From contig JAYUUN010000084.1 in NCBI GenBank assembly GCA_043754535.1, positions 62,001-97,634 of the forward strand: a stretch of DNA of 35,634 nucleotides, written 5' to 3'. Numbering within the stretch: position 1 is the stretch's first letter; each line of letters begins with the position of its first letter. This document shows, piece after piece, positions 1-35,634 of the stretch. The notes beneath the pieces are model-generated. The model was given only the letters and a program-made list of their open reading frames with translations. It made no database searches and was not told where the DNA came from. This DNA is from Chloroflexota bacterium (lineage in GTDB: Bacteria > Chloroflexota > Chloroflexia > QHBQ01). The position numbers and the translations under genes are program-made.

Positions 1-1418
1 GCAGTATCGTCGCTGGCGGCTTCCTCGCTGGTGGCTTCCTCGCTGGCGGCTGGCATTGCGTCCTGGGTTGAGGGGTCGGGGGTAAAGTCGGCAGGGAGGG
101 TGGCGACCTCGCCTGGCGCGGCAGCCTCGGTGGCTTCGCTCTCGCTCTGCTCCGCGTCCTCTGTGTCGGCGGTCACATCGTCGTCCGAAAGGTCGGGATT
201 GGCAAGGGCAGCGGTTTGAGCCTTGCTGTCGGCGATCACCGACTTGGTGGTGCTGTCGATCAGCGTGTCAAGCTCGGCTTCGATCTCCGCGTCGTCAACT
301 TCGATCCCCTCAACCTCGGCCAGCCGCTCAACGAGCATTGCTACGCGGCTCTGGCGTTCGATGTCGGGGCGCATATCATCCTCAAGCTCCTTGCGGGTCT
401 TGCCAGTGTACTGGAGGTACTGGTTGAGGTTAATTTTCTGCTCCTTCAGTTGCGCCTCCAGCCGCTTCATCCGCTCGTCAAGCTCCTCGCGCACCATTGA
501 GGATGGTACTGGGAAGTCGGCACTCGCCATCATCTTCTCAAGGATTTGGTCGAGATGTGCCTCACGGCCCTGCGTCTCGCGGCGAGCCACAAGCTCGGTG
601 CGGATGTTCTCGCGCATCGCAGCTTCATTGGCCAAACCCTGCTTGACAGCAATCGCACTCAGTTCGGGCCGCGTCCCCTCCTGCAACTCTACCAGCTTAA
701 TATGGAAGGTAACATCGGCTCCACGTAGCTCCTCATTGCCATAGTCGTCGGGGAAGGTAGTAACAATATCCTTCTCGTCGCCCGGCTTCATGCCGACTAC
801 CCCAGCCAGCAGGTCGGGCAGCACATCGCCACCCTCCTCCGCCGGGATCAGGTCAAGCACATCGTGCTGCACCTGGGCAGAAAGTGGCCCCTGAGCGGTA
901 AAGCCCTGTACGTCCACGTGGGCGCGGTCGCCCATGCGGGCAGCCCGCTCCTCGGCGGGGAAGCTCCACTCGGTCGCCTCACCCACCAGTTGCTTGATCA
1001 CCCGTTCGATTTGGGTGTCGGTGATACTGGTGTCTGGTGCGTCTACCCGAATGTCGCGGTAATCAGCGGGCAGTTGGATGTCGGGCATTACCTCAAGGAT
1101 CACCCGGATAACGAAGGGATCAAGGCTTTTCATTTCGGCCTCTGGCTCGCCAACAGGCCGCAGGTTCGGCTCGCTGTCCAAGCCCTGCTTGAGGGCAGCA
1201 GGCATGAGGTCGTGCATTGCCTCATCCATCATCACCTCGCGGCCCACCACGCGCTCGACCATGTAGCGCGGAGCCTTGCCCCGCCGAAAGCCGGGGACGT
1301 TGACCTGGTTGACGAGGCGGCGGTAGACCTTGTCCATCGCCTTGTTAATCTGCTCGGCCTCGACTTCGATATCAAGGGCGACGCGGCTACCCTCCAGCCG
1401 CTCAGTAGTAGTCTTCAA
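1..1418 (-). CDS. tig: Trigger factor (3' end runs off the window), with a long acidic C-terminal tail
   Basis: Manual minus-strand translation from TTG at 1418 (GGAGA upstream): MKTTTERLEGSRVALDIEVE...VNVPGFRRGKAP (ribosome-binding GFRxGxxP signature), then an FKBP-like region (GMKPGDEKDIVTTFPDDY...VTFHIKL). It is missing from the ORF track because there is no stop in the window. Confidence 0.95.
   Translation of the reverse strand, partial: MKTTTERLEGSRVALDIEVEAEQINKAMDKVYRRLVNQVNVPGFRRGKAPRYMVERVVGREVMMDEAMHDLMPAALKQGLDSEPNLRPVGEPEAEMKSLDPFVIRVILEVMPDIQLPADYRDIRVDAPDTSITDTQIERVIKQLVGEATEWSFPAEERAARMGDRAHVDVQGFTAQGPLSAQVQHDVLDLIPAEEGGDVLPDLLAGVVGMKPGDEKDIVTTFPDDYGNEELRGADVTFHIKLVELQEGTRPELSAIAVKQGLANEAAMRENIRTELVARRETQGREAHLDQILEKMMASADFPVPSSMVREELDERMKRLEAQLKEQKINLNQYLQYTGKTRKELEDDMRPDIERQSRVAMLVERLAEVEGIEVDDAEIEAELDTLIDSTTKSVIADSKAQTAALANPDLSDDDVTADTEDAEQSESEATEAAAPGEVATLPADFTPDPSTQDAMPAASEEATSEEAASDDT
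10..50. repeat. 15-bp-period tandem repeat (TCGCTGGYGGCTTCC, about 2.7 copies) encoding AASEEATSEEAAS in the tig tail
   Basis: Read directly: tcgctggcggcttcc-tcgctggtggcttcc-tcgctggcggc. Confidence 0.7.
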
Positions 1419-1456
1419 ATCTATGCTTCTCCCGTTCACAATTTAGCGTTAGGGCT

Positions 1457-1485
1457 ATTATAACAAATAAGGGGCGCGTCTGGAA
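1457..1485 (-). promoter_or_regulatory. Putative sigma70 promoter of tig (extended -10)
   Basis: Minus strand TTCCAG-N17-TATAAT with TG at -15/-14. Confidence 0.6.
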
Positions 1486-1516
1486 GTGGCAGGGCGTGTG
1501 AGGTGTGTTAGCGTGA

Positions 1517-2932
1517 TCAGCCCCGCTGCTTCTTCTCGCGCGGTGGCTCGCAGCCGCTGATCGCTAGCAGGTAGACCAGCGTCCCCACAACAAGGTAGAC
1601 CAGCGCAAACCATAAGTTGCCATCAACCTGCACGCTGAAGCCCGCTGCCTCGCTCAGGCGGATGCGGCCAGCTTTGACTGCCCGCTGCAACTGATCTTCG
1701 TCGGGGCGGTAGAGGATCGACCAGCCATTGGCGGCGGTGTAGGCGGCAACGACCCGTCCATCGCTGATCCCGGCAGCTACCAGCTTCTGACGATATGCCA
1801 ACCCACCTCGCGTCTCGGCTTGCTGCAAGGCAGCGCGTTCGTCGATCCTCCAAGCAGTGGGCTTAAACTTGCCGATCACCTGGGGGCTGGCTGCTACGGC
1901 CTTGCCAGGCCAACGTGGGTAATGACTGGCGACCGTATAGGTTTGACCGCCAACAGGCTGGTAGAAGGTATAGAGGTCACACTCTGGCGTGGCAAGGTTG
2001 AAGCTGCTGCTAACCTCGCAGGTAGCCACTTGCAAGCTAGCGTCTGTCCCTGTGACCCTTTGGTAGGTCTCCACCATCGGCTGGTAGCGGTAATCTAGCA
2101 CAGCGGGCAGCAGGCCCCGCCCTGCGATCAGGCCGCCCCCGACCACTGCCAGCGCAAGTGGCAGCAGCAAGGCATGGTAGGGGATGGTCAGGGCTGCTGG
2201 CTGGGGCGATGAAGTTGCGCTCCCCTTGCTGCGCTCCACCAGCCCCTCACCCGCGACTGCGTAGCCGAGCGCGGCGGCAATCTCTGCGCTAGTGGCGCAA
2301 TCGAGGCGGGCTTGGCGTAGGAGGCTCGGCCAGCCGGTTAGCTGAAGCAGCAAGTGGCTACGGTGCCACCGCCAGCCGTGCAAGGCAAGGTGGGCGCGCA
2401 AGCCGAGTAGCAGCAGCAGGAGGCTGAGGCCGAGCAGAAAGGCGTAGCCACCCAGCGTCTGCAAGGGGTCAACCGTGCCGTTGAGCAGATCAAGCAGGTA
2501 GAGGGCGGCAAACAGCAGGTAGAGGAAGATCGCCAGCCCCCCCAGCAAGCTGACCACCTGCCGCCCACGCAGCAACTCAAGGTAGGACTTGCGGTAGACG
2601 GCTCGCACCTGCACTGGGCTGACACGCAGCACCTGCGGCCAGATGCCAGCCCGCAGGTAGAGGGTGTCACCCAGCAGCCGCGCCCGTCCGCCGACACTGT
2701 TGGCCTCGTCCAGCCAGAGCAGCAGGCCCGCAAGGGGGAGGCTACCCAGAGCAATCACTGCGCGTAGGTCGCGTTCGTGGTTGCTGTCCACCGCCAGCAC
2801 CCAGAGCAGCACCCCCGCCAGCAGCCCCCAGCCAATAAGTAGCAGCAGCCGCCAACCGAGCAGGGGCAGCACAAGGCTGGCAGGCTGCCAGTTGGGGTGG
2901 GGCGGGGTGGGTGGGAGGTGGGTAGATTGCAT
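1517..2932 (-). CDS. Multi-pass membrane protein of unknown function (last gene of the JAB-E1 operon)
   Basis: 471-aa ORF with GGAG RBS before the ATG, about 6 hydrophobic segments, a short bacterial-PH-like beta stretch (GDTLYLRAGIWPQVLRVSPVQVRAV), a soluble domain of about 150 aa and a final TM; ends KKQRG. Confidence 0.75.
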   Translation of the reverse strand: MQSTHLPPTPPHPNWQPASLVLPLLGWRLLLLIGWGLLAGVLLWVLAVDSNHERDLRAVIALGSLPLAGLLLWLDEANSVGGRARLLGDTLYLRAGIWPQVLRVSPVQVRAVYRKSYLELLRGRQVVSLLGGLAIFLYLLFAALYLLDLLNGTVDPLQTLGGYAFLLGLSLLLLLLGLRAHLALHGWRWHRSHLLLQLTGWPSLLRQARLDCATSAEIAAALGYAVAGEGLVERSKGSATSSPQPAALTIPYHALLLPLALAVVGGGLIAGRGLLPAVLDYRYQPMVETYQRVTGTDASLQVATCEVSSSFNLATPECDLYTFYQPVGGQTYTVASHYPRWPGKAVAASPQVIGKFKPTAWRIDERAALQQAETRGGLAYRQKLVAAGISDGRVVAAYTAANGWSILYRPDEDQLQRAVKAGRIRLSEAAGFSVQVDGNLWFALVYLVVGTLVYLLAISGCEPPREKKQRG

Positions 2933-2970
2933 GGGTTCTCCACTGACCGAAGGCGTAGAGCGGCTTGCTT

Positions 2971-3537
2971 CTAGCGTCGCAGCAGACGGCGCAGGAAGCG
3001 TCGCCCCCAGGAGCGGCTGGCGAGCAGTGCTTCGCTGATCTGTGCATCGCTCAGCCCACCATCGGGGGTGGCGTAGCTAGCTAGCAGGGTGAGGATGTCC
3101 TGTTCGCTGTAGTCGCTGCGGCTAAAGATGGGGTTGGCTAGTTCGAGGGTTGGCGAGCAGCCTGCCAGGTACTCGCTAGCCAGCACCTTGCTCAAGACCC
3201 CCTGCTGCGGTTCGCCGCCGCTGACCAACAAATGCTGCTGACGGGCGAGATTGCCGCCTACCAATCGGTTGAGCATGGTCATCGAACCAGGGTCAAGCCG
3301 CTGGGCCAAACCGAGGTCGGCGGTGGTGGCAGTCGTTGGCGGGGCTGCGGAGGCAAGGCGGGCCACTTCGCGCCGTTGCTCGGTGGTCAGAGCCACGTTC
3401 GGCTGCATCACTGTCTCTGGGGCGCGGGCAGTGGTCGTCTCTGGAGCGCGGGCCAATCCCGCTCGCTCCTGCTCGGCTACCCGTACCCTGCTCTCCTTGC
3501 CGCCGCGCTCTGCCATAATCTTGATCTTCGCCTTCAC
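2971..3537 (-). CDS. Hypothetical protein (188 aa) with an Arg/Leu-rich amphipathic C-terminus
   Basis: Co-oriented within the operon; start is GTG 3537 or ATG 3516; ends SWGRRFLRRLLRR; no recognisable family. Confidence 0.65.
   Translation of the reverse strand: MKAKIKIMAERGGKESRVRVAEQERAGLARAPETTTARAPETVMQPNVALTTEQRREVARLASAAPPTTATTADLGLAQRLDPGSMTMLNRLVGGNLARQQHLLVSGGEPQQGVLSKVLASEYLAGCSPTLELANPIFSRSDYSEQDILTLLASYATPDGGLSDAQISEALLASRSWGRRFLRRLLRR
3413..3453. repeat. Imperfect 17-bp direct repeat with a 24-bp period, encoding ARAPET twice
   Basis: gtctctggggcgcgggc (3413-3429) and gtctctggagcgcgggc (3437-3453). Confidence 0.7.
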
Positions 3538-3599
3538 TTTCGCCTGTCGATAACTTGCGCCTGCGCTCCTACCCGGTGGCTGCCAGAGCTACTACTCGC

Positions 3600-4094
3600 T
3601 CAATCCAACTGCCCCCAGCTAAACAGCCGCCGCAGCCCTGCGCCCAGCCGCGACCAGAAGCCTGGTGGAGTAGGCGGGAGGGGGAGGTTCTGGCCCAGCC
3701 GCTCAAGGTCGCCCAAGAAGCGTTGGCGCACTGCATTGCGCTGCTCGGCGGGCAGTTGCGCGTACCAGCTTGCTGCTGCCGCCCGCGCCAGTTCGCTGCT
3801 CGCCAGCCGCTCGTTGGCAGAGAGCGTCTCTATTTGGGCGCGCACCGCCGTGCCTGCGCTGGCGTGCAGTCGGGCCGTGAGCAGCAAAGACTGCATCGCC
3901 CGCGTGCCATTCGCATCCTCATGCAGCAAACGCAGGCGCGGTTGCAGGAAGGCTGGCACACTGGCGGTGATGTAGCGACCGATCAGATAGTCCTCCGCCT
4001 CCACCGGCTCAAAGTCGTCTACCGGCCCTTGATCGACGGGCCGTTCGCGCTGGGAGCGGGTGATATCCTTGAGGATCGAAAGGTTGGATGGCAT
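3600..4094 (-). CDS. Hypothetical helical protein (164 aa) with a Pro linker and amphipathic C-terminus
   Basis: ATG 4094 preceded by GGGGG; ends PLPPTPPGFWSRLGAGLRRLFSWGQLD; contains no Cys; overlaps the 3' end of the E1 gene by 76 nt. Confidence 0.7.
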   Translation of the reverse strand: MPSNLSILKDITRSQRERPVDQGPVDDFEPVEAEDYLIGRYITASVPAFLQPRLRLLHEDANGTRAMQSLLLTARLHASAGTAVRAQIETLSANERLASSELARAAAASWYAQLPAEQRNAVRQRFLGDLERLGQNLPLPPTPPGFWSRLGAGLRRLFSWGQLD

Positions 4095-5515
4095 AACGCC
4101 CCCAGCCCGTCAGAGGCGGAACTAGCGGAAACCCACTCGCGGCAACGGCACTCGCTGCTATCGTCCAGGGCAGGTAGCCCCTCACCAAAAGGGTAGACGA
4201 GGCGGTTGGGCGCGAGAAAGTTGTACTTCAGCACGTTGCCCGGTAGCGGACGGCTGCCCCCCTCGGCGGGGAACAGTGCATCAAAGTAGTTGCTACCCAC
4301 ACCAGCAGCAAGCAGATTGGTTGTTACCACGCTGGGGTTGGGTTGCACCAGGCAGCCGTCTGGCACCTCCTCCGGGTTGACGGTCAGCGTCTCGCGCAGG
4401 TTGAGCAGGCAGTCCAGGCAGTAGTTGCGCCCCGGCTTGAAGGCGTACATCTGGGCCGAGTGTACCTCCGTTCCCATGTAGACTACCGGCAGCTTGTTGT
4501 CCAGCGCATAGTCATTGATCAAGAGGCTGCTGCTCAGGCTGTCTGTGCAACGGTAGATCACGTCGCAGCCAAAGCCTTCCTTGCCGTCAAAACGCTGCAC
4601 CTTCGCCTCGATCCGCACGTCGGGGCAGATGCGCTGCACCACCTCGGCCAGCACCTCGGCTTTGGTGCGGCCAATGGGGTTGTCGCTCAGGGTGAACATG
4701 ATCTGGCGGTTGAGGTTCACCTCCTCAATGTCGTCGTCGTCCATGATCGTGATCTGCTTGACCCCTTTGAGGGCCAGCAGCAAAACTACCCAGTTGCCCA
4801 GTGCGCCCGCGCCAATCACCAAGGCGTGGCGGTCAGTGTAGGCGGTAGTGACCGGTAGCTGGTCTGCACGGTTGATGTAGTTGGCGGCCAGCATATTATA
4901 GTAGACTGGCACCTTGAGCCGCTGTTCGCCAGGCAGGGGCAGCAAGCTACTACGCCCCTCGTCCGTGACCAGGGCAGCAGCGATGGCGGCAGTGAAGGGG
5001 TCGCTGGGCTGGGCGAAGTAGTCAATCGAGAGGTCGCCCCGCACGATCTGCCCGTCGTGGCCGCGCTTCGCTTCGCTGTGGTAGGCGCGGGCGGAGGCGT
5101 TCAGCACGGGGATGCCGTACTCTTGCCCGTAGCGATAGACGATTAGTTCGCTTACCGGGTCGTTGCTAGTGTCCACGATCAGGTTGGGCTGGCCGAGAAT
5201 GCAGGTGTGCCGGTTGGCCGAGATGCGCCAGATTTCGGCCTCTGCCTCCACATCAGGGTTGATGCGCTCCACCGCCCCAGCCAGAGCCTCCGCCTTGAAC
5301 TGGCGGCCTGCATCGGGATCGAATAGGAACTCGCCATGTCCCGCCCGGTCGAGGAAGGTGTTATCGATGATGCGAATGTGGCCGAAGCCGAGGGCAGCAG
5401 CGGCGGCCACCACGAAGTGGGCCAGTGCGTTCGTGCCTAGCACCACCACTTCGCTCTCCAGCAAAGTCTGCTGGTTCCAGTTGTTGATCCGTTCCTGCCG
5501 ATCATAGCGGGTCAT
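4019..5515 (-). CDS. Tandem ThiF/E1-family activating enzyme (N-terminal inactive plus C-terminal active adenylation domain)
   Basis: Domain 1: RYDRQ (aa 3-7), degenerate Gly loop GTNALA, KAEAL...INPDV. Domain 2: GAGALG (235-240), DDDDIEEVNLNRQ, K285, CTD, CLDC (366-369), putative catalytic C388, PSVVTTNLLAAG, CRC (456-458). Confidence 0.92.
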   Translation of the reverse strand: MTRYDRQERINNWNQQTLLESEVVVLGTNALAHFVVAAAAALGFGHIRIIDNTFLDRAGHGEFLFDPDAGRQFKAEALAGAVERINPDVEAEAEIWRISANRHTCILGQPNLIVDTSNDPVSELIVYRYGQEYGIPVLNASARAYHSEAKRGHDGQIVRGDLSIDYFAQPSDPFTAAIAAALVTDEGRSSLLPLPGEQRLKVPVYYNMLAANYINRADQLPVTTAYTDRHALVIGAGALGNWVVLLLALKGVKQITIMDDDDIEEVNLNRQIMFTLSDNPIGRTKAEVLAEVVQRICPDVRIEAKVQRFDGKEGFGCDVIYRCTDSLSSSLLINDYALDNKLPVVYMGTEVHSAQMYAFKPGRNYCLDCLLNLRETLTVNPEEVPDGCLVQPNPSVVTTNLLAAGVGSNYFDALFPAEGGSRPLPGNVLKYNFLAPNRLVYPFGEGLPALDDSSECRCREWVSASSASDGLGALCHPTFRSSRISPAPSANGPSIKGR

Positions 5516-6726
5516 GTCCGCTCAACCTCTCTCTCCATCACTACTTCGCGGCCCGCAACAAAAGCCTTGACCTTCATCTTCAGCGGTGGCGGTGGCATAG
5601 TTATCTTGCGCGACATCAGGCGGCGGGGTGGCTCCTCCAGACCAAACAGGTTAGCAATCGCGTACTGCACCATCTCACCAAAGTTGAGCGGTGCATACTC
5701 CGGCTCTGGGGCGGGGGCGGCTACGCTGGCAGCCGGGCTGCCCAGGCTGCCCTCCTCGCGCTCAAGGCGGACGCGCTCCTCCTTGCTCAGTTGGTCGATC
5801 ATGTACTCTGGGATCGCCCGGTAGCCGCGTTGGGTGGGGACAACTACCTTCTCGCGCAAGGTTTGCTCGATCTGCGCCTTTAGTTCCTCACTCAGTACAA
5901 TATCGTTCGCCACCTCAACTACGCGGATCGGTATCTCATAGGTGCTGCGGTTGATCGTACCGTCGTGGGTGATCGTCGCCACCGAAATCTCGCTGTAGGC
6001 AAAGCGGGTGTCGTGGCCACCCTTCTGGCCGCTGAACGACTGGAAGAAGCCATCGAGGTCGCGCCCATTAAAGATCAGGCTCTTGCTCCAATAGATCGTC
6101 ACTGGCGTTTCGTCTACCCACTCCCCCACGCTCAAGTTGGGCTGCTTACCGTCAAGGTTGGCGGCCATCTTGAGGCTCACCCGCTTCTTGCTCTTGTCGT
6201 CAAAGAGAACAAGTTGATCGCCCTCCATTGCCACTTTCGGCTGGCGGATGGTCAGGCGGTCGTAGCCAGTCAGCTTGTTGTTGCTGCCCAGGCGATCCAG
6301 GACGGCGTAGTTGTTACGGGCATCGGTGCTGCTGGGTAGGGGAGAGAAGCCAGGGTGGAGGTGCGCCCAAGAGTAGGGGACGTACTCCTCTGGTATCTGA
6401 GCCATCGCCCCCTCAAGCATCTCGCTCACCGTATCCACCGCCGTGTAGATGCGCGTGTTCTCTGGCTGGTAGGGGATGTAGAAGTTGCGGGTGACGGGCT
6501 GGGGGTCGTTGCGCCCCTTCAGTTGGATGGTATAGATTTCGCGGCTGTATTCGCCCCGTGCAAGGCCATGCTCCTCCAACACGCGGAAGTAGGAGCCGAT
6601 GATGTGGTAGAACAGGCGCACGGCACCGGGGGAGATGAGCATCTGCTCAACCTCGCTAGCTGCACTGGTCAGGGTGGTGCTGCTCGAATCCGGGGCTGTA
6701 TTTTCCAGCAACTTACTCAGCTTCAT
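5512..6726 (-). CDS. JAB/MPN+ (JAMM) zinc metallopeptidase with a long C-terminal extension (404 aa)
   Basis: ATG 6726 follows a GGAGGAG RBS; E63 (REIYTIQLKG) and WAHLHPGFSPLPSSTD match H-x-H-x7-S-x2-D exactly; the stop overlaps the E1 start (ATGA, 5512-5515). Confidence 0.88.
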   Translation of the reverse strand: MKLSKLLENTAPDSSSTTLTSAASEVEQMLISPGAVRLFYHIIGSYFRVLEEHGLARGEYSREIYTIQLKGRNDPQPVTRNFYIPYQPENTRIYTAVDTVSEMLEGAMAQIPEEYVPYSWAHLHPGFSPLPSSTDARNNYAVLDRLGSNNKLTGYDRLTIRQPKVAMEGDQLVLFDDKSKKRVSLKMAANLDGKQPNLSVGEWVDETPVTIYWSKSLIFNGRDLDGFFQSFSGQKGGHDTRFAYSEISVATITHDGTINRSTYEIPIRVVEVANDIVLSEELKAQIEQTLREKVVVPTQRGYRAIPEYMIDQLSKEERVRLEREEGSLGSPAASVAAPAPEPEYAPLNFGEMVQYAIANLFGLEEPPRRLMSRKITMPPPPLKMKVKAFVAGREVVMEREVERT

Positions 6727-6819
6727 GCAAGGCTCCTCCAGGCTGGTGGGACTGGCTCTGTGCTTCTCTCTACGCAGTGGCAAGCCGAAAGTTGCAGTGG
6801 GTGCGCCAGTAGTACGGCT

Positions 6820-6848
6820 ATTGTACCTGCAAGCATGCTAGCTGTCAA
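6820..6848 (-). promoter_or_regulatory. Near-consensus sigma70 promoter of the JAB-E1 operon
   Basis: Minus strand TTGACA (6843-6848)-N17-TACAAT (6820-6825), immediately after the prepilin peptidase stop. Confidence 0.8.
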
Positions 6849-6849
6849 T

Positions 6850-7701
6850 CTAGCGTGCGCCCAGCAAGTGGTTGAGCCAGTCGCCCAGGCCGCTACCAAG
6901 CTGGCTGAGGAAGCGATTGAAGCTGTCAAAGCGCAGGAAGTCCCAGACCTGCTCTCGAAAGAGGAGGGCAATGATCGCGGCCAGACAGAACGACGCGCCA
7001 ATCGGCACGAAGTCGTTCATCTGCTTGCGGCGCAACAGCAGCAGTAGCAGGGTAGAGAGGCCCGCCAGCAGTACGCCGAGCAGGAGAGTGCTGATCACAT
7101 TGGGGTAGCCGAGCATCAGGCCGAGCATCACCGCCAGTTGCACATCACCGAAGGCCAGCGCGTCGCCACCGTAGGCTGCCTGCCCCAGCAGGTGCAACAG
7201 GTAGATCAGCCCGCCCCCGATCAGTGCGCCACCCAGTGGCCCGCCGAAGCCCACGCCAGGGATCAGCAGCGCACCCAGCAGCGCAAGTACAGCCCCCGCC
7301 ACCAACACCACCAGGTAGATGTCGTGGAACCGCCAATCTAGCACCAGCGTAACCAGCAGCACGAGGGCGTAGAGGGCGTACAGCACCCCCGCCCAGCCCC
7401 AGCCATAATCCAGGTAAGCAAACAGCACCAGCAGCCCGCTAGCCAACAGAACCGCCACCTGCGCGATCAACTGGCGCGTTCTAGCCGTTGCTACGTCTGG
7501 TAGCACTGCGCTGCCAGTCCCTGCCCCTGCGCCCCCGTCCTGGGAGAGGGCAGGGTCGATCTCTACTTCTTCCCCCTCGTGGGGGAGGGCAGGGTAGGGG
7601 TCTTCCGCTACCGTCTCGCTAACAAGGGCCAGGCGGGCGATTACCCAGTTGGCCGCAAAGCCGAGCAGCACACCGACAGCGAAAGCAAGGGTTGGGGCCA
7701 T
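6850..7701 (-). CDS. A24-family prepilin peptidase lacking the N-terminal zinc-binding cysteines
   Basis: Multi-TM protein with catalytic Asp motifs LDWRFHDI and ALAFGDVQL, and C-terminal VPIGASF; ATG 7701 overlaps the aroE stop (TGATG). Confidence 0.85.
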   Translation of the reverse strand: MAPTLAFAVGVLLGFAANWVIARLALVSETVAEDPYPALPHEGEEVEIDPALSQDGGAGAGTGSAVLPDVATARTRQLIAQVAVLLASGLLVLFAYLDYGWGWAGVLYALYALVLLVTLVLDWRFHDIYLVVLVAGAVLALLGALLIPGVGFGGPLGGALIGGGLIYLLHLLGQAAYGGDALAFGDVQLAVMLGLMLGYPNVISTLLLGVLLAGLSTLLLLLLRRKQMNDFVPIGASFCLAAIIALLFREQVWDFLRFDSFNRFLSQLGSGLGDWLNHLLGAR

Positions 7702-8546
7702 CAATGTGCCTCGCGCAGGGCCGCAAACATGACTGCCAGCGGCGCACTCTGCCCTGTCCACAACTCGAATGAACGCGCCCCCTGGTAGACGAGCATCGGC
7801 AGGCCGTCCAGGGTGCGTGCGCCACAGGCCTTCGCCTCACGCAGCAAGCGGGTCGGCTTGTAGAGCAGGTCAACCACCAGGGTGTGGGGGCGGAGCAGGT
7901 TGGCGGGAACAGGGGAGGCTTCTGGCTCGGCGGGGCTGAGGCCAACGGCAGTAGCGTTGACCAGCAGATCGTAGGGTTCAGCCTCCAGTTCGCCTATGGC
8001 GGCAAGGGCTACCGCTCGCACTGTGGGCAGCCTGGCCCGCAACGCATCAGCCAGCGACTCGGCGTGGGCGAGCGTGCGATTGAGGATCGTCAGGCTGGCG
8101 ACCCCGGCCCCGACCAGGGTGTGGGCCACCGAGTGTGCCGCGCCGCCTGCCCCCAGCAACCAGACGTGCTTACCCGCAGGATTACACCCGCCGTCCTCGC
8201 GCAGGGAGCGCAGAAAGCCCGCCGCATCGCTATTGTGGCCGACTAGCTGACCATTGTGGTTGACGATCACGTTGACCGCACCAATCTCTGCCGCCTCCTC
8301 ATCAAGGCGGTCGAGCAGGGGGATGACCTGCTGCTTATAGGGGACGGTCACGTTCGCGCCGAGGTAGTCGGGCCAGCGCAAGTCCAGTACCCGCGCCACC
8401 AACTCCTCCGCCGCCGTCTCCCACAGTCCATACTGGCAGGCCAGGTGCAGGTGGTCGAAGGCGGCCTGCTGCATCAGCGGTGACAGGCTGTGGCCGACCG
8501 GGTAGCCGATCAGCCCCACCTTGCGCCCCTCAGCCGCTCTAGCCAT
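7701..8546 (-). CDS. aroE: Shikimate dehydrogenase
   Basis: GYPVGHSLSP, GANVTVPYK, GAVN, NSD, LGAGGAA, NRT, GLPMLVYQG motifs; start ATG 8546 (alternative 8567). Confidence 0.95.
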   Translation of the reverse strand: MARAAEGRKVGLIGYPVGHSLSPLMQQAAFDHLHLACQYGLWETAAEELVARVLDLRWPDYLGANVTVPYKQQVIPLLDRLDEEAAEIGAVNVIVNHNGQLVGHNSDAAGFLRSLREDGGCNPAGKHVWLLGAGGAAHSVAHTLVGAGVASLTILNRTLAHAESLADALRARLPTVRAVALAAIGELEAEPYDLLVNATAVGLSPAEPEASPVPANLLRPHTLVVDLLYKPTRLLREAKACGARTLDGLPMLVYQGARSFELWTGQSAPLAVMFAALREAH

Positions 8547-8586
8547 TATGCCACCTTCTTCCACCATCCCTATCAGGACGTTGCCC

Positions 8587-9774
8587 CTACTGGTTGCAGG
8601 TGCTGTACTTGGCTACCTTCTTCAGATGTTCGGCATATGTCTTGGAGAAGTCATGTCTCCCATCACCATCACAGGTAGCAACAAAGAACTGGTCTTCGCT
8701 AGCAAGCGGGTTGGCTGCCGCCTTGAGGCTAGCTAGCCCTGGGTTGGCAATCGGGCCAGGCGGTAGCCCCTTGACTGCGTAGGTATTGTAGCCACCCATG
8801 TCGCCCTGGTCGCCCAGTGGCCCCTTCGCCGCGAGGTCGGCAATCTTCGGCCACCAGGCACTGGGGCTACCCTGCGCGTATTGCACGGTCGGGTCAGCGG
8901 CCAGCAGGTGATCTGCGCTCTTGATCAGGCGGTTCCAGTAGACGGCGGCAATGTGCGGGCGTTCGTCTTCCACCTGCGCCTCACGCTCGACGATGCTGGC
9001 GATCACCAGTGTATCGTAGAGGCTGTGACCGTTCTTCTGGGTGTCGGTGAGAATGTTGCCCTCGGTCAGCTTGCTGTCCATCGTTGCCAGCATCTTCTTG
9101 AGGATAGTTTGCTCCATGTTCTGCTGGTCGGCAGTTGGGGTAGGGGTAACCTGCTTGCCGTCCAGTTCGATGGTGCTGGTTGGCTGCACCGATATGTCGT
9201 ACTTGGCGGGGAAAAGGAAGCCTTCAAGGCTGTTATTGGCGGTAAAGTTGCCCTTGTTGTCGCGGATGCCGCGCCCAGCCAGCCAAAGGTAGCCGTAATC
9301 GTCCTGACTGGCGTTCTTTGCCAGGGCAGTAAAGCGCGACTCGTCGGTGATCAGGCCAGCCTTCTTCAGCGTGGCGGCGATCTCCTCGATCCGCTCGCCC
9401 TCGCGCACCAGGAACGACTTCTGGGCGAAGGGAGGGGCTGTGCTGATCACAGTCAGTATTTTGTCGTAGCCCATGCTCGGCTTAAGCTGGTAGGTGCCAG
9501 CCTTGATCGCCCCAGCCTTGCCGCCAAAGCGGGCGACATTCTCCATCCACCAGGCCGAACGGATCAGCTTCTGATCCTCAAGCCGCTGGGACACCGGCTT
9601 GAGCGTATCCCCCTCCTGCACGGTGAAGGCAACGAGGGAAGCATTAGGGTCGGTGCTGACTGGCTGGCCGAAGTCGAAGGCACTGTAGATCAGGATCGCC
9701 ACCCCCGCGACGGCGGCAATCATCGCCCCACCAATCAGGATTTGCACGAGGCGGCCCAAATAACGCAAAATCAT
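8587..9774 (-). CDS. mltG: Endolytic transglycosylase MltG (YceG family)
   Basis: N-terminal TM, IKAGTY, LEGFLFPAKY, ASIVEREA (catalytic Glu), ADPTVQY, YNTY...GLPPGPIANPG. Confidence 0.95.
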   Translation of the reverse strand: MILRYLGRLVQILIGGAMIAAVAGVAILIYSAFDFGQPVSTDPNASLVAFTVQEGDTLKPVSQRLEDQKLIRSAWWMENVARFGGKAGAIKAGTYQLKPSMGYDKILTVISTAPPFAQKSFLVREGERIEEIAATLKKAGLITDESRFTALAKNASQDDYGYLWLAGRGIRDNKGNFTANNSLEGFLFPAKYDISVQPTSTIELDGKQVTPTPTADQQNMEQTILKKMLATMDSKLTEGNILTDTQKNGHSLYDTLVIASIVEREAQVEDERPHIAAVYWNRLIKSADHLLAADPTVQYAQGSPSAWWPKIADLAAKGPLGDQGDMGGYNTYAVKGLPPGPIANPGLASLKAAANPLASEDQFFVATCDGDGRHDFSKTYAEHLKKVAKYSTCNQ

Positions 9775-9822
9775 GCTTGCCAGGTACTCCGTTTCTATTC
9801 TCTACTGCTCAAAGGCCAGCCT

Positions 9823-9852
9823 ATTGTATCAGTTTTGCAGCGGGCGCGTCAA
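9823..9852 (-). promoter_or_regulatory. Putative sigma70 promoter of the mltG-aroE-peptidase operon
   Basis: Minus strand TTGACG-N18-TACAAT with an extended TG. Confidence 0.6.
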
Positions 9853-9890
9853 ACGAGGGGTGGAACGGTCGCCGTTCAAGATTGCGGCGG

Positions 9891-11861
9891 CTAATCCACG
9901 CCGCTGCGGAGGGCATTGAAGATCACTACCACGTCAATCGCCTCTTGCAGGATCGCACCGACGGTAGGCGGGATGTAGCCGAAGGCAGCAACCACCATCA
10001 GCACGATGCTGGCCCCGATGCCAAAGAAGATGCCCTGGGTGCCAACCCGCACCATGCGCTGGCCGATCTCGATCACGTCGGCTACGCGGCCAACGTTGTC
10101 CACCGTCAGCACTATGTCTGCCGCGTCGGTGCTAATGCCCGCGCCGTGACCGCCGAGGGCCACCCCGACGGTAGCAGTCGCCAGGGCAGGTGCGTCGTTG
10201 ATACCGTCCCCGACCATCATCACCAACTTGTCCTGCCGCTTGAACTGCTCGATAGCCTGCACCTTCTGCTCTGGCAACAGTTGGGCCTTCACCTCGCTAA
10301 CCCCCACCTGCGCTGCGATCAACAGGGCGGCACCCTCGCTGTCGCCAGTGAGCATTACGGTGTGCAGCACCCCCAGCCGCTCAAGCCGCTGCCGCAGGTT
10401 GCGGGCTTCAGGGCGCACCTGGTCGCTGAAGATAGCTGCCCCTGCCGCCTGCCCACCTTCGGCGATGATCGCCAGGATTTTCCCTTCGCTGCTCAACCGC
10501 TTGAGTTCGGCGCGATAGCTCTCACCGATGTCCACACCACTGGCCCGCAGATAGCTGTCCGAACCAACCGCATAGCGCACCCCGTCGATCAGCCCACTTA
10601 CCCCCTTGCCAGCTACCTCTTGAAAGTCACGAACTGGTCGGGGCTTCAACCCAGCCAGGCGGGCTGCCTCTACCAGCGGGCGGGCAAGAATGTGAGAGGA
10701 GAATAGCTCGACCGAGGCGGCCAGGGCCAGCAACCGCTGCTCGTCACCAGCCTTTGCGCTAACCATCTGCTCGAAGCTGGGCTTGCCAATGGTCAGGGTG
10801 CCAGTCTTGTCGAAGATCACCGTCTTGATGCTACCCGCCTGCTCGATGCTCGCCCCCGACTTGACGATGATATTCAGCCGCGCCGCCCTGTTGATCGCCG
10901 ACAGTACTGCAAGCGGGGTGGCGATAATTAGCGGGCAAGGGGTGGCAACGGTGAGGACGGATAGGACGCGCACCCAATCTACCTGCCCGTCGCGGATGGT
11001 GAGGACGAGAACCAGGGCGCAGATTAGCAGGGTGATCACGGTGAAGCCAGGGGCGTAGCGGTCGGCTAGACGGCTGATCGGGGCTTTCTCCTCCTGGGCC
11101 TGCTGCACCATGTGGACGATCAGTTCGTACTTGCTCTCGTGCGACCGCTTGGTGGCGCGCATCTGCATCGCCCCGCTCAGGTTGATTGTGCCGCTGAACA
11201 GTTCGTCGCCGGGGTGCTTGTCCAGCGGCACTGGCTCTCCAGTCAGGGCCGACTCGTCCACCGCGCCCGTCCCCTCCATCACCACGCCGTCCACTGGCAC
11301 GATGTCGCCAGGGCGGATCAGCAGGATGTCGCGTACCTGCACCTCCTTGACTGGCACATCCACGAAGTCATCACCCGCCTTGCGGTGGGCGACAGCGGGG
11401 GCGCGCTTGAGCAGGTTCTCCAGGCTGCGGCTGGCGCGATGCAGGCCGTAATCCTCCAACGCGCCCCCCCCGGACTGCATGAGGACGATGATCGCCCCCG
11501 CCTCAAACTGGCCGAGGGCGACCGAGCCGACGATAGCCAGGGCTGCAATCACATCGGCGTAGAGGTGGCCCTCAGCCAACTCCTTCAGCGTCCCCCAAAC
11601 CAGCGGGATGCCACCAACGATGGTGACCAGGGCGAAAATCCAGTGGGAGGGGTGCTGACCGTAGAACTCAGCGGTGAGCGGCAGGGTGAGTAGGCCAAGC
11701 GCAATACCGATCACAGCGAAGGTGACGAGCGGGTAGGTGCGGGCCAGGCCCAACATCCCCGCCCTTCGCTGTTGCGCCAGCACGGTGCGGGCCGTCTCTT
11801 GGCTGGCGGGTCGTTCGCCCAGGCCAGATTGGTCAAGCTGCTGCGGGTCTCTAACATCCAT
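9891..11861 (-). CDS. Heavy-metal P1B-type ATPase (P1B-5-like signature)
   Basis: LTGEP, TPCP, DKTGT, MLTGD, GDGINDAPAL, QEAID motifs; ATG 11861 follows AGGAGG/GAGG. Confidence 0.92.
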   Translation of the reverse strand: MDVRDPQQLDQSGLGERPASQETARTVLAQQRRAGMLGLARTYPLVTFAVIGIALGLLTLPLTAEFYGQHPSHWIFALVTIVGGIPLVWGTLKELAEGHLYADVIAALAIVGSVALGQFEAGAIIVLMQSGGGALEDYGLHRASRSLENLLKRAPAVAHRKAGDDFVDVPVKEVQVRDILLIRPGDIVPVDGVVMEGTGAVDESALTGEPVPLDKHPGDELFSGTINLSGAMQMRATKRSHESKYELIVHMVQQAQEEKAPISRLADRYAPGFTVITLLICALVLVLTIRDGQVDWVRVLSVLTVATPCPLIIATPLAVLSAINRAARLNIIVKSGASIEQAGSIKTVIFDKTGTLTIGKPSFEQMVSAKAGDEQRLLALAASVELFSSHILARPLVEAARLAGLKPRPVRDFQEVAGKGVSGLIDGVRYAVGSDSYLRASGVDIGESYRAELKRLSSEGKILAIIAEGGQAAGAAIFSDQVRPEARNLRQRLERLGVLHTVMLTGDSEGAALLIAAQVGVSEVKAQLLPEQKVQAIEQFKRQDKLVMMVGDGINDAPALATATVGVALGGHGAGISTDAADIVLTVDNVGRVADVIEIGQRMVRVGTQGIFFGIGASIVLMVVAAFGYIPPTVGAILQEAIDVVVIFNALRSGVD

Positions 11862-11916
11862 TGATCCTCTAATCCTCCTTTGTACAGCCTTTTTGCACAA
11901 ACCATTCTTTGCCGTC

Positions 11917-11945
11917 AGTGTACCAAAAACAGCCGCAGTTAACAA
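11917..11945 (-). promoter_or_regulatory. Putative promoter of the P-type ATPase
   Basis: Minus strand TTGTTA-N17-TACACT with an extended TG. Confidence 0.4.
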
Positions 11946-12111
11946 ACCGAGATGCTACCCTAGCTTTTCAGCGTTGTAGTAGCTACAGCCAGCGAATGGG
12001 CAACCGCTAAAACGGTCGCGGATCGGCCTGTACCCACGCGGCGGGGGCGATGTGGTAGAATAGGGGGTAGGCTAACCAACCCATCTAGGCCACCTTACAG
12101 GACAGAGCTAC

Positions 12112-14082
12112 TTGACCGCACGCCGCCAACGCTTCGCCGCCATGATCGGGATATGCACTTTGCTGCTCGTTGCGGGTGGCACTTTCTTGCTCCTGCACCA
12201 GGCGGCAGTCAGCGACCCCCGCACCCTCTACCTGCGCGACCTGCCCCGACTGGACAGCAGCAGTCGCCTCTATCAGGTCTCCAGCCGCGACCCCAATGGC
12301 TGGAACAAGGATCGCGGCCAGTTCCTCTACCAGGAGGCGGGCAGTTATATGATCCTCGATGTGTATGGCAGCGGGGCTATCGAACGCATCTGGATGACCG
12401 CCGACGACATCGCCAACGTCGGCAACATCCAGCTATTCTTCGACGAGGCGATCACGCCAACGGTTGACCTGCCAGCTAGCGACTTCTTCGCCGGTCGCAC
12501 TGCCCCCTTTCTCGCACCCCTGGTTGGCGGGCCAGAGCTAGCCAGCGGCGGCCACTACAGCTACCTGCGCCTCCCCTTCGCCCACCGGGTGCGGGTCGCC
12601 ACTACCAAACTACCCTGGTACTACAACATTGAGTATAGCCTGAGCAGCAAGCCAGTTGCTGTCAGCTTCAACGGCCAGAGCGCAGACCCTAGCCAGCAAC
12701 TCTGGCAGCAGGTAGCCAGCGGTACCTTGCCGATCCCTTTCGGCGGGGGCAAGGCTGCGGACGGTAGCAGCCTGCATAGTGGCACTCTCACTCTCGCGGG
12801 CGGCACAGAGCGCACGCTTGGCAGCTTCGAGGGGCCAGCGGCGATTACTGCGCTCAAGTTGCAATGGCAAGCAGACCTCAAACCTCCTGAGCTAAACAAC
12901 CTGCGGCTGAAGATTTATTGGGATGGGGAGGGAGAGGCGGCGGTGGATGCGCCCCTAGGCTTCTTCTTTGGCAGCGGCATGGGCGAGTACGAGGTGCGCG
13001 CGCTACCCGTCGGGCTGGACAGCGGACGGCATCTGGGCTACAGCTACTTCCCAATGCCCTTCGCCCGCCACGCCCGTTTGACGCTGGTCAACGATGGGGC
13101 GCAGGCTGCTCGCCTCAACTACGAGGTAGAGAGCAGCGATAGCCTCTACCAGCAGGGCGAGATCGCCAGTCTCGGCTACTTCTACGCGCACTACAACTCG
13201 GCCAGCCCGCCGAGGCGCAAGCTCGACTACCCACTCTTGCAGGCGACGGGCAGCGGTAAGTACGTCGGCACCACGCTGGTGATTAGCGGCCCCGTCTACC
13301 TGCAAGAGGGCAATGAGCGGGTGGACGTTGATGGCAGCCAGACTTCGCAGTTGACTGGCACTGGCACAGAGGACTACTTCAACGCGGCATGGGGCTTCCA
13401 GCGCGGCAACTTCAGCCTGCCCAGCAGCGGCAATCCTGCTGGCAAGTTCGGCGGTGCGGTGGCGGCCTATCGCTTCTACCTGGCCGACCCCCTGCCCTGG
13501 GGTCGCAGCCTCAGCTTTGGCTTTGGTCACGGTGGCCTGGGCCGCAACTACCCCTACGATAACGATACCTACAGTTACAGCAGCCTCGCCTACAGCTACC
13601 AGCGGGCCACCGCCAGTCTGTCGCAGACCGACGAAATCAGCTTTGGCAAGTTGGGCAACGCCGCCGCCCACGCCTACACCAACACTGGGCAGGTGTGGAG
13701 CGGCACGGGGGTAGGCTACTATGAGCGCACCGAGGAGAAGGTGGCGGACGCGGGGCAGGCGATCACCGCTACTGGCGCGCTTACCTTCAGCCTTGCGGTT
13801 GACCCGGCCAACAGGGGCGTGCTGCTGCGGCGACGACTCGACTACCAGACTGGCTTCCAGCGCGGGCGGGTTAGCATAGATGGACAGGCGGCAGGCGTGT
13901 GGTACTCACCAGGCAATAATACCTTCCGCTCCTGGCGCGACGAGGAGTTTGTGCTGCCCGCCAGCCTGACCCAGGGCAAGAGCCAGCTAACCATCCGCGT
14001 TGACGTAGAGCGCGACCACTACCTGCCCGCCACCGCCGCCGCCTGGAACGAGTTCCACTACTGGGTCTACAGCATGAAGTAG
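12112..14082 (+). CDS. Membrane-anchored or secreted DUF2961 (GH172-like) glycoside hydrolase
   Basis: N-terminal hydrophobic helix; two repeats of GxxxIxxxW...IxFD/WDGE...VDxPxxxFF; YFPMPF; EGNERVDVDG...GTGTEDYFNAAWGF; YRFYLADP. Confidence 0.8.
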   Translation: MTARRQRFAAMIGICTLLLVAGGTFLLLHQAAVSDPRTLYLRDLPRLDSSSRLYQVSSRDPNGWNKDRGQFLYQEAGSYMILDVYGSGAIERIWMTADDIANVGNIQLFFDEAITPTVDLPASDFFAGRTAPFLAPLVGGPELASGGHYSYLRLPFAHRVRVATTKLPWYYNIEYSLSSKPVAVSFNGQSADPSQQLWQQVASGTLPIPFGGGKAADGSSLHSGTLTLAGGTERTLGSFEGPAAITALKLQWQADLKPPELNNLRLKIYWDGEGEAAVDAPLGFFFGSGMGEYEVRALPVGLDSGRHLGYSYFPMPFARHARLTLVNDGAQAARLNYEVESSDSLYQQGEIASLGYFYAHYNSASPPRRKLDYPLLQATGSGKYVGTTLVISGPVYLQEGNERVDVDGSQTSQLTGTGTEDYFNAAWGFQRGNFSLPSSGNPAGKFGGAVAAYRFYLADPLPWGRSLSFGFGHGGLGRNYPYDNDTYSYSSLAYSYQRATASLSQTDEISFGKLGNAAAHAYTNTGQVWSGTGVGYYERTEEKVADAGQAITATGALTFSLAVDPANRGVLLRRRLDYQTGFQRGRVSIDGQAAGVWYSPGNNTFRSWRDEEFVLPASLTQGKSQLTIRVDVERDHYLPATAAAWNEFHYWVYSMK

Positions 14083-14168
14083 GCAGCGTAACTGCGCTCC
14101 GCTGCTACCCTCTCTTGAAGCACTTTGGCAACAAAGGAGGGGTAGGCTGGCCCTGTACGCCACACAAC

Positions 14169-15134
<966 letters not shown>

Positions 15135-15153
15135 TCATCGTCCGTGCCAGCAG

Positions 15154-15183
15154 ATTGTAGCACAGTGGACAAAAGAGCGTCAA
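15154..15183 (-). promoter_or_regulatory. Putative sigma70 promoter of mdh
   Basis: Minus strand TTGACG-N18-TACAAT with an extended TG. Confidence 0.6.
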
Positions 15184-15213
15184 CCAGGCGCGGAGAGGTG
15201 AGATAGACCAGGG

Positions 15214-16134
15214 TCAGGGGTGACGTTCCTTCAGGCCCGCGACCAGAGCCACCCAGTCGCCCTCCTGCCGCCGCTCGTAGTGGTGGAAGCCAGCAGCGGC
15301 GAGGGCAATTGCCACTTCGTCGGCCCGCTCCGCAATGATACCGCTAGCGATCAACAGGCCGTCTGGCTTCAGTGCAGCAGCGAGGGACGCAGCGACTTCG
15401 ATGATCACGCGGGCGATGATATTGGCTACGATCAGGTCGAAGCTCTCGCCCTTCACGTTCTCAATCGTGCCGGGAGCAGCAGTGATCAGCGGCGCAACGG
15501 CGGGGTTGAGGGCCATGTTCTCGCGGGTGGCCCGCACTGCCACGTCGTCAATATCCACCGCCAGCACTGCACCTGCGCCCAGGCGGGCTGCCCCAATAGC
15601 CAGCACTCCGCTGCCAGTGCCGAGGTCTAGCACGCGCATTCCCCCACGCACGTAATCCTCAAGGGCAGCCAGGCAGAGGCGGGTAGTCTGGTGCAAGCCA
15701 GTGCCGAACGCGCTGCCGGGATCAAGGACGATTACGTGGTCACCAGGCTCGCTGCTGTGTTCGCGCCAGGAGGGTTGGATCACCATGTGCTGACCGATGC
15801 GTAGCACGTGGAAGTGTTCCTTCCAGGCGTTGTTCCAGTCCTCCTCCTCCTTCACTTCCACCTTCAGTGGGCTGACGTAGCGAATCTGGCCGAGGTGCCA
15901 GAGGTTGCTCTCCATCGCCACCCGCGCCTGCTCAGCCTTCGGGTCGGCTGGCACCCAGGTACGGATCGTCACCGGCTTGCTCAGGTCGATCTCGTACTTA
16001 TCCTCGTCCACATGGGGCAGGATCGGCTCCTCAATAGCTACCCCCTGGTTCCAGCCGTAGCGGGTGAACAACTCGCTGATCGCCTCCACCGCCTCACGGT
16101 CGGCTTCAACACTGAACTCTAGCCACTGGGTCAT
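15214..16134 (-). CDS. prmA: 50S ribosomal protein L11 methyltransferase
   Basis: EEDWNNAWKEHF, LDPGSAFGTGLHQTT, LDLGTGSGVLAI, DLIVANI, SGII; AAGGAG RBS before ATG 16134. Confidence 0.95.
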   Translation of the reverse strand: MTQWLEFSVEADREAVEAISELFTRYGWNQGVAIEEPILPHVDEDKYEIDLSKPVTIRTWVPADPKAEQARVAMESNLWHLGQIRYVSPLKVEVKEEEDWNNAWKEHFHVLRIGQHMVIQPSWREHSSEPGDHVIVLDPGSAFGTGLHQTTRLCLAALEDYVRGGMRVLDLGTGSGVLAIGAARLGAGAVLAVDIDDVAVRATRENMALNPAVAPLITAAPGTIENVKGESFDLIVANIIARVIIEVAASLAAALKPDGLLIASGIIAERADEVAIALAAAGFHHYERRQEGDWVALVAGLKERHP

Positions 16135-16219
16135 CCGTTTCTCCTTATAGGCAAACAAAAGGGGTGGGGCTTGCAGCACACAAAGCCCTCCCCCTCATTC
16201 TACCCGATCTCGCACCTTG

Positions 16220-17194
16220 CTAGAGGCACTCAAGGCTGCCGCCCGCCAGCCGCCAGCGATCCAGGCGGTTGAGCAAGAAGGGCACCTTGCCGATCAGGTA
16301 TGCTTTGCGCGGCTTGTTGACGAAAGCACGGCGGGAGAAGACATTGTAGCCGTTGCTCTCGATGCTGTTCAGGATGCGGCTGTAGAGCAGGGCGGAGGCA
16401 AGGATAGCGGGGCGGGCCGACTTGTCAAGCATGGCAATGCCACGCTGGGCCGAGCGGTAGTAGGTGCGGGCGCGGGCGATCTCAAAGTCCAGCAGGGCAG
16501 TGAAGTTCTCGTCGATCACCCCAGCCCGCAACCGCTCCTCGTCATAGCCGAAACGGGCGATATCCTCCTGCGGCAGGTAGATGCGGCCCATCCGTGCGTC
16601 CTCACCCACATCGCGCAGGATGTTGGTCAGTTGCATGGCAATGCCAAGCTCAATCGCATAGTCCACTGTCTGCTCACCGCCCTCATAGCCCAGCACTGGG
16701 AGCAGCAGCAGTCCGACCACCGAGGCGACCCGGTAGCAGTAGAGGCGCAAGTCGTCCCAGGTTTCGTAGCGCGACCGCTCCAAATCCATGCGCACCCCAG
16801 CGATCAGTTCCTGTGGTATCTTCAGTGGGATGCTATAGCTGTCGGCCACGTGCTGATAGACGAGCGCGACGGGGTGGCGCGGGCTGTGGTTGACCAACTG
16901 CTCCTCCCAGTCGTCGAGCAGGCCAGCGGGGTGTTCGCGGTGCAGGGGGTTGTCCACCAGGTCGTCAGTGTAGCGACAGAAGGCGTAGATCGACCAGATC
17001 GCGTCCCGCTTGGCGGTGGGCAACAGCAGTGAGGAGAGGTAGAAGGTGCGGGCGTGCCGCTTGATGAAGGCACGGCAGTAAACCTGGGCGGCGGTCAGGT
17101 CATTGAGCAGGAAGCGTTCGTCAGCCTCCCTGTTGGTTGAGCCGTCAGTCTGGCTATCCTGCAAGAACTTACGTGGATCCCAATTCGCACACAT
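16220..17194 (-). CDS. crtB: Phytoene/squalene synthase family protein (CrtB-like)
   Basis: ARTFY, YAFCRYTDDLVD, YCYRVASVVG, AMQLTNILRDVGEDARMGRIYLP, YNVFSRRAFV; AGAGG RBS before ATG 17194. Confidence 0.88.
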   Translation of the reverse strand: MCANWDPRKFLQDSQTDGSTNREADERFLLNDLTAAQVYCRAFIKRHARTFYLSSLLLPTAKRDAIWSIYAFCRYTDDLVDNPLHREHPAGLLDDWEEQLVNHSPRHPVALVYQHVADSYSIPLKIPQELIAGVRMDLERSRYETWDDLRLYCYRVASVVGLLLLPVLGYEGGEQTVDYAIELGIAMQLTNILRDVGEDARMGRIYLPQEDIARFGYDEERLRAGVIDENFTALLDFEIARARTYYRSAQRGIAMLDKSARPAILASALLYSRILNSIESNGYNVFSRRAFVNKPRKAYLIGKVPFLLNRLDRWRLAGGSLECL

Positions 17195-17352
17195 ATAACC
17201 TCTTTCCACCAACTCGTCCGCCCCGACCAGCAAGCCCCACCAACGCAGGCAGCTCTTTGCGAGCGGCAGTTGACACTTACTACAAACAAGGGTAGGCCAA
17301 TAGAGGAGCTTGAGGTGGCGAACTGTGCCAGCCCCACATTCCTGTTCCTGCT

Positions 17353-17382
17353 ATAGTAGCATCTATAACCCCTGTTTGTCAA
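17353..17382 (-). promoter_or_regulatory. Putative sigma70 promoter of crtB
   Basis: Minus strand TTGACA-N18-TACTAT with an extended TG. Confidence 0.65.
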
Positions 17383-17417
17383 GTGGCAGTGTATATACAA
17401 CAAGGCCGCGCAAGAGA

Positions 17418-17445
17418 CAACAAAACCCGCATAAGCGGGTTCTTG
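17418..17445 (-). terminator. Intrinsic terminator downstream of the 120-aa gene
   Basis: Minus strand AACCCGC-TTAT-GCGGGTT hairpin followed by TTGTTG. Confidence 0.7.
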
Positions 17446-17467
17446 CTGCGCTTATGTGGTTGCTTGC

Positions 17468-17830
17468 CTAGTAGCTGATTGCGTTACCCAGCTTGGTCAG
17501 GGCCGAGGCCAGGCTCTTGAGCTTGGTGGCGGTGCCAGCATCGAAGTTTCCAGTGGTTTGCCCAGCCTGAGCTGCGTCGCCGGTCTGCTGGCCGAGTTGC
17601 AGAAGCAGCTTGCCGATCTCGCGGCCATCCAGCTTGCCGCTAGTCAGGGTAGCCTTCAATTGGCCGAGGCTGTCACCAATTTTGGTTAGCTCTGGACGGC
17701 CCGCCTGCTGCAACTTTTGCTGCCACTTCTCGATGCTACCCAATGCATTAGCGGGATTGATCGTACCCAGGTCAGCACTTAGAGTCTCAATTGCACCGTC
17801 AAGCTCGTTGCTGAGGTTGTCATCTGCCAT
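17468..17830 (-). CDS. Hypothetical helical protein (120 aa)
   Basis: GAGAGGAG RBS, upstream TACAAT, downstream terminator; amphipathic helical composition. Confidence 0.8.
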   Translation of the reverse strand: MADDNLSNELDGAIETLSADLGTINPANALGSIEKWQQKLQQAGRPELTKIGDSLGQLKATLTSGKLDGREIGKLLLQLGQQTGDAAQAGQTTGNFDAGTATKLKSLASALTKLGNAISY

Positions 17831-17973
17831 CTTCTTCTCCTCTCAAATAGCGGGTTCAGGGTGGCTGCGCTGCCAGACGGCCTCGCGAGCCAGATTGTAG
17901 TCTTAAAGGAGTAAAGCACGGGGCGTGCCAGCCCACGAAACAGACAGCAGCATCAAACCGGGGGTGGGGTGGT

Positions 17974-19254
17974 TCAGCGGCTCTTGCCCGCCAGGTAGAT
18001 GTAAGCACGCTCCAAGTAGTCAGCCCCATTCGCTGCCTCACCACGTCCAACCAGGGCCTGACCGTACTGGAAGTAGGCGCGAGCGAGAGCAGCGGGCTGT
18101 TGGGCAGCCTCAAGCTGGCCGAGCGCAGCCTGGTACTGTTGGTCAGACTCCACGTGTTCGCCGCGCAGGTGGTGCAGTTGAGCGCGGCTCAATTGGGCCA
18201 GCGCGATCAAGGTCGGGTTGGCGGTGGCCGCTGCCTGCGTCTCCGCCTGGGTGACCATACTAGCTGCCTGCTCAAGTTCGCCGCGCTTCAGGTAGTGGCT
18301 TGCCAGGCCGTTGCTGACAACTGCCAGCGTAGCTGGGTCAGCGGCCAAGTTTGCATCAGCCAAAGCCTGCTCATAACTGGCCGCCGCTTGCTCGGGCTGC
18401 TCCTTGCTGCTGAAGATCGCAGCAAAGGTGATCGCTGCCGCTGCACTGCGGCCCAGGTCGCTAGCCCAACGGCGCAGGCTGGCTGCTTCGTAGCTGAGGC
18501 GAGTGGCGGCTTCAAGGTCGCTGGCTCCGCGTGCGCTCTGCGCCTGCTGCCAGAGAGCCGCCGCCAGCAGGGTCGGGTTGCTCACCTGGGCGTGTAGGCT
18601 GATAGCTCTGGCGTGTAGAGCCAGGGCAGCGTCTTGCCGCCCACTGCCTGCATATTCGTTAGCGAGTGCCGCAATGATCGCCAATTCCTGAGCTGGGTCG
18701 TCGCAGACTTCGCCCAGAGCTAGTTTGAACTGTTCGACCGCCGCGAAGCCTTTGTGCTGCTGCTGACTAATACTGCCCAGCAGGTAGTTCAGGCGGCAAC
18801 GGAGCGGATTGTCTTCGGCCAGCAGGTCAAGGGCGCGAGCAAGCTGCTGCTCGGCCTGCTCGAATTGAGCGCGTTGCAGGGCCAGTTCACCCAGCAGAGT
18901 CAGGGCGGTAATCTGCTCGTTGCCGCTCAACTGCTCGGCATCCAGGCCATCAAGGGCTGCTGCTGCGCCGGTTGGGTCACCCCCAGCCAGGTAGTAAGAG
19001 GCAGCAGCAAAGCTGACCCGCCGCAACTCGACCTCATCGCTCATCCCTTCGTCCAAGAAGTAAGAGACGGGATAGCCGAGCCGCGTGGCAATTAGCTGCA
19101 ATGACCCAACCGAGGGGCGGATTTTGCCGAGTTCAACTGCCGAAACGTAACTCTTGCTGAAGGTCGTAGCCGCCAGGTCGTCCTGCGTGAGCCTGCGCTC
19201 CTTGCGGGCATCACGTACCTTTTGGCCCAGGCTGGTTGTTGGTTTACCTGTCAC
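17974..19254 (-). CDS. XRE helix-turn-helix plus TPR-repeat transcriptional regulator (RRNPP-like architecture)
   Basis: LGQKVRDARKERRLTQDDLA...SKSYVSAVELGKIRPS...IATRLG, followed by Ala/Leu-rich TPR-like repeats; GTG 19254 after AAAGGA. Confidence 0.88.
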   Translation of the reverse strand: MTGKPTTSLGQKVRDARKERRLTQDDLAATTFSKSYVSAVELGKIRPSVGSLQLIATRLGYPVSYFLDEGMSDEVELRRVSFAAASYYLAGGDPTGAAAALDGLDAEQLSGNEQITALTLLGELALQRAQFEQAEQQLARALDLLAEDNPLRCRLNYLLGSISQQQHKGFAAVEQFKLALGEVCDDPAQELAIIAALANEYAGSGRQDAALALHARAISLHAQVSNPTLLAAALWQQAQSARGASDLEAATRLSYEAASLRRWASDLGRSAAAAITFAAIFSSKEQPEQAAASYEQALADANLAADPATLAVVSNGLASHYLKRGELEQAASMVTQAETQAAATANPTLIALAQLSRAQLHHLRGEHVESDQQYQAALGQLEAAQQPAALARAYFQYGQALVGRGEAANGADYLERAYIYLAGKSR

Positions 19255-19461
19255 TTTTCGTTTCCTTTGCCAGTGATATGCTTCCTGCCACAGCATGGGG
19301 GCGGCTTCTAGCCACACGCGGCACTAATGCCTGCTGCACTTGCTTCTAAACTATTTAGCCAAAGTGGTGGGAATGGAGAAGCTATGTAGCAACGACCCAG
19401 GCTTGTCGGCGAAAAGGTTGCACAGTTTGCTTGCACTACAGAGTTGTATACGGCACACAAT

Positions 19462-19490
19462 AGTATACCACCACTGCTCAGCGAAGTCAA
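19462..19490 (-). promoter_or_regulatory. Near-consensus sigma70 promoter of the XRE-TPR gene
   Basis: Minus strand TTGACT-N17-TATACT with an extended TG. Confidence 0.75.
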
Positions 19491-19516
19491 TTTTGTAAAC
19501 TCAGCCAGGCTTTGGC

Positions 19517-20728
19517 CTAGTCGCTGTCAGCGGCGTAGAGTGCGCTCAAGCGCGGAATGATCTGCTGCCAGTCATACTGCAAGGCAAGCTGGCGGGCAGC
19601 GGTGGCGTAGCGGTCGCGCTCCCCTGGGTCGTTGAGCAGACGCAGGGCAGTGGCCGCAAAGTCTGCTGCACTATCGGCCACCGCCACATCCAGGCCAGGA
19701 CTGACCGCTATTCCCTCAGCTCCCAGCGTGGTAGAGAGGATGCACTTACCCATCGCCAGAGCTTGCAGCAACTTGAGCCGTGAGCCGCCGCCGATCCGCA
19801 TTGGCACCACGAACAAGCTGGCCGCTGCGATATAGGGCTGTACTGCTGCCACTTCGCCAACCAGCACTACGCCGGGGATCGCTGCCAGAGCCTGCACCGT
19901 AGCATTCGCCTTTGCCCCCACGATGTAGCAGCGGGCGGCAGGGCTAGCGGCATAGATGGTAGGCCAGACGAGGCGACAAAACCAGTCTAGCGCGTCCACG
20001 TTTGGCCGATAGTCCAACACCCCAGTGAAGACCATGCTTACGGCAGCCCAGCTCTCTGGTAGCGTTGGCTGGGCAGCGGGGGCGTACTCCGCAGTATCCA
20101 CGCCGTTAGCTATCACCACGATCTTGCTGGCTGCTTGCGGTTCCAGGCTGGTGAGGGCGACTGCATCTACGGCAGAGACAGCCAGCACACGGCGGGCGCG
20201 TCCCAGTATCATGCGCTCGTACTGGCGCAGACGGCGGGCCTGCACCCACGAGTAGGCGGCTTTCGGCCAGCGGCGCAGGCTGCCCATGTCGGTGCTGGCG
20301 GCTCGCTGCTGGATCACGAACTCAGCATTGTGTGCATCAAAGTAGAATGGCTGGCGCAGGTTGAGGGCGTAGGGAGCCATCTCCACCCCCTCCACTTGTA
20401 TGTAATCTACCTCGGCCAACATGGTTTGCAGGCGGGCAGCGTAGGTGGGCGAAACCAGGCGGCCAGCCAGGTCGGGCTTAGCGGCCAGCAGCGTCCACAG
20501 CCGGGTAGTGAGCGAACGCGAGGGTGGCAGCGGCACCAGTTCCAGGCGACGACAGAGGGTGGTTAGGGGGTTCTGCTGGATCGTGGCGATCTGCTCTGGA
20601 CTGGCAAAGCTCAGCAAGTCAACGCTAAAGCCTGCCTCGACCAGCCCGCGCAGGAGATAGTAGTTTCGCAGAGCCGACCCCTGCCTGGGGGGATAGGGCA
20701 GTTGGGGGGTGAGGAACAACAACCTCAT
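19517..20728 (-). CDS. Glycosyltransferase family 4 protein
   Basis: MRLLFLTPQLPYPP..G, DAHNAE, NGVD, FTGVLDYRPNVDA, PMRIGGGSRLKLLQALAMG. Confidence 0.92.
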   Translation of the reverse strand: MRLLFLTPQLPYPPRQGSALRNYYLLRGLVEAGFSVDLLSFASPEQIATIQQNPLTTLCRRLELVPLPPSRSLTTRLWTLLAAKPDLAGRLVSPTYAARLQTMLAEVDYIQVEGVEMAPYALNLRQPFYFDAHNAEFVIQQRAASTDMGSLRRWPKAAYSWVQARRLRQYERMILGRARRVLAVSAVDAVALTSLEPQAASKIVVIANGVDTAEYAPAAQPTLPESWAAVSMVFTGVLDYRPNVDALDWFCRLVWPTIYAASPAARCYIVGAKANATVQALAAIPGVVLVGEVAAVQPYIAAASLFVVPMRIGGGSRLKLLQALAMGKCILSTTLGAEGIAVSPGLDVAVADSAADFAATALRLLNDPGERDRYATAARQLALQYDWQQIIPRLSALYAADSD

Positions 20729-21144
20729 AGCCGCCAGCCCAACCGGGCCAGCAGGTGTGGCCCGATCACCAGCAGGCCGACCACGACCGCCCCCACTGCC
20801 GCCAGCAGCACAGCCGCTGCCGCCACGTCCTTAGCCACCTTCGCCAGAGGGTGATACTCCTGTGTCACCATGTCTACCACAGCCTCGACCACGGTGTTGA
20901 TCATCTCGCCAGCCAGCACCACCACGATCATCACCGCGATCATTGCCCACTCTAGCCAGCCGAGACCAGCAAACAGGCCGAGCGCAACCGCCACCGCTGT
21001 TACTGCCAGGTGGATGCGGAAGTTGCGCTGGGTCTGTACCACATAGCATAGCCCCTGCCAAGCGTAACCGAAGCTGCGCCAGAGCGTAGCACTGCGGGCC
21101 ACCGGGCCTGCGCTCTCGTCAGCAGGCGGGTGCAGCTTGCTCAT
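20725..21144 (-). CDS. dgkA: Diacylglycerol/undecaprenol kinase family protein
   Basis: SFGYAWQGL...QRNFRIH, EMINTVVEAVVD, AKVAKDVAAAAV; lies next to ybeY. Confidence 0.93.
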   Translation of the reverse strand: MSKLHPPADESAGPVARSATLWRSFGYAWQGLCYVVQTQRNFRIHLAVTAVAVALGLFAGLGWLEWAMIAVMIVVVLAGEMINTVVEAVVDMVTQEYHPLAKVAKDVAAAAVLLAAVGAVVVGLLVIGPHLLARLGWRL

Positions 21145-21767
21145 CGTGCAGCCTCGGCGGCCAGGAAGGCGGCCAGGTGGCGATCCTCGTGGCGGTGCAT
21201 CAGGCGATAGCTCTCCTCGGCGTGGTCGTCGTAGCCCAGCAGATGTAGCGTCCCGTGTATCACCAACTCGGTCAACTCTTGCAGCGGCGTGTGGCCGTAG
21301 TCGGCGGCCTGCTGCGCGGCGGTCTCGTAGGAGGCGATAATATCGCCCAGGTAAGGGGTCTCCCCCTCGGCCAGCATAGCTTCTGCCGCCGGTAGCAGGA
21401 AGCGGCCAGCCACTTGCTGCTCGACCAGTGCTGGCGCAACTTGGGCATCCTCGTGCTGCCAGTAAGCGGGTTCACTGCCAGCCTCCCGCTCAACCTCCCC
21501 TTCATGCGGCGCAGGTTGCTGGCTGGCCGCACTCGCCACATCCTGCTCCTCCAGGCCGAAGGCGATCACGTCGGTAGGACGGTCGTGGCCCAGGTAGTCC
21601 CGATTGTACTGCTGGATCGTCGCGTCGTCCACCAGGCGCACGCTTACCTCTAGCGGCGGCGGCACCCCCTCGGCACGCAACACGAAGGCGACGGCGCGGG
21701 CGAAGTAATCCGCAGCGGCAACGGTGTAGGTAGCCTCTAGCTCGACGTTGATCGTATAGTCGTTCAC
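21141..21767 (-). CDS. ybeY: rRNA maturation endoribonuclease YbeY with a long acidic loop insertion
   Basis: NRDYLGHDRPTDVIAF, LGDIIAS, IHGTLHLLGYDDH. Confidence 0.92.
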   Translation of the reverse strand: MNDYTINVELEATYTVAAADYFARAVAFVLRAEGVPPPLEVSVRLVDDATIQQYNRDYLGHDRPTDVIAFGLEEQDVASAASQQPAPHEGEVEREAGSEPAYWQHEDAQVAPALVEQQVAGRFLLPAAEAMLAEGETPYLGDIIASYETAAQQAADYGHTPLQELTELVIHGTLHLLGYDDHAEESYRLMHRHEDRHLAAFLAAEAAR

Positions 21768-22495
21768 TGGCTCACCGTTGCGGTAGGCTGACTGAGGGTA
21801 GTGGGCGCATTGATTACGAACTCTGCGTCAAAGTCGCTGATCTTGATCGTGGTGCTGTTGGGCAGACCGTTGCTGTCGCCGCTGATCCGTAGCTGGCGGA
21901 TCAGCGGGCGGCTGTCCGCCGAGAGCCACAGTTCGACTGTGCCACCATTGAAGGTACTACCGGCTTTAGCGACCGTCGGTAGAACGGCAGCGTCAGCGGT
22001 CAGGTGCTTGCACTGCACGCCGTCAATCGCCGCCATCAGGGGGCTAGCGTCTTGCAGGCCTACCCCCGCCCGATTGATCTCGCTCTGTTGCAGACCCAGC
22101 CAGGCAGAGGTCAGCTTGTTGATCACCTCGCCGACACTCACCTGCTTCTGTTCCCAGGTCTGCCCATCGTCGGGGCTGATGTAGGTAGTGGGGCCGATAC
22201 TGATCAGGCGCACAGTCAGGGTGGACGAAAAGGTAATCCGCAGGCTGGTTTTGCTGCCCGCTACGTCTACGTCACCGCTGAAGGAGCCGGTTCGCCCATC
22301 GCTGACCTCCACCCCCTCGGCCTCGATGCGGTAACTCTTTAGCTGGCGCATATTGGCGGCGGCCTGAACCAGCAGCGCAGCATTGCTAGCCGCTGGGGTC
22401 GGGGCGGGCGGCATGGGGGTCGGAGTAGGCGTGCTGTCGCAGGCGGTCAGCAGCAGGATGAGCAGGGCAAGCAAGGTCAGGCGGTTTGGGCGCAA
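21764..22495 (-). CDS. Lipoprotein, LppX/LprAFG (LolA-fold)-like
   Basis: TTG start after AGGAG; lipobox LLTAC; Pro/Thr linker; IDGVQCKHL...ELWLSAD...SDFDAEFVINAP pattern. Confidence 0.72.
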   Translation of the reverse strand: MRPNRLTLLALLILLLTACDSTPTPTPMPPAPTPAASNAALLVQAAANMRQLKSYRIEAEGVEVSDGRTGSFSGDVDVAGSKTSLRITFSSTLTVRLISIGPTTYISPDDGQTWEQKQVSVGEVINKLTSAWLGLQQSEINRAGVGLQDASPLMAAIDGVQCKHLTADAAVLPTVAKAGSTFNGGTVELWLSADSRPLIRQLRISGDSNGLPNSTTIKISDFDAEFVINAPTTLSQPTATVSQ

Positions 22496-22531
22496 TGTAA
22501 TCTCCTCTGGCAGGTGGCTACAGGTTACAGC

Positions 22532-23254
22532 CTATTTTAGCCAATCTGCCAGGGTAATTACAAGTCGGGGGTTGGGGATCGCTACTGGCACGTCGAAACG
22601 GCTGATGATGGAGCGGCTGCTGATGTGGATGTCCGCCTGGTAGAGATCGAGGGTGGTGCGGACGACCAGCGGACGGCTATCGGTGGTGATCCAAAGCTCT
22701 ATCGTGCCGCTGACTACATGGGACAGAACCCCGTAAGCGTCTGCCAGCAGGTGGCGCGTGGGCTGACCGTTGATCGTCTCCTCGGCTGGCGTACCAGGGC
22801 GGGGGCTGCCGAGGCCGACCGCCAAGCGGTCAAGGTAGATATTGTCTTCGATGCGGGCCTGCTTTATGCTAGCCAGCACTTCGGGCGTATACCGCGTGGG
22901 CTGGTAAACTTCGCTGTCTATACTCTGGTAATACTGGTCGCTGATCACCATCGTGTGGCCAAGAGTCGACTCGTTGTTGCGGGTAGTAGTTATGACCGCC
23001 AACGAGCGATTGCCCACTACATCAACATCAGTCGTCTCGGTGACCGCCATTGCTACGGGCGCGCCTGACGGGTCGTAGGTGTAGAAGGTTTGCTGCTCAT
23101 CATGGTAGCTCCGCACAGCCCGCTTGTTGCTGGCGGCCTGCTTGAGCAGATCGCTGATCGTGAGTTTACCAGTCTCGCCGCCGCCACTGTCACAGCCTAC
23201 CAGCAGCAAAGCAGCCAGCGCGACCGCTAGCCAGCGACTCAGGTGTTTGTGCAT
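22532..23254 (-). CDS. Lipoprotein, LppX/LprAFG-like paralog
   Basis: ATG 23254 after GAGGAGG; lipobox LLVGC; ETINGQPTRHL...ELWITTDSRP...SRFDVPVAIPNP. Confidence 0.72.
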   Translation of the reverse strand: MHKHLSRWLAVALAALLLVGCDSGGGETGKLTISDLLKQAASNKRAVRSYHDEQQTFYTYDPSGAPVAMAVTETTDVDVVGNRSLAVITTTRNNESTLGHTMVISDQYYQSIDSEVYQPTRYTPEVLASIKQARIEDNIYLDRLAVGLGSPRPGTPAEETINGQPTRHLLADAYGVLSHVVSGTIELWITTDSRPLVVRTTLDLYQADIHISSRSIISRFDVPVAIPNPRLVITLADWLK

Positions 23255-23333
23255 CGTGTGCCTCCTCGACTGCTTAGTAGAGCAGGACACGTACCAAGCA
23301 ACACCCCTACCCAGGGAAGGCGGTTAGCCGCAG

Positions 23334-24524
23334 CTAGAGCCGCTCGAAGACCGCCGCGATGCCCTGCCCACCGCCAATGCAGAGGGCCACTACGCCATAG
23401 CGCAGGTTGCGGCGGCGCAGTTCGTAGAGGATGCTCAGGGCCAGGCGTGCGCCGCTTGCGCCGAGCGGGTGGCCGAGGGCAATGCCGCCGCCGTTCACGT
23501 TGGTGCGCGCCCGATCCAGCCCCAGTTCGCGCTCCACGGCCAGGTATTGGGCCGCAAACGCCTCATTCACCTCGAACAGGTCGATCTGCTCCAGAGTCAG
23601 GCCCGCCCGCTGCAAAGCCTGCTGGATCGCTGGCACTGGGCCAATGCCCATAATATCGGGGTCAACCCCAGCCGTCCCCCAGGCCAGCAAGCGACCGAGC
23701 GGCTGCCTGCCCTCCTCCCGCGCAGCCGCCTCGTCAGCCACTACCAGAGCCGCCGCCCCGTCGTTGATGCCACTAGCATTGCCCGCCGTCACCGTGCCAC
23801 CCGACTTGAAGCTGGGCTTCAACCTTGCCAGCTTCTCCAACGTGCTGTCAGCGCGGGGATGTTCATCCTGGGCAAACTCAGTCACGTTGCCCTTCTTGTC
23901 CTTGACTGAAACCGCTACGATCTCCTCAGCCAATCTCCCGCTCTGGATCGCAGCAACCGCCCGCTGCTGGCTGCTCAAGGCGAACTCGTCCTGCGCCTCG
24001 CGGGTAATCTCGTATTTGGCAGCCAGGTTCTCCGCCGTCATGCCCATCGCCAGCCCGTTGTAGCTGTCGGTCAGAGCCGACCAGAGGTAATCCTCCATGT
24101 TGGCCTGCCCCAGAGCGAAGCCAAAGCGTGCGCCGCGCACTACGTGGGGGGTCAGGCTCATGTTCTCGCTACCACCTGCTAGCACATAGCGAGCCTCCCC
24201 CAGCAGGATCGCGTGGGCCGCCTGCACTATCGCTTCCAGACCGCTACCACAGAGCCGATTGACGGTCAAGGCAGGAACCTGGCGCGGGATGCCTGCCAGC
24301 AAACCAACGTGGCGGGCAAGGTAGGCAGCGTCGTTGCTGGATTGTACCACACTGCCGATCACCACACTCTCGATCTCCTCCGCAGCCACCCCGCTGCGGC
24401 GCATGGCCTCCCGCGCGACGACCACCCCCAGATCGGTCGCGCTTACCTCACGCAACGCCCCGCCGTAGCTGCCGAACGCCGTGCGCGCCCCCTCAAGGAT
24501 CACTACTTCACCCTGTCCTGCCAT
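23334..24524 (-). CDS. Acetyl-CoA C-acetyltransferase (thiolase)
   Basis: TVNRLCGSG, TAGNASGINDGAA, NEAFA, GGIALGHPLGASG, LCIGGGQG. Confidence 0.96.
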   Translation of the reverse strand: MAGQGEVVILEGARTAFGSYGGALREVSATDLGVVVAREAMRRSGVAAEEIESVVIGSVVQSSNDAAYLARHVGLLAGIPRQVPALTVNRLCGSGLEAIVQAAHAILLGEARYVLAGGSENMSLTPHVVRGARFGFALGQANMEDYLWSALTDSYNGLAMGMTAENLAAKYEITREAQDEFALSSQQRAVAAIQSGRLAEEIVAVSVKDKKGNVTEFAQDEHPRADSTLEKLARLKPSFKSGGTVTAGNASGINDGAAALVVADEAAAREEGRQPLGRLLAWGTAGVDPDIMGIGPVPAIQQALQRAGLTLEQIDLFEVNEAFAAQYLAVERELGLDRARTNVNGGGIALGHPLGASGARLALSILYELRRRNLRYGVVALCIGGGQGIAAVFERL

Positions 24525-24538
24525 CGCCCTCGTCCTTT

Positions 24539-25078
24539 CTAATAGCCAGCATCATTGATTACCTTGCGGATACGATCCATGCTCTCTGTCTGCAACTGTG
24601 GAGCTTTGGCGACCCAGACTTCGTTCTTGTCAAGGTCGATGTAGGCAGTGAAGTACACATTGTCCTGCGCCTCCACCCCATCTAGTGGGATGATCAGTCG
24701 GTCGAAGCTACCAATATTGTAGTTACTATGGACAAAGCCTTTTGACTTGTAGCGCAGTTCGAGCGCGAGGTTCTTCTTGCGGATCGTCCCGTCCACCGTC
24801 ACGTTGCTGGTACCTATTAGTGGGGAAGCCACGACCTTTGGCAACTGCTCGTGCGCCGTCTTAACGATCTGATCGAAGCCCTTGCCACCGGGCTTGATCA
24901 CATACATCCTGCCATGATCGTAGACTATCGCCTCGCTTACTTCACCGCTGACTCCACCGATGAAGAAAAAAGGATCGCCAGCCCCCACTGCGACCGCGCC
25001 ATAGACCACAAGCAGCCCGATCATGAGGATCGGTACAATCGCCTGCCAACAGCCAGCCGGTTTTTGCTCATCAAACAT
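24539..25078 (-). CDS. Hypothetical protein with a single N-terminal TM anchor
   Basis: 179 aa, strong GGAGG RBS, TG-n-TATAAT just upstream; stop lies 14 nt before the thiolase start. Confidence 0.8.
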   Translation of the reverse strand: MFDEQKPAGCWQAIVPILMIGLLVVYGAVAVGAGDPFFFIGGVSGEVSEAIVYDHGRMYVIKPGGKGFDQIVKTAHEQLPKVVASPLIGTSNVTVDGTIRKKNLALELRYKSKGFVHSNYNIGSFDRLIIPLDGVEAQDNVYFTAYIDLDKNEVWVAKAPQLQTESMDRIRKVINDAGY

Positions 25079-25313
25079 TCCTCCCCTCCTTCCCCTCTAT
25101 TATACCAGCCCTGCCAAACTGCAGTTTGCTGGGCTGCTGTTGGGACTTGCAGAAGCTACCGCTAGCGGGTTTGCAAGTGGATAAGCCGCTAGAAGCCCGG
25201 TGGTCTACAGTTTGGGCCGAGCTAGCAAGCTACCAGCGCGATCTGCGCTATCCGTTGGCCCCAGCCACTGCCAGATGTTCTGCAATCCTGCCTAATTACC
25301 TGGACTGGCTTTA

Positions 25314-25342
25314 TTGTCAACTGTCGTGAGAAGCTATATAAT
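25314..25342 (+). promoter_or_regulatory. Putative sigma70 promoter of the degenerate radical SAM gene
   Basis: TTGTCA (25314-25319)-N17-TATAAT (25337-25342). Confidence 0.7.
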
Positions 25343-25386
25343 AGACGCAGAACAACCGTCGTTGTCAGCAAAGGGAGGGACAGCCG

Positions 25387-26400
25387 ATGCGCGAAGCCGC
25401 GCTCTACCACCAGGATAAGGATCGCCTATTCTGCGAGTTGTGCGAGTATCGCTGCCGCATCGCTCCCGGCCACAGTGGGGCGTGCAGAGTGCGCGTCAAC
25501 GAGGACGGCAAGCTCTACACCCTCAACTATGCCCAGGTTGCCACCGCCCAGTTGATCAGCGTCGAGCGCATCCCCTTCTATCACTTCTTTCCCGCCACCC
25601 GCAGCCTGGCAGTCGGCAGTTGGGGCGGCAATGGTCACAGCATCCACGGCTTTGCCGACCCAACCATCCCCGCAGAGCGGCTGGGTCGTGAGGTTGCTCC
25701 CGACAAGCTGGTAGATGTGGCGATCCAGCAGCGGGCGCGAGGCATCAGTTGGGTCTATAGCGAGCCGATCATCTGGTTTGAATACCTGCTGCCCTGCGTC
25801 AAGCTGGCGAAGTCGCGGGGTCTATTCACCTCAGTGCGAACCAACGGCTTCCTGACCGATGACCCACTCGATCAACTCGGCCACTACCTAGACGGTTGGC
25901 AGGTAGAGATATTGGGCCTCGATGACCACCTCTACCGCATCATGCGCCGCGCCCCTCGCTACCAGCAAATCCTGGCCGCGACCGAGCGGGCGCAGAAGCA
26001 GTGGAAGGTTCATGTAGAGGTCAGCACCCCCCTCTATGCCGGGGTCAACGACGACTCAGCTAACCTCAGCCAGATTGCGGAGTGGATAAGGATCGCGCTG
26101 GGCAAGCGCACCCCCTGGCAACTGCGGCTCGCCCCCGGTCGCGCGCTCGATGCGGATGGGCGCGATGCGCTAGAGCGGGCGAAGGAGATGGGGCAGGCGG
26201 CTGGCCTCGACTTTATCTATCTCGACACGGGCGACCCGAACGTGCCGATCAACACCCGCTGCCCCAACTGCCACACGCTGGTGATCAGCCGCCAGCCGAA
26301 CGACGTGCGCGCCAACCTGACCCTCGGCCACTGCGGAGTCTGCGACTACGACATCAACATCCGCAACACGATCTTCAAGGCCGAAGTTACCGCCCGCTGA
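25387..26400 (+). CDS. AmmeMemoRadiSam radical SAM enzyme (AmrS) homolog lacking the CxxxCxxC motif
   Basis: Family-type CELCEYRC...GACRVRVNEDGKLYTLNY, PFYHFFP, YSEPIIWFEY, TNGF, HVEV, NTRCPNC...CGVC; the cluster motif position reads GNGHSIHG. Confidence 0.85.
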   Translation: MREAALYHQDKDRLFCELCEYRCRIAPGHSGACRVRVNEDGKLYTLNYAQVATAQLISVERIPFYHFFPATRSLAVGSWGGNGHSIHGFADPTIPAERLGREVAPDKLVDVAIQQRARGISWVYSEPIIWFEYLLPCVKLAKSRGLFTSVRTNGFLTDDPLDQLGHYLDGWQVEILGLDDHLYRIMRRAPRYQQILAATERAQKQWKVHVEVSTPLYAGVNDDSANLSQIAEWIRIALGKRTPWQLRLAPGRALDADGRDALERAKEMGQAAGLDFIYLDTGDPNVPINTRCPNCHTLVISRQPNDVRANLTLGHCGVCDYDINIRNTIFKAEVTAR

Positions 26401-26493
26401 CCCCTTGATAGTGGGAGGCAGCATATCTATGGTACTTCCTAACCGCCCGCAGCAGACAGAAGTACCACTTTATGGTCAAGCTGGAAGTGCTTG

Positions 26494-26522
26494 TTGCATT
26501 AGTAGCACCTATGGCTTATAAT
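26494..26522 (+). promoter_or_regulatory. Putative sigma70 promoter of the kinase operon
   Basis: TTGCAT-N17-TATAAT. Confidence 0.65.
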
Positions 26523-26843
26523 GTTGTAAGTCTCAAATGGCATAGCACGGTTGAGGCAGCGACAACAAGGCAAAGGCAAGTACGTAGCACAGTGGTCAGG
26601 CGGATTATCATATCCTTGAGGCATCTTTTATCTCCTCATCCCCGCCCTACTGCTCGCATATGTAAAAACCCCCTTGCTCAGAGCCGTTAGCCAGCCTTGC
26701 ACTTGCTGTGGGCTAAGAGCGCGGCTCTTGCGCCGGGCTGGTGGAGAGTGGACGAGCAGGTGAGCCGAGCCGCATGGTGGCTGTCGGCCACCTTTGCTTA
26801 CTTCACAACGAGGGGTTTCGGCGCGGACAAGGCGGGTACAGCA

Positions 26844-29036
26844 ATGTTGATAAAGAAGATTGGCATACCTGATGCGGGCGGCAACGGCACCAGCCGCCGC
26901 GAGGAGGAGCAGTCAGGCAACGGCAACGGCAACGATACCGCTGTCGGAGTTGGGTTGGGGGCGGCGGCGGTCAACCGGACGAGCGATCATAGCGGCCAGA
27001 CCAGCCAGCTTGACGCGATGCGTAACACGATCAGCGGGGTGACCACTCTTACTCGTGGCACAGTGCTGATGGATCGCTATGAGATTGAGCAGGTACGCGG
27101 CGTGGGCGGTATGAGTACCGTCTACCGCGCCCGCGATCTTCGCTTCGCCAACGTGCTGCGCTATACCGCGATCAAGGAGATGTTTGATACCACCACCGAT
27201 CCCTCGGTGGGGCGTGTCCGCCTTGCCAACTTTGAGCGTGAGGCTAGCATCCTCGCTACCCTCAACCATACCTCGATCACCAAGATTTACGACTACTTCA
27301 GCCTCGAAGGCAAAGTCTACTTGGTGCTTGAGTATATTGACGGCAAAGACCTGGAGAGTATGCTCGACGACCGGGCCGGGCCGATGCCAGAGGATGAGGT
27401 GCTGCGCTGGTCGATCCAAATCTGCGATGTCCTCAACTATCTGCACGGCCACAAGCCTCAGCCCATCGTCTTCCGCGACATGAAGCCCAGCAACATCATG
27501 TTCGACAACAGTTCCAGCCGCATCATGCTGGTGGACTTCGGTATCGCCAAGGTGTTCCAGAGCGACAAGAAGGGAACGATGATCGGCACCGAAGGCTATT
27601 CGCCGCCTGAGCAGTACCGAGGTATCGCCGAGCCGAGGGGCGACATCTACGCCCTGGGCGCGACTATGCACCATTTGCTGACCAACAGCGACCCGCGCAC
27701 TGAAACCCCGTTCACCTTCCACGAACGTCCGCCTCGCCGCCTCAACGCCCGCATCAGCCCTGCCACCGAAACCCTGATCATGAGGGCTTTGGAGTACGAT
27801 GCCACCCGCCGCTGGGCCAACGCTGAGGAGATGCGGCAGGCTCTGCTAGCGATCCTAGCTACCCACTCGCCGAACGAAGCGGCTGCCCTCAATGGCGGGG
27901 TGGCGGTGGGCAGCAGCACGGCAGCCAGTCAGCCGCCGCAATCTCCTAGTCAGTCGCAGCAACCCACCCAACCGCAGGAGACTAGCGGCGTGTCCCTCAA
28001 GCCTGGCCCCTCGCGCATGGCGATCCCTGGCACTGCCTTCATGGACCCCAGCAACGCCCCCCACCTGATCGGTGATTCTACCGATATGCTGTGGGACTTT
28101 GCCAGCGAAGATGAGATTCGCTCCTCGCCCATCGTCTACAAGGGGGTCGTCTATATTGGCTCCTACGACTCTAACCTCTACGCCCTCAACGCCAAGTCGG
28201 GCGAGTTCCTTTGGAAGGCCGCGACCGAGAACGGTATCTCCTCCTCACCCTGCGCCAGCGAGAACATGGTGTTCGTCGGCTCCGAGGATCACATCCTCTA
28301 CGCCTTTGACACGATCCGGGGGCGCAAGGTCTGGGAGTTCCGCACCAACGCGCCGATCCGCTCCTCGCCAAAGATCAACAACGGCCTGATCTACTTTGGC
28401 TCCGACGACCAGTTCATCTATTGCCTGGATGCCAAGACTGGGCGGCAGGTCTGGAAGTACCGCTGCTGGATGAGCGTGCGCTCGTCTGCCTCGTTTAGCC
28501 GCGGTAACATCTACATCGGTGCAAACGACAACCACCTCTACGCTCTGGACGCGACAACCGGGGCTTTGCGCTGGAAGTTCAACGCGGGGATGTCGATCAT
28601 CTCCACCCCGGCGATCACTGATGGGCTGGCTATTTTCGGCGCGATGGACAACAACATCTATGCCGTCGACCTGGAGAGCAGCTACGCCGCCTGGAAGTTC
28701 CGCACCGACGGCTTCATCTTCTCCTCGCCAGCGGTGCAGGCTGGCCGGGTCTACGTCGGTGGGGTGGATGGCTTCCTCTACTGCGTAGACATGAAGTCGG
28801 GGCGGCTGGTCTGGAAGTACAAGACAGGCGGGCAGGTCACATCTTCGCCACGCGTCCACGATAATGCTGTCTACTTCGGCGCGTCCGACAAGATGGTATA
28901 CTCACTGGCAACCCGCGACGGAGCTTTGCGCTGGCAGTTTCCCACCCTGGGGCCAGTACCGTCTTCGCCAACGATAGAAGATGGCATCGTCTATATCGGC
29001 AGCACCGACAACAAGCTATATGCGCTGGCGATCTAA
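26844..29036 (+). CDS. Hanks-type Ser/Thr protein kinase with a C-terminal PQQ-like beta-propeller
   Basis: GVGGMSTVY, AIKE, FRDMKPSN, DFG, GTEGYSPPE; about 8 repeats of SSPxVxxGxVYxGSxDxxLYALDxxTGxxxWxF; no TM; ATG 26844 after AAGGCGG. Confidence 0.93.
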   Translation: MLIKKIGIPDAGGNGTSRREEEQSGNGNGNDTAVGVGLGAAAVNRTSDHSGQTSQLDAMRNTISGVTTLTRGTVLMDRYEIEQVRGVGGMSTVYRARDLRFANVLRYTAIKEMFDTTTDPSVGRVRLANFEREASILATLNHTSITKIYDYFSLEGKVYLVLEYIDGKDLESMLDDRAGPMPEDEVLRWSIQICDVLNYLHGHKPQPIVFRDMKPSNIMFDNSSSRIMLVDFGIAKVFQSDKKGTMIGTEGYSPPEQYRGIAEPRGDIYALGATMHHLLTNSDPRTETPFTFHERPPRRLNARISPATETLIMRALEYDATRRWANAEEMRQALLAILATHSPNEAAALNGGVAVGSSTAASQPPQSPSQSQQPTQPQETSGVSLKPGPSRMAIPGTAFMDPSNAPHLIGDSTDMLWDFASEDEIRSSPIVYKGVVYIGSYDSNLYALNAKSGEFLWKAATENGISSSPCASENMVFVGSEDHILYAFDTIRGRKVWEFRTNAPIRSSPKINNGLIYFGSDDQFIYCLDAKTGRQVWKYRCWMSVRSSASFSRGNIYIGANDNHLYALDATTGALRWKFNAGMSIISTPAITDGLAIFGAMDNNIYAVDLESSYAAWKFRTDGFIFSSPAVQAGRVYVGGVDGFLYCVDMKSGRLVWKYKTGGQVTSSPRVHDNAVYFGASDKMVYSLATRDGALRWQFPTLGPVPSSPTIEDGIVYIGSTDNKLYALAI

Positions 29037-29072
29037 TCGCTGCCTACTACGAACAGGCGGGCCAAAGGTCTT

Positions 29073-29909
29073 ATGAAAGCAAAGCTCAGGGTAGGAACAA
29101 GTGAACAGGTAAGCAACGGCTCTGCCAGCAACTACCTGGCTTACGCTGCCCTGCGCCACGTGGGGGGCAAGCAGGCGAACGAGGACAACGTATTCGCCCT
29201 CGCCAGCCAGTTGCCCAACCAGACCGGGGCGGACGGCGATCTCCCGTTTGGTCTGTTCATCGTTGCCGACGGGGTGAGCAGCAGCGGCAGTGGCGCGTTT
29301 GCCAGTGCCTACGCCACCAAGCGAGTGGCCGGACGGCTACTCGAACGCCTCTACCTGCCGATGCTCGGCGGCCATGAGGCGGGGGTAATGGGCGGCACTG
29401 TCGGCGACATCCTGGCCGAGGCGGTACGCGAGGCAAACACCGAACTGTTCGCTATGGCGGGCAACGGCAACAACCCGGCGACGACGCTGACCGTTGCCCT
29501 GGTGCTGGGCCGCCGCCTCTACGCCGCCCATGCTGGCGACTCGCGTATCTACCTGTTCGACAAGGCAGGTGAACTGACACAGGTTACAGCCGACCACTCG
29601 ATGGTCGCCCGCCTGGTAGAGATGGGCCAGATGAGCGAGGCGGACGCGGCAAGTTCGCAGCAGCGCAGCAGCCTCTACCGCGCGGTCGGTATCTCCAGCG
29701 AGGTGGAAGTTGAGGTCTACAGCAACACGCTTGTTGATCAGCAACGGCTGCTGCTCTGCTCCGACGGACTGTGGAGCGCGGTGGAGGGGGAGGAGATCGC
29801 AGCCTACCTGCAAGCTCCCCCCGCCGAGGCTGCGGCTGCGCTGGTCGCTGCTGCCCTGGCCGCCCACGTAGAAGATAACGTCAGCACTATAGTGGTTGCG
29901 CTCGATTAG
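29073..29909 (+). CDS. PP2C/PPM-family Ser/Thr phosphatase
   Basis: NED, IVADG, AHAGDSRIY, DHS, LLCSDGLW, EDNVS. Confidence 0.92.
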   Translation: MKAKLRVGTSEQVSNGSASNYLAYAALRHVGGKQANEDNVFALASQLPNQTGADGDLPFGLFIVADGVSSSGSGAFASAYATKRVAGRLLERLYLPMLGGHEAGVMGGTVGDILAEAVREANTELFAMAGNGNNPATTLTVALVLGRRLYAAHAGDSRIYLFDKAGELTQVTADHSMVARLVEMGQMSEADAASSQQRSSLYRAVGISSEVEVEVYSNTLVDQQRLLLCSDGLWSAVEGEEIAAYLQAPPAEAAAALVAAALAAHVEDNVSTIVVALD

Positions 29910-29974
29910 CACTGCACAGCAGAGCCTAAGCCACAACAGCCCAGAGCGGGCGGGAGAAGGGAGGCAGGGGATTT

Positions 29975-31777
29975 ATGGACGAAACTAAAAGTAGCATGGC
30001 GGGTCGCGACAGGGTGTTGAACATGAGCCATATGTTTAGCACCAACGCCGTGCGCCCCACCGCCGACCGCCAGTTGCTCTATATGCTGGTGCAGGTCGCC
30101 CCCAACCAGGTCCAGGCCGTGACCAAAATCCCACTCAACATCTGCCTGGTGTTGGATCGCAGTTCCTCTATGCGTGGAGAGAAGATGGCCCGCGTCAAGG
30201 AGGCCGCCCGCTACATCGTAGATCAGCTATCGCCAACCGACACCTTCTCGGTGGTCAGCTTCAACGACCGTGCCTCGGTGGTTGTTCGCTCGCAGCGTGT
30301 ACAGGCCCGTGACCAGATCAAGAACATGATCGACTCGATTGAGGCACGCGGTGGCACGGAGATGGCTTCAGGGATCAGTATGGGGCTGGACGAGATCAAC
30401 TCAGCCTACGCACCTAACCTGATCAACTATATGCTGCTGCTAACCGATGGGCAGACTTATGGTGACGAGGATGAGTGCGTGCGCCTGGCTCGTCTCGCAG
30501 CAGAGAAGAAGATAGTGATCTCGCCCCTGGGCCTGGGCGACGAGTGGAACGAAGACTTGCTGGAGACAATAGCTGCCCGCACCGGTAGCAGTTCGGAGTA
30601 TATAGACACGCCAGAGAAGATCAGCGCGGCCTTCAAGAACAAGGTGGAGGGCTTCCGCTCGATCTACGCCCGCAACGCCACTGTCGCTCTCTACCTGGAA
30701 CAAGGGACGCAGTTGCAGAAGCTATATCGGGTGACACCGCTGATCAGCGAATTGAAGTTCAGCGAACCGAAGGCGGTGGCCCAGGTTCTTGGTCAGGCCG
30801 CCCTCGAAGCCGGAGCCGCCGAGGAAGTGCGGCTGGAACGCGAGCGTGACGAGCAGGCTGAGCGCGACCGCCAGATCGTCCTTGCCCGCCAACAGGCTGA
30901 GCAGACGGCGCAGGCGGCCAGCGACCCAGGGGCTAGCAACGCGCAGCGGGCTGGGCGCAGCCTCCTGGGGGTAAGGATCAGCAGCGTAGTCAACCAGCCA
31001 GAGGCGCAGCAAGCAGCCAACAATACAGGGGGCGACCTCCGCAATCTGTTCAACCAGCCGCTCCCTCCTGCCCTGCCGCGGGCAGTTAACGGCCCGACAG
31101 AGCAAGGCGAGCGGCCCACAATGATCGGCGAAGGGGAGGCCCGCGCAGGCAAGGAGCAAGAGCAGCAGCGGATGATAGTGCAGGAGCAGGAGCGTGATGT
31201 AGAGCGCAGCAACACCCTTGCCCTCCTCACCCCCAACCGCGAGGCTCTGCTCACCTCGATCAACCTGGGCCACCTGCGCGCCGACGAGGAGCAGTTCTTC
31301 CTTGCCGAAGTGCTGATCGCACCGCAAGCCCCAGGGCAGCGCAGGTTGGGCCGCCTCTGCCTGGTCTACGACCTACCGAGCATGGAGGGGGAGCCGCAGG
31401 CGGTGGCCGACGAAATGACCCTCACCTATAGCCTCGAAGTAAAGCCGCCCTACCCGGTCAGTGCGGTGATCAAGTCGGTGGTGGAGCGGCTGATCGCCTT
31501 CAAGTTGCAGGGCAGAGCGTGGCAGGACCTCAAAGCGGGAGATGTGCGCCAGGCGACAATGAAGCTGAAGATGGTCGCCACTCACCTACTCAACGCAGGC
31601 GATAAGGATTTGGCCGAGACAGTGCAGCGCGAGATCGAACACCTGGAAGGGTTTGGTCAGGCTTCACGCAGTGGCACCAAAAAGATCAAGTACGGCACTC
31701 GCGGCCTGGTCGCCAGTGCGGGTACCGCCAAGCTGTTCCAGGGTATGAAGCTGAACACCACCAACATCTCACGCTGA
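29975..31777 (+). CDS. vWA-domain protein with a large central low-complexity/coiled insertion
   Basis: PLNICLVLDRSSSM (MIDAS DxSxS), GGT, LLTDG, LGLGDEWNEDLL; helical C-terminus ending GTKKIKYGTRGL. Confidence 0.9.
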   Translation: MDETKSSMAGRDRVLNMSHMFSTNAVRPTADRQLLYMLVQVAPNQVQAVTKIPLNICLVLDRSSSMRGEKMARVKEAARYIVDQLSPTDTFSVVSFNDRASVVVRSQRVQARDQIKNMIDSIEARGGTEMASGISMGLDEINSAYAPNLINYMLLLTDGQTYGDEDECVRLARLAAEKKIVISPLGLGDEWNEDLLETIAARTGSSSEYIDTPEKISAAFKNKVEGFRSIYARNATVALYLEQGTQLQKLYRVTPLISELKFSEPKAVAQVLGQAALEAGAAEEVRLERERDEQAERDRQIVLARQQAEQTAQAASDPGASNAQRAGRSLLGVRISSVVNQPEAQQAANNTGGDLRNLFNQPLPPALPRAVNGPTEQGERPTMIGEGEARAGKEQEQQRMIVQEQERDVERSNTLALLTPNREALLTSINLGHLRADEEQFFLAEVLIAPQAPGQRRLGRLCLVYDLPSMEGEPQAVADEMTLTYSLEVKPPYPVSAVIKSVVERLIAFKLQGRAWQDLKAGDVRQATMKLKMVATHLLNAGDKDLAETVQREIEHLEGFGQASRSGTKKIKYGTRGLVASAGTAKLFQGMKLNTTNISR

Positions 31778-31807
31778 AACCGTGATCGGGGGCAAAAGAG
31801 GAAAAAG

Positions 31808-32422
31808 ATGATCAAGTGTCCAACGTGCGCTACTGAATGGGTTGAAGGTACGCTGTACTGCGAGAACTGCGGCACCTACCTGGCTGCCGCCGCCGAGGTC
31901 GACTCGTCGGCAGCGGCCAACCCGCTGGCGATTAACCTGCCGTCCCTCACGACCAATGGTGCGCCAACTGATACCTTGCGCCCCAGCGAGGGGAGCGGTG
32001 GCGGCGGCGGCGGTGGTGGTGGTGAGAAGATAGGCACCCTACCGCTGCCTGCTGGCGGGCAAGGCGGCATCTCGCTACCCACCCGCGCCCGTCGCCTGCG
32101 CCTGCTGATCCTCAATACAGGCCGCCTGAGCAACTGGCTGCCCGACACAGAGATACAGATTGGCCGCAGCGACCGCGCCAATGGCATCTTCCCCCAGGTT
32201 GACCTCGACCCCGACGGCGGCTACGAAGCGGGCGTGTCGCGCAAGCACGCCCAGATCAGCCGTAACGACGACACCTACTACGTGATGGACCTTGGCTCGG
32301 TCAACGGTTCCTTCCTCAACAAGCAGCGGCTCCCCCCCCACACTGCCACTGCCCTCAAGGACGGTGACGAACTGCGCCTGGGCAACGTGGTGATGAAGGT
32401 GGTAATGGAGACGGTCAACTAG
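31808..32422 (+). CDS. Zinc-ribbon plus FHA-domain protein
   Basis: CPTC...YCENCG; Gly9 linker; FHA motifs IGRSD, VSRKHA, DLGSVNGS, LKDGDELRLG. Confidence 0.92.
   Translation: MIKCPTCATEWVEGTLYCENCGTYLAAAAEVDSSAAANPLAINLPSLTTNGAPTDTLRPSEGSGGGGGGGGGEKIGTLPLPAGGQGGISLPTRARRLRLLILNTGRLSNWLPDTEIQIGRSDRANGIFPQVDLDPDGGYEAGVSRKHAQISRNDDTYYVMDLGSVNGSFLNKQRLPPHTATALKDGDELRLGNVVMKVVMETVN
31997..32023 (+). repeat. GGY trinucleotide run encoding nine consecutive glycines
   Basis: ggt ggc ggc ggc ggc ggt ggt ggt ggt. Confidence 0.8.
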
Positions 32423-32445
32423 CAAGCAGCAGGAGAAAACCCGAC

Positions 32446-32697
32446 TTGGCTATCACTATCATCCTCCACATCTCCAACGAAGACCCGATCCTGGCAGAGA
32501 TCGAAGCCCTGCCAGAAGCCACCGACACTACGGTGACGATCCTCAACCCTCGACGCAAGGACGGCAAGGCTGTTGCCTACCTGGCGAACGGGGTGCGGAG
32601 CGTCACCTTCCCCTGGTGGCGGGTCAGCTTCCTTGAGGTGATGAGTAGCGACAGCGAGCAGCGCGAGATCATCGGCTTCTACCGCGAAAGCAAGTAG
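32446..32697 (+). CDS. Small hypothetical protein (83 aa, beta-rich)
   Basis: TTG start after AGGAG; sits inside the operon; NPRRKDGK motif. Confidence 0.75.
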   Translation: MAITIILHISNEDPILAEIEALPEATDTTVTILNPRRKDGKAVAYLANGVRSVTFPWWRVSFLEVMSSDSEQREIIGFYRESK

Positions 32698-32701
32698 TCG
32701 G

Positions 32702-33817
32702 GTGGCGCAACCCCGCCGCATCGCTGCCTTTGTCTTGCTGCCTATCGGCGACACCCTGTTCTGCACCCCTGCCTTGCACGCCCTGCGCCTGGCTTACCCG
32801 CAGGCGACCATCCACGCCCTCGTCTTCCCCAACAACCGCGCAGTATTGGAGAGTAGTCCCGATCTGGATGGGCTGATCGGCTATCCCACCCGCCAAACCT
32901 GGGGGCAGTGGGGGTTGGGGCGGCTAGCGGGCCTCTACCGCTGGCTGCATCAGCAGAAGTACGATCTCGTGGTCGAGTTCTGCCCGGCCATTGGCTGGCT
33001 AACCCTGCTCACCACCCCTCGGCGGCGGGCCTGGGCGCACTACCCGCCTCTCTGGTGGCTGCTGCCCGACTCGCCCAGGGCGCAACTGTGGCGCAGCTTG
33101 CACGCCGTGCAAATCTTCAACCGCGCCCTTGAGCTAGACCTCGGCATTGCAGTGCCAGCAGAGAGCCGCCCACGCCTGCACCTGCGCCCAGCCGACCATG
33201 CGGCGGCGGCGCAACTACTGCACCGCTTGCAGATTGTGCCAGAACGCGAGTTGGTGATCACCATGCACCCAGGCGGCGAGGGGGTAAAGGGCCAGAAGCG
33301 GTGGCCCAGCCAACACTTCGCCGCCTTGGCCGACCTGTTGATCGAGCAGCATGGGGCGCGAGTGTTGCTGGTGGGTGGGGCGGAGGACAGTGGCATCGCA
33401 ACGGCAGTGATCGGCCAAAGCCGCCTGCCCCGCCGCATCGTCAGCCGTCAACTGATCAGCCTGGTGGGGCAAGCCAAGCTATTGGAGAGCGCAGCGGTGC
33501 TGGAACGCAGCCGCCTGTTCATCGGCAACGACTCCGGCCCCCTGCACATGGCCGCCGCCCTCGGCACTAGCGTACTGGGCATCTACGGCCCGACCAGCCT
33601 GCACAACTACCGCCCCTATCTGCCAGAAGCAGAGCAGGGCCACACCTGGCAGGTGCTGACTCCTACCGACTACCAGCCGCAGGCCTTCTTCATCGCGGGC
33701 GTGCCGCTCTGGAAGCGGGCAATGGAGACCTCTGCTGGGATAGAGAGCATCAGCCCCGCAACTGCTCTCGCCGCCGCCGCGCAGTTGCTCGCCGCGGGGA
33801 GAGAGCGACTGCCTTAA
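32702..33817 (+). CDS. Glycosyltransferase family 9 (heptosyltransferase-like)
   Basis: IGDTLFCTPALHALRLAYP, MHPG...KRWP, FIGNDSGPLHMAAALG, IYGPTS. Confidence 0.92.
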   Translation: MAQPRRIAAFVLLPIGDTLFCTPALHALRLAYPQATIHALVFPNNRAVLESSPDLDGLIGYPTRQTWGQWGLGRLAGLYRWLHQQKYDLVVEFCPAIGWLTLLTTPRRRAWAHYPPLWWLLPDSPRAQLWRSLHAVQIFNRALELDLGIAVPAESRPRLHLRPADHAAAAQLLHRLQIVPERELVITMHPGGEGVKGQKRWPSQHFAALADLLIEQHGARVLLVGGAEDSGIATAVIGQSRLPRRIVSRQLISLVGQAKLLESAAVLERSRLFIGNDSGPLHMAAALGTSVLGIYGPTSLHNYRPYLPEAEQGHTWQVLTPTDYQPQAFFIAGVPLWKRAMETSAGIESISPATALAAAAQLLAAGRERLP

Positions 33818-33830
33818 CACTTACTGCGCC

Positions 33831-35303
33831 CTAGCGTTTCACCCCGCCCGCTAGCTCCTCTGGTTGCAGCGGGCGGAAGGTGGTGGCTTGTAGAGGGAGG
33901 CTGAAGGCAAACTGGCTGCCCCGACCTACCTCGCTGTTCAGCCAAATGCGCCCGCCGTGCTGCTCTACGATCTGCTTACTGACATAGAGACCGAGGCCGA
34001 AACCGCTGATCTTGGTTGCGCCATTGCCTACGTTGCTGGCGCGATAGAAGCGTTGGAAAAGACGCTCCTGCTCCGCCGCTGGGATACCCAGTCCAGCATC
34101 GCTGACGGTGCAGACAACATCCTAACGCACCCGCCGCAGGCTAAGTGTCACCTTGCCGCCATCGGGCGAGTATTTGATCGCGTTACCCACCAGGTTGTAC
34201 AGCACCCTCTCCATCCGGTTCGCATCCAGCATGGCGGTCAGTTCGCCTTCCCCACTGTCCACCTCCAACTGGTGGTTGGGCGATAGCGGTCGCAACTCGT
34301 CCAGCACGCGTTGGCAGAGGCGCACCAAATCGGTAGCAGTGCGTTGCAGGTTGTCGTTGCGGTCTAGCATACGGTTCACATCAAGCAACTCCTCCACCAT
34401 ACGCGCTAGCCTACCGCTCTGCTGGTCAATAGTATCAAGATGGCTAGTGATCTTGTCCCAGTCGTCGCGCTTGAGGGTCACAGTATTGCCCTCAGCGATC
34501 TGCCGCCGCAGCCGCCGCAAGACCATCTGACTGTAACCCTTAATCGAGGTAACGGGGGTGCGTAGCTCGTGGCGAGCAACCGAGAGCAGGTCATCACGGG
34601 CGCGGGTCGCTTCAACCAGCCGCACTGTCTCCACCAGGTAGCGGCGCGCGCGGTTGTTGATGTAGTAGAGCAGGCCAACCGCTAGCAAGCCAATTACCCC
34701 AAGGAAGATAATGCTGATCTCCAGTGCGACAATCCAACTGTCACGTTCAGCTAGCATCTGGGTACGCAGCTCAACCAGGTGGTTGCCGAGCGCGAGATTG
34801 CTAGCGCGGAAGTGGTCGAAAGCGGCCTTGCCTGCACCTGAAGACACTTCAGCCGCTGCCAGCTCTGCCTTGCCACTCTTGACTAGCTGCACGTCACGCT
34901 CGCCAAACTGCTCCTGCCAGGCACTAGCCGCGCTCTTAACCTGGGCGAGTAGGGTAGGAACCTGTCCGCCAACCACGAGAGCTTGCTGCTCAGCGGCCAG
35001 CCAGAGCTTTGCGAGGTCGCCCCGCCCTGCGTTGTATGGTTCGAGAAACTGCTCCTTGCTGGTCAGGATGTAGCCGCGCTGCCCTGTCTCCTGATCGCTC
35101 ATCAGCGTGCTAACGTGGCTACTGCTATCGATCAGTGGACGTATCTTGGTGATCAGGTCGTCACCAATGCCAAGCGCACGAAACGAGATCAGGGTAGGGA
35201 CGACACCAAGTAGCACAACGATCAGCACCAAGAACCCGACAGCAAGTCGGGTGCGGTCATCCTTGATCTGATATTGTGTGGTTGGACTGCTCTCTTGCTG
35301 CAT
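33831..35303 (-). pseudogene. CHASE3-domain sensor histidine kinase interrupted by an in-frame TAG at 34122-34124
   Basis: TM-CHASE3 (DQETGQRGYILT...FLEPY)-TM, H box RHELRTP, N box NLVGNAIKYS. After the TAG the frame continues DVVCTVSDAGLGIP (G1), LFQRFYR (F box), GFGLGL (G2), HGGRIW...GSQFAFSLP to a TAG at 33831. Confidence 0.85.
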
Positions 35304-35539
35304 CGCCTCCTACCTCAACGTCGGTTTTGTTTGCACCTTCTATAGCAAGAACCGTGCTTAGACGAAGGTTTGGGGCGAACAAAACAGCCACCTTATATTC
35401 AGCTACCGCCATTTCTACTGAGCCGCTCACCTGATCCACTCGCCAATGCATATCTGGAGGCTCGCCACTTGGTCAGCCGCACATAGGGCAGATGTGGAGG
35501 CCGTAGCTAGAGGAGTAGCGATCCCCTCCGCGCTGTGCG

Positions 35540-35634
35540 CTAGCTAATGTCCACCGCTGCAACGGTGCAGCGGGCAATGCAGACTAGCTTGCCGTCCTCG
35601 TCTCGTATCTCCACCTGCCAGACCTGCGTGCTAC
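35540..35634 (-). CDS. PaaI/YdiI-like hotdog-fold thioesterase, C-terminal end only (5' part outside the window)
   Basis: Manual translation: STQVWQVEIRDEDGKLVCIARCTVAAVDIS*. Confidence 0.8.
   Translation of the reverse strand, partial: STQVWQVEIRDEDGKLVCIARCTVAAVDIS

Follow-up and report, generated by a model that had tools for sequence, protein, structure and literature searches.

The window analysed here, a 35,634-nucleotide stretch of a Chloroflexota genome, contains on its minus strand a gene (4019..5515) for a 498-aa E1 enzyme in which an inactive and an active adenylation domain are arranged in tandem (IAD-AAD), with neither a CYS domain nor a UFD. The plus strand over the same interval is closed to translation. 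Domain 1 (residues about 1-200; 4916..5515, minus strand) is the inactive adenylation domain and is predicted to supply Arg6, whose codon occupies 5500-5498 of the minus strand. Domain 2 (residues about 224-462; 4130..4846, minus strand) is the active one, with a Gly loop, DxD..NLNRQ, K285 and D325. C366/C369 and C456/C458 of domain 2 make up a predicted Zn site, and the proposed thioester cysteine, Cys388 (4352..4354, minus strand), lies on a short crossover loop.

Upstream of the E1 gene, and ending in a stop codon that overlaps its start (ATGA), is a gene for a 405-aa JAB/MPN+ (JAMM) metallopeptidase-like protein with an HLHP...S..D motif (5512..6729, minus strand). The protein itself has no Pfam match. 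PF14464 is matched by its homologous neighbours, Prok-JAB is found in 48% of the members of its Atlas look-alike cluster, it matches the archaeal neighbour L117 at E 9e-20, and the HxH..S..D metal-binding motif is present in 48/51 members of the family. Judged from these sequence features it is a probable deconjugase; its dN/dS against the related genome G004 is about 0.20. A putative sigma-70-type promoter, TTGACA-17-TACAAT, matching 11/12 consensus positions (6820..6848, minus strand), lies about 90 nt before the JAB start, just past the stop of a prepilin-peptidase-like gene; two such sites occur in 4.2 kb, versus 0.8 in shuffles.

The last 76 nt of the E1 gene are shared with a gene for a 164-aa protein of no Pfam family (3600..4094, minus strand), which is kept after E1 in the related genomes G002 and G004. 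With its G004 ortholog it shares 50% identity at a dN/dS of about 0.34; no archaeal neighbour groups with it, and it is possibly a lineage-specific accessory gene. An ORF at 2971-3537 and a membrane protein at 1517-2932 were rejected as members of the system, being found after E1 in G001 and not in G002 or G004.

Domain architecture and modelled active site of the E1

Pfam recognizes two ThiF stretches in the E1, domain 2 matching PF00899 at 180 bits (cut-off 28), and the two halves align with each other at an HHalign probability of 99.7%. The preliminary description of this DNA had seen the motifs of a functional E1 divided between the two domains, and each motif lies where it had been placed. 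Domain 1 has R3-Y-D-R6-Q7, with G27-TNALA in place of the GxGxxG loop, and domain 2 has G235-AGALG240, D259, D261, N267-LNR270-Q271, K285, D325, C366/C369, C388 and C456/C458. Conservation was assessed over an alignment of 135 homologs, most of which share 22-39% identity with the query. R6 is present in 125 of them and D259 in 134, while G235, G237, D261, N267, R270, Q271, K285 and D325 are each found in all 135; C388 occurs in 134/135, and both cysteines of CxxC in 106/135. Conversely, the GxGxxG loop is found in domain 1 of none of the 135 homologs and NLxRQ in domain 1 of a single one, and none has RYxRQ in domain 2. Judged from this alignment, the inactive/active split is conserved and chance is excluded as its source. 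Domain 2 carries the Gly loop, Asp, NLxRQ, Lys and Asp that characterize adenylation domains of the E1/ThiF/MoeB superfamily.

In the 134 homologs with the Cys, the spacer between CxxC and Cys measures 10-26 residues and that between Cys and N400 mostly 11, and thus the E1 has no CYS domain. The tail beyond CxC is short and disordered in the AlphaFold model (pLDDT <50 from residue 465), and the E1 therefore has no UFD. The lack of a large Cys domain and a UFD, also part of the preliminary description, is borne out by these spacers and the model, and by alignment and model the SCCH/FCCH of canonical eukaryotic E1s is likewise absent here. Longer or fused forms of the E1 (1123-3205 aa) numbered zero at E<=1e-20, which is weakly indicative.

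The AlphaFold model has a pLDDT of 89.3 and a pTM of 0.89. Residues 386-388 fall below a pLDDT of 50, making the crossover loop a low-confidence region, and in the model the loop bearing Cys388 is probably mobile. Over 397-434 residues the model aligns as a single body to UBA1/UBA6/UBA7 (Z 30.9-35.0, rmsd 2.4-3.4 A; 37 such rows among ranks 1-39 of the fold search), with UBA6 as the best structural match (Z 35.0, rmsd 2.6 A, 422 residues). Among the enzymes that the preliminary description had named for comparison, superposition gave Z 31-35 for UBA1 (with UBA6/7), Z 32.5 for BilD (rmsd 3.5 A over 383 residues) and about 25 for MoeB/ThiF, the last over one domain only. In the aligned ranges, R6 is in register with UBA1 Arg57 and BilD Arg9, the arginines identified as such in PMC12355090 and bioRxiv 2023.09.26.559546. 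Superposition over both domains and the register of R6 argue for a single composite active site, as had been proposed, in which R6 would contact ATP, a contact read off the alignment ranges of the model.

Cys388 may form a thioester. A conserved Cys at this position is a feature of MoeB/ThiF too, and therefore alone is no proof of thioester transfer.

Kinship of the two adenylation domains

The segment that follows Cys388 (P394-SVVTTN400) was found where it had been reported, and its proposed likeness to UBA2 is supported by a segment profile that matches UBA2 at E 0.03 and neither MoeB nor ThiF at E<=10. In profile searches, domain 1 scored 88 bits against MoeB, 84 against ThiF, 57 against NAE1 and 49 against SAE1; by these scores, MoeB/ThiF are nearer to domain 1 in sequence than the eukaryotic IADs are. 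The core of domain 2 gave a tie (ThiF 115, UBA2 112, MoeB 107, UBA3 98). All 21 NCBIfam models remained below cut-off, the best being TIGR02356 at 146 bits versus 275.

In the best tree, whose references include one UBA1-like protein and none of BilD, UBA2/3, SAE1/NAE1 or Asgard E1s, the two E1 domains join each other against all references (support 95/93), with Bub E1 domains in a clade of their own. AU tests did not reject a grouping with the UBA1-like sequence (p 0.138 and 0.185). An independent duplication of the E1 domains is thus favoured by the best tree, with a UBA1 link not rejected by the AU tests. Both domains lie outside the MoeB/ThiF/MoeZ group in both trees, rather than inside ordinary MoeB/ThiF clades, the placement that the preliminary description had regarded as contrary to its reading. 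Of the eukaryote-style E1 put forward there, the composite site, the role in protein conjugation and the UBA2-like segment are supported, and a special kinship with eukaryotic E1s finds no clear support in these scores and trees.

Partner genes, distribution and selection

Gene context was compared over 54 loci, 40 of which had not been used as profile seeds. An E2-like gene is present in 47 of the 54, a tag-like gene in 42 and a JAB gene in 46; the corresponding counts for the non-seed loci are 36, 31 and 35. The commonest order is Gly-Gly tag, E2-like, JAB, E1, with JAB placed after E1 or before E2 in some loci and the E2-like gene lying between tag and E1 in most. No E3 was recognised in the neighbourhoods. 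The E1 family occurs in 57/401 Nanoarchaeota-phylum genomes (about one in seven), in up to five copies per genome, and AAA+ ATPase genes adjoin 14/53 loci; a search of the Chloroflexota genome with one query found no PAN/ARC-like ATPase ortholog. Matches covering 80% of the E1 are absent from a plasmid collection (253 partial matches) and a phage collection (13 partial matches), and the three plasmid matches examined are Bub-type operons. A viral-contig scan gave one single-domain ThiF protein, and PADLOC gave only partial ThiF-domain matches to E1-E2 models and one weak JAB match.

Within this Chloroflexota family, all five of five genomes hold the E1, tag and E2-like genes. These form one operon with the order intact in G004, whereas a restriction-modification pair is inserted in the operon in G002 and precedes JAB in G003. 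In the genome studied here the operon is split, with JAB and E1 in the window and intact tag and E2-like genes on another contig (C48, 37.8-40.5 kb). Both halves are mid-contig and G001 has the same split; an assembly artefact was rejected on these grounds. The window, with no tag or E2-like gene and its JAB-E1 pair flanked by housekeeping genes, could by itself suggest a decaying half-operon, in which the E1, deprived of its partners, would act on a different substrate or be without function. This is highly improbable given the intact partners on C48, the same split in G001, the intact catalytic residues and the near-consensus promoter-like site before JAB, together with a dN/dS of 0.05-0.08 versus G001 and about 0.10-0.35 for all four genes versus G004. 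By these substitution ratios, the tag and E2-like genes on C48 are under purifying selection. The region immediately preceding the C48 tag gene gave no promoter-like site.

The C48 tag is 85% identical to that of G004 and ends in EKGG. Tags range from 115 to 235 aa, and 37/50 have GG within the last 26 residues, versus 39/386 control ORFs of the same loci; the other 13 have no GG near the end. The tag has zero sequence matches to known Ubls and zero usable matches in the Atlas, and alignment profiles of tag and E2-like protein found nothing credible among PDB sequences and Pfam. HHalign comparisons of both with single Bub proteins were uninformative.

The E2-like protein is mostly 270-680 aa long, with the E2-like domain at its C-terminus. 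Its Cys is invariant (47/47) and is preceded by HP in 42/47; the canonical E2 motif is HPN...IC. The domain matched no Pfam or PDB sequence family. Its model (pLDDT 84.9) gave UBC-fold chains for all of the top 17 of 48,161 chains in a wide fold search (BubB 5.8, FTS 5.8, UbcH5, other E2s) and for all of the best 25 in a Foldseek-preselected set (Z 5.2-6.1). Overall, the UBC matches reach Z 5.0-6.1 at an rmsd of 3.5-5 A, where Z 5-6 is the tool's range for a possibly common arrangement and the AMPK KA1 domain reaches 5.2; Foldseek E-values of the domain are all >0.05, and BilB is absent among the matches listed. These weak fold matches suggest that the partner may be an E2.

A different role for this protein would follow if conjugation were E2-independent, as in SAMP/Urm1, so that the E1 conjugates the tag directly and the large Cys protein is a substrate, a scaffold or another enzyme. 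The UBC assignment has Z 5-6 only and zero sequence support, the NCBIfam UbaA model matches the E1 (though at 118 bits versus a cut-off of 450), and the E1 is without a CYS domain, the part of BilD/UBA1 that carries the tag over to the E2 (bioRxiv 2023.09.26.559546). We nevertheless consider it unlikely, as the Cys is invariant and preceded by HP like that of canonical E2s, every top fold match is an E2, the gene is placed between tag and E1 in most loci, and ATG7 transfers from a crossover-loop Cys with no CYS domain (PMC12355090).

It is very unlikely that the E1 is a fused MoeB dimer of MoeB/ThiF/TcdA type that thiocarboxylates a Gly-Gly protein for biosynthesis (sulfur-carrier or small-molecule adenylation). 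Its best family and single-sequence matches are ThiF/MoeB, domain 1 is closest to these proteins and the Cys spacing is MoeB-like; yet JAB and E2-like genes are constant partners, Pfam finds neither a rhodanese domain in the query nor any gene for Moco, thiamine or sulfur relay in the 55 neighbours scanned, both domains branch outside the MoeB/ThiF/MoeZ group, and for sulfur transfer the genome has a separate, ordinary ThiS/MoaD-MoeB fusion on contig C29. The earlier proposal of protein conjugation over sulfur transfer is backed by the JAB, E2-like and Gly-Gly partner genes.

A proposed conjugation pathway and its relatives

We conclude, with a probability of roughly 0.7, that the window contains the E1 of a previously undescribed branch of prokaryotic ubiquitin-like conjugation, which does without a CYS domain and is composed of tag, E2-like protein, JAB and E1. 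Most likely, this E1 gene is one of the four genes of a protein-tagging system whose main hosts are uncultured archaea of very small size. It is hypothesized that the two ThiF-like domains form an intrachain pseudo-dimer with one active site, in which domain 2 would bind ATP-Mg and Arg6 of domain 1, by its motif and modelled geometry, would complete the site. The C-terminal Gly of the tag would be adenylated, and Cys388 on the crossover loop would take the tag as a thioester without a CYS domain, by analogy with ATG7. From there the tag may pass to the invariant Cys of the HP(F)...IC E2-like domain, a step suggested by the weak fold matches, and the E2-like protein, whose long N-terminal part perhaps selects targets, would attach it to target lysines without an E3. 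JAB would remove the tag and, in relatives whose tag has a short extension beyond Gly-Gly, trim that extension; here, where Gly-Gly already forms the C-terminus of the tag, JAB would act mainly as a deconjugase. As the purpose of the system, marking proteins for AAA+ unfolding or degradation is about as likely as antiviral tagging of the Bil kind.

A bacterial IAD-AAD E1 is already known in BilD (Ensifer aridi; PDB 8TYZ/8TZ0, bioRxiv 10.1101/2023.09.26.559546); the novelty here lies in the absence of a CYS domain and in the partner families. The Bil system (BilABCD) shares the gene order Ubl-E2-JAB-E1, a single-chain IAD-AAD E1 with an Arg from the IAD, a CxxC plus CxC Zn site and the lack of UFD, FCCH and E3. 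In both Bil types the E1 is IAD-AAD-CYS with a mobile alpha-helical CYS domain (PMC11601596). In BilD this domain has ~80 aa and the two cysteines in question are C343 and C417, whereas 18 residues separate C369 and C388 here. None of the three family profiles has BilD among its best 60 PDB matches. BilB has a conserved His 13 residues after its Cys, and a His at C+10 to C+16 is found here in at most 5/47; the tag is 115-235 aa long and matches no known Ubl in sequence. Bil belongs to Rhizobiaceae defence islands, in contrast to the present system, whose main occurrence is in Nanoarchaeota, frequently next to AAA+ ATPases and in multiple copies, and which is kept across a whole Chloroflexota family.

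With UBA1/UBA6/UBA7 the E1 shares the IAD-AAD arrangement with one active site (Z up to 35), and with UBA2 a re-entry helix and the Zn site (the latter described for UBA2 in PMC12355090); unlike canonical eukaryotic E1s, it has no FCCH, SCCH or UFD and is half the length of UBA1. The crossover-loop Cys with no separate Cys domain is shared with ATG7/UBA5/UBA4 and MoeB/ThiF. ATG7, in which this Cys is C507, is a homodimer with two equivalent sites according to PMC12355090, as are ThiF/MoeB/Cap2 according to bioRxiv 2023.09.26.559546, whereas in the present E1 two unequal domains are fused and form one site. Bub has the same kit of Ubl, E2, E1 and JAB, and BubB heads the matches of the E2-like domain in the wide fold search. 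Bub E1s are, according to PMC11601596, homodimeric fusions that have no catalytic Cys and form Tyr/Ser oxyesters; here the Cys is present in 134/135 E1s and 47/47 E2-like proteins, and the DUF6527 protease that marks Bub was not found among the 55 neighbours scanned with Pfam. No description of the family was listed in the literature searched, which comprised non-subscription papers and the main texts of bioRxiv preprints; a term search of the supplements to bioRxiv 2023.09.26.559546 in the PMC copy gave zero Chloroflexi rows and one Heimdallarchaeota row.

A broader reading, which we regard as rather unlikely, is that the inactive/active split arose once in archaea and that this family is a surviving intermediate between homodimeric MoeB/ThiF and canonical eukaryotic E1s, with a cascade feeding AAA+ unfoldases that was taken over by one bacterial family. 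If so, duplication and division of labour would have preceded the addition of the catalytic-Cys domain and UFD, the E1-E2-tag-protease cascade of small-genome archaea would be a ubiquitin-proteasome-like pathway outside Asgard archaea, and a bacterial family would have made an archaeal pathway a fixed part of its genome.

For the preferred reading, a CYS-less branch of conjugation, the E1 would add an architecture that is asymmetric and single-site like UBA1/BilD and has a bare crossover-loop Cys like ATG7/MoeB. A CYS-less asymmetric E1 thus opens a long-standing question to direct testing, namely what the CYS domain is for and whether the split arose once or several times. The bacterial four-protein set, with a tag that needs no trimming, would be convenient for reconstitution. 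By sequence, neither the tag family nor the E2-like family has a match in Pfam or the PDB, and the finding points to a full ubiquitin-like cascade in about one-seventh of the sampled Nanoarchaeota-phylum genomes.

Division of labor within the E1 protein

The E1 ORF (5515 to 4019, minus strand) encodes 498 aa with two ThiF stretches in a Pfam scan; its 21 NCBIfam matches were all under the model cut-offs. Every motif listed in the preliminary description was found where it had been placed. A search against cluster representatives returned 99 proteins at E ≤ 1e-30, almost all of 400–600 aa. The family was aligned as 135 sequences after exclusion of partial or insert-bearing homologs, 12 of which were inspected and have the same two-domain plan. 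Domain 1 keeps R6 in 125 of the 135, with the GxGxxG loop in none and NLxRQ in one; in domain 2 the Gly loop, NLNRQ core, K285 and D325 are invariant over the alignment, D259 and C388 are each kept in 134, and RYxRQ occurs in none. Because this partition is kept across the alignment, the proposed division of labor between an inactive (IAD) and an active (AAD) adenylation domain holds as a family trait. C388 is placed 10–26 residues past the CxxC, mostly 11 ahead of a conserved Asn.

The E1 was modelled as a pseudo-dimer using AlphaFold2 (pLDDT 89.3, pTM 0.89). Over both domains, the model aligns as one body with UBA6 (Z 35.0, rmsd 2.6 Å, 422 residues), type II BilD (Z 32.5, rmsd 3.5 Å, 383 residues), UBA7 and UBA1, whereas MoeB, ThiF and UBA2 match as single domains with Z about 25. 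Model residue 1 starts on human UBA1 residue 52 and model residue 2 on BilD residue 5; provided that the first residues are ungapped, R6 would be the counterpart of UBA1 Arg57 and BilD Arg9, which PMC12355090 and bioRxiv 2023.09.26.559546, respectively, place at the ATP site. C388 falls on a low-confidence loop. A CYS domain of ~80 aa occupies this place in BilD (bioRxiv 2023.09.26.559546), whereas the E1 family has a short loop, and the ATG7 Cys sits on a bare loop (PMC12355090), as in the E1. The Cys spacing on the short loop, taken with the one-body fit to UBA1 and BilD, points to a canonical IAD-AAD body joined to a noncanonical Cys loop.

Relationship to eukaryotic E1s

Evidence for a relationship of the family to eukaryotic E1s is mixed. 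In its favor, the best structural matches of the model are the eukaryotic UBA6, UBA7 and UBA1, and a profile of the segment after the Cys, which the preliminary description likened to UBA2/UBA3, matches UBA2 (E 0.03) and neither MoeB nor ThiF. Against it, the domain 1 profile scores higher with MoeB (88 bits) and ThiF (84) than with NAE1 (57) and SAE1 (49); the domain 2 core is tied between eukaryotic and MoeB/ThiF-type references. In a 37-row tree of 151 columns, both E1-family domains grouped together, apart from all 21 reference rows (support 95/93), and in a 74-row quick tree each formed its own clade outside MoeB/ThiF. The domain tree has long branches, a single eukaryotic protein and no BilD; AU tests rejected neither a grouping of the UBA1 AAD and domain 2 (p 0.138) nor one of the UBA1 IAD and domain 1 (p 0.185). 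Convergence with eukaryotic E1s is the better-supported explanation, and common origin is possible.

Single-domain ThiF-like proteins, part of them extended by a Cys-rich C-terminus, form a group of their own in L011–L080, many of these loci belonging to Anaerolineae, Planctomycetota, Acidobacteriota and Methanomassiliicoccales; in both trees this group branches beside the active domain of UBA1 (94; 92/89).

Partner genes and distribution

The E1 start is overlapped by an upstream JAB ORF (ATG at 6729, minus strand) that has a JAMM motif and is preceded by a putative promoter, a near-consensus sigma-70 site. The ORF itself has no Pfam match; a look-alike cluster in the Atlas carries Prok-JAB, an archaeal neighbor gene matches it at E 9e-20, and 48 of the 51 proteins in its family contain HxH..S..D.

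Searching genome contigs uncovered full-length E1 relatives among Chloroflexi, Pace-, Woese- and Nanoarchaeota, Methanosarcinales-labelled bins and Desulfobacterota, and the E1 profile matched 57 of 401 genomes in the phylum of a Pacearchaeota genome. We examined 54 loci (one counted twice), comprising 14 from the contig scan and 40 of 68 phylum-profile matches picked by score and flank. E2-like, small tag-like and JAB genes lie near E1 in 47, 42 and 46 of the 54, respectively, and in 36, 31 and 35 of the 40 non-seed loci. Most often the genes run tag, E2-like, JAB, E1, the same order as in BilABCD. In 14 of 53 loci there is an adjoining AAA+ ATPase gene, of ClpX/HslU type in 8 and resembling a proteasome-type ATPase in 6. 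A Pfam scan of 55 neighbors recognised no E3 and no sulfur-pathway gene.

The tag-like proteins (about 114–234 aa; 6 of 50 included by position rather than profile) have no Pfam or PDB sequence match. GG lies within 26 residues of the end in 37 of the 50, compared with 39 of 386 control ORFs, and residues trail it in 32 of the 37. The large partner protein has a C-terminal domain with a Cys in 47 of 47 members, preceded by HP in 42. Its model (pLDDT 84.9) had no Foldseek match below E 0.05, although the top 17 rows of a fold search over 48,161 chains, FTS among them, and the top 25 of a second were all UBC-fold. Since Z is only 5.0–6.1 for these matches, we hold the E2-like assignment at roughly four chances in five.

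Several loci vary. Two small archaeal genomes, G041 and G045 (L002 and L008; 1.4 and 2.3 Mb), carry 4 and 5 copies of the tandem-domain E1. L008 has three consecutive tag-like genes ahead of the E2-like gene, and past its E1 lies a second JAB; in the Methanosarcinales-labelled L002 (5917–7353), an in-frame stop between the E1 domains leaves pieces of 197 and 271 aa, which may be a natural split, a pseudogene or an assembly error. In a sub-family common to Desulfobacterota and a Nanoarchaeota bin (L007, L014, L023, L030, L059), a ClpX/HslU-like AAA+ gene separates the E2-like gene from JAB; the E1 there is shorter, at about 413 aa, and ends shortly past a conserved Tyr, the C-terminal CxC apparently missing. 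A family of 250–1000 aa proteins (L112, L114, L118, L122, L123, L126, L127, L102–L104, L107), a candidate substrate or adaptor, comes after E1 in 10 archaeal loci; none of 6 members scanned has a Pfam match.

All five genomes of the Chloroflexota family, the window's genome and G004 among them, have E1, tag and E2-like genes. E1 was not found in 36 other relatives at order or class level, and a search of a further 300 genomes from the phylum found no E2-like domain. The operon is intact in G004 and split in G001 and the window's genome, where the tag gene (196 aa, ending EKGG, 85% identical to that of G004) adjoins the E2-like gene (666 aa) mid-contig on C48. A restriction-modification pair, in which an Eco57I-type methyltransferase accompanies an unassigned ORF, lies between the E2-like gene and JAB in G002 (L148, C154, 560–3196) and immediately ahead of JAB in G003 (L092, C365, 1–2173); it may mark the step leading to the split in the window's genome. 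Against G004, with dS near saturation, dN/dS is about 0.21 for E1, 0.20 for JAB, 0.10 for the tag and 0.35 for the E2-like gene; against G001 it is 0.05 for E1 and 0.08 for JAB. Family-wide presence, absence in relatives and dN/dS fit a single acquisition, probably from archaea as judged by distribution only, followed by vertical retention.

Past the operon, the window and G001 (not G002 or G004) have two ORFs without Pfam match, 2971–3537 (minus strand, 188 aa) and 1517–2932 (minus strand, 471 aa, hydrophobic). A phospho-signalling cluster at 26697–32422 (plus strand) contains a Ser/Thr kinase with PQQ-type beta-propeller, a PP2C phosphatase, a VWA protein and a zinc-ribbon-FHA protein in series. 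The window's genome also encodes a distinct ThiS/MoaD-MoeB fusion (C29) for ordinary sulfur transfer, and a further ThiF-like domain lies on C120 (78182–78631) in a 513-codon frame.

Possible role and comparison with Bil

The E1 would adenylate the Gly of the tag, hold it as a thioester at C388 and pass it to the E2-like Cys; an isopeptide would form without an E3, and JAB would take the tag off. Because the tag of the window's genome needs no trimming, yet JAB stays under selection, deconjugation, and hence real conjugates, is pointed to. AAA+ neighbors, the presence of several copies per genome in archaea and retention throughout the family amid housekeeping genes suggest a role in protein turnover or regulation; the window's genome has one proteasome-family gene, and one query found no clear PAN/ARC ortholog in it. 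A layout like that of Bil, a patchy distribution and the insertion of the restriction-modification pair suggest a role in defence.

Since BilD is a known bacterial single-chain IAD-AAD E1, the architecture headlined in the preliminary description is not new in kind. The system probably works like Bil; it is not within Bil types I or II. The E1 family lacks the Bil CYS domain and the E2-like family the His past the E2 Cys, and BilD was not among the best 60 PDB matches of any of three E1-family profiles. The type II Bil table of bioRxiv 2023.09.26.559546 has one archaeal row and no Chloroflexi row. Literature searches, with most subscription papers outside their scope, found no description of the family, which is best read as a CYS-less branch of ubiquitin-like conjugation in prokaryotes.
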